DNA of 63,085 nucleotides, counting the filler, from Sphacelaria rigidula (taxonomy: Eukaryota): the NCBI GenBank assembly GCA_964200075.2. It is 6 parts of 6 records of this genome, joined end to end, with 100 filler letters (N's around TTAATTAATTAA, not from the genome) between each part and the next. Parts side by side here need not be neighbours in the genome. Positions count along the whole stretch, not along the records: positions 21,066 to 31,496 come from CAXNAA020006505.1; 5 more parts are not named here. The stretch is one strand, 5' to 3'. The notes beneath the pieces are model-generated. The model was not told the DNA's origin. It saw only the letters and a program-made list of their open reading frames with translations, and ran no database searches. Shown piece after piece: positions 1 through 63,085 of this stretch (position 1 is its first letter; every line of letters begins with the position of its first letter). The position numbers and the translations under genes were made by a program.

Positions 1-230
1 CCATCGGGGGTCCGCCCCTACAAAGCCGGGACGGAGCACGCCGGGTTCTCGCCGGACCAGGGTACCGGCACGCATCCCTTTCGCGACGGAGCGGAATAAA
101 AGTTGAGGGGGGGGGGAGGGGGGGGTGTTCCTGAAAGAAAAATCCCAAGCCCCTCTCTGTTCTGCATCTTTTGCTGTATGCACTACAGACAAGAAGACGC
201 CGACAGCTCGGACAGCACGTCCGGAGGTAC

Positions 231-1303
231 CTGGATGGGCAGCGATGCTAGCGACGAGTTTGACAGAGTTGAGCAGCAGCACGTCGTCAGTCTCGTGCAT
301 TGCTTTCACGGCCTCCTCCGCCCCATTGGTGGACAAAATTGCACGCTTCCCTGAATACACACATACATGCGGGGGAAACGTAACAAGAGAGCAGCTCAGT
401 GAGTCAGGTATGCGGACGGGCCGACTGCATACTTACAATCGAGGCAAATCTCGGTTGAATGCGGATAGAAGAGGGCTATTATTACTTACTATCTACAGCA
501 TGAAACAGCTTTTGAAAACCATCTTGTACTTTTCTCTCGGCTTCTCCAGATGAAATCCGTCTCAGCAGCGGTTCTTATGTTGAAAAAAACTAGCATCATT
601 CGAAACTGGGCTGTCTTATGAGAAGAAAAAAAAAGACAATACGCTTAGAAACGTGATACGGTACATTCCGTTATGAGTAAAAACTAAGGGCTGCTGGGCT
701 TTATACATTTCTGCAGATACTGCCCATTACAGCGTACATACTCTATGACAGGAGGGCAAGTGCGCTCAAAGCAGGAAAATGAATACATATCCCGACCATC
801 AAACCTCCAATGAGAAACATCGCGCCACTCTGTTAACGATTGACAACAAGATGAACGAATGGAAGTTCCCCGGTCGAACTTGCAACTGAGCCCATGCCAA
901 GACGGTCACGCCAACCACTGAGCCCCTCAGTCAGCGCTGACTAGGTGGCTCCGTGATTATTTTCATGTCTTGACAGTACCTACTCGCAACTATATCTGTA
1001 ACAAATAAATAAATAAAACTCGTGGACATCGCAGTATTATGTGTGTGTGTATATATACATATGTTCCTGTGTTTCAGAAGCTTGACCAAATGAACAAGTA
1101 TAGTCACAGACGACGACAGTACCCACACTCAGAACTTTCGTGTGTCTGTAATACCCGCCCAGCTGGGCTCGTAGCGCGACATGTGTCAATAAACCCTCAC
1201 CCGCATCAACTGTTGTGATCATCATCAGCGCGCCCATCGCTGCCGCTCGAACTTCGAGTGCGGCGACCTCCAGCAAGGCGGCGAGCATGGTCACTCCATC
1301 GTT
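231..1303 (-). CDS. RSPH14: Two exons (1303-1201, 350-231) of an armadillo-repeat protein resembling radial spoke protein RSPH14/RSP14; partial gene
   Basis: Canonical AG/GT sites and a phase-1 join give NDGVTMLAALLEVAALEVRAAAMGALMMITTVDAG|KRAILSTNGAEEAVKAMHETDDVLLLNSVKLVASIAAHP. This matches from memory the RSPH14 C-terminal ARM repeats (AAGALM..T..EGK...LN..K.L..LA..P). Other exons were not found. Confidence 0.6.
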
Positions 1304-1440
1304 CTAGTCATATCAAGGCACCAAGAAGCATGCAGAAAATTAGTGGTACCGATGGAAACGCATGTACATTCTCACACTGAGAAGGATGCTTAGTCCTCCA
1401 CAGGCACTTGTGGTGAGTTAGGTCTTTTGCCCGGGAGTTT

Positions 1441-1441
<1 letters not shown>

Positions 1442-1514
<73 letters not shown>
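1442..1514. repeat. (CA)n microsatellite, about 36 units
   Basis: Directly visible. Confidence 0.98.
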
Positions 1515-1515
<1 letters not shown>

Positions 1516-1559
1516 GGAAGCAATTCATTGGAAGGTGACACCCATATGCACGACAATCA

Positions 1560-1770
1560 GTACGCTTCGGGTCGAAAATCTTGGCAGGATTCAGCTCACC
1601 CCTCATGCGACGCACCGAACACATTATGGCGCTGTGCGCTTGGTGGTTGATTCCGAGCCTGGTCCGGTAAAAACCCGGCGTGCTCCATCCCGGTTTTTGG
1701 AGGGATACGAGGTCAATGGTGTCATGACCACGGTTTGCAATATCGGAAGTACACCCCCCCCCTCCCTGGA
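1560..1770 (+). repeat. Dispersed repeat of about 170-200 bp (SINE or LINE-tail-like); other copies at 18-61 (-), ~10345-10433 (-) and ~58540-58705 (+)
   Basis: Shared blocks GCAGGATTCAGYTCACCC, GCGCTTGGTG, CCGGCGTGCTCCRTCCCGG and CGAGGTCAATGG between copies. Confidence 0.7.
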
Positions 1771-1789
1771 CCGATAAAGTAGTAGTAGT

Positions 1790-4232
1790 AGTGCTGGTAT
1801 TTGGAGCTCCTCGCGATATGACGAGAATAAAGCTTAAGAGGAAATGCGATGAAGTAGGACTGTGCCATTTAACAATAAGAAACGTGGAAAGAGGGGGAGA
1901 AAACTTCCGAATCACGCTCAAACATGGAGCGAGCAAAGAGTGGGAGAGGATAGAGACAGGAAGAGTGTCGGCATGGGTTAGAACGGTAGGATGGAGAGTG
2001 TGTGAAGCCAACGGAATAGCGAACCTAAGACGTAGTCCTCGGGTGAACGGAGGCAGGGGGGAGTTGAGTGCCCCGAAGGGAAATAGGGGGGGAAATATCG
2101 GCCTGGAGCAAACAACGACCACGCTTGAAAAGGAAAGAACAATTAAGCAAGAGAAAATGTAATACAGGTAAAAACGACGGAGAACAATTGATGAAAGAGA
2201 AGTAGAGCGTGATTCGGAAAAGAAGCCGGGAATAGTCTCGTCGAAAGTGCGCGGATTCGATACGGAAGATCGCACAAGACAAGATATAGCCGAACAAGCA
2301 AGTGAGAGCGACCTAGCTAGAAATAGTGGGAATCCAAGAGTCACGGGGGAATGATGAGGCGGAAATAGGATGCAAAGTTGAAGAGTACGCATGGGTATGG
2401 TAGATGTAGAAGGGACGAAAACGCAAGAATAGTGGAGCGTGAGGAGTAAGACTCTTGGTTAAGGAATACCTGTGTGACGTCATAGAAGTGATCGAAGGCA
2501 CAATATTCGACGAGAGCGTATGGATTACAGTACCAGGAGAGCGGGGAATTAAAAACAAACCGCAGGAAACATCTGTATACTCCCAGGGTCGAATAGTGCG
2601 GTTAACGATTGGCAGAGGAAGTTCAGAAAGATAGCAGCAGCTGCACGAAAGTATAAAGGCGAGGAGAAGTGATGTTAGTGGGGGATTTTCATGCAAGGAT
2701 TGGGAAAGCGAGCCAACCAGATGATGAAGTTCGGCAAAGCGGGGAAACGAAGAATACGAATGGGGTAGAAATGTTGAGGTTCCTTGAGAAAAATAGAGTA
2801 TAATAGCCAGATCCGCAACGGACTAGACAATGCATACAGAAGCGGGGAGAAAGCTTCATTCTTAACTATATAGTGGCAGAATATGGAAGTAGTAAGGAAA
2901 CGGAAGTACACATATGCGCAGCGGACGTAGGAACTACGGATCATTGCCTAGAGACAAGAGTATTGAAAAGTAGGTGGGGTAGGGAGCTGTACAAATGAAG
3001 AAGATATAAACTAAAATTGAAAGGAAAGAGTGTAAGAGTTCCAAGAAGAGATGGCCGAAAATGCAGTGAAATTTTCCGAGCTGCTGGAAAACGTAGGTAC
3101 AGCTAATACCGAAATACAGAAGAAATTGTACGGACGCGAAGGTTATAGACGCATAGAAGCAATTGATCAAGAATACAGCAAGTAAAGTCATGGGGAAGAA
3201 ACTGATCGTATGCAACAGAGCAGTGAAATGGTGGGATGAGGAAATGAAAGAGACTCTTGAGAGTAAGGAGGGGGGCCCACGCGAGATAGATGCGCGAGAT
3301 AGACATCAAATGAAACTACGGTAGGATGGGAGGAGTAGGCTAAAGCTAGTAAAAAGGTAGGAAACATGGTAAAGAATAATAAGAAGGGAACATGGTAAGA
3401 GGTGGTATATAAACCACAGGAAGAGTTTGGTGGCGGGACAAGGCAAATATGGGTTGGGATACAAGGGATAATGGACGACCGGGCAGGAGAGGTGGACAAG
3501 GGGACAGCCACACTACGAGCGCAGAACGGTAAAATAGTTAGTAGTTCAAAGGGAGAGAGAGAAGTACTAGCAGAGCACTATCGAAAACTAGGGACACCAA
3601 CATTTAACGAGAGGATCGACGCGGAATTTGAGAAAGAAGTAGACACGTGGGTAGAGGCTGTGACGCCAGCCAGAAGAAGAACTGGCGGATCACTGCTGTT
3701 GAGGGACTCCCCAGTCTCACTGGCCTGAATTTCAGTCGTAATTTTGTCACAAGGTAAATGAAGAAGTATCAAAACGGAACGGTAGTGGCTCAGAAGAATT
3801 GCAGAGAGAGCTCACAAGAGAGGGAGAAAAAGGAGTGAGTAGCTAAACTCAAGAACAAAAAGGCAGCAGGGGCAGACGAAAGAGTGGATGGACATATGAA
3901 GTACGGGGCACATATGAAGTACGGGGGAGAGGGAATTATTACCATAATGGTTATGCTCTATAATTCGATCTGGGAAAATAAGTACACGCCCAAGAGGTGG
4001 ACAGAAGGAAAAGTCGTGAACCCCTTTTTATAGAGTAGACCAGGCAGACACAGGGAGTTATAGAGGGATAGCGCTAATTAGCACCGTAGGGGAATCACTT
4101 TGTAAGATCCTGAAAGTTAGAGTCGGAACGATGCTGCAGAGGAAATAAAAAATCAGAGAGGGACCGGCAGGGTTTAGACCAAACCGTAGTTGCGTAGATC
4201 ATGGGTACACATTAGGTAAGATTATTCAAGGT
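1790..4232 (+). mobile_element. Degenerate APE-type LINE (ORF1-like region, endonuclease, N-terminal half of RT), truncated within RT
   Basis: Broken frames retain endonuclease motifs (GIQES, GDFHARIG, ESVWITVPGERG) and RT motifs (KLKNKKAAGAD, YRGIALISTVG..LCKIL, AGFRPNRSCVDH), with many stops and frameshifts. Confidence 0.85.
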
Positions 4233-7200
4233 CTTCACGTGCCTGGGAATCAAGACGCCAATGGAAGACGGCGACCCCCCTACGGCAGATATGTGACAGT
4301 GCGTAGATCATGGGAACACATTAGGTGAGATTATTACAGGCCTTGAAGTGCCTGGCAATCAAAATGACCGTGGAAGATGGAGACCCCCTTACGGAAGATA
4401 TGTGTACAGATTGTATATTGGACATGGATGTCATCGTAAATTCTCGCGCGTGCAAGCAACCAGCCTATAGTAGTAAGACCCGATACCGTTCAGTACAAGG
4501 TGTCGGTAGTAAGGATGCAAGAACTGATGTCAGTACGATTCAGTGCGAGGCACCACGTGAAACAGTTCGGAAACCAGTGCTGTAGCCAGTGTGGCTCAGC
4601 CGAGCCAGAACGGCTCCGTGCCTCCATATTGGAAGCTCTGTCGTTGGGTTCAGGGCTGAGGTTCAGAGAGAAGGTTCAGATGAGAGTGAACACTAAGCTA
4701 GGAAGTGACCCTCGGAAGAAGTAATAAAAGCACGGCGATGCCGCGCCCTCTGCGGGTCAGCCGTCTGCCCAACCCATCAAGATCTCTCTCCTCGCAAAAT
4801 CCTTGCTGCGCTTTAAACGGTGCACTGCGAGGGAGCACGCCGCGGTCACACAACACACCTCACGACTGCACAAGATAGTGAGCCTGGAGGAGTACAGAGT
4901 CAGACCCACGCAAGCTGCCAATCTGGACGAGCACTCGCGTGCACTCACGAGAGACAGGGAGCATGGAGACTCGCTCTCGCAGGATACGCAGGGGGAAAGA
5001 AGCTGTACCCTCTGGTGAAACAGTATTGTGCCACGCCGAGCGTTCCGACAGCGATTACAGCGTTGGATCAGTGTAGGGCGTACGAATCGCACCCACGCAA
5101 CACACGCTTGTGGTCCCTCCTGATACAGGCTACAAAGAAGTCAGTAGCAGCTATCATGGCACGATGCGAGCGCAGCGGCAACCCGATGGTAGGGAAGCCT
5201 GACTGTACCTAGAACGCATGCATCGAGGACGTGCACAAGACGAGCGGCCTGTGCAACTACTCGAACTGGAACGAAGACTCCGCGATCTCTAGTTCAAGTC
5301 TACGGGAGAATCCGCGGATTTTATGGTGACCTAGACTCCATCTGAAGGGAATTTGAGTCGCTTGAGAGCGCCAAAGCTGTGGATACTAAGAGAGCAGCCA
5401 TTCCAGTCGGGATCAAGGAGGCGCACCTACAAGTATTCATACAGCCAACAACCCCACCAGGTGTGGCGTATGGTGAGCTTAACCGGGTAGTCGTAGCATC
5501 TTCCACACATATAACGTCCGGCATGGAACGCTGCGACAGAGCTGTAGCGTCCCAATCGAGGAGCGACGGCAAGAAAGCCGGTACGGGGCTCGATAGCAAC
5601 CAGTGCGCATGATGTTCAAAACGGATTCACAGCTGGAGGGAATGCCGACCATATCTCAACGGTAAACCTCACGCTTGCTGCGTGACCGCCGGAGTTGTGT
5701 CCAGCACCAGAGTTTTCACCTCCTCCACACAACGGGTGTAGTTGTGAAAGAAAGGATAGACCAAGGTCATTCACAAACATGAACATAGTGGTCGAAGATG
5801 AGCGAGCTCTCGACAGATATCGAAAAGTATCTATGTTCACGTCGGGCAACAGTCACACAGAGGTATCCATTCCTCCCGAATGCCCATATGTACGGTAAAT
5901 CGAAGCTGTACGTTTGGAGGCAAGGGACGACTGCAGACACCGGCAATAGGGGGAATGTCATTCCACGTAAACGTTCGGGGCAAGGAGGCTCCGGTAAAGG
6001 TCACAGTGAAGAACGTATTTTGGATCCCTGGACTTCCTTGCCGGCTGCTGCGTACCGGAACGATTCGGCGTGTCGGGTTAGGAGTTCGTGAACTCCAGTA
6101 GGAATGAGAGCTACCTTCGGTTCAGAAAAAATGGACCGGAGATCCCTCTAGCCGAGGATGAAGGGTTCCTGACCCTGTCTGCATCCGCATAGGGAAATGG
6201 ACATCCACGTGGCGTCGGCGCACGCTTCACTCGCAAATAAGAAGCAGCGCCTAACATTTGAAGCAATGGCACGACATATTGAAACACATACATTCGGTCG
6301 CCATAAAGCCATAAAGCACCTCGAGAAGCGTAGGCTCATCAATGTAATCGACGCCATGGTCGCTTCCCGGATGCGCTGCAGCGTCTGCAACGGATGTGAA
6401 GCCGACGCGCAGCTACGGGCGGGACGGCGACCGGAATCCCGAAACCCTAGGTGAGGCTATCCCGACCGACCCTGAAGGATATTTCGTGCGGGTGTTATGG
6501 GTATGAAGTTCTTCCAAGTGTTCGTGAACGAGGCAAGTCGAAACCAGCATATTGTCGGGCTCAAGACACGAGATGTCGTTACCGATACCACAGTGTAGTA
6601 CACCGACGAAATTGCTGGTGAGGGGGTGGTCATCAGGTGTATCGGCGGAGATGGCGCAGAGGGACTTTGGCGGTCGGCCGACTTTCAACCTATGCTAGTC
6701 GATCGCGGGAGAAAGTGCCGCTGTTCACCGCTAAGGACACCGCAAAGTAACGGAATAGCTGGACGTGTAATACAACAACTGATGAGGATATCACGAAGCC
6801 AGCAGGCGAGCCGTTCGATAATTTGGCGAGGGATGACTCCCACACGAGGAAGCTGACGATCGCCATCCTACCAGGACAGTCCGACGGAGCAATGAGCCTA
6901 CTAGGTTTCTCCGGGAAAGTAGCCACAGGGTCCCGCAAAACCGCGATAATACGGAAGGGGGCTGCAGACAATACGTGTTCCGAGAAAGAGCAAGACGAGA
7001 GCGACGACGACCGTGACGCTCCGGCGGCCGTGGGGGCGGCGACGACCGTGATGGCCGAGCCTGCGCCGCCTTCCGCCGACGACAATACCAACCCAGAGGC
7101 GAGAGCGTCAGCGACCGCCGCTTCGACCGAAAGTGAGAACGTTGCCGACACTCCTCGATGAACACGAAACAACGAAGAGCGATATGAGGAGGAAATTCAA

Positions 7201-8720
7201 AGGAAGGATACCGAGCCCGAAACCCGAGAGGCTGATGAATCCCTGTGACCATGGATGTCGCCGGCAGACCCCGTGGATCATGCGACTCTAAGCGCTGACA
7301 AGCACCCCCAAAGGCTTAACGCAGAGGCACCGCGGACATGAAGGGAGCCGCAGCTGAAACTGGAGAATCGCACCTTTTCAAGCGGAGATAACCGTGACGA
7401 GGCCCGAATCATCGGAGCACCGGAGACGCGGGGTGATAACGGAAGGGCGAAGCTCGAGGATAAATGTGTACCGAGGGCGGACGGGTGTACCTTGGCCAAG
7501 CAGCGGAGGAACAGCCCGTGGAGAAGGAAGCGACGAAAGTGGCGGGGAGACCAGCCGAGGGTGCGGGATGCACGCCAAGCAAAGACAGACCTGCACAAAG
7601 CAACAAGTGTTCGAGGAGCTGTTCTCAACAAAGGAGATCAAGGCGGAGGATGAGGGCGAAGTCGAGATGAATGCGGAGAGGTCCACCATGCGGCTTCGAC
7701 GGCAAACAATGAAAAGATTTATTGATTTCGTATTAGCACGTCAAGGATGAAATCGTGTCAGCCCTCTGGTGGTACCGCTGTACGATAATGGGGGAGGGTG
7801 CAGATAGGGTGTTGGACGTAGATCCCATACGTAGATTCTCGGACGTGCAATCAACTAGCCTAGTAGGACCCAGTGCCGTTCAGCACAAAGAATCACCGGT
7901 AGGGTTCCAGAATCGGAGCCAGTACGGCTCAGTGCGAGGTACCAGCTGGTGTGATTTCAGCCGAGCCAGAACGGCTCCGTGCTTCCATATTGAAGACTCC
8001 ATAGTTGGGGTACACGGCCGAGGTTCAGAGAGAAGGTTCAGATTAGACTAAGCACTAGACTTGGAGGTGAAGGTGACCTCTGAAGAAAAAATAAAAGCAC
8101 GGCGGTGCAGCGTCTATATACGGGTCAGTCGTCTGCTCAACCGATCAAGATTTCTCTTATGACAAAAAAAGTCTTGCTCCGCTATAAACTGTGCAGTACG
8201 AGAAAAGGCGCCACGGCCACATAACGCACCTCACGAGTTCATAATACGGACTGACGGATGGACACAGTCGTCGTCCCGGCGGAGCAACTCAGGGATTCCT
8301 CGAGCCACAACCACCCAGAACGGGGCCTCCTGATCGACGTGACACACGCCGAGCCCCAGACGGCGGGGCATCTCTACGCATAGCCCGACAGCGCTACTAT
8401 CACGTCGACTACTCTGCATTCGTAACCTTCCAGGCGCGCGAAAATGCACAATACACCCGGCTAGGGCACGCATACTTCGGCCAGCGTAGCTTCTAGCTCG
8501 CCGCCGGTAGTAGCGATAACGAACTTTGGGCGTTTCGGAAAAACGTAGCAGGTAAGGAAGTACTCCAACAGGCAGCTACCAGCGTGGTGGGGGAATAAGA
8601 AGGGGAGGGGGGCTACCCTCGAAAGGGTGCTCTCCTGCACTGCCAGAACAGGTCATGTCCGTGACCGCTCAGATTGTCATACATAACGAGAGAAGTACAG
8701 CGGTACCGGCTGGCATGATC
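4233..8720 (+). mobile_element. C-terminal restriction-like endonuclease (RLE) fragment of a CRE/R2-type non-LTR element (4233-4402 plus 8244-~8720), interrupted by a Copia element
   Basis: Removing 4403-8243 and one TSD copy restores ...VEDGDPLTEDTD*RMDTVVVPAEQLRDSSSHNHPERGLLIDVTHAEPQTAGHL..., the RxD...DVT...P signature of RLE endonucleases. Confidence 0.65.
4403..8243 (+). mobile_element. Old Ty1/Copia LTR retrotransposon, internally deleted (gag/protease/integrase relics, no RT/RNase H seen)
   Basis: Diverged direct LTRs at ~4403-4872 and ~7799-8243. Polypurine tract GGGGAGGG lies just before LTR2. The 5-bp TSD is ATATG/ATACG. Motifs include VTVKNVFWIPGL, H..FG....CSVC and IRCIGGDG...RTPQSNGIAGR (integrase core). 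Confidence 0.85.
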
Positions 8721-9672
8721 GGGGAGAGGAGAGGATGCTGGAGTGCTTGAGTCAGCCTGGAGTCTAGGGCATGGGACTGGACCCTAGCGGCAGTTTGAAG
8801 CTAATTATCGCCACCGGTCGTGTTTGAAACGTCCCACGTTTTTGCAGACGCTGCTGTTCTGGTTTCAGGTCTTTAGGGGGGGGGGGGCTGTCGGGTTTAG
8901 GTTTTCTTCGGGTGTTGCTATTTTCATTTATTTCTTCTTTCATTCTTCTACGACTTTGAATTATCCTTAAACTTGACTTTGTTGTGTGCGTCCTATGTTG
9001 TTCTGTCTCTAGTTTGGGAGGGAAGCTACTCTCTACGTTTTGGGATTTGCTGCAATGGTGCGTAAGACAGGGTACGTGCCCTAAGGTACGCTGGGTTTTG
9101 GGTTAGCTCAAGTACCCAAATACTCCAGGGTACGCAGGGTGCCAACTGCCGAAACCAGAGGGAATTCCGGAGTACCTGGATCATCGACGTAAATAATATC
9201 AAGTAAACACGAGTCCCCACTGGTTCATTATGACTTGTATTGCCGTCAGGAAATGGTAGACTCAGAATTGGCGATTCGAAATGCCAAAAACATACCCTTC
9301 TACGAATAACCATTTCGAATAGAATATAAGGACTCGTGACTAGTATACTACACGCCAATGATCAACCAACTGAAGGAAAACTCTGAGTCAAGAAAAGCAG
9401 TTCTCCGTGGACATCCCCCTTCCCCCCCCCAAACCAACCTCAAAACCGTCACGGAGAAAATGACCATGCAGTCCACGACAGCTGCCCTACGACTGCACTA
9501 AGCGCCTCATTTGGGCGACAGTGACGACAGTGGTTCCAAGCGTGGGAGTTCCCAGCTACTCGGTATGCCCCACCTTTGTCATTTTGATTCGAATGTAGGT
9601 TTTGCCTTGTTGAACCAGCCACTTGTCCGGGAGGAAATACATGGCGACATCACTCCCCAATGCGTATACATG

Positions 9673-9706
<34 letters not shown>

Positions 9707-10433
9707 CACGTGATTGGTCAACAAGATCACGAGATCGGGTGAGACAGATGCAACTCGATAGCAAAGGGACAAGAAAAGGAAAAAGCAATAAAAGACATTC
9801 AAGACCGACATTAAGTCAACCCGACCGGGGACAGAAGACCGGGAGCAAAACGTGCACAACAACTGTTCGAGGACCAGTTACGCGATAGAACAGACGGCCC
9901 GAAGCGGATCACACACTTGAGTCTGACAACGAAGCGAGTGGACCTAAAATTACGGGCAAAGGAAGGAACTCCAACGAAACAAAACCTACTGTGATCCGTT
10001 GCCGGAGGGGGGCTACATTACTACTTGTCATTGCGTTGCGTCTGGGCGTATTTTGCTTGTTTTGTACCGTCGAAATCTTGTTCCTATCCGTGTTGCTGTT
10101 TTCTTTATCGCTCCAGGGATGTGTGTGTATATATGCAGATGCTCATAATGAATGCAATTTAGCGACAACCTATTTTCTTTGCTGGAGAGGTTACCGAAGT
10201 TGGTCGAGTAATCGCGTACACCACACGAGGTCATCCAGTCCTTCACTCGGAGCGGCCATTTATAGAACTCCATGTGCCTTGCAATTTCCCGAAAACCAAT
10301 TCCGAGGCTGTCATTCTCAGAAGGCAAATAAATAAAGGTGGTGGTAAAGGGGGGGGTGGGGGTGTACTCATGATCATGCGTGCCATAGTCATCAGACCAT
10401 TGACCTCGCATTCCTACAAAGCCGGGACGGAGC

Positions 10434-10533
10434 NNNNNNNNNNNNNNNNNNNNNNNNNNNNNNNNNNNNNNNNNNNNTTAATTAATTAANNNNNNNNNNN
10501 NNNNNNNNNNNNNNNNNNNNNNNNNNNNNNNNN
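10434..10533. other. Artificial 100-bp contig spacer N44-TTAATTAATTAA-N44; repeated at 20966-21065, 31497-31596, 42027-42126 and 52557-52656
   Basis: Identical stop-in-six-frames linker five times, about 10.53 kb apart. Confidence 0.98.
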
Positions 10534-13323
10534 TGGACACAATCCCGGGGAGCGGTTGATTCTCATTTCAAAATACGTTCTCATTTTTCTGGCAACCCTG
10601 TTCTGTACGGGGGTGTTGCCCGCTTGTCAGGTATGTTTTGTAGCATGATACTAGATGAAGATCACCCTTCCTTGTACATGGGCATCAAACGCTGGGGGTT
10701 CTCACTCAAGACTTCGATTAGGAGGATCATACTAGGTAGACAGCGGCAACCACTATGTGTCCGGGTGCCCCCTGGAGCAGGATGCGTTTGGTGTCTGTTT
10801 GACGAAGTTATCCCCCAAAAACCGAGATCGGTAGGGGTTATAGAGTGGAAAGATCTAGAAAAAATATATCGCAAGAATCTGATCGTAAGAATCAGGTCGC
10901 AAGAATCTTGACGCAAAAACGGAGTCGCAAAAAACCAATTAATCGAGTCTTTACCCGCAGCAGAAACCAACTGCACTCTGTGAAGTTGGAACGGGGATAG
11001 GACCCATACTGAAATATGTGTGAAACCCCAAACGATATGTACAACGAGTGATGATTTTTGTTGACATCACCTGGAGCACGGGGAAACGATCGATACCCTC
11101 ACTGTCACCTAATTCGGTACCTCTTGTACCTAGATATGGCGCACATAACATTCCATACTAAACCCAATATATCACGACCAGAGACACTAAGTATACCAAA
11201 TCTGGATTTCACGTCTCATGTGTAAGAGCTGTGCTTTGAAGTGTTGCAGGGAGTATCGCAAGGGCAAAATAAAAACAAACTGATCAGGACTGGGTTTTCA
11301 TTCCATGAGATGAGGACTCTTTCGTCAAAAATGGTGTGATAATCAATCACACCAACCAGTATAGATGCTTACACAAGTGCAGACAGGTCGAAGGCAGTGA
11401 AGAAGAGCGTGATATACAGCAAGAACGTCAACATGAGAGAGAAGCTGTCGTCCTTGACCATTTCAGCGGGGACCTGCAATGAATTGCCAATATACCAACG
11501 TATTTCAGGCTCCGGTTTGTCCCCCGCACTTGACGGCCTGGTGTTTTTTCTCGTTTACTAGCGACTAAATTGCGCGTGAATTTACGACTACGCGCTTGTT
11601 GAAAGCGATATGCTAGAGGATGAAGATGCACCAAAAGTAGACAAGCATATCGGTTGAGAGTCTCTAAAGTGCCGTGGCAGGCATAATATCTCGCATCACG
11701 TAGGGAAGTCGTTCTCCGTCAAAACTTATCAAGCATCTGTAATAGTTCCCCCCAAAAGGTTATCCCATCCCAGTGAAGAAATTACAGACGTGTTTCCTGA
11801 GTTCAGTTTTGAATCAATATATCCCGAGATCATATCATCATCCACACACGAGAACTACTTGGCGCGAAGAAGTCGCTCCGCCTGTCGATGACATAACTTG
11901 TTGACCAAGGTATGAAAACAAGGACGAAAAAATGGGGGTACCATATTCACCTCTTTTCAAGTCGCCGTGCCCATTTTTTCATAGCAAGAGAAGAAAAAAA
12001 CAACAGAAAATTCAACTGGAACCTGTCCGCAACGTTCGCGCACATCGCGCCTTAGCTTCCCCATTAAAACCCACAAGGGCGAACACCGGCAACAACGATA
12101 ACACCTCTAGAGAAACACATGAAATCTCTGCTGCCTGCTCCACGGCACACGCAAGATTGGCATCAGGTCTCGAAAACAAGCGCAGAAGAGGATAAAACAT
12201 AATAAGTAAGTGAACGAGTTTGTGTGAGTTACCAAACGTGATTCCTCCGCCCCCCCCTAGCCATCCCTCCCTACTGCCCCCCATATTTTGCAGCTATCTG
12301 CCATCCAGCCCATCAATCTAGTAACTGCATTTATTACTTGTTGCTCATTCTCTTAGAGGTCCCACTTAACAGTTACAAAAGTCCCAATATTAAAGAATTC
12401 GGATGTATGCGTGTCACGCACTCCGCCTGCATATATGAATGTTCTATTCAGCAACTGAGCAAACAGCAGCGTACCGTACAAGCGCCCACAGTACGGGCGA
12501 CGGGCTGAGGCGAGCCACCCGTTCCCGACGGGTCGGCATGGTGGGGGGAGGGGAATATAATTTGAACGGGGCAAGGAGTCATATTCTGACCTCCCTCCAC
12601 CCACCACCTTTTTCACGTGAAGTCACAATTACCCCGTGCCTAATGAAACAGCAGCGTATAGACAGGTATACATCCTACAAAGCGACATCATTTTTTCGAC
12701 ATACAGATGTCTCCACATACATGTCTCTTTTCACCACGAAAGAAGCAGTGGTCGCTGAACACATAACTACATCGATACCATCTCCCTGCGTACTCAAACG
12801 GAAAAAACGCAAGGGCAAAAAACAACAGTTATTGGCTCGCGGGAAGGAGAAGGGAAGACAAGGCAAAGCAGGGCAAAACCAGCCGCTCCCACTGGCACCG
12901 CCGCTCGCCATGCACAAGCTTGCAATATCAACAGGGGAAAAAACAACAACTCGATGAGCCCCGCATCGAACACACACATTGAACTACAAGCAAACCGGAG
13001 AGCACCTTTCGGCGACCGCCCAACGTATCAATGCAGCTTCTCCCCTGTTGCCTCACGTCCCGTGCAAGAAATGTCTTCCACCGCCATGGTAGAAGGGCTC
13101 CGCCCCCTTGGGGCACGCTCCGCATCGCCGTCTTTGTGGCGTTGGTTCTCTAGTGTGTGTTATCTAGCGCGGCTGGTGGAGCGCACGCCATCCTCCCCTG
13201 CCCGCCCTATTGCAGGATAAAGAACAAGACGAGAAGAATATTGAAGTCGTCCCGCCCGCCCTCCCTCCCGTTGGCTTTCAGCGACGCCGTTGCTTTACTC
13301 GTCTTCCCTCAATCCACGACCCG

Positions 13324-16300
13324 TCACGCTTTTATAGCGTGGGGATGCAACAAAATATCCCCTGTGTGAACGCCGCCCGCCGTGGAATGCGGCTGCTCTC
13401 CAGCGGCGCCGGAGGGTGGCAAGGAAGAGGTGGCGGCAGCGGAGGCGGGGGGGCACTCCTCCGCGCCCCCGCTTCCGGTCCCGGCCTCTTGTCCCTCCAC
13501 CCCGCCCCCTCTTGCTTCACCAGAAACGCCTGCTATTTTTCGTTCGGCGACTGCAGGATCGGGTCCACCCTTGATGTCGGTGATCCCCCCGGAGGTGGTT
13601 GCTGCTGTTGCTGTTACTGTTCCCGTTGTGGAGGAGGACAATAAGACTCGAGAGGACGGCAAGGATCCTTTGGAGAGATGATCGTTGACATTTGACGGTG
13701 CAGCTGAGCCGGACTCCGAGCTTGCTCCCATTTCTTGTTCCGAGTCTAGCAGTCGTTGCCGCTTGTTGGCGACACCACCATTCGCCGGCGGCGCCAACGA
13801 GAACTCAACGCTGTCGTTAATGTGTTCTGCTTCCGCTGCTGTAGTACAGTCGACCGCTCTTTTCGGTGATCCCTGTTCAATCTGCTCCTGCTGTTTATGT
13901 CGTTGAAAATCCAGGGCGGCTACATTGGATGGCCGTACAGGTGGCGCCGTTAACGTCGACGGTGTAATACAGCTACTGCTTTCAGGAGGAAGCGTGTTTC
14001 CCCCCCCCCCTCCTTCTCCTTGTTCTCGTCGCGCGCCCTCTTCTGCGTTCGCCATCGAATAAGCAGCGGAGGAAGACGCTCCTCCGCTCGTTGTTACTTT
14101 TGCTGCTGTCGTAACGGGAGCACAGGCATGTGCGGACACCGCTGTCGTCACCGGTCGTCCCACGGTCACCGCCTGCGAAGAGATGACAGTGGTCGAGGGA
14201 TTTTGCATCTGTTCTAGCTGCAGCTGCAGCTGCAGCTGTCTCTGCTTCGTTCTCATCTCATCAAGTCGGCTCGCCGCTGCCTTCAACTGACTCGCCGCGG
14301 TCGTGAGATCATAGTCTGCGGTCGGCGACATGTAGTGCCAGTTGAACGGCTGCGTCCCCGTCGGCTTTGTAGACAACACTTCAGTCGCTCCTGACAACGC
14401 CTGCGCCGCTTGCGCGGCTTGCACCGCTGCAACTGCGGTAGACGTTTCAGCCGCCGTCGCTGTCGCTGCCGCCACAACTACCGCCGCCGCTTGACACTTC
14501 GTTTTTGAGGGTGAGCTCTTTTGTTTTTTCCCGTCATATGCGTTCCATTCACGAACCAGAGCGCATGGGACGATTTCAGACGGGGGGGTTGGGGGGGGGA
14601 GAGGAGAGGGACAGGAATCGATCACCAGCAAGTAACAACAAACAGGAATGAGGGGAAGAGGGACGTGCACAGACGGGGGAAAGGAGGACTACTGTCAATC
14701 TGGGGATCCAATAGGACAAGGGGGATATAAAATGATGGCGGTTCCATGCCAGCATATGATCTCACACCTAGAGCATCGTGCGTATGTGCCAAAGTACACG
14801 CATTTCGTAGCATGGGCGGGAAGGGAATGGAACTCGTCTGTACCCTCGCCGCCGCGTCAACAGAACAACCGGAAGCCTGCCGTGAATACAAGCACGTCTC
14901 TCACCACCGCATTAACGAGGGCGACACGCATACTTCCACTCTCCTCGCCTGAAAACTCATACCGGTGCACGCTGCCAACACTTGCCCACAAACATCAACC
15001 ACGCCTCCAGTCGAAAACTCATCTCCCGCCCTCATCTCACCTCCGCCGCCGAAGCTGCTTCACCCACCCTTCCGACATAATCGCTGCCGCCGCCGCCACC
15101 CCCCACCAAACCCCAGGGATCCGGTGCCAACTTTACTTTCGGCGCCGGACTGCCGTCCTCGCTCTTGCAGCGATCGCTTCTCCATCCATCCGATCCTCCA
15201 GGCACCTCGCGCTCATTGAGGCCTTCGCTACTTGCCACGCCAGCGAGCCTGCAATCTGCTGGTACCGGTGTCGCCACCGTTGTCTCCGTCGTGACCGCCG
15301 GCGTACCCGTGTGCCAAGGAGCAAACGCTTGCGTCATCCTAACCTCAGCCAAGCCCGCTGTTGAGGGCCCCATCATCGCACTTGCGCCTTTTGAGAGCGG
15401 TACGGATGACGTCGCTGTCATCGTCACTGCAGCGGTCGCCATCGACGGGATATTACCATTGCTTGTATGGTTGCCATCGACGTTCACGATGATGTTCTTG
15501 ATGTAATTCCTGTTGTCGCTGCCATTGTCGTTGTTGTTGTTACTGTTGTCCAAGCTGCAGAGTCCCCCTGCGCCTTCCCGACCCTGATTTCCGTCGCCCG
15601 TGCTTGATAATCTCCTAGGAACCGTGCCGTTGTGATCCCCAGGGCTCTGACTTCGCCATCCTGCGATCTGCCCATCGCGGTCGCCACCGCCTCCGCCGCT
15701 CCTGCCACTGTCGTCAGTGTTGCCGACGCCACTCTGCTGCTGCTTCTGTTGATGGTGTTGCAGTTGCCGCTCTTCATGTTGGCGTTGTTGTTTCGCCACT
15801 GGGTCGCCTAACGGCTTTTCATCGTCATTCCGCTGCGACTTACCGCCGGGTCGCCGTTTCCGCTTGGTGTAGGTTGTAGATCGAGCAGCCGGTTTCTTCG
15901 GAGAAACCGCTTTCAGCGCGGCCTGGTGGCGCCAAGCGAAGGGAACGGGTGGACGGGGTGGGGGGAGAATGCACAGTGCAAAGTGGTCATAGTACGTAAT
16001 CGTGCGCGAAGCAAGCTGGAAACGCCATCATATTCTCTCGATTCCAAGAGTATTGGGCATACAGAGCAAAGCATCGCGGAACAATCTACAGCACAGCAGA
16101 GTAGAGGGTTAGGCATAGTTGAAATGTACACACTGCCGAATCACAACCGAACTGAGCAACATGAGCAAAGCGAAATCATTTGATGAAGGGACTCACCAGA
16201 TCTTCCGCAGCTTTCAGGATTCCTCCATCCTTGTTTTTACCACCACTGTCATTGCTGCCAGCTCGTCCGCTCTTCGCAACTCGCTGGTGTTGACTCCGGG

Positions 16301-19300
16301 CAACACTATGGTCGTAGTCCACCGCTCTACCGAAACACAGGGCAAAACAAAAAAAAGAGTCAACACCCATCAAAACTACGGAGGTGAGGGCGTCGTGACG
16401 TGCACAAATTGTACCATCATAACAACACCAAACGGGAACAGAAACGCGGGGGCGGGTGGCGGCGGAGGATGGGAACGAAGGGAGGGTTGCATAGCAACAA
16501 AAACCAACCACAAGACACAACACGCAGTCTGCGCATCTGCGTATTATTCACGGACCGTTCTCTGTATTCATTTCGACTCTCTGCACAACCGTTCAATTTC
16601 TAACCCCGAGTCCGGGTCCCGCTCTGCCTTCAATCCTTCTCCCTCAATCTCTCGACATCCTCACCCGCTGTGAGAGTGAGGTCCAGGCGACTGCCGGCGG
16701 CGCGGCCCGCCGCTCCCTCCACCTCCTGTCCACCCCGCTTCGCCCCGCTTCTCCGAGGACATGGACTCTTCGTCTCCCGGCCCTCCCACCTTCCCATCTC
16801 CCCGCATTTCTCCCTGTTTGCCGCCGGATTTATTGCTGCTTGACTCGCCGCCGCCGACGCGCTGCTTGGGGGCGGGGTCGGTGGAGGATGACCCCAGAAC
16901 GCGCTCGACCACGCCTGTTCCCGTGTCGAAGACGTTTCGGCAGCCGATGCAGTTGCACTTCTCGGAGCAGGGGACCCCCTTGTTGAAGCACTCGCAGTAT
17001 TTTTTCAGGCACGCCGACTTGCGGCACTTGCACCCGGTCTTGTGCACCACGGACACGTTGTCGCTCCGCTGTTTGATAGTGGTCCATTCGTTGTGTTGTG
17101 GGCAGGTGGGGGAAGGTGTGCGAGGTGCAGTATGTTCAAGGGGGGGGAGATGCGGGTATAGACACGCGTGCTCGGAGACAGGGAAGAGGGGGCGTACTCA
17201 TTTGTTGCTTGCCTTAGTTGTTCGACCATTGAGGGGGGGGGGGGATTCATCGCAGGAGGGACCTTTTTCGTTCGCTTAATGGACAGAGCANNNNNNNNNG
17301 TCGGGAAGGGGTGGTTGTTGGTTCTCCTTTTTGTGTGGGTGGAGGTGTGGGAAGGTGGGGGGGGGGGGGGGGGGGATTCATCGCAGGAGGGACCTTTTTC
17401 GTTCGCTTAATGGACAGAGCAGCACATCATACGGAATGCGAAAGCAAAAAGGCTGACCGTGGGAATCCCGGAGGACGTTCGAGGTGGACAATGCGATTTG
17501 CGTGTACACCCCAGGGATCAAAATCCAGCCTGTCCTTTCGAGGGTAACTTAGGGTACACGCAATCTACTTCAAGCGGGGCGTCGACAAACTCGCTGATTG
17601 CGAATATTGTGGGATTCCACAGGAAGCAGGAAACATCGTGATTCAAAAATCAAGTTATAACTGGAAAATGACAAACTGGTGCGGAAAATGGGTGACGCTT
17701 GTGCAGTACTTCGAGGTCAAAATGTCGGTTGTTTCGCTGTGAGCAGCTCGGCTTCAGAGCATTTTTTTTTTGTTCATGCTTCATGTACACTAAAAGTCAT
17801 CATCGACGCATGCGGAGCCAGCAGCTACTGCAATGCGAGCGCAATTCGCCTGGGGGACACGACTCCTCAGCCCCACGCATCAGTACAGGAAAGCGAATAA
17901 TAGTAGCCTCCTGTATGCTCTTCACTGCTGACGAATCCTGCGCGTTGTGATCATACCTTCGTCCTGATTCTGGCACAATACTGCAGGCACATATGTTTTT
18001 TTTACTGATGAAGCTACGACAGTAGCATTTTAGGCGCGCATATTGTACAGAATAGAAACCCATGGGACTGAGAAAAACTGACCTCTTGGGTCTTGAATTT
18101 CGCGTCGAACGCAGACGGATTGCGCTCCAGCACGCCGTTAATGGCTTGCATGCGCATGCTCTCCTGTCCCGCGTTGTTGTAGCAACTGTGACAGTTGCAA
18201 GATATCGTGCACACGACCTGCATAGCGAAGCACTGACAGTAGCTGTATTTTCCATGTCGTCGCGTTGTCATTTTTTTGGGGGGGGGAGAAGGAGGGGGTC
18301 ATAAATTCCACCGCAAAATCAAGGCGCGCGGGAGAGGGGAGGGCGGGTGTGGGAGCAGACGAGAGTGGAAGAGGTTAGGAGGCGACTACTCACTGTACGC
18401 CCAGACAGGCGATAAAGCTCTACAATAGACGAAGTGAGGAAAGTTATTCCACGTATGAAAATGAATGATGACCATGATCCGTCAGATCGCACTTGTTCAT
18501 ACATGAGATGATTGATGTGATTGAAAGCAAAAAATAGAAAAGGCTGGATTCAGTAGTATGGCGGAGTGTACCTATGTGGGGCAGAGGATGGCAAAAACGG
18601 AAAATAACAAGAAGATGGCCAAGGAGATTTCACGCGATGACCGATCGAACGTGAGATTGGAGATAAAAAGGCGGAAAAAAGGCCATCCTTCACAACCCAT
18701 CATTATTATCTCGACTACTGTGCGTTTACATGTATATTATGTGGAAGTCATGCAACCGAACAGATCACAACGTGAAAAAGAATAGACATATACCAATAAA
18801 CATGTACAGATAGATTGGTGCGTGAACAAATAGAACCAGTGCATTATTCGGATATGACCAACGACAGCGGTACAGACTAAAGCCGATGTAGGGAACCACG
18901 TAGTATGCATATCGTTTTCCGCACTCTGCAAAGATTGCAAGGGTCCGACTACTTAATTAGTAGTCGTCTGGAAACTACTTGATTTTAGTGAGCTGATTCG
19001 TACCGTACGAATCAATCCATCCTTGAGCTTTGTTTTCAGCGTTGCAAGCCATGTACGCGCAGCCCCCAGGCACGTGGAATGGCGCAAAAAAAGCGTGGGG
19101 ACCTTTTTGACCAGCGGTCAGCGGTCAACTTTTTTTCTCTCTTTCGAGCAATCAGGCCCAAAAAAGCGAGAATTTGACGATTCGAATCGGCGATGATTCG
19201 TCCAAACCTTGGAATATTGTTCTTCTCTTCGGGTACATGCACGAAGGGACAACATGGTGCGGAACAGGAAAGTAAGATATCCAATCTCGATCCCATTTCT

Positions 19301-19466
19301 AAAGTGGCCTCTTCGGAACAAAACTCACAGCTTCAGGCAGCGCGACCGCTTGCAGTTACAACCGTCCAGTAGCAATCCAGTATCCGATGCAGATCCCTGC
19401 CGAGCAGCGACGGTGACGGCGGCGGCAACGATATTCGCGAAGAACATGGAAAGGTCATGTCCAGCT
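13324..19466 (-). CDS. Tesmin/TSO1/LIN54-like CXC (CRC) domain protein; exons 19466-19329, 18242-18083, 17068-16665, 16326-16197, 15922-15041, ~14517-13324; 5' end likely missing
   Basis: Phase-consistent GT-AG splicing gives CXC1 (GCNCKRSRCLKL|YCQCFAMQVVCTISCNCHSCYN), the linker ERNPSAFDAKF and CXC2 (HKTGCKCRKSACLKKYCECFNKGVPCSEKCNCIGCRN), then a long low-complexity tail. About 970 codons are visible. The last acceptor site is less certain. Confidence 0.88.
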
Positions 19467-19599
19467 CTGCAATAATGTTTTGGTCATATCAAAACGACAC
19501 AACTCGTCCGGGCGGGGACGAAGATATGTACATGGCAGCACAACAACTGCATGGTCAAAAACCAGCACAAGCCCCCCCCCCCCCCTCCAGACAATTTGG

Positions 19600-20390
19600 A
19601 GAGATGGCAGCAGATGTACAGAAGTATAAAAGGCGAGAAGAAATGATGGTGAAAAATTTCAATGCAAGGATTGGAAAAGCAAGCCAACGGAACGAAAACA
19701 TTGAGCAATACGGGTACAAGAACAAGAACACGAATGGAGTAGAGATGTTGAAGTTCCTCGAGAGTAACGAGATGAAGACGTTTGAACAAGACAGTAAAAA
19801 AGCTAGATCCGCAATGGACTAGACTAGACAATGGACACAAGAGACAGGAAGCTCCACATTCTCCACTATACGGGTGTAGACTATGGAAAGTAGCAAGGAA
19901 ACGGAAGCACATGTGTGCGCAGCAGGCATGGGAACAACGGATCATTGCCTGGTATGGACAAACAGTCAACAGAGGAGAGCATGAGAAAATAAATCTGGAT
20001 AGATGGGGGATAGATAAATCAGAAATTAGACAAAAACAGAAAGAGGACCAAGAGAGATTACCAAAGACGCAATGAAATTCCACGGGTTTGTTGGAAAGCA
20101 TATGTACGGTAAAAAAAAAAAAGAGCGAAGATGGGAAGATCTATTTATTAAAACAAATGGAGATTTTGGTGGCGGGATGAAGCAAATGTGAAAAGGGAAT
20201 AAACGGATACTGGGCAAACAGGCAGGAGAGGCAGACAAGGGCAACGCTACACTGAGAGCGCAGGACGGTAAAATGGATAGCAGTTCGAAGGAAAGACAGA
20301 AGCACTAGTAGCGCACTACCGAGAACCAGGAAGACGACCAAGTGACAAGACGTCCGACACGGAATTCGAGAAAGGAACCAACGCGCCCAC
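19600..20390 (+). mobile_element. LINE fragment (endonuclease C-terminus and linker), same family as 1790-4232
   Basis: Translation NFNARIGKASQ...NGVEMLKFL, and nucleotide similarity to 2680-3640. Confidence 0.8.
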
Positions 20391-20562
20391 TACAACCAGC
20401 GGACAGTGCAGTACAGCACAGCACAGCCCAGCATAGTACTGTACAATCTGCATAGCGGGCAACAAATAACAGTTGTACGAATGCTTCGATTCACACGCCA
20501 TAAATCACAAGTTACATGTTATACTCCTCCCCGTTGTCATGCCGCACGAATCACATCTACGG

Positions 20563-20860
20563 TTTTTCCAGCCTTGCATTCGTGCGGCATGAATCATAGG
20601 TGCATGTTCCTAGCCTTCCATTTATACGAGGTGGATCAAGAGTGCATGTATCTCAGCTTTCATCCATGCAGCATGAATCATTGGTACATGTTCCTCACCT
20701 TCCATTCACACGAGGTTAATCAAGCGTGCATGTTTCCAAATTTCCATTCATGCAGCCTGAATCATACGTACATGTTCCCCACCTTACATTCATACGAGAT
20801 GATAACCTGTGCATACTTCCCGTCAGTGACTCATACAGAAATTACGATTCGTACATATTC
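20563..20860. repeat. 42-bp minisatellite, about 7 units, alternating A/B types
   Basis: The + frame reads as 14-aa repeats: FPALHSCGMNHRCM / FLAFHLYEVDQECM / YLSFHPCSMNHWYM / FLTFHSHEVNQACM / FPNFHSCSLNHTYM. Confidence 0.85.
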
Positions 20861-22453
20861 TGAACTCTCGATTCCTGCACCACATGGAGTGTACCACAGG
20901 CACCGTAGGTAAGGTACCGTACGACGCGTACCCCCGGTATTTACCGGGCTATCCCATACCGTGGTNNNNNNNNNNNNNNNNNNNNNNNNNNNNNNNNNNN
21001 NNNNNNNNNTTAATTAATTAANNNNNNNNNNNNNNNNNNNNNNNNNNNNNNNNNNNNNNNNNNNNGAAGCCGGTAAGGTTTTACAGGTATCTCACCACGA
21101 GACCCCAACCTCCATGTGGATTTGACATGGAGGGGGAGGGGGGTGTCTCTCCGCTGAGCATCGGAAAATTATGAGCCGTGCACGAGGCCCGAGAGGCGCG
21201 GGATGACCAAGCTGACCGATCACGGTCGTCAAAATGAGCACTTCTGTTGCGGTAGAGGTAGACACCTGGTAGGCACATTCGCTGTCTACCCCCATAACTC
21301 ATTTTGAGCATGCCAAATCAACCATAGATTATATAACCAAACAGTAGGTGTTCGACCATCTTCGGTACACTGTGCTTTGTCTGCCTGTTGAGTACTGCCT
21401 GAGCGTCGTACTAGCTCTACACCATCATCTGGTATCAAACGTCATGGCGCAACACGCAAGTGGCGGCCACGAGTATCCTCCGCACGGAGATGTAGACAAG
21501 GTTCTTCGACGGTGAGGCGACCGCCATCGCCGAGCAATTGCTCTACGGTAGTCAGGAGCGTTCGCGGCGGTAGTCATGGTTTGATATCCAAACGCATGCT
21601 GCTTAAAGTCGGCATGTTCAACACTGTAAGATCCAGTACGCTGCAGACCGCACGTGCAGCCGCGGCACGATACACTACAGACGGCACAGCAAAAAATATG
21701 AGGCGTAATAACCAGGTGGTCGACAACCACACCACCGTTTGTCTTATGACTCTTACAACTATGTGCCTCTTATGCACTCCCGGCCCCTTCCGCCGTAGAG
21801 TAGGCGTTTTGGATTGTGACAAAGGAATGATTCTGAACCCAAAAAGTGGTGTGTCTACCTCAGTCTACCAGCGGGTGGGTCGCTGTCTAAGGGTTAAGAA
21901 GGGCTCTCACCTATGTAATCCGAATCCAATATACATAAACAAGTTTCCCGCACCCGTAAGATCCGAATCCGGTACACAAGAAAAATAGTGTTCAGTCTTC
22001 CTCACCTGCTAACCTGCATGACCCTGGTACATGGTGCATGTTTACAAAACCGTAGGCTGACTGTAACAATCCGGGCACATAAAACATAAAGTTGATGCCC
22101 CGGTGACTTCATAAAAGAGGTACAGGTACACATGTACACATGTATGTATTCTTCACTTCGGTAGCAGTAGTGGCGAGGAATAATGGTTGCGACTTGCGTG
22201 GATGGGAAATATGGTCAGTTGTGCCAGCGGCAGTACGGAAGACTGTTTCCGTTTTCCCCCGTCGAGGGTGCGCACTTATGTACGGCTGGAAAAGGAAGGG
22301 TCACTATGACTCTTATGCTCAATTGACACATCATGACGCTGTTCGGCCAGCGTCTGACAAACTTTCCGGCGTCGATGAACCACGGGCGGCCGGCTCCCGA
22401 AAGCCCACCCGACGATCAGCCGTATGACCTTTGCGATCTGCGAGTGGTATGAT

Positions 22454-22886
22454 ATCCATATAACCCGGTTGACCTATACATATTTCTCGGCTGGTGTCCT
22501 GAAGAACCTGGTTAATCTCTACATATGCCTTGATTACCGATCTGTAAGAACCGTGTGATTCGTACATGTCCGTTTGATGGTGATGTGTACGACCCGAGTG
22601 GCTTGTACTATGGTTTCCATAAGTAATTTGTATGCTTCGTTTTATCCGTACACCGCCTCCTCAGACACACCTGTGTGATCCGAAGTAGGTGTGCTCAGAT
22701 CGCCGATAGCAACCTGTGATACCCTCATGACTCGCGCAAGACACCTCCCTCGTGAACGATGAAACCCGGAACACGGGAACCGTTTCATAACTAGTTGCAC
22801 TGTGCCACCCAAATCGTTTAGACAAACTTGTTTACGTTCTACCTGTGTAACCCGAGTGACACAGGTAGTGGTCTGCCCAATATGTG
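22454..22886. repeat. Degenerate 43-bp tandem array ending in a decayed right TIR of the CACACGTC family
   Basis: ACCTGTGTAACCCGAGTGAC-like motifs at exact multiples of 43 (clearest at 22454, 22540, 22583, 22669, 22712, 22841). The terminus ...GTCTGCCCAATATGTG resembles ...ACTCGCCCGACGTGTG. Confidence 0.6.
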
Positions 22887-22894
22887 AAACATTC

Positions 22895-23789
22895 CACACG
22901 TCGGACGAGCACGAGTGTGACCCGTGGCACTCGCACTCGTTAGGCTGCTCGTTGGCCGTAAACATGAACAGGGCGAGCACTCGAGTCATCGCTCGTTGTG
23001 GCAAAAAATTAACGGGGCGAGCACTCGAGTCATTGCTCGTTGTGGAATAAATTAATACAGCGAGCACTCGAGTCATTGCTCGTTGTGGAAAACATTTAAT
23101 ACGGCGAGCACTCGAGTCATGGCTCATTGTGGAAAAAATTAACCCCTTTGGAACCGGGCCTCCAGAACGACCAATGAGGCTGGTTGGGAATGACGTGTCT
23201 CATGTCTGCATGAAACAGTGGCATGTTGCTGAAAATCCGCGTATGTAACTGCGGGGTTATGAGGAAGGTCGAAAGTTTCATCCAATCTATTGTCAGGTGC
23301 AGGGTGCGCATTAGGTAATGCACATCTGATGTAGCAAACAGTGTGTGTCGCCGTCGAGAGCTTTCAACAGGATTTCGCCTCGTCGGGATTGGGCAGGTCG
23401 CTCCCCGACTCATTTTTTATTGTTCCACTAACACATGGTCAACCCCTTTTGAGTGGGGAATCGGTGCCAAAAGGATTGATAGGGCGAGCCCTCGAGTCAT
23501 TGCTCGTTGTGGAAAAACATTATCAGGGCGAGCACTCGAGTCATTGCTCGTTGTGGAAAAATATTATCAGGGCGAGCACTCGAGTCATTGCTCGTTATGC
23601 AAAACATTAATATGACGAGCACTCGAGTCATTGCTCGTTGTGGAAACCAACTAAAAGGGCGAGCACTCGAGGCATTGCTCGGCGTGGAAAAAAACTCAAA
23701 GGGCGAGCACTCGAGTCATGCTCGTTGTGTTTTCAAAAAACATCCACGAGTGTATTCGTTTCGACGAGTAATGACTCGCCCGACGTGTG
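22895..23789. mobile_element. Non-autonomous DNA transposon (hAT/P-type TSD length) with an internal 43-44-bp hairpin array
   Basis: 15-bp TIRs CACACGTCGGACGAG / CTCGCCCGACGTGTG (1 mismatch). Perfect 8-bp TSD AAACATTC at 22887-22894 and 23790-23797. Ten copies of GGGCGAGCACTCGAGTCATTGCTCGTTGTGG plus an A-rich linker. Confidence 0.88.
23143..23475. mobile_element. piggyBac-like MITE inserted into the hairpin array
   Basis: TTAA|CCCCTTTGGAACCG ... CGGTGCCAAAAGGA|TTGA (TIR 11/14). Excising it restores a normal array unit. Confidence 0.55.
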
Positions 23790-26700
23790 AAACATTCGAG
23801 GAATTGACGATTGACATGAAATTTGAGAGAAATTACTGCTTTCATGTGCAAGTATTCCCCACAAGCAGTAATGGCCGGAAAAAAGGCGCACTTCGCGGTC
23901 CTTGGCCACTTGAGACCTACAGAGACCAGCGCGTTCTTTTCAAATCACAGTGGGACGTAATTTGATTCGCTTTCCATTGTCTTTGCCGATAAGACTTGTT
24001 GCACCTTTTTTTTTTACCGAACACTCCGGACGTCGTTTTTTTATGGTCACACTCGACTGATTCTACCCCACCACTTCTAAATTAACACGGTCGATCGGTT
24101 CGTTTCGAATAGATTATCTGCACCATCAGAACGCTTCTTGCCGCCGCTCTGGACACGTCATCGAAACTTCAACATTCACACTCTTAACAAAGTCTTCAAC
24201 ATTGCATACGTAACCCTCGATACAAAATTCTTCATTTTCCCCCGTATGTCTGGAGTTTCTTTCAGCGAGTATTTCCGTTCGCTTATCTCGGATACGTATT
24301 TAATTTTTGTGACCACGGCCAGGCTCGTAGCGAATCAGTTGATGTCAGTTCGCGACAACTGGCCAATCAACCGATTAATCGCATCACAGTGAGTGACAGT
24401 GTATCTCAGGAGACGCTCCACTCCTCTGTCGTCGAGCCGCGAGCGTCCTTGACTTCAAATTGTTTGCTCCAATCTTGCGTCGAAATAGCTCAACGCGTCT
24501 TCAAAGCTTCTGTATCGGATACTTGGATCACAACTTCGTCCTCCGCCGCCTCAATATGTTCTACCCCTCGACTGCGGTTTTTCGCCTACGTCTCGCGAGT
24601 GGAAGGGAGCGCGGCTCCGCACGGCGCTGTCACCTTACGTGCACGTGGAGATTCTTCGCAATTCTCCCCTGCGATCAAATATGCCTCCCTGCGCCCACGA
24701 CCAGACACAGCGAATCAAACACATTATACACACCACCTGACTCGTGACTACTGTTGCACAGAGTTATCGCGAGACGCGCTAAAGTTTACGTATGTACGAA
24801 TATACCACCGTCAATCTACCGAAGAGGGCGCAGAAGCAGTGGAGTGCAAGCGGCGGAAAGTGAGCCTGCGTGCTCTCGGAGAGCCGCTCACACGCTCACG
24901 ACACATAGCAAAACAAAAGCCTCGCGTTTGTCCATTTTTTGTGTACACTTCACCATGCGGTGTCCCGCTGTTGAAACGCCAATCCACTCATCTTGAATAT
25001 CTTGACTCTCCCGGCTCACCATACACCGCGAAAAGTGTTCAAACTGCTGCCAATTCGCTACAAAGACGACGGCTTGCGTACGAACAGTTTACCCTGGATC
25101 TTACCAAAGAATGATATCATTTGCTTTTCGCACTTCTGAGTTTTATTTACACTACGATAATAATTGTACTAACAATAGCTGCCTGAATCCCTGGCTATGC
25201 GAACTTGTCGTTCAAGCGTGACCAACGGTAAAATCACGACAATTCCATGTCCCGTGCCATCTGGCTCATTGTGCTGCACCAAACGTACAACTCTACCTGT
25301 TTGTCTTAATAAGCTTTCCCCGTCCTCCATGTACATAATGTACTCTCAAAAAATGAGGCCGCTTCGTATGTGGATGAGATGTTTTTCACACGAGTCGACA
25401 TTTGAGTTTTTTTCATCATTCAACACTGCTTTTAATTCTGAAATAGAAAATATCGCCGCCACGTATCTTTGACGCTGTGCATCACTTCACTGAGAGAAGC
25501 CTAACTCACTTTCCTGATTCGCTGGGGCCTCAGGCTTCGCAAAAAGCCACCTGCCAAAACTCCAACTGAAAATGGAAGAACGTTAAAACGATGTGGAAAT
25601 TTGCAAGTACCGTAACATACACCACATTTTTTTTTTCACGTCCCGTTGGAGTTTTGGCCGGCGGGCGCTCACGAAACGTAGGAGCCCAGCGAATCGCAAG
25701 AGTGGGTTCAGCTTCTCTCAAAAACATCACGTATAGCGTCGAATTCATGTTGTGGCGATGCTTCCAGTTTTGGCATCTAAAACAGTCCCAAACTCGAGTA
25801 TCCCTACGAAATCTCGCGTAACTGTAAGGAGCAGTCTGGGCATCTCGAAAATGGAACGACGCCTCACTATTGTGCAGCACATATCTGAATATTATAATAT
25901 ACGATTTCTCTCGTTACACCGCTGGGGAGGCTGCAAGTACTGAACTCTGAAGGCCTGAGCGGCAATACAGGGGTGGCGGGAAAAGCGCCGCCTGAAAGGC
26001 GGTCGCGTTCAACCCAAACCCCTACCCCTTGCTAACACCCTTCTCTACCGCCTGCCCAGGGGACTTAATCGGGACCCAAACACAAAGACATCGTTCAACG
26101 GTGTTGGATGTAGGCTCAAGTGAGCAGAGGATACACCGTTAGGACGACTAAACTCGTGATTCAACTCATATTCATCATCTCGACGGATAAATCATACTAT
26201 TCGTACATCATGTGTAATTCATACAGCTTCTCAGCTCGTGGGTCGTGCCGTATCACCCAAAGGTACCCGCTTCCTACCTCCCATGAATACCGGGGTAAAT
26301 AATGGGCACATAGTCAACCCTGCACTGCAAATTTGAATGCATCGATTGTACATGCCACGCACCTCTTACTATCATGAGTCGGGAACGTCATGTACAACTT
26401 TCTTGACCAGGTCGTTCGAGGTGAGCATTTTTGTCACCTTCGGGCTAATGCGGGACCAACAAGTTGTACAGGTTGAATCTTCACTCCCGATGGGCCCTGA
26501 ATCACGCGTAATTTTCTCGTAGCTGTAATGCGCGCAAGAGGATGACTGCGATGCATATGTGTCATCCACCCTTGACTCAGCGGGACAAACGGTTTATACA
26601 GCATGACTGCTTTCGCATCATAGGGAGTCCACTCGTATGAACTCTGATTCGTCCTAACCGTAAAAGAATACCGCCCGTCGACGGTGTGGGATGCTTCAGG

Positions 26701-27605
26701 TGGGGATGATGAACCCGTTGCTGGTGGCTCCCTCGTAGCTGCTACCGAGCTGGATGCAGCAAAATGTAATCCACGTGCAGTAGTGGGCGGTCTACCTATT
26801 AATTTTGTGGCATTTTGTGATTTTTTTGTGATCGGCGATTTTCTTGGGCTCTTTTCGCTTGCCACCCCTCATCACATCGGGAATCTGAAGATATTTGTAT
26901 CCGTTCCACATTCCAAGAAGAAAAAATCACCTGTACTCAATATTGAGTGACTTACGCGCTGACCGATCATCGGGGGTTCTGTCACGTTTCAGCCCAGATT
27001 CTTACTCTTTTGTATTTTCGGTCGATCGAGCCCGTCCCGATCATATTTGCAGAGAAATATACAGTTTTCTTTTTTTGAAATTCTGCCTACTCAGTGCGCT
27101 AGGGCCGAAAAACTGTGTTTCACGGTCAACAACACCCTCCTGGTGAACGGGATATTTACCCGTTTCGCCGCATAAAACCAAGTAACACTGACTTGGGCAC
27201 TGTGTTTCGAAAATGATGTGTTTTGTTGTACCAAAATCTACCGAAGCTAACCATTTCGAGTTTTATCGAAGAGTAGTACGCGAGGAAAACCCCGAAACAC
27301 CCCGAAATAGTTAGACCGCCCACTACTGTAGATTTGAAAGATTGGGCATCGGACTCGGTGCCCGGTTGAGTTGCATCCTCGATCGATCAGGAGCGGCGGC
27401 GCAAGATAGAAACGATAGCGTCCCACGTAGATATGCCCCTGAGGTAGCGGATATAGAATTTGGGACCGATGATAATGGTTATGGTTTAAAGTTCAGAAGA
27501 CGGCGTAGGGTGGGTGATGGAAAAAGGGTTTTACGTGAAAAGGGCGATCAAGGTGACAAGCATTGTCCTAGACCTGGAGGAAAGCAAGGATCCACATGAA
27601 AATAT

Positions 27606-27833
27606 CAAGGGTGTGTTGAGTAGGGTATTTCCTACATTCGGGTGCCTTGAAAAATCGTGCTCTAAGCACCTAAAACCTGTGTAGAGTATCAAGACCGTAC
27701 TCAACAATACCCGGATATTGAGTAGAGTAACTTTACCCAATACTTGCGTAGAGCATTGAGATCGGATCATCGCAACATGAAATTTGGGAGAGTAAATGCC
27801 CAGGCACTTTACCCTACCCCACACACACACTTG
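27606..27833. mobile_element. MITE of about 228 bp
   Basis: Imperfect TIRs CAAGGGTGTGTTGAGTAGGGTA / TACCCTACCCCACACACACACTTG. Degenerate 8-bp flanks GAAAATAT/AAAATTAT. Confidence 0.5.
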
Positions 27834-27849
27834 AAAATTATGTTTCCGT

Positions 27850-30800
27850 CGTTCGAAATGTCTGATCTCAAAGCGACGAGTTTTTGGGAAAGACCAGCGC
27901 CTGGAGCTTGTGGGAGCAAGCGGCTTTGGCTTATCTTACCTTTATGGAGCTGGGAAGAGCGTTGGCCGTGAACGTGTGCACCCGCGTGTGCCCCATGATG
28001 TTTGACGCTGATCTCCGGAGACTGGGAATGTCCGATCCACAAGCCAGTCTAGCAAAACTCGCATTTCAATTGTTGCTAACAGCAATGGCCGACACCATCA
28101 GCAAGCTACAGAAATTGGTTTGCACATAGGCTCCTCGTCTGCTGCCTGGGCAGACTTCATCACTCGCCCCACACCCTTGGGGCTGGTGTCACTCTTTACA
28201 AAACGCTTGTAGGGGTAGGGTACAAGGTGGTCAGTGATCCAAGCCTCATCAGAGGATGTAGTAACTGCCATGCTCGCGTCCCTCATGGCCCGTGAATGCG
28301 ACAGTGTCCCTCGACCCCACCCGCCATGGCAGGAATGTTTCCCGGGTCCCAAACAAGGACAACAGTTCCTGCGGAGTACATGTCCTCGAGGGGCACTAGA
28401 AAGGGCTGTGGTGACCGTACGCCGTTTGTAGGCGCAAGTCGCAGCGGTGGCGGCAACAACAAAATTCGCGACGGGAACGAGAGCCGGGACAGGGGAACGA
28501 CATGTTCATCACCCGGAACAGCATCTTCGGGAGCAACGGCACCCCCACAGCCCGCACGTGCACGCGCCATTGCGAGGTCTGGTGAAATCCAGGATCTGCT
28601 CTACCAGTCAGAGGGCTGTACACGCCAGAAGCAACGGTCTGAAGGCCCAATAGAGGAAATACCGAGAGATGGGTCACGACGCGAGCGGTCGCAAAAAGCC
28701 AGCCACGGCGGTGTTGACTACAGCTTGCGTCAGCACAAATGGCCCCACCGTATGACCACTTTGGAGATTCAACGGTCCTGACCAAGGGCCGACATGTGAT
28801 GGCAACCCGCAACGTCATATGGCGCCGAGTATCTGTACCCTTGCAGCAAGAGATTTGTCCATCTGTCAACGGAAGGAGCGACCTTTCCCCGTTTTCGAGC
28901 GGAGAGGAAGCTCCGACGACGGAGGTAAGGAAGCATCAATAGGTCCGGACATCGCCGCCCGCGATGCGCGCAAGCGTACAGGCTGACGCTGCGGCAAATC
29001 CTCCGCAGTCGCCAAGCGAGAGCGTCTTAGGCGGCATTAGCTACCCGATCAAGGAGCACCAATCGACACAAACATCGACTTCGTCATCGACCCTGGCTCT
29101 GACTTCGACTTCTTCAACTCCGCCACTGCCCACTTCGGCTGCCCAAGATTCACCGCCTACCGAGACTTCGAGAAGGGGGCGGAGGGGGGGGATTGCTCGC
29201 CCTCGGTTGGTGAGCCCTGGAGCTAGGAGAATGACAAGATCAATGATTGTTGGGGCAACATCGAAAGCAAGGTGGGGGACAGCCCCCTCGAACCTGAGCA
29301 GGTTACGCGTGGGCGCACATCGCAACAGATTCGCCTTCAACAAGATTAAGTGTTGGAGAAGAGAGTGCAAGAGACTGATGAGGGCCGAACGGACGAGATC
29401 AGCATCAAGGGGCGGGGTAATTTCCTTGAACCCGAGTCACGAGGGCTCGGGTGCATGCGACGAGAGACCAGCAACCAGCAGACCCCGATTGGGGACTGGT
29501 GAGCCTGATAGGAGGGGGTGTCAAGCTCGCTACGTGGGCGGTGGACTCCATGGTACAAAACAGGCGAGTGGGAGTTGCAGAGCACGGTAGACGGCCCATT
29601 CTTGATGTAGGAGATGCGTCGAACACATTCGATGATGTATTGCAGCCGTAGTACAAGGGTATATTGCCAACTGAAATGAGCAGTGAGAAAATGGGACCGT
29701 AAGAGGCAGGTGCATCTGTAGAAAACAAACTTGCAGAAGGTCGGGAAGCCATTGGTTCTACATGGATAATGGGGGAAAACCAATCAGGACGGGTTCAACA
29801 CTAAGCCTAAGGCTACGTCTGTGTGTATCGTAAAGGCTATAGTCAAGCAGCAGGGGCTGACCCCACTCCCTCAAATGCAACATCCATATTGTTTGCCGTA
29901 TAAAGCATACTCCGGAAACGTGGAGATGTATCACTTGAGCGTAAAGCAGGCGCTCGTCAGGTCAGAGGTGAAGGGGGAGACGTAACTTGGAGTTGCCAAG
30001 GAATCTGGTGACCCGTCAGATCGAGTTGTGCGAATCATTAAATCACCCTATAGCTTGAAGCAAACAGGAAGGATTTGAAAAATCAACCTGATGAAACGGC
30101 CTGAAGGAATGGGATTTCGAGCAACGCTTGGTAGAGCCATTTCTTTAGGTTGATGGGGGACGGGCAAGTAGCGACCACGCTTGTCATACACCTCCACGAC
30201 CTCCTCATGGTCTACAGGAAAGGGCTGTGTAATGCCTAAGGGGCCCTTGACCCTACAGTTTTCCACAAGAATCTAGAGGAAGCGACTTAGTATGCAGGTT
30301 GAGCATTCAAGCGCGACTGGGAGACGGGGGGATACCGTCAATCTCACGAATTACGTATGTCGATCAAATCGTCGAGATATTTGACATAACGCGCACTGCA
30401 CCCATACCCGCAGCATTGTTTCATCCAGAACGAGGAATGGGAATGGGGATCTGTCTACGGATGCTCGATACCATCAGGGCGTCCGATCGTCAATGCGGCG
30501 GGCGAACAGCACTCGTCTGGACATAGTGGGTACTGCGCGAACGGCATCCCGACACAGCCATGACTACATCCGCGAGGACTAGCTGCAGATGTGCCGGAAC
30601 GTGCGAGTTGGGAATCACTAACGGTTGCAGTTTGTTCGAGGGAAGCGGTTTAAGCCGACGGGGACTATGCTAATGCAAATGACTGGCGGTCTGTACGGGA
30701 GGCGCTGTGTTGTAGGGTGCAGCGGTTGTGACTGGTAATTCTACGACTCGCGGTACTAGTGCAGGGGCAGAGTGTACGGCAGCGGAGGAGATTTTTCGTA

Positions 30801-30870
30801 AAACCGGCATTTGGCCTTTGAGCTAGTCTCTTACTCGCCCGTCGGAGGTCAAGAAGGTGAAATTTCCGCT
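27850..30870 (+). mobile_element. Degenerate Ty1/Copia pol (weak integrase relic, RT, RNase H)
   Basis: RT motifs EGREAIGSTW, EMYHLSVKQALVRSE, VVRIIKSPYSLKQTGR, LVIHLHDLL (decayed YVDD) and SISRITYVDQIVEIF. RNase H start DYANANDWRSV. Many stops; no LTRs recognised. Confidence 0.8.
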
Positions 30871-31984
30871 TCATGAACAAAAGATTCGGTTGTGCCTCGA
30901 GTCCTGGCATAGTTACATCAGACGTCTCCGGGACCGCACCCCCTGCACGCCCGCCTGTTTAAGGTTCATTGTTCACCAAAGATCGTTGGAGACTCGAACC
31001 GCTGATATTTTGATCCACGAACAGATCTTTGAACTTTGAACGAATAAGCCCTGACTGATTTCAGAGGTCAAACGTCCGCTTAAGGTAAGCAGCAGGTTGA
31101 CCCAGGAGCCATGGCCCAACGATCCCAACGTTAGCGACACATGAGGGATTGGTCCTATGCATGTTCCTGTGTTATGTTCCATCGCATCGCGGTTGTACTA
31201 GGTGAGTATCCAGAAAAACAATTATAACTGGACGCTGCCTGGGCTGTGAAAACATATATTTACCTCAGAAACAACTGCGAACAGTCCGCATCTCGTCCAA
31301 AGCAGTTATTTGTACGATCCGTGGGTGCTCCCTGAGCTGTGCTACATCTTCAATTGACTTGGAGGCTAACGAGTGCGAGGAGTTGGTACCTTGCCCAACC
31401 ACACGAACGGGGGGCGGGAGGGGGGGGGGGGGGGGGGGGGGCATATGGGTGCTGCGCTCGTTGGTTGAGCTGTGGACCCGGCGCGCTTCCGCGACGNNNN
31501 NNNNNNNNNNNNNNNNNNNNNNNNNNNNNNNNNNNNNNNNTTAATTAATTAANNNNNNNNNNNNNNNNNNNNNNNNNNNNNNNNNNNNNNNNNNNNAAAC
31601 AAAGAGGGTACCCAGGTTTGTCGCTAATGCACCATGGTATACCCTACTGTGACGTTTGCCCTTTTTTTTTTCACTTCTAGAGTTTTTCACCGTTTTTTTC
31701 GGGGTCCGAGGGTATCCAAGTCGTTTTTCGACAAAGTCTTCATTCTGGGACCCCGGAAAACCGGAACTACGACTTTGTTTTCCATTTTTTCGCAAACGAG
31801 CTGTCGATGCGTAACCCAAGGAAGGGCCCCACAAAATGTCGTCGCAAATCTCGATCAACTAATGCATGGGTTTTCATGTGCACGTCAAGAAGGGCCAAAA
31901 AACGCCGTTTTCGCACCAAAATCAAGTACTGTAGTTTGCAGTTTCACCGCGGCACGTCAAAGTTCATCGCACAAAAGCGAAACA

Positions 31985-32257
31985 CCTCACGCCGTTTTAA
32001 GGAGTCGGACCCTGAAATTTTGCACAACTGTGGTATGGGTCCTAAAGCAACTTTGAATGAACGAGGGTTCTCGAGTTTTTTTTCTCAACCGTTTTACGGG
32101 ATCCGATTGAATCGATGTTTCCCCGAAAAAATGGGACCCCCGAAAAACGGTCAAGAAATTCAAAACGTCGAAAAATCTCGACCTTCGAAAGTTGCGTGAT
32201 GCCGCATAGAACATCTGTGCAAAATTTCAGGGTCCTACTCCGGAAAACGGCGTGAGG
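31985..32257. repeat. 42-bp inverted repeat pair in probable DNA-transposon terminal sequence; third partial copy at ~33174-33193
   Basis: CCTCACGCCGTTTT..GGAGT.GGACCCTGAAATTTTGCACA at 31985-32026, inverted at 32216-32257 (39/42). Confidence 0.7.
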
Positions 32258-34629
32258 ATTTGCCGATGAGTGTTTTGGGGGTGATGAGCCTGAATTAGCC
32301 TGTAGTATGGCTGGTTGTGTCTTTCCGTGGCCGCGGGCGCTGGTGCCGATGCCACCAGCAGGAGCCGTCATGCTGACGGGTGCAAGCAATACCCTGGCGG
32401 TGCAGTATATCCGCACTGTGCTGTGCGTGGGGTCTGGCCCAGCCGGTCGAGCGGTGTATACTGGTGCTTGTTGTTTGCCTTTACCCAGTCATGTTCGGTA
32501 TCGCGCAAGTGATGGGTCCGGTTAACATGAAGTTTTCAACAGTCAAGTGTGTAGACAGCACTGCGTCCCGACTGGTACTGTATGTTACAGAGAGATGAGG
32601 ACAACAATACACCACATGAAGCAATCTCAGCGGATACCAAATCGTCTTCGCAAGGTCTAAAATACCACACAACAGTGATAACTACAGCACATGAGAGCGG
32701 ACGTGAATGTGTTTGTGCTGCAGTACAGTGAAACAAGACATATCTCACGTGTTAGTTCGTCGGCTGATTTGAAACGGGTCCTCAGTGTTTGCCGGGTGCC
32801 GATCTTGAACGCTCGGGCATAATCGCGCTTCGCGCAAACAATTTGATTTGCTACAAAATTATCCCCATGTATGAGTCCTGGGCCATTTTTGAACGCACCC
32901 GCGCAATACACAGCAGGCATTTAGGGTACGCCACAGTACGCACACCCGCAACACAGCTCACACGCACACACACACAGACGAATCATCACCAGCTAGCCGC
33001 AAAAGCAACAGCAGCAGCAGTACTGTAGTACGGAGACCGCCGTTGAGCCTATCGCACACGCTTCACACGCTTAGTGGACACCTGCCCCACGAACTCTACA
33101 GGCTGGTTCAGGGTCAACGACCAAAGGTTTACTCCCCGGCGATTGTTGTCGTGTTTTCGAGTTGGACCTGGTTGGACCCTGAAATTTTGCACACGGGTGC
33201 TCTGAGATATCCCAACACCGCCTCCTGGGACCCCGGATATCTGGCGAAAAAATATCGAAAGACCCATTCATACCGTACAGGCCCTCTAAATATATCAGAC
33301 CACCCGTGTACATAGTGTCAGGGGCTCGAAAAAATGGCGTCATCAATCGCATGTGGGTGCGTTGGAGGGTGAAAATGGATGCAGAATCCCCCTAATAATT
33401 GTTTATAGAATGCTACCGGCTTTTTCCTTTTGCGCTCGAACTAGACCCTTAGACAGCGACCACCCTGCAGGTGGACCGAGTTGGGCTATGCCACAGTAGG
33501 GTTTCAGAACAGCCTTTTCTCGCGACACACGACTCCCTTTTCATGAAATGTGGATATTTGACATCTGTTTAAAAATTAGTCCCGGACAACCCAAAACCAG
33601 TTTTGACCCTGCAGTCAATTGCGTGCGGAGTCGGTATGTATGTGTGCTGTATATCTTCGCTGGATCCAACGGCAAGAGGCAGTGTAAGTGCGCCATCGCC
33701 TCGACTGGGCACAATTTAATCCATGCTGCTGATGCCTCTGTTTAGTGTTCAACAACACTAAAGTGTGGAGGTGTCACACGTCGGACAGGTCAGCTCCCTG
33801 TAGCTCGAGCTAGCTCTTTTTTAGCGTAGCTCCCTAGTGAGCTATGAGAGCTATATGAGGTACGCATGTTTTTCCTGGGTGAGCTATGAGAGCAACATGA
33901 GCTGCAATACGCATGTTTGCCCTCGGTGAGCTACCAACCCATAGCTCATCAGCTGATATTCGCCGCGGGTGAGCCATAAGAGCCCCATGAGCTACGCTCG
34001 TGTGTCGTGGATGAGCTATGAGAGCTACATGAGCTGCGCATGTTTGCCCTGGATGAGCTAGGAGAGCTAGGTGTGCTACGCATGTTTTTCCTGGGTAGGC
34101 TGTGAGAGCTACTGTACATCAGCTACACGTCTTCTCCCTGGTTGAGCTGAAAAGCTACGGGAGCTACGCCGATCTCGAAGTTATTTCTGCGCCGATTAGG
34201 GTTAGGGTTGTACATGAACTCACTAATCAGGGTTGACTTTGATGAAAATATTGATTTGAGTCATATCAACAGTCACATCAACGCGTCGCTGATTAGTTGA
34301 TCAACTTGAACCAACCAAGTCCGAATAACTGGTTTGATAATGATGAGTTGATTTTTCCAGGAAGAAAAGAGGCGTTTGCGTCGTGTAACGTTTTTTTGCC
34401 TTCGGCGCAACCATTGATCGACGGATATGTCTACTCATCGACTCTACTACTCCCGAAAAGACGCTAGCAACGACGAACACATAGCAGCAGACAGGAGCAC
34501 ACAGCAGACAGCATTCCGCACGCCACGTAGCGCCACACTCTAGCAGCACAGTGTGGGTCGCACGGAACTTGACACAATGAGGGGAGCAAGGAAGGGCAAA
34601 GTACGTGCTGTAGGCAATATCGACACCCC

Positions 34630-34992
34630 TGAGAGCCCGGAGGACTTGAATCTTCGTATTCACACCATATTTTCGAAATATGGTCCCGTTCCTTCACTTG
34701 CTGGCAGATATTGACAACTACTACATGCCGTACAAATTTGGACTTAGATAACGGAAATGTTAGGGTTCTAGGTGAAAAACCCAATTTGGGGGAACTTCGG
34801 CGATCAGATCGGATCATCTGAATTCCCCCAAATAGTTTCTTCACCTAGGACCCCAACATGTCGGCTATCAGGATCCAAATTGGTATCGCGTGTAGTAGTT
34901 GTCGATAGCTACCAGTAGTAGGTGAAGGAGTGGAACTTAATTTCGAAGATTTGCATGGTGCGGATACGAAGGTTTGAATCTCCGGGTTCTCA
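34630..34992. repeat. Long imperfect palindrome (fold-back/MITE); related arms at 52038-52492
   Basis: Arms TGAGAGCCCGGAGGACTTGAATCTTCGTATTCACACC... and ...GGTGCGGATACGAAGGTTTGAATCTCCGGGTTCTCA. The same motif appears inverted twice on contig 5. Confidence 0.7.
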
Positions 34993-35797
34993 TCCTCATC
35001 GAGAAACCCATCCCCAATTTGTAAAATCCCGTGTCCGACACTGCCGTGTCGCTGGAATGCTCTAACGACCACGACCACAATCACGATGACAAAGGGAGGG
35101 ACGGCCAATCTCGGCCGACTTTTGGCCTGTGTGCTGCTTAAATTCTACCGAAAAAATCAACTAATTATGATTAATTCATTGACGTGTTGTTGATTGGCTG
35201 ATTAATATTGACGTGCTGTTATTGAACACAACACGGCCGTGCTGCTGCTGTTGTCTTGTGTGTGCGTGCTCGTACGCTCCACATTGTTCCACAGACAAAA
35301 ATCAGCCGATTTTTGGCTTGTGTGCTGCTTAAGTTTTACCGAAAAAATCAACCAATCGTGATTGATGGATGAATTGACGTGTCGTTGATCAGTTGATTCA
35401 TATGAACTGATCATCATTAAATCAAGCCGATTTGAAAGGAAAAACTAAATATCAGATCAGCCCCTCAAAAAGGTTGGTATACAACCGTGCTTCTGCTGCT
35501 CATGCATTTTGATACGTGAAAACAGTTACACGTGTACACACCTGTGTTGCGTTTCGAGTAGTGATGGATTTGCCGTTATTAAACACCAACATTGACCGCA
35601 TCAGAAGCCATCCGCACCGTAGCCACCCCACCTACACAGAACCACACGCACACACAACCCGCCCTACATGGCGACCGCCGGGGGCAGCAGCTCTAGCGGC
35701 GCTTCAGTCGGAAATGATGCCGTAGATCTGGATCCTCCTCAACAGGCGCTCGATGTGGAGGAAAAAGTGAACACATACACACTTTTTGATTGCTGAA

Positions 35798-35911
35798 CCC
35801 TTTGACCGCGAGGGTAGGCGATCTGTTGAATCGGCATCATTCACCCCCGAACCCGAAAAATAATCTGAAATATGCTGATTTGACATATCACCTACCCTCG
35901 CGGTCAAAGGG
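35798..35911. mobile_element. 114-bp piggyBac-like MITE
   Basis: 40-bp TIRs starting CCCTTTGACCGCGAGGGTAGG (35/40), flanked by TGAA and TTAA. Confidence 0.8.
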
Positions 35912-37989
35912 TTAAAGTTTTCGACAGCGAGCACAGGTCATGTGTTGAGTCGGCTTCAATTTCACTTGAAAAAATTATGCATGACCCAATGGACTCGTAC
36001 CCTCGCGGCCAAGCGGTCAAAAGCAACGGATTGGTCCATTACTAAGGAGACCGAATCTTGACCGTGTTTTGACCATTCGACCATGCGAACGACGATTCGT
36101 GTTGAGCTCTTTTCTTCCCACCGTGAAAAGCGAGGCAGAACACAATGTAAGGATATGTTACGCCGTCTATTTGAATAAGACCGTAGCATCATGAGCGACA
36201 CCGGGTTAGCCATGCACATGACGTGAGTGAGCTATGAACATTTGTTGCCTGATTGAGCTACCGAGCGTAGCTCATCCATTTATGTTTTCCTCGGGTGAGC
36301 TGTAAGAGCTGCGTGAGCTACACATATTTACCTTGGGTGAGCTATCAAGTGTACCTCATCCACATATGCTTTCCACGGGTGAGCTACAAGAGCTGCGTGA
36401 CCTACACATGATTTTCCTGGGCGAGCTACAAGTATGAGAGCTGCATGAGCTACGTATGTTTGCCGTAGGTGAGGTACCAACCCATAGCTCATCAGCTCAT
36501 GGTCGCCCTGAGTGAGCTATGAGAGCTGCATGAGCTACGCATTTGTGCCCTAGGTGAGTTACCAACCTGTAGCTCATTAGCCCATATTCGTCCTGGGCGA
36601 GCTATGAGAGCTACATGAGCTACGCATGTTTGTCTTGGATAAGCTACTAACCCGCAGCTCATCAGCGCACGTTAACCTTGGGCGAGCTATTGGACGTAGC
36701 TTGCATACACATGTTTGATTGCAAGTGAGCTACAACTCGTAGATGAGCTAATGTATGAGCTGTCTCACGTGTGGAAGCTATGCTGGCAGCACATAAGGCG
36801 TCAGACAGGCGGCATAGACCTCGAGCAGAGCACAAAACAACTTTTTTGCACCCATGTAATCTACGGTTGAATTGCGATCACCAAAATGTAAGATGCCAGT
36901 AGAGAGCGGAGTAGTCCACCTGTAGGGAAACCACGTGCTCATTCTGACGACCGTGATGGCCAGAGTGGTCATCCCGTGCCTCTCGGGCCTCATTCCTGGC
37001 TTAGAATCTTTCGCGGGAAACTCATGTATGTAGATACGTGGTTGACTCGGTAAGCTTTTCTGCCGCTCTGCGGAGAGACGTCCCTTCCCCCTGTCAAAAA
37101 CTACCCCCCCCCTGGCCACTGGAAACCCCCGAATGTCTCCGGACTGTCAGCCTGTAAAACTCTTTCTAGGCGACGCCCACTTGAGCAGTGCCCGCGTTCG
37201 GACAGCTGTGTCGAAGGGCAACCTCTGAAGGTCGGCATGCTGCACAGCGGCACAGGTAGAGGGGACAGAGAAGAATCTCGTGAAGATGGTGCTGCTAAAG
37301 AAAGTAGTCAATAAGTCACAGGGTGCCCTCCCTAGCAAACTCACGTACAACACGCCACCAACGTGATAAACGAGGGAATCCACGCAAACGAGACACCCGA
37401 ATGGCGAGGAAATGGCAAAAACGTCCACTCCTGCGTATTCCCTTGCGGCCTCGGCGTTGTCAAAGACACGCACCGCCAGCGACTACCGTAAATAAACTGT
37501 CGAGTATGAATTCGGCTGTTTTATTTCTCAGCAAAAAGAGGCGCTCGTTGTTGGCTTGACTCATTACCATCCCCTGACACACGTCGATGCGGCCCTGATA
37601 TCGTCCTGGCAGTTACGTCTATCGGTGACAGGTCCGCATACAGGGAGGCACCTGTAGGATGGTACTGCACTGCACGGTGCCGTCCGGCGCATTGCTGTGT
37701 TGTGCTGTGTTGAAGTATTTGTATTACAAGAACGACTCTATTATACGGCATGAGTTCAATGCAGTGTTGTGAAAGATTGGTTCCAAACCACTTTCGCTGA
37801 GGAGGGCATCTCGGGAACCTTGGCGGGGAATGAAGAACGGCTTTGACCATTAACCCGTTTCCCAATCCGGTTCATCTCCTGCTTGTGGTGCACCGTTCGT
37901 GCCACGGATTCCTGCTCAGCAAGTCACATATAATTCCAGTACGCTCCGGTCTCTCATTGGTTTTCATGATATCATTGATACGATGCACG

Positions 37990-38760
37990 TCTTTCACGGT
38001 ATCACGGGACAGGAGTTCCCGTCCTTTCGGAGGCGACGGGCCGGGGCATTTTGCCGCTACCGAACAAAAACGGGGTGTGAGGAGAAACTCGGAGATATGT
38101 CGGGCTGGGACGTGACCGCAAGCACGATCCTGAAAACACGGAAATTCCCGTCTCGTACTGCGGTCACGCGAAGGAGTAAATATATTCCCGCGAGATTCCC
38201 GTCCTTCCCCGTCCTTCCCCGTCCTGTCGTTACGGGAAAATGAAGCGTGTGCCCCGAGCCCGAAATTTGTGCGCCGAGACCACAATGTTGTGCACACGGT
38301 GTCTTCATTCATCAGCAAACACGAGAAAGTTGTATATTTCTGTTATCTTGTAAGTTGCGTGACTCCCATCTGGCAAAGACACGAGTGTACCCCCAAGATA
38401 TTTCCACTTTTGCGTGATATTGGACGGGATGTCGCCCGAAACATGACGGGACGACCCGTGGGGACAGAAGGGGATCTCCCGTGAACAAGGACGGGAAGCG
38501 GCCACTAATGTCCTGTGGGGACGGGACGGGAATGGAAAAGACCAGGATGGTGTTGGGACGGGACGGGAAAACGTTCTTGTCACCTGGAAAAACGACGGGA
38601 GGGGGTGAGAAATTCGGGAATGTGTCAGGACGGGACAGGGCGGTGACTGTGCCCCGCAAAAATGAAGGAACGGAAAACTGTGGCCCGGGAAAAACGACGG
38701 GATTGGTCAAAACGAGAACTCCGTTTTGTCCCGTTGGTTTCATCGTGGAACGTTTCCCCA
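37990..38760. mobile_element. MITE-like element rich in GACGGG/CCCGTC motifs
   Basis: Dense ACGGGA/TCCCGT motifs in both orientations. Inverted ends ACGGGACAGGAGTTCCCGT / ACGAGAACTCCGTTTTGTCCCGT. Boundaries are approximate. Confidence 0.55.
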
Positions 38761-40599
38761 GTGGAGAGCTCCGGCACGATGCTATGCCTATATCGTGTTG
38801 GCAGGCGAAGCGGCGCTTATTATGCTGTGCTTCAACTACGAGCAACGTGTGTTTGGCTTCACTGCACCCGGCTGGTGGTGACCTGTAGTACCGGCCTCTC
38901 GCTAGAACGCTTCACGCAGCATATGGGGGTTCGATTGACACTCGTGGTATGCCGTCACCCAACCGAAAGCAAGCACATCGCGCATAAGGACGCCATACTG
39001 GGGTATGGACTCCCCTCCACTATGGCGCATGATGGCAGTGGCAGTGGCATGTCCCACTGGCGTGTCCAGCTCACCTGCTGCCGGGGTTCGTAGTAGTTCA
39101 CCTTCTTCTACTTTTCGATTGAGTCCAGGCAGGGAGGTGTGCCTCGTCTGCTCGTTCGTGTAGGCAGATCTACCCATGTATATGCATGCCCATCGTGTCT
39201 ACATGGCAAGAAGCGGTTTGTACTCGTTGGGTCTGCAAGGAGCATAGTAGGTGTCCACGAGATGGCTATTTTGGTGAATCCTTGCAAGAACCGTAGACAC
39301 ACATGTGGAGGTCGTGTGAGTTCGACCGCTCGACGGTGAACATGCACACGAAGACACAACCGTCGCTACGCCAATCTGCAGCGACGACACTTACGAGCAG
39401 CGTCAGCGTTACTCTATTTCCTTGTACACGTCAAGAATTGTTTACAGAATGATTTATTCGAAATATATGTCATCCTTCCGAATGACCAGTAAACTGCACT
39501 GGAAGTTTGAAGGAGTAAAAGTCATTTAGTCTTGAAATGAAATTGCATTAGCTTTGATCCAGAACCTACTCTGTGTAGGTTATACCGTGGTACAAAAAAA
39601 TACCACGCTTTCCATGGAAGTTGACAGCGTGCTGTTGTGTGCTGCTTTCATCAGTAACAGTATTTCCAACACCCGAAGCCTCCCTCATCACCCGTCTTGT
39701 TTGTCTACTACGTTTTTTCGTTTTGGCTGCACCTGCAGCTTGTGCTAGCTATGGTTGCTGGAGTGTTCCTCGGGTGGTCAGGCATGGTCCGAGTGGAACC
39801 TCATCTGATTGACTTTGGCGAAAGAAGCGCTGCCGGCAACTCCAGGTTCATCCGCACAACCCCGGTACGCGTTTTTGATCATGTTGCTATTCCTTGCACC
39901 ACGTTCTACTTGTAAAGCTAGGTACTATACTATGAACGCTTATTACTGTAGGTCGGACGATATTGTTTTCGAAATTTCGTTGTTGTGGCATGAAGCGGCA
40001 GAGTGGAATTGATCGACTGGATGATATTGAGAAGGTAGACTGCTGACAGGGTGCACGGGTGTGACGCTGATCGATTTCTGTGTAATGACCATTTGTTTTT
40101 GGTCGAACGTCGGTGTTATTTCCAGCATAAATACGCGGAAGTGTTGTGCCCGATCAATCGTGTGCACGTGATGGGACTGACAGATCGACGTATAGGTTGT
40201 CCACATTAACTGACCCCGTACGAACCCAGCTGTGATTACAATATACTTATCCAAGGGGTGAATATGCGAAAACACTGGCTCAAGTTGACTAGATTAGTAA
40301 AATGACAGAAATCAAATATGCACTACGAAGCATGGAGAGGAGCAGACAGCTCATGGTGATACGATAGCGACGCCAGGTTGAGAACGGTCCCGAGATGAAC
40401 CTTGACAGGCCCCATCATGGTTTTCTACTGAAAGTCTGTCGTGCAAGGGCAGGGCCGCGTTAGCAGGTTGTGGCCTAGCTACCCGGACACAACGTTCGTG
40501 TTTTAGGTTCTCAGTCACCGAATCTTAGGAAAGGAAGGAGGGCTACTGATCGGGCAGCAATACATGGCAAGGTGAGAGAACGCGAAGAAACGCGGGACA

Positions 40600-41915
40600 G
40601 CCAGGGCTTCAAGTCAAATATCAAAGACAGCAAACACGATGGGATAAGGGAAGGGCATCGCTTCCACCTTCCTACTTCTCGCCTCGCTGGGGGGTGAGCG
40701 AGCTACTCCCTGGATCGGTCCCATCTTGGTTGCCTCATGGGCTAGTCTCGTCGTTGTTAGCATGTCTTCTCTTGGCAGCTCTCGGAGCAGTAGCCTGTTG
40801 CTTGTGTCGTGCGTCACCATGACTTCCTCGAACACCTCAGCTCCCTGCTAGATCCCGCGGTTCCTTGTGCCGCTTTTTTAGCTGCGATGGCCCAATCGTG
40901 CGAGTCTCCAACCCAGCATCGTGAATGGAGCACTTCCTTCATTCCGCCTTATGCCGATTTGCTCCCCGGTCACATAGTTTGTGCTTACAGTGATTTCCCC
41001 GGTGCTGCGGAAGCGGATCGATGTCTTTGAGCCCTTGTGCAGCCAACCTTCCGAAACATGGTACGACTTGGACGATCGGCTGGACAGAAACCGCGACGAA
41101 GCTGCGGATGAGCCTTTCCGGGTCGTCGTCTCGATACGCCCGCGTTTGGCTGTCTCGAGCATGGCTCTGTATCAAAGAGTATTGTGTTCTATTCCTTTCT
41201 CCCTGCGAAAGCGAGCTGCTCGCAGCAGGAAACTGTGGTGGGTGGTGGGCAGGCTCTCGAAGTCCTCTTGGCCCAGGATGTACAGGGCGCACTTAAATAG
41301 CCTGGCTGTCACCACCCCCGCCTTCAGTAGTCGCATCTTGAGTGATGGCTGCGCGTAGGGTTGGTCCTGATGTTAGAAGCTATCCTTCTCGAGGCGCGGG
41401 CATGCAAGACGCGTGATTTTATTTGAAGGATGCGCGTCCCACTCATGGCACCGCCGAGGTGGGCAACCTCGGCAGTCTGTTCGCAACCTTGGCGTACCTC
41501 CTCGATTTGCAATGCAGTCTATGGTGCGCTGGGTCCCAATCACAGATTCATGGGCTGCCTTCGTCTCCGATAACGCTTGTTCGATATCCTTAAAGACCTT
41601 CAGTATCATGGTCAATGTCATGAAATTTCTCGTGGAACCGTTGACACTACGCCTGCATTGTCCGTGTATTGCATTCCCACACCGCGCACCTGACCCTCTT
41701 CGGCGGCGTTTCTCCCCCTGGGGTACGCCCTCACTCTTCATCATATAATCTCGACACATCAAGTCTGACACGATGACATGGTTCTCGGCGAATGGCGGCA
41801 CAAGTACATCGATTTCAGCTGCAGAGAAGATGTCGGACAAGAGAGGGGACAGGACGCATCCCTTGCTGAGGCCTTTTGAAACGTGCATACCCTGGACAAT
41901 GCAAAATGTTTTCAA
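40600..41915 (-). mobile_element. Degenerate RTE-clade LINE, 3' part (RT C-terminal half and downstream region)
   Basis: VSKGLSKGCVLSPLLSDIF (GLRQGCVLSPLLF motif), then the RTE-like C-terminus MLETAKRGRIETT...FGRLAAQG. Frameshifted. Confidence 0.8.
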
Positions 41916-42126
41916 TATATATCAGTCGATCATATTGAAATTTTGCGATATACTGCTTGAGTCTCGCCCGTAGTCGGACCCTGTGTTCATGTCTACCTGT
42001 CGCGCGTCGAATTTGAAAACCGAGTTNNNNNNNNNNNNNNNNNNNNNNNNNNNNNNNNNNNNNNNNNNNNTTAATTAATTAANNNNNNNNNNNNNNNNNN
42101 NNNNNNNNNNNNNNNNNNNNNNNNNN

Positions 42127-42246
42127 TCCACTGTTGGGCATGGTGTGAGAAAAAATCCCAGATCATGTGACTGCACCAAGATTCGAACCCACGACCCAAC
42201 CGTCAGAAGGTTTCGAAGTCACCAACTGAGCCACCGGGGCGACGGC
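42127..42246 (-). mobile_element. tRNA-derived SINE, 5' part (truncated by contig start)
   Basis: Minus strand GCCCCGGTGGCTCAGTTGG (A box)...GGGTTCGAATC (B box), then a body shared with 47811-48043. Confidence 0.8.
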
Positions 42247-43099
42247 TCATGTGGTACCAACAAATGGACGTGGGTGAGATAAAAAGAGTTGAACGGCTCA
42301 TCCGTAATATACAGTTTCACATGCAAATATATCAGAACTGAAATATTCGGGCATATCGTAACCTATCGGCGACGAGTATATATCGTAATTGACCGTGCTG
42401 ACGCCACCCAAGACCCATCAGCCAGACTCGCGGTCTAGGGTTCCCTCGATCGTTGCCGAATCGATCTGCCTGTGAAAACCTAACGCTACTTAGCAACGGA
42501 AGTGTGAAGTACGTGAAGATCGTTCAAATTTCGAACGCCACGATTGCATGATGACCGATGGAGAATCGCCTCTTCACGCGGCTGTTTTCAATATCTCAAA
42601 CACCACCCCTCCACCGTAACCTCCAAGCGAAATGTTCGTCAGCACTGTGCTTACAGCTGTGGTGACCACTGTGACTGTGCCTGATTTCAGGTGCGCAGAT
42701 GGTTGACACGCGTCCAAACACCCGCCCCACACGGGCGGATAATATCCACGTTTCGTCATAATATACCTCGAGTTTCAAACGTCTGCAGAGACGGCACGGA
42801 CACCGTATCATCGAAGGAATATCATTCGCACGCAATGCAATTGTTGGCCCCATGGCTCATCAATTCAACTCCGCATTGGGTATCGAGGAAACAGAGGCCG
42901 TCTAGTGCTCATACTGTCGGTTGTCACTTACACAACACACTGCCACATCAATCGAATGCAATTTGCCGCAAAGGTGCGCTGTACTGTCAGGCGCTGCTGT
43001 GTTGCACTTTTGCACTGCCCAAGTACAGGCAATATTGTTGTGCTGAATACAACGCTGCTCGTTCATCGGCAACACTGCTACAGGACCAGTACACATCAC

Positions 43100-44644
43100 C
43101 TTATTCTTCTGACCGACTTTGGCACCGGCGTCCTTGACAAGCCACTCCACCAACTCCAGATTACCCCCATAGCAGGCCCAGTGCAGAGCCGTAGAACCCT
43201 GCGAATACACCCAGCGATTCAGGATATCCGGCAAGAATGGAGTGGGAAGACGGGAGATGGATAATATTCGTTGGCCGAATACAACACTGGTGTCAGGGTG
43301 TGTATCGGCTTCCATGCCCACATCGAATCAAGGAGTCCATCTATTTTGAGAGGTTATATCCCACGCCCTTGTTTGGTGTCTACATCCTTCATTCGCTCTC
43401 CCAGCCTACTGTTGCCGAACCCGAGTATATGAAGCTGAGAAAGGGTCGCAGTTTTTTCAGTTGATGGAAACCGCGGTCTGTTGAAAGCTGTACTGTTGAC
43501 ACAGTATATAGCTCGCAGTTCTTTCAGTTGATGGAAACGGCGGTAGGTTGGAAGCTGTACTACTGACTGTTCATAGTACATTACAGAACAGTCAAGAGCG
43601 CTACACAAGTACTCGTAGGATCATTGTTGTGCCCCTGGTGCCGGAATTCTGGTGTGGTGTGTGTAGACCGATATTTCAATGAAGACATTATGATCGAGGC
43701 AACCCAAAACTGTGAGAGTCCCGTTTCGTGTACATCCGGCTTGAAACACCCGATCGTTCTCCTAAGACGGGGGAGAATCAACATCAATCCGACAGGGCGT
43801 ATTCGTAAGCAGTAAAAAACAGCAACCTGTCGTTTCGGGGCCCTTCCCTCACATTTTAATGTCATCACGATCATGACAAGAGGGGTCAAGAATCAAGGAA
43901 CACTTTCGGGTATGGGGTGAGATAACTCAAGACGCTGTAACAATGACGGCAGGTACAGCACGGTTCGCCCGGGCAGGCGGGGGGAAATTTTGGATCGATT
44001 TTGCTGATCTATATTTACAGTGCCGCCATGCGAAGCTCAGGGTTTTCGTCAAGTGCCAAGCAAGCAGTGTGTCGCGGTGGTCCTGCTGTATCAGTCCAGT
44101 AGAGGCTCTTCACGCCGCCCTCCATGTTCAAACCAACATGCAGCGCAAAAGATGTCCTACAACTCTGTTTGAAAAGAGCGCAAAATATCCTCTTCCGTGT
44201 CTTTCCTGCTTCCGCCGGAAGGGCTCCCGACTGCCTAGCTCATAGAGCATACGGCCTGGCGCCGAAGCGCGGTCAGCGCATGGCAGTGCGTTATCATACA
44301 GTACTGTACAGTCAGTCTAGGCTTGTACCACACAGGAAAGACGGTTCAGCTTTTGTCTGTATAGTAGCTGATGCAACCAAGGCTGTGCTTGTTCCGATTT
44401 CTGGATGGGAGAAGAATACCGACGCATACAGACAGACCAATTATGTGGAGACGTTCATAAGAATGAACGTGCAAACCAAGATGTAAACCGACTAGAATTG
44501 TACCTGAGATGGGTCCGGTGTATCGACAGGCACTCGCTGCTCCTTGATGATGGACTTCACGGCAGCAATATCCCCCCTGTAAGATGCCGAGAACAAAGTT
44601 GTCAGCAGCTGCGGATCCATGCTCATATGCTCCTCGACAAAGAG
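43100..44644 (-). CDS. Ankyrin-repeat protein, exons 44644-44504 and 43198-43100 (possible upstream exon ~44960-44882); partial
   Basis: Phase-0 exons give LFVEEHMSMDPQLLTTLFSASYRGDIAAVKSIIKEQRVPVDTPDPSQ|GSTALHWACYGGNLELVEWLVKDAGAKVGQKNK. The second exon is exactly one 33-aa ankyrin repeat. Confidence 0.75.
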
Positions 44645-45741
44645 CTGTTGGCGTGTCCAGCGTTTTCCTCACCCGCGTACAACCTATCCCTATTTTGTAT
44701 TGTTCTCCGTGTGTCGAACCAATTCCCGCCACGAAAAAATTCCCGGTGATGATAAAACAACAGAGAAAAAAAGCACGGCGAGTTTTCTCTCGCTTCCCTC
44801 TGCTTTCGTGTACAAGAGGGGGGTCCGTACAAGTCTGTCGGAGAGACTGGCTCCGTCTGAAATGGTTACTGTGCAAGCCACCTGTACAGCTTCTTCGGTA
44901 GACCTGAGAAACTGATAAGCTTCTTCGATGTAGATTGCTAGCTGCGTCTGACGTCCTGATCCTAGCGGAAATTGGCAAACAAAACATGTCGTAATTTGTT
45001 TCTTGCTGCTCATACCTATATGTCATAATTACTTCAGATGAGTGTGGAATGCGACCGTCCATATCACTTTGCACGAGCACGCACGCTCCGCCGCAGCACC
45101 CCCCGAGGTAAAGCCAGAGATAACAAATCAAAGTGATGTGACACTGTTCTTTGCCTTTAATCTGTATTGTGGTGGTTCCGTTGGTGTACGTGTCTTTTGC
45201 CTTTAGGTACATACATTCTGCTCTTGTACCCTTTTGGAGGCTCCCTGTAGCCACCCAGTTTCGGCACGGCACCAGCGCCGGGCGGGCGTGGATGCCGCCT
45301 TAGTTCAAACCCCGGCAGCCAAGCTACACAAGTCGGGCACAAACTTTGCGTTTCCGAGGGTCTTACGCCCTGGTATCCATTCGAAACTGGTTTTTTTCGA
45401 AGTAGTGTTTTACACGGAGGATGCCTCACTGTGTTGGAGTGTTTCACGTGAGCTCGGGGCACCACACAAACGCAAGCTCCTCCGGGTTACGGAAGCAATT
45501 TCACGGCTGAGATGATGAGTGCAGACAGTCGACGTGTGAATCCCTCGAGCCGCAGGGCCCTCGAGTTTGACTTTCAGACCTTCGTTTTCGATTCTCGTTC
45601 GCATCCTTGACTGAGGTTAGCTGTGTGGTGTCCATGCTGGAGCCATACATGACGGCGAAGTCGTTGTTTTCGCTTCTTATGTGATCGTGTATGCACCATG
45701 CTATTCTGTGTCTGATATCCCGGTGACATGCCCAGATTAGC

Positions 45742-48700
45742 ATGTCTCACCGTAAATTTGAGGCTCCCCGTAACGGATCCTTGGGTTTCTTGCCCAAGAA
45801 GCGTACGAAGAAGCACCACGGACACATCCGCTCATTTCCCAAGGATGACGCCGCCAAGGAGCCCCACCTCACTGCTTTCATGGCCTACAAGGTACGAACA
45901 TGGACCTTGTGATGTAGCGGTAGGTTGTGGTGTCCCTGGCCCTTGAACACGAGATCAATCAGCATACTGTCTGTAACTGCGATCTGTACTCCGACGGGTA
46001 GTACCTCGATCATATCGTGAACTTCATACTCCGCAGGGAAACGCAGTGCGAGATGCGAACGTGCACGGAAAATATTGGGGGGCTTTACCTCTCGACATCG
46101 TGGAGCATTCCTCCATCCTAATGCCAAATGTACACCGGACGCGAAGGAAATTGTCAAATTAGAGGAACGTAGTGTACATTGATCCACTAATGTTCAGGTA
46201 CCTGAGATGATTGTCGTCAATTCTCACTGATCGCTTGATGCTGCTTGACTACAGAGAGTCGAGCCATGAGGTGCTAGAAGGTGGACTTTTTTTTCGTTTG
46301 TATTGCTCTTGTCATCTGGTGGCTCAGCAGTCCACAGTAATACGCTTACATGTGGTTTATTCGGGAAACTGGTGACGCTGTGGTGTGAACAAGTTTGAGC
46401 AGCCTTCAACCTGGCCCAGTTCGTACTGACTAACTGACCGACCGTACGAAAACCTTGTCTCCAGGCGGGAATGACCCACATTGCCCGCGAGGTGGACCGC
46501 CCCGGGTCGAAGGTGCACAAGAAGGAGGTGGTGGAGGCGGTGACAATCCTGGAGACCCCGCCAATGGTCGTGGTGGGCGTGGTGGGCTACGTCGAAACCC
46601 CCAAGGGCCTCCGCACCCTCACAACCGTTTGGGCCGGTCACTTGTCCGATGAGTGCAAGAGGAGGTAAGATGAGGGATATCATGACACGAACCGAGTTTT
46701 TTTTCTCCAGTAACATGTGTGTACCAGTTTTCGTATGAATCCAAGCCTTTCCATCAGCAACTTGATCATTTCTATACATGTGTTCCGGTGATGTCATAGA
46801 ACACGTGAAGTACTTTGCACAAGGCTTGCGCGAAAATCCTTGGACATGAGGAGACAGCGACCCTACGCGGTCAATCGCTCCTGGATTGCGAAGAAACATA
46901 TTTTCGGATTCACCTGACGGAAATCCTTCAACCCTCGAGACACATTTGAGCCAAAGGCTCGCCGTATCTTCTTTGAGTTTCCGAAGTGGTATGTAGTATG
47001 AGGTCATGTCTGGTGGGATGCGGAATTTTTGACACCTTGGACGAAAAGTGGTCGGGAGATGCAACAGACGAGAGAAACGGATTAACTTGAGTACAGCCTA
47101 TTGGGACCGTTTTTGGGCAGGCAATAGTTTCCATAGACGTAAACTCTATTACACTGTTCGTCCACTTATCTTTTGACCACATACTGTCCAGAGGGGGAAG
47201 TTGTTTCAAGATTCGAATACCGGTGTGGAAGTCTTCCCGAGGGTTCAGATTCTGTCTGGTACAAAAGTTATACAGAGGAATCCCCCTGTAACCGAGTACC
47301 AACGGGTATCTCGGTAGTGTGGCGAGCTTTTCATGCTGATATCTCACCGAACTTCGGCACGGGTGAAAACCGATGTGTCGTCGAATTCAAAATACTAACA
47401 GATGGATTTTTTTTGCGTGGGGGGGGAAGCTGTATTTTGAAGTTGAGTCTTCCTCGAATCGGCATCCTTCGGAGGAAACGCAAATTCTCACGGCGAAGGC
47501 ATCATGACGGTTTCTGCATTTCCTCGCAGGTTCTACAAGCACTGGTACAAGTCAAAGAAGAAGGCCTTCACGAGGTACGCCAAGAAGTTCGCGGAGGCGC
47601 CTCAAGAGATCGACGCCGAGCTTGAGCGCATTAAGAAGTACTGCCAAGTCGTCCGTGTCATCGCCCACACTCAGGTGAACATACCAAACGCAAACTCGAG
47701 TGACACTCGAGGATGTACCGAAGTTTCCTGCTGTGAGCAGATCCGCTACCCTGGGTCACCGTATTGTGTTCGTCCACTGTGCTGGAATTCCTGACGGAAA
47801 CTCTGTGCACGGCATGACCAGTGGCTCAGTTGGTGACCTCGTAACGTTTTAATTGAGTAGGGGGATTCGATTCCTGGAGCGATCTGGAATCTTTTCACAC
47901 ACCATGCCCAACAGTGGGAAGCGACCATGTCGTGGGTAGTCAAAATTCGAATGACGGTCGACGGGGAAAAGAGACTACTGAACCCTCTCGCGATAAAGAG
48001 TACAGGCAAGCATCGCAGAAGGGAGCTGGGGTATAAAAAAAAACGATCAGGAAAAACCCCTGTCGACCTTCCCCCCGTGTGACCCCAGCTAATTCACCCA
48101 CACATACCCAAAAGTTGGACTGGTGCACAGAATGAATGACACAACACACACAAAACACGCTTATCCAACGATCTCTACGTGGTCTACGAATTCAGGTGGG
48201 CCTGGTGAAGTTGAGGCAAAAGGCTGCGCACATCTGCGAGATCCAGGTCAACGGTGGCGACATCGGCGCCAAGGTGGACTTCGCTCGCGGCCTCTTCGAA
48301 CAGAAGGTGCCAGTCGACGCCGTCTTTGCCAAGGTGAGGCCTTCGTCTTGATCGAAGTGCGACGTAGGTATTGTGCAGCACTGGTGTCTCGTGTCAAGGA
48401 TTTGAATGCAAGCGTTGGAGATCGGCTCCCTCCCGTCGGGGGTACTTGTACGTGCTGTTCTACTTTGTGATTTGCCCACTTCTCTGTCGATCTTCTCATC
48501 TCAGCACTGATGATAACTTCTTGACCGTGACCTTCGACAGTGGGGTGTAGTCCGTCACCATCCTAAAGAAGCCGTTTCTTTCGTTATATAATCAGGATGA
48601 GTGCATCGACGTGCTGGGTGCCTCCAAGGGTCACGGTACTGAGGGTGTCATCACGAGGTGGGGTGTGACCCGTTTGCCACGTAAGACTCACCGTGGTCTG

Positions 48701-50512
48701 CGCAAGGTAGCTTGCATCGGTGCCTGGCACCCTGCTCGCGTCAGCTTCTCCGTGGCGCGCGCAGGACAGCACGGCTACCACCACCGGACAGAGGTCAGTT
48801 ACACGTCAACTTACAAACGTTCACATCCCGGGCAAGATGCTGTCGAAAAAGTGTACTACGTACATCATAACATGCTCTGTATTGCGATGGACCCAACAGA
48901 CAACACTGTACGCAGTACTATCCTGACAATAACTTGTCGTCGAGGATGTGCAAATTCGGTCGGTAATGAGTTGATGTGTTTCATCGTCGAAGTTCACGGA
49001 GCGCTCGGGTAGCGAAAATCATGACGTATACTTCGGTATTTGGTAAATGACCTCCGCACCTCAAAACGGTGTTTTTTTATTCAGCCCAGTTCCACCTTCT
49101 CATCTTCCGTACTCATTCATGTCTTGCTCCGGCAGATGAACAAGAAGATTTACCGCATCGGGAAGAAAGGTGACGTCGGCTCTGCCTCCACTGAGGCTGA
49201 TCTTACCGTCAAGCACATCACTCCGCTGGGTGGCTTCCCTCACTACGGGGAGGTACGTATCCGTCAAGGAGGCCTCGTTCGTCTAATTTAGAGCGGGCTG
49301 TAACAGTGTAATGTGTCATGCACTACCTACCCTTTCCGTTCCTCGGAGGGGGGCCCAAGATATCGATCAATCAACCGTCTTCCCCCGCGGTCAAGATTGA
49401 GTCGAGGTGACAAGGAAACATTAATGTACACTGACATTGTGTCGAGAGTTCATTTCTGTCGAGGCGACTCGTCGCCCGCATTGATGGATGGCGCTGGCAG
49501 CTTCACGAAGCGATACTCCCTGCTCAGTGGGAGTGTGGCTTTTCAGTGTTGGATGAAAGCCTTCGGGCCGAAGTCGAACCGCTGCCTAGATAAAACCCGA
49601 AAACCAGCCTTCACACACTCACCAAGCCTGAGCCACTCGCGTTGATGTGCTTGGCCTAACACTGCTGGACATTTCATGACTAGTATATAATCGATCCCCT
49701 CGGCGAGCTCGAGTGGAAAATGGTTCACATTGCTCGGCCTCAACTAAACCTCCGACAGAGGGAAGGTCGAGTGTTGTCACTCAATGTGGAATTAACACCG
49801 CTCATCCGCATCACCGTCGGAGTGCTGAAATATGTGGTGTGGATTGACTTCATGGACATCGTTGAAATGAATGGGGAGCAATCCACGACATCCCCCACTG
49901 AACCTCCCCGGGAAAGTTGATTGTTTACCGAGTACGTGTTACGACTCAACCGTCGCAGTTCGTGAGCCAACATTCTTGAGCAACACCGACGGCCTGCTAT
50001 GGCAAATCCTTGACCTCCACAGTTGTGATGTATCCCAGGTGAACGAGGACTGGCTGATGCTGAAGGGCTGCGTGATCGGGTGTAAGAAGAGATGTGTCAC
50101 CCTGCGCAAGTCTCTCATGAGCCACTCCCGCCGCATCCACCTCGAGGTATGTTTTCTTCTCCCCGGGCAAACGTTTCAAGAGTGTCTTGAAAAGAAATAC
50201 CGTGTGCCCAGATGTGTCATGTCTCCTCTCAGCCTTTGACCTAAGAAACGAAGCTGGAGTACGTGGACTTTCGTCATGAATGTCACTGCAGTTGCATACA
50301 TGATGTTTGTATGGCATTAAATGTCATGTTCGCCACTGAACACCCCATCGCTCATTTCCATCTCCTCACTTACATCGCTTGTTGCATCATTCCAGCAAGT
50401 GGAGCTCAAGTTCATCGACACATCTTCCAAGTACGGTCACGGCCGCTTCCAGACCAAGGAAGAAAAGGACAAGTACCTCGGTCCGCTGGCCTCCAAGCAG
50501 GCGGCGGTCTGA
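45742..50512 (+). CDS. RPL3: 60S ribosomal protein L3 (uL3), 390 aa; exons 45742-45891, 46465-46664, 47530-47674, 48196-48333, 48596-48793, 49136-49252, 50039-50146, 50396-50512
   Basis: All introns are GT-AG and the CDS is 1173 nt. Conserved motifs: [69 protein letters not shown]. Confidence 0.98.
47811..48043 (+). mobile_element. Near-full-length tRNA-derived SINE in RPL3 intron 3
   Basis: A box TGGCTCAGTTGG, B box GGATTCGATTCC, body CACCATGCCCAACAGTGG shared with the 42127-42246 copy, and an oligo-A end. Confidence 0.8.
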
Positions 50513-52489
50513 GTGCCGTTGCGGGAGCGACTCCCCGTGTGAAACGGCACTTCCCCGAGCTTGGTCGAATATGCTTGAACAATTCCCGATTGTGGCCAAC
50601 GGTGGAACGTGTCGGCTAGTCGGTAACACTCCAGCTTGTTGGTGTCGGCAGAAAAGTGATGCTACTCGCTGCTTGGTGTGCTGCAGGGGATAGGCCGTCT
50701 CTTACCGGGTGGTACTTGAGAGAGCGTGTTACTCGGCGAGTACCTTTGTCTCTGTGCGTGCGGCAAAGGTCTCGTCCTCTGCTTTTCGTGAGGAAGAAAT
50801 GATATATGCCCACGTGGCGCCTCTTTTCGTCTCCGGTGCGGTCCGTCATGATGGAACTAGTCAGTGGAGATGGAAGAAGCGGTGCAGGGTATAGTTGATG
50901 CTCGTGCAAAGATTACGAAAAATGGTTTCGAAAAGATGACTTGAAAAGCAAGCTGAGTTACACACACAGGCGATCTCGCCGGTGGCATTATAGTACATGG
51001 TACTCAACTATCAATCACATAACGCGGGCATGTCGAAATGCTTGGTAGCTTTCGGCACGGGAGACGATACGCGAGGCGTACCGCACTGACCAAGGCGTTT
51101 TGTAATTCAAATGAAGAGCAAGTGCGTCGGGCTCCGGCGCGGAATGACTCTCCAGTGCACCGATGATGTCAGGGCCGGATTGAACATGAGAATTTCCGTC
51201 CGCGGCTCAGCTGTCATGTCATCTCGGGTGCCAATGTAGCACCAGAAATAGTGGTGTATTTCGTGCGGACCATAACGTACTTGGACGATTCAACATGCAT
51301 CTCCACACGTGAAAAGTATTTTGAGGTCGCCAATAGCGATCAGGAGGAGGACTTCGTATGAGTGTGCACCTGGTCCAGGAGGATTTCGACACATTGAAAT
51401 GGTTGGTCATGTACGTGATTGCACAGTTTCTTCGCGTCCTCGGGTGGTTTCAGTTGCATTTTCTTACCTAACAAGCGTTTTATCGCAAAAGCTGCCGGGT
51501 TAGTCGATCTTGATGCTTTGGGCGCTCGTGGATCCAAATTCGTGAAAGCCAACCTTCGCATCGGCGCAGTGTTTCATGCTCTTGAAACGACAGTTTGCGG
51601 CTCCACGACCAATGCGGCACCCGATTACGTGTCGAGGGCTGGCAGTTGTTTGAAACTTGAGGTTCTCACCCCCCAACTATGCCGTATCCCATGTGAAAAC
51701 CCCGGTCAACCAACAGTGCGGAGATGTGTCGTAACCGCCTCAACCAGCAGAGAAGGTAATCCCTAGAGGAGGGGTTGAATTCATCTTGTTGACCTATTTT
51801 CCAACTACTCGCCACTGAGGACGCGAATATCCCCGAGCAGGGCTTTGACGCGTCCCCGTGAGCATGCTCCAGTGACGAAAAAAGGATATACGGTGACGAA
51901 ATGAATGACAAAAATCATTCTCTATCAGCCCTCTACCCTCAATCTCACGTGAACTTTGTACGAAATTCTCGTCGAACTACGTCGTTCAAATCTGGAACCC
52001 ATCAGTGGTGTCACTGGCGGTGGAACGGAGGTGATCTGTGGATACGAAGATTTTAATCCTCCGGGTTCTCATCCTTGATGAAGAGCTCCATCCTCAACAT
52101 GAATGATCGGCTGTTTATAGATGTGGCAGTGGGAAGGAATAACGGGTATCGATGGAACTATTCCATACGTTGTAAATTATACCCGTGCACTTGTTAATTC
52201 ACTCCTTTACACAAACAGCCGATCATCCATGGTGAGAATGGAGCTTTTCATTGAGATGAGAACCCGGAGGAATAAAATCTTCGTATCCACACTAGATCTT
52301 CCAAATATGGTGTATCTTCACCTACTTGTGGCTAATAACAACTGCTAAATCGCCAAAATTCCCCGAAATTGGATTTTCCCGCAGGATCTCAAAATTTCGG
52401 TTATTGACATGTAAACTTCTAGGACATGTAGCAGTTGTAATTAGCTACCAGTAGGAAAAGAAATTGAACCATATTTCGAAGATTCAGTG

Positions 52490-52556
52490 TGGGTGTGGGA
52501 CGGAGGGGAGGTCCCGCAGGAGTGGAAAGATGCAACGATTAAGGTGCTGTACAAAA
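52490..52556 (+). mobile_element. Short LINE (RTE-like) RT fragment at contig end
   Basis: Translates as VWDGGEVPQEWKDATIKVLYK. Confidence 0.7.
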
Positions 52557-53840
52557 NNNNNNNNNNNNNNNNNNNNNNNNNNNNNNNNNNNNNNNNNNNN
52601 TTAATTAATTAANNNNNNNNNNNNNNNNNNNNNNNNNNNNNNNNNNNNNNNNNNNNGACGTAGTCAGTCCATTGCAACAAAAGATCCCCTCTTTCAGGAA
52701 AAACCGATCAGTGCCCGAAACAGTTTCAGTTCCGAAATGCCCCCACATGCGTAAAAATGCTTTGTGCGGTATCTCACCAACCAGACCGCCGAATTCCTCG
52801 AATGGGGTACTGTACGGTAGCTGAATGCACAGCACGTGTGCTCAAGCAAACAAAAAGAAAAAAAATGCCTGTTAGGAACGCTAGAGCATCCACTCTGAAT
52901 CTGAAAATGCCCTCTGAATCTCACGAATATAGTGTTTTTCATGGAATTTGTGGATGCAGCTACCCTCAACGCTAGGCGGCGAGGGTAACGTTTCCCCATG
53001 TAAATACTTCTCGTCAAGATACGTGCAAAGACGTTCCTGATAGGGGAGGTGATGCGAGAACGATATACACACAGTCAAGGATAGCGTGCGTGTATGTGAG
53101 ACGTGCATACCCGAGTGCAGGGGAGAAGATATCAAGATTGGATCATGATGAAGGAATTACGGATTGAAGGACTGATTTTCTATACAGGATTGCACCGTGA
53201 CCCGAACTAAGGTATACGCGATATCATGCATGCTGAACAAATCCGGGGAACGGGCAAGATTTGAGATGTGGTTCCAAGTGTCACAGAGTTTGATTATGTC
53301 AACAATCTCCACCTGTTCAGTTGTTGTTGTTATCGATGTTGGTTGCTTGCTGGTTACTGCACAATGTGTGCCGACGTGCGAATGCGTGTAAAACGAAGAT
53401 ATAACAATAATACATGCTTTGTCGACAGTGGCCTGGAACGGCCGAACGTTTATCCCGACGACGCACCCGAAGCACGTAAACTCCGATCACCACATGAACA
53501 AGAATACATTGCCACGGTGTCCGTCGAGTCTTATACTACACTCTCAGTTCTATCTGTAGTCTCTGTTTCACGGCTGGATCCGTGAGGAATCAGGCTATGT
53601 GCGACAGCAAATGAGCTCCCACGACTGGATCTGTGGGGGATCAGGCAATGTACGACAATCGAGTACTCGACCACACGAAGCAACCCTCGGGGTGGTGATC
53701 CGAGCAGTGCAGTTCACGAAGAGATGCGCCGACTGACGCATTTCAAACACGCGGGGGCCTTGATAGCAAAACACAAGTATCATGAAAACCAGATTACGAA
53801 CAGCGATAGTGCCTTTTTCGTTTTGGGGGGAAATTTTCAC

Positions 53841-56800
53841 CTCATACTCCCACAGGAGGCCTCCGTCAGCGTCCAGTTTGACAGCGTAGTTGATTTTGTT
53901 TTCCAGGTAATAATAGCCCGCTGCAATGATGGCGTCATCCTCTGCAGTAGCCAAACCATCGAATGCGTTGGAGTAACCGTTGCTGCTCGTCCACCGCCAC
54001 TGCTCCTCCCCGACATCATTTAGCTTGATGACAAAAGACGTATTGGTTGTGCCGGTGATGGTGTCTCCAACGCTCCCACCCAAATACACACTTCCGTCGT
54101 CTCCAGTGACGGCAGCATTAAACAAGTCAACGCCAACATCCCCGTCCTGCGGCACGAACGACCAAGGCACCGTCGGGGACGAACGGGGAGTTCCCGGATA
54201 TGTCAGCAAACGCTCAGCAAAATCAACGAGCCACCAGGTGATCCCGTAGAAAAGACCGGGTCAAGTTTCCAGGTCGCCTTTCCCAAGACCGGGCACGCGA
54301 CTGTTTCAGTCAATGGCATTTCCATACGTTCACGTGTTTGTATTCCGATACAGGCAACAACTGGCTGTCGCCAAAATATTATGGTATTGCTGGATCCGCC
54401 GTTCCAACTCGTATGGAATACTGACTGGTTCAGGAAGAATCCTCGAACGATTTCCCCCACTAGATGCGAAACGCACAACTGACCCGATAGTAACATATTT
54501 GGTACCGCATATGCCCCAACGAGCAAGCGAGCAGTGTGGCACCACCACAGTACTTTCCCCCGTCCTTTGCCGTGGAGCTGGTGGTGAATCTATTTCTTGG
54601 TCAATAAGAAGCTTCAAAGTTGCTCTGCACTGCAAATAATTTTGAATTCACGACACGTCTTGTACCCAACTTATCACGAATCTACACGCAGTCACCGCCA
54701 TCCACTAGGGAATCTAACGCAACAAAACACATTTGAAGCAGTTCGTTTGGGATCGAGTTGTACCCCAAAACACGGTTTTTCGGTGATGCGAGGGGATTCG
54801 TCGAGTTTCTACCTCAAGCACGCATCGAAGACCCAGAAAGCCTGGCAACTACCGTAGGAGAAAAGCGCTGATCATTCTCGAAGTTGACAGCTCGCTAGAT
54901 ATGGGTGCTACAGATGTAACACAAGTCGGGGGAAAATATTTCGATGTGTAGCGGCTTGCGGGGATGCCAGCGTGAAGATCCGAGATTGACCAAAAAAAAT
55001 GTTTTGTTGCGCAACTAGAAAAGTTAATACCTCACGGTCGATGCAAGCTGAAGCGCACAAGGGACACGTCGGTAGCATACCCTAATCGACCTTTGGAAGG
55101 TATTCCGCGTATGTTGGTATGGTTTGACGCACACACGGGCGATTTCTCACACGGATTCTTCAGTTGGACAACCTGAAAAAGGCGGTGTAGATATCCCAGA
55201 GCACCCATGTGCAATTCTTCAGGATCTAGCTCGAAAAAGAATGCCTCATCACTTCTGAAAATATGGCAGTTTTCGCGTACAAACCAACATGAACGCGAAT
55301 ATCTGTCAGATCTATCCCGTTTCACGTGTAGCCCTTCGTTCCTATGAAAGAAGGACTCGCGACGGCTGTCCGTTCCTTCTCCGTGAGACCTGCTTGAACC
55401 GCTCAAACCAAGTCTCAGCTCACCGACTCTCGAAATGTACAGCAGTTGTGAGATAGTGTTCTCACGACAATGCACCCACGATGATAACAAATTGATGCAC
55501 GGTGGTGTTCATACGGAAGTTTGTACACTCGGCGCAAGCCTGCAAAAGAGACGCGCCACATCCCAAGCACAGCATGCTCCTACAAAAACACCTCAGTTGG
55601 CTTCGTGGGCCTAGGTAGAGAGCGAAAATAATCCCCAACGGTTATCGCCGTCGATAAATCCACGTAATATTCCTCGACCAACTACTTTCTGCACCCCATC
55701 ACACTTGAGCTGCTCTCGGCAACAGTGATTTTGGGGAGGCAGAGTATCGACCGAGACATTAATTGAGAGCCGTTGAAATGCTCGAGGCGTGCTCACGGAC
55801 AAGCTTCCTCCTGAGCTGGCCTCGGGTTTTTGTGGTGTAGCCTACTTGTTGAGCGTTTACCGTGTTGTGGGCGGAGTTTGCCCAACTAGTTGTTCACAAT
55901 TGATAGTGAAGCTGGAGGAGTGGTGTTATGGAGTAGCTACTTTCATCCGCCAGCACGACTCTGCGAGGCTCACAGGTGGCAATGCAATCGTGAGGTCAAG
56001 ATTATGACCTGTCCTCCAGACACTGGACCATTTCAAACACTCACCAGCTGGCGAGACTGGCTGCACAGCCGATGCACCCCAGACAAACATTGAAGCCCTC
56101 TTTCGTACGTAGAATATTCTCTCTACTTCGTCGAAAGCATGAACATCCTGGGCGTTTACACGCAGTCTCTTCGAAAACAGTCAATTGACGAAATCGGGGC
56201 CCGTTGTTTACGTGTCTCCCACGAGAAGGTTTTCAAGACGCAACGATTTGCCACAAGTGACGGCTTCACCCTTCGTTGAGGGTGGGTAGGCTGAATAGTC
56301 CGTCGTTCAGGTCAACACTGCAGGGAACTGGAACGTAGGGAACCGGAACGTATGGGCCAGGATGGAAGAGGTGGTCACGGCCCTAAATCTCACGAGTATT
56401 TTTCTGTTGTATTCCTACCACGACCAAGGGTGCTTTCCTAAACCTGCGCTTGATTTTGTACCCTATTCCGTCCCAAATTGACGGAGTCACGTCACTCAGT
56501 ATCCCACAGCACGTTGCTGTGCATGAATGTTTGACCCGTCGAGCGGAGGAACGGAAAGAACAGGCCAGCTCGTAGACTCATCGACTTCGACCTCACCAAT
56601 CCCCATTTCGGACGTACTTGAAGTGAAAGTGTGAGCGCACAGTGGGCACATGCTGTATGCTTTGACGTGTGCGGGCAGGACAGCAAATAAATGATGTTCA
56701 TATGTTTGTGGTGGCTTCTCTGATGTTGAAACAGCGGGAGCTCCTTGCCCTGCTTTCTACTCAAGAAGTGGACGGAATCTAGCAACGTCAAGCAACGTCA

Positions 56801-59286
56801 AGACACCTACAAGGGAGAGCACTTTTGCCGCAGATTTCTCGACATCACACGCGACGATGCCGACACCATCCCCCTAGTGTGAGAGACATGCATATCCCGG
56901 AAAGGGACGAGTATCCCTCAGCAAAGTACGGAATGACATGCATCCCTCATGGGAACATAGTTTCCAAGTTCGGCTGCGATATATTTCACCTGCCATGCCC
57001 ACAGCAGTTCTCCGCCAGCGTCCAATTTTAACGCAGCGAAGTCAGCATCTCCTGCATTATCGTTGCTCCAGTTGCCGAACGTCCAGCCAGCGAAGACCAT
57101 AGAGCCGTCATACTCGTTTACCGTGACTGCTCTCAAAAACTCTTCTTTGAGGGTTCCATTCTGTCGCGACAAGGAATAATTGACATACGAAACCAACATT
57201 TATCTACACGGGAAGGCATATACATCAGCGTCAATGTTGTTTCGCTGTTGAACAAAGCAACGGAGTTTTAATGTGGTGCTTGTGCACGGCAAATGAGCCA
57301 GAAATGAGTGCACCTCGCAGGTGCCTTAGATTTGGCGTTCGATGCGTGCTTCCTTGCCGTCAGCTGTAGTACTTAGGTAAGGATCATCCTCATGATCCTG
57401 ATGAACAGCCCAGTAGCGGCATTGGTCACGGAGGCTTGATCGTGGGTTTGGAGATGAAGCATCAGTTAGCCCGCGCTGAATATATGCTGAAGATGCCCGT
57501 ACCGCAACTTAGCGGCGGATCTTTCCTTATACACACAGGGGTGAACCGCGCCGTCACTCGGCAACATCCACAATCCGAAAGCAACAGAGAGACTTTTACT
57601 GCTAGCTTTTGATGTTCGGGTGTTTACATCGACCGTTACTGGCATGCTCACCTGCCGTCGCCAAACAACTTCCCCGTCCTCGTCCAATCCTGTGGCAACG
57701 AAATCAGCTTTGCCTTGCTGTGCATCACCCCATAGGCCCCAGCTGTATTCCACCAACACGACAGATCCATTGCTGCCTATGGCTGAGGCAAATATGTTAT
57801 CTAACTCGTCCGTGCCGCCCTACGTCCAATAACATTAGTAGGGCACCCGTGCGTGATCTTCAGGAGCAAGCAGGCGGAGTAGGTCAGCTCGGAGCGTGAC
57901 TTCGAGTCGTCGTGGCAGCGGCTGTATCATTGTGAAGAAATGGGCGCCTACGACTCTTCTGACTAGCGGTAAAGAATGCGAATGTTTGGGTGAGAGGCAT
58001 CGTTTCCACAGTTCTTCGAGATGCTCGGACCACCCCGCTTACGCAGTTGGTGTCGGTTGGCGATGACGCTGGAAAGCTCATCACTCACCACGTAAGCTAG
58101 GCAGCAAGTTTACCCATTTTTTCGCACGTTTGCCATCTTTTTTGCTGTCACCATTGAATAGTGTTTTCGTGAGATTGAGGTAGAAGATACGATGAAGATT
58201 GAAACGATGTCAACTAGAGAATGAATCGTTTCAATTCCGAAATGCCCCTCCCCGAAGCCCAATATGCTTTCCGTAGTAGCTTGCCACTGAGACCCTTGAT
58301 ATCCCGGAGTAAGATATCAGCGAGTAGCTGAAAGCACACTGAGGCGAAGAAAAGCACACCGGAATGAGAAATTGGCTGAGTTACATAGAATATTGTGCGG
58401 GGTGGGAGAACTTCAACTCCGCGCAAAGGAGATGATCGTACAACGGACTGTTGAAATGGTGAGACACTTATGAGGCAGTTTGTAATAAGCCGTGGCTGTA
58501 TCCGGAAGTGGCGATACCAGAAGATGAAGCAACGCATTAGAAGCTTCGGGCGAGACGATATTAGCAGGATTCAGTTCACCCTTTATGCGACTCGCCGAGC
58601 GAACCACAGTGCTTCGCGCTTGGTGATTGACTGCGAGCCCGGTCCTACCGGTTTTGGGAGGACGCGAGGTCAATGGTCAGATGACCTATGGTATACAAGA
58701 TCATAAGTAGACCTCTCCATGATCTCGCATGCTTGCAAAGCCGAGACATAGACGTGAAGTCAAGAAACTAATCATTTTTCTTTTGTTTGCCATCAACACA
58801 GCCTAGATATAGACATGAAATGACGAAGCAAACCATCCCTTTTTATTCGCCTACCGTAACACAGCCAGGAGATAGGCCCAGCATGCATAACTAATGGAAC
58901 AACGAACGTAAGACGTAGTCCACGGGTAAACGGGGTGGGGGGTGGGCGAGATTTTTATGTCAATTACACTCTGTGCGTGCACTCAACTTCCAGGGAAAAA
59001 AATAATTTACACTTGTCCTTCACAGGCACCAAATGCAAGGTCGCTGCTGCTCGAGCCGCCGGTACTTGCTCCTAATGCGAACCATTGCATCAGGTGCGCC
59101 ATCTCACCTGCCAGGCCCACAGGACTTCCCGTCGGCATCGAGCTTCACTGCTGCGAAGTCTCGATTATAGGTTTCAGAGTTGTTGACCCAACCTTCAAAC
59201 GTTGTACCAGCCACGATGGCGCAGCCGTCGGAAGAATTTACGACGACAGCGTGGGCTTGGTCACCCATATAGTCTCGATCCACGCC
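53841..59286 (-). CDS. Beta-propeller repeat protein (SBBP/PQQ-like blades); exons 59286-59108 (frameshifted), 57819-57652, 57160-56990, 54146-53841; partial
   Basis: Each exon encodes G..E.D....A....DGSV...G.T.G.W.....G..DF.A.KLD..G..LW.WQ and is bounded by AG/GT. The three intact exons are phase 0-0. Confidence 0.75.
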
Positions 59287-62200
59287 CTGAGAGATATGAT
59301 TTACAACATGCGGGTGTTGAGATTGAGTGAGGCTTGTGAGAGGCTGGAAGCTCTCTGGTGATCACTCTGTCCGGTCATGGCGAGACGGACGATATAGCAC
59401 ATCATTTGTCCAGAAAGCGAACAGTTTACCCATTGAACCAGCGAGCACTCACTGGTTTATTGCAGTGTGACATGATGCATGATGGCGCAGTCGGTATTGC
59501 TACAACAGTGAACAGTGTGCGAGGAATGTCTAGCGGTGCAGTGCCCTACATCACTGCAAGTGCAGCGACGACAGAGTCGGGAGTATAGTGCCGTTCGTTG
59601 TGCGATACTTACTATCCCCGCAGGGTAAGACGTCTAAACTTCTCAGACACTTCTCGAAGTCCGTGCCAAGCTGCTCGAGTAGCCGGCGCGAGCAGATACG
59701 ACCTGTACTATCACGAGACTGTCTGCTGCTGCGGTTTACACGAGTTGGCTCTTTGTTCTGTACATTCTGTGCCGGATGAGTTATAGATGATGACTTATTG
59801 CTGCAAAATCTGGCCGGGTGCGCAGGTAAACGCTTTGCTACACCATGCGGCAACCTTTTGAAGTTGGAGACCTTGCGGGCGACCCTGTGGCGCCCCCCAC
59901 AAGGTCCAAAACTCTCTGACAACCCTCTACGATGTGCGCGGTTGTCGACGTTTGCTTCACACAGTAATTTATGGGGGTGAGCACCAATACAGGGTCTTGG
60001 CACAGCAACTCACGGGTGTTACGCCGGGGAATTTCTTCTTTTTTAATAGTTTTTTCAACGCCTCCGCAAAAAACGGTGAAAAACGGTGGATGATGCCATA
60101 TATCCCGATTTCGGAAGGACGGTTCGCACCTGCTGTGAATGCAGCAGTGGCCCAGACAGCGGTGCCCAGGCGGAAGGATCTCACGCGTGGACGATCAAGG
60201 TATGTTGATATACAGACAGGCAGTTCCTCTTGCAAATAGCAACGGAAGCAGGGCATGCAACGAGTCAGGGCAGAATCCGTGCAGCTCAGGATGAACACCA
60301 CCTCCCCTCTGGAACCTGACCTCCGGTGTCACGGGAGAGCACGGCGCTTGCGTAACACCGGTGGGAGGTATACAGGAAAATTTTTCACCATGTAAACAAA
60401 GAAATAACTTTTTCTTGCAAAAGGATTCACTTCAATCCAACGGTGTCACAAAATACACGGCGTGACTGAAGTTCGAAAATTTTTAATTTTGCTCAACAAC
60501 ACCAGCACATAAGTCCAGTAGAGAGCCATTTCGTGTGGTATGAAGGCTCTTCACCCCAGTACAGTACAAGCCCGTGCAGAACAACTGGGTGCAGTGAAGT
60601 GCAATGCAGCACACACTGTTGTACAATCTGTGAAGTGTAGTGCTCGGACATCAACAACAATATGTACAGCACTTCTGTAGTGCGTATATAAATATTCACG
60701 ATGTGCGACATGCAGCCGTGGGTAATGTGAAATCATGTCGCTTAGGTAGTCGATAAAGGATGCTATTAATCCCACCTGGTGCCTTTTTTTTGCGCGCCGA
60801 GTGTATGTTGGGAACCTTCATCCGTGTTCCAACGACCCCCCAATGTCGAGCGAGATCATCCGAGTATACGTCGACATAGAGTTCGAGTTTTGACGTTGGA
60901 CGGTACGACAGTACGACGATCGCATGCAGTGACCATGAGATATGGGTGCGGAAAATACTCCGTTCTCATTGGATGATTGAAGAAACTTGGGATCAAGAGA
61001 ATTGACGTACAATCCTACAAACATTCACTCCACGGTACATTCGCTACTCGCAGATGTGGAGGATCCCGAAGAGTAACAGCTAGGGCGCAACATCTGGAGC
61101 AATTCTGCGACGCCGGCCGGGGCAGACCAATCGTGAGATTTTGCACCGCAATCGATTTCGAGGTAAGAGCACCGCAACACCCTTGATGCACTAATGCCGC
61201 GCAAATTGAAGTGCCGCAGACCCCGCGCACCTGATCGCTTTCCCCATGTTCCCGCTGATGATTGTGAGTTTTGAACAAAACTGTGGATGCCCACCTGTGG
61301 GGATAACATCCGTTCGCATGAATCCCCGACTCTCACAATAGCAAAATCAAAAAGACCTCACTGTTGACACACTGTGCCTGTTTATCTTTGTCTCGTCTCG
61401 TCCGAACAGGTGCCACATCCGCGGTTGAAAGCAGATCTCCACTTACGCACTCTAAACGTACAGCGTCGGCGGAAGATGTGAGGGACATTGCCGAGGGTTA
61501 CGCCGGCGAATGGGGCTCAGCGCCAAAGTGACTGAGCCACCCTCCGTACGGAAGCGATACGGCGACTGTGTTGTTCAGTGCCTCGGAAGCGTCCATCGCG
61601 TCCGCTGATGGCGCATTAGTAGAACTCCAGGGGTCGGAGGGACTTAACGACCGTCCAAACGCAAAACCTAACAATTTTCAATCTCGATTACGGCGGGGTC
61701 GGAAAACAATCTACGGGAGGTATGGCCATGGAATCCGCCGACAGTACCTCTCGACGAAGTAGGTAACATCCCCCGCAAGATCGGGAGNNNNNNNNNNCGG
61801 GAGAGCTGATGACGTTAGACTCGTGGGGGTGCAGAATTTAACTCCGCCAACCAAGGCGCGGAAAAGACTTACCCTACCCAACTCCGGCAGAGTCATCCAC
61901 CTGCATGCTCACGCACGTACATCGTGGCGGAAGAGGACCGCGACGAATCACCCGGAGGTTGACAGCGCATTCGGAACATCGCATGGACACGGAGAGCTGC
62001 GTTGCAGCAAAGAAACGGCGTAGAGGAAGCTCAGGTGCTGGCAAGACCCTCTTCCGAAGAAGCGCGCACATATCGGCATCCCCACTCAACGCAGGGTTAG
62101 GTCCTCCTCGAGGGTCTCGGGGAGGAGTTTCGACGCCGTCGGGACACCGTAAGAAGCGACAAGGCTCACCGTACACCTCGCAACCAACTCCTGCAGGAGC

Positions 62201-62750
62201 ATCAGCGTCAAAATCGAAGCGGAAGGAAAAACAGGCTACTTAGATTGCCACCCCTGGGGTTGACCCGGGCCGGGTGGAAGGTGTCGGTAGTTCATCTTTG
62301 GCGGACTCAGAACAAGAAGAGCAGGTAGCGCCGGTGCCAACGCACGGAGCTTCCAGCCAGGTGATGAGGCACCCCGACCGCCAGACACCACACCCCGGTA
62401 CTAATGGTCGTAAACATCGCGCGCGCGGTGAAAGAGGGAGTATGTCAACGTGGGGCAGTAGTTCTCAATCTCTCCCCCGAAATTGTGCCAGCTGCACGAG
62501 TGAGCATGACGCGTCGGCAGGGTGTAACCCGATTGGTGGTATGAGGGAGCGTAGAAGACGTAAGTGGGTCTGCGATGGCGTTGTGTGTGACATCCAGTTC
62601 CCCGTCGTCGACGACGGATGCAACACGTACTCCTCTTGCGATCAAATACACGACCCTAGATCGCGACTGTACTTCGTCTACCATCAACCAGGATCCACCG
62701 AAGGCAATACTTGGCGTCATCTTGACGCGGCACGATCATCAGAGGCTCGG

Positions 62751-62988
62751 CTGGATCTGGAGTCGTGCGCAGATGGTGACGGTCTACGAATGGCTGCGCT
62801 TCTGCACAACCACCAACCTACTACCTTTTGCTTGTGCAGTCGGCATGATTGTTTGTGGCGCTCCCTTTACCGACACTGGATCTGGAGTCGTGTGCAGATG
62901 ATGATGGTCTACGAATGGCTGCGCTTCTGCACAACCACCAACCTACCACCGTTTGCTTGTGCAGTCGGCATGATCGTTTGTGGCGCTC
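62751..62988. repeat. Tandem duplication of 113 bp, period 125
   Basis: Copies at 62751-62863 and 62876-62988 are nearly identical. Confidence 0.9.
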
Positions 62989-63079
62989 TGTGACGGTTTA
63001 AGAGACAACCAACTACACTACTGACAAGTCAGCGCTGACTTGGTCAGTAGTCTAGTTGGTTGTCTCATAAACCGTCACA
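62989..63079. repeat. 91-bp near-perfect palindrome with TGT...ACA ends
   Basis: Arms differ by two substitutions and one indel around the centre AGCGCT. Confidence 0.92.
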
Positions 63080-63085
63080 AAAGTT

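Follow-up and report, generated by a model that had tools for sequence, protein, structure and literature searches.

The element at positions 22895-23789 of the window, which is the whole 63,085-nucleotide stretch of Sphacelaria rigidula DNA analysed here, is almost certainly a non-autonomous hAT cut-and-paste transposon without a transposase gene, called family B. Longer copies with family-B ends and arrays carry a broken, spliced hAT transposase. The element is ordinary in kind, being one more non-autonomous member of the common hAT type; what is new is that its sister families keep nearly the same repeat spacing with unrelated unit sequences. No literature description was found of hAT ends with 41-44-bp arrays whose period is conserved across families, in a search that left most subscription papers and Repbase outside its reach and is thus weak evidence of novelty.

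The window element is 895 bp long and its termini are CACAC/CATAC (Table 1). The earlier note had described a perfect 8-bp TSD, 15-bp TIRs and ten CGAGCA-N10-TGCTCG units with an inner CTCGAG, all of which were found: the TSD matches at 8/8 bases on both sides, the TIRs agree at 14/15, nine units were recovered at ≤3 mismatches (0 in 100 shuffles) and the tenth, at 23704, has a one-base deletion. The inverted copy of the motif reported from the interior of the right TIR was also recovered, as CGAGTCATTACTCG inside the right end. The ten units do not, however, form the single array previously described, but two blocks (4+6) of the same orientation with about 340 bp of non-repeat DNA between them. 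CGAGY/RCTCG sites, which run inward from TIR base 12, number 45 in the element, a density of 50 per kb compared with 4 per kb elsewhere in the window.

Table 1. The family-B element, its family-A neighbour and two comparator elements, in window positions.
Feature	Positions	Strand
Right part of an older hAT sister (family A) that stops directly before the left TSD	21906..22886	+
Left 8-bp TSD AAACATTC, also directly after the family-A right TIR	22887..22894	.
Left TIR CACACGTCGGACGAG: 11-bp tip common to sister families, then family motif CGAG from base 12	22895..22909	+
Left subterminal cluster of five CGAGY/RCTCG half-sites, out of tandem register (extent from motif positions)	22906..22951	+
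Left array: four units, 43-44 bp each; every unit has an A-tract and four CGAG half-sites whose orientation alternates	22972..23142	+
Interior, non-coding, ~340 bp without repeats	23143..23480	.
Right array, 6 units, oriented like the left array	23481..23729	+
Subterminal motif cluster on the right; read from the right end inward it contains CGAGTCATTACTCG	23730..23774	-
Right TIR, 14/15 against the left TIR	23775..23789	-
Right 8-bp TSD AAACATTC, followed by single-copy DNA	23790..23797	.
Comparator: family C, sister hAT, same TIR tip, two same-orientation 42-bp GAGCT arrays	33775..36773	+
Comparator: family D 42/84-bp array, ATGAAT/ATTCAT motif	20568..20802	+

The assembly examined comprises 244 Mb in 27,214 contigs, from which genomic loci (numbered with the prefix L) were fetched around family-B, family-A, family-C and hAT matches. 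The 15-base TIR pattern had 567 exact matches in the genome, compared with one for a control pattern, and 50 complete family-B copies of 206-6401 bp were delimited in the fetched loci. The flanking 8-mers of these copies matched at a mean of 6.74/8 bases, compared with 3.77 after re-pairing (maximum 4.36); 16 copies had perfect TSDs, 18 had one mismatch and seven matched at ≤5/8. Among assumed TSD lengths of 4-11 bp, only 8 bp gave a high match (0.84 against 0.21-0.43). The target preference was nAnnnnTn, with A at position 2 in 87% and T at position 7 in 91% of 43 TSD pairs. Dispersed copies with differing TSDs demonstrate past transposition, and the 50 complete copies bear out the initial identification of a DNA transposon with 8-bp TSDs.

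The window copy descends from a 1.55-kb subfamily by internal deletion, which removed 680-708 bp at a junction (23372-23373) with 2-bp AT microhomology. The same junction is present in L002-L005, indicating that the deleted form itself spread, and the interior of the window copy is 83-88% identical to its nearest copies, indicating that it is not very young. Elsewhere, a family-B copy is nested in reverse within the left array of another family-B copy (L045, and L040:217-1500), and in L045 the nested copy has its own 8-bp TSD, in an A-tract linker. Tandem duplication of termini was observed in L010 and L036, which are 1.2-1.4-kb copies with a second, internal left end, and in L009, in which left ends are repeated and arrays are also present. 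At L050 (232-3697) and L051, gag (zinc knuckle) and pol pieces resembling those of an LTR retrotransposon lie beside a family-B end; the long ORFs by the unpaired end at these loci were considered as a transposase and rejected, since they belong to the nested retroelement.

The search for a transposase-coding partner, suggested in the earlier note, succeeded in that several copies hold hAT exons at an identical position between family-B ends, but every transposase copy examined is broken and therefore no active source was found. L031 (3.7 kb) has both ends, an 8/8 TSD and an exon matching PF05699 (E 8e-10); a search with this exon gave 99 matches, the best ten of which have 67-100% identity. 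L108 extends over about 7.3 kb between its left TIR and right array, and its interior is matched at 92-93% identity by those of L102 and L106. The L102 exon matches PF05699 (E 4e-11) and also Hermes (E 3e-6; PDB 6dww, 4d1q and 8edg), with ERDFS aligned to ERTFS, the catalytic-glutamate motif. The window copy has no gene and its interior is unlike that of L108, so that it is tied to the transposase-bearing copy only by its ends and arrays.

Other exons contain what we take, by eye, to be a candidate BED-like finger, two aspartate motifs, a CxxH motif and a W motif. The candidate BED-finger and first two aspartate exons had no Pfam match (eight of nine pieces without a relevant match) and PDB yielded nothing for the first-aspartate exon; the first-aspartate exons of families B and C share 28% aligned identity. 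A full HMMER search with the dimer exon returned 720 matches at E ≤0.001, the best at 59-74% identity. Cluster names were looked up for ten of these matches, nine being unnamed and the tenth an unrelated fish annotation, with no named close relative among them, and a word-based protein search of the dimer exon against longer proteins retained 0 of 1475 candidates. In a tree of 20 dimer-domain pieces, family A grouped with family C and family B stood apart, with three of 17 branches well supported (starred).

The features that bear on the superfamily are a 15-bp TIR, which lies within the 10-25 bp given for the short TIRs of hAT elements in the available text of PMC3942097, an 8-bp TSD, PF05699 with the catalytic E inside the ends, and subterminal repeats. 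Of the two superfamilies that the earlier note had offered, hAT is borne out by the PF05699 exons inside the ends and P is not; the P superfamily was rejected for family B, whose ends are CACAC/CATAC and not CAAGG and whose enclosed gene is hAT. A broader version of this alternative, in which the ends belong to another superfamily with 8-bp TSDs (P or KDZ) and the hAT exons were captured or nested, is extremely unlikely and largely refuted. Ectocarpus KDZ elements combine 8-bp TSDs with tandem repeats in their termini, as described in the accessible part of PMC12477816, which would suit such an origin, but several copies carry their hAT exons at one and the same position within the ends, hAT exons are likewise enclosed in two sister families that have this TIR tip, and the ends of Ectocarpus hAT-2 are CACAC-GTGTG whereas the KDZ and P families listed there end otherwise (PMC12477816). 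A genome profile search for the KDZ transposase (PF18758) gave no match, with the controls equally silent.

Among described families, the nearest is hAT-2_Ec32 (Repbase hAT-2_ESi) of Ectocarpus, which was compared by its description only, as far as this is available. It resembles family B in its CACAC-GTGTG termini and spliced hAT transposase gene and in being long, at 8.9 kb compared with ~7.3 kb or more in family B (PMC12477816). Its 8-bp TSD is assumed, whereas that of family B is shown, and it differs further in being a single intact copy with 21-bp TIRs, tandem repeats going unmentioned in the accessible text (PMC12477816). The hAT superfamily makes up 0.05% of the Ectocarpus genome according to the same text (PMC12477816), whereas Sphacelaria rigidula has hundreds to thousands of copies, several families and periodic arrays. 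Likenesses to Hermes, a hAT element of the Ac group, include the 8-bp TSD, short imperfect TIRs, asymmetric ends, a C-terminal domain with the catalytic E motif and a 4-bp subterminal quasi-palindrome right inside the TIR, while the Hermes sites are described as scattered and not as 43-44-bp tandem units (PMC10368747, available part). The Hermes-like Ac-group target is nTnnnnAn, whereas that of family B is nAnnnnTn.

Spacing between array units was 43-44 bp in 433 of 535 intervals (718 units), with a mean of 43.4 bp. At a helical repeat of 10.5 bp per turn this mean is 4.1 turns, which is not an exact phase. The earlier suggestion of phasing near four helical turns is kept plausible, though no more than that, by the periods of 41-43 bp in sister families with unrelated units. 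The number of units per block ranges from 1 to 19, and a 7/8 TSD flanks a 206-bp copy that has a single unit, which means that long arrays may be dispensable.

The linkers of about 13 nt, which the earlier note had called variable, are homologous copies and not unique spacers, with most columns 70-96% one base among 493 linkers; the eight linkers of the window element score 0.61, compared with a shuffled mean of 0.44 and maximum of 0.50. CRISPR spacers are unique and usually about 26-72 nt long. Cas1 (PF01867) was not detected in the assembly, which may be incomplete and in which seven of 14 controls were detected, and Rfam returned nothing better than E 0.91 for the array unit and no CRISPR match. 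A CRISPR array was rejected on the grounds of the homologous linkers, these Cas1 and Rfam results and the lack of a compensatory excess in the stem, and the CRISPR mimicry seen in the earlier note is unsupported. Palindromic arrays in transposable elements can resemble CRISPR, which calls for caution.

It is very improbable that transcription and processing of the array give functional small RNAs of hairpin or CRISPR-like type. A single unit is able to fold into a 7-8-bp stem (-9.3 kcal/mol), and three units together are more stable than their shuffled counterparts (z -3.7 on the + strand and -2.1 on the - strand), which follows from the palindrome being repeated. The hairpin motif of the earlier note is present, but the hairpin itself is weak, with single-unit RNA z-scores of -0.9 to -1.8. 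Among 718 units, moreover, the loop (88-97%) is as conserved as the stem (87-97%), and the six stem pairs have 35 double changes where chance would give 31, so sequence variation lends no support to the proposed source of hairpin RNA. Equal loop and stem conservation and chance-level double changes, together with the homologous linkers and the Rfam and Cas1 negatives, leave both the CRISPR and the hairpin-RNA readings unsupported.

The idea that a satellite DNA able to exist apart from the transposon is arising, or has arisen, from the array is improbable. Blocks reach 17-19 units, several contigs end within arrays, and tandem repeats borne by transposable elements have given satellites elsewhere (PMC9659126, available part). 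The MITE-borne repeats described there (Xmix/Xstir, miDNA4 and Tetris) resemble those of family B in being tandem repeats spread by a non-autonomous DNA transposon, and differ in that they gave free satellites, none of which were seen for family B (PMC9659126). Among 141 blocks, 118 abut a terminus, 11 have a terminus within ≤8 kb, eight lie at locus edges and four are orphans, in a census biased by the finding of loci mostly via ends or whole elements. Against free satellites also stands the ratio of exact units to exact TIRs, which is 853/567 (1.5) genome-wide and 56/41 (1.4) in element loci. The satellite source anticipated in the earlier note was accordingly not seen as any free-standing array, the longest block having 18-19 units in a fragmented assembly of 27,214 contigs in which arrays may be collapsed.

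The reading preferred overall, which is probably correct, is that of a non-autonomous hAT moved in trans by the family-B transposase, with arrays that are multiplied clusters of BED half-sites. That the arrays are amplified clusters of candidate BED-finger sites is itself likely by analogy with better-studied transposons. In Hermes, two BED fingers cooperatively bind 4-bp sites that form a quasi-palindrome immediately inside the TIR, and this binding needs an AT-rich neighbour (PMC10368747, available part). In Muta1, a foldback MULE of Aedes aegypti, more tandem subterminal repeats lead to more transposase binding and excision (PMC5499845, available part). Muta1 shares with family B tandem subterminal repeats with variable linkers, and differs in belonging to another superfamily and in having 12-bp inverted units inside long TIRs (PMC5499845), whereas the family-B units are 43-44 bp long and share one orientation at the two ends.

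Under the proposed mechanism, the family-B transposase would move the window element in trans, with its catalytic dimer cutting at the 11-bp TIR tip, which is common to the sister families, and its N-terminal BED finger reading the family motif CGAG(Y). The 43-44-bp unit would be a tandemly multiplied cluster of four half-sites in quasi-palindromic pairs beside an A-tract. The palindromes would serve the binding of double-stranded DNA, making the hairpin a by-product, and extra units may raise transposase loading, such that array-rich non-autonomous copies would be favoured. The TIR tip is unchanged in sister families A and C, which have another motif from base 12, and family C has a different BED-like finger, as judged by eye. 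As the two arrays have the same orientation, unequal exchange can alter unit number and recombination between arrays can remove the interior. Such recombination probably produced array-only minis, which account for 8 of the 50 copies (L038, L039, L043, L044, L048, L056, L062 and L067) and in which the length fits two termini plus one run of 1-19 units. Arrays of the same orientation provide an uncomplicated path by which long elements can become MITE-sized.

The arrays could also be neutral passengers in the same hAT, with only the outer 60-80 bp of each end mattering, an alternative with a substantial chance that falls somewhat short of even. A subterminal segment would have been duplicated in an ancestor, after which concerted evolution replaced its sequence and its length was inherited. 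This would account for unit numbers that vary from 1 to 19, for periods that differ by family (41, 42, 43 and 43-44 bp), for the drift of a 43.4-bp spacing by ~1.4 bp per unit from four turns, and for family A, which is still multi-copy though its period has decayed to an autocorrelation of 0.34 compared with a background of 0.25; families A, B and C are moreover relatives, so a common period can be inherited. Passenger arrays sit less easily with units that, in each family, are dense in the motif starting at TIR base 12, with a period kept at 42-44 bp while transposase pieces fall to 28-37% identity and units lack similarity, and with the 41-bp period of family K, whose CAAGG ends are P-like by the filing in the available Ectocarpus table.

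In the wider set of families, F, H and K resemble A, B and C in that the family motif starts at about TIR base 12. Family C has 8-bp TSDs and a hAT partner (L169) with pieces 28% and 36% identical to those of family B; an apparent 1.3-kb insertion in its window copy (about 34630-35490) is missing from most copies. Other copies of family D end in the terminus CACGGTTCGGACGAATC (read inward), which is related to the CACACGTCGGAC tip, and neither a TSD nor a transposase was found for this family. Family F (L113:7013-8665 and L037:895-1923), which is often inserted in or beside family B, has the TIR CACACCCTGGAC / CACACCCTGGACAATA, an 8-bp TSD, 2098 exact TIR matches and 42-43-bp arrays with CAATATATATTG palindromes. 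Family H (L040:4410-5491) has the TIR CACACCCTGTACAACT, an 8-bp TSD and 42-bp AACTAGTT arrays, and the copy sits within another repeat of 82-bp period. Family K (L118:205-1426), inserted in a family-A copy, has CAAGG ends, an 8-bp TSD and a 41-bp TACTC/GAGTA array; the GACCTTTG site matching this insertion is unoccupied in the window's family-A copy, near 22427. CAAGG ends are filed as P-like (P-1 to P-3) in the Ectocarpus table, as far as this is available (PMC12477816).

In 913 kb of loci, 29 tandem-repeat clusters were identified, of which 12 have periods of 41-43, 43-44 or 82-84 bp, representing about ten families after pairs were merged by eye. Of the rest, seven have a main period between 49 and 114 bp that falls outside these ranges and ten are under 30 bp, with no cluster at 30-40 bp; because the loci were fetched around family-B, family-A, family-C and hAT matches, this sample is rich in transposons. 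Family E has an additional 27-bp period, and no link to termini or to a transposase was found for families G, I, J and E, nor any transposase link for families F, H, D and K. In 12 other hAT dimer loci, no 41-44-bp period was present in the last 900 bases, the ends possibly lying beyond the fetched DNA.

Periods of 41-44 bp correspond to 3.9-4.2 turns, near a fixed phase but off it, and it is doubtful that a repeat spacing of about four turns was selected. Similarly speculative is a hAT radiation in which families would share one catalytic-tip sequence, each with its own BED motif, and a multimeric transpososome that wraps the ends would, through its geometry, fix the period at 41-44 bp. If this were true, BED finger and motif would co-diverge at a fixed period, yielding a naturally occurring set of transposase-end pairs that are orthogonal, in which competition of non-autonomous elements for transposase could be tested, and the P-like family K, at 41 bp, would represent an independent arrival at the same spacing. 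To our knowledge, the recognition of their own ends by hAT transposases and the need for sequence far inside the TIR have been worked out structurally only for Hermes. A sister set with the same tip, different motifs and a similar period makes both BED-motif specificity and any spacing rule directly testable.

The left end of the family-A neighbour lies outside the contig, and its last 480 bp have a cryptic 43-bp period, detected in family A at lags 43 and 86 on the right and 43 and 42 on the left, with three controls flat. Family-A copies terminate in the TIR tip common to the sister families and are flanked by 8-bp TSDs, and the family-A partner L094 encodes a hAT dimer domain. The decayed TIR of the neighbour ends at 22886, so that the TSD is common to both elements, and the right TSD of family A was most likely the insertion target of family B. 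P element and hobo tandem dimers, which arise by double insertion, likewise consist of two elements with one 8-bp target duplication between them (PMC5932611, available part). Here, by contrast, the partners come from separate sister families, and gaps of 7 bp outnumber those of 8 bp: among 17 outward-facing TIR pairs 4-14 bases apart genome-wide, eight are separated by 7 and four by 8 bases, with none in the control. Insertion at or next to the target site of a relative thus recurs. A very high-copy repeat, with deep contig cover in all four sequencing runs, interrupts the family-A element at 21066-21900.

An empty site, which the earlier note had proposed to look for in other samples, was not seen, no joint skipping the element occurring among the 15 of 120 joints listed from four of ten sequencing runs. 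Runs X3 and X4, from two studies, bridge both junctions, with left overlaps inside the element of 25 and 15 bases, below the 31 advised, and run X5 bridges the right junction. X3 may be the source sample, and X4 has 11 differences over about 1775 bases to the right, where the flank of the element is single-copy. Repeats of the left flank were considered as empty alleles and rejected, being family-A copies with other TSDs.

Elsewhere in the window, 16661-17197 on the - strand is presumably a host exon with a CXC/tesmin-like cysteine motif, and 48551-49012 on the + strand is presumably a host exon encoding a ribosomal protein L3-like piece. Gaps occur at 10434, 20966, 31497, 42027 and 52557, about every 10.5 kb, and the gap at 20966-21065 contains a 12-base TTAATTAATTAA linker between N runs, which is an artefact.
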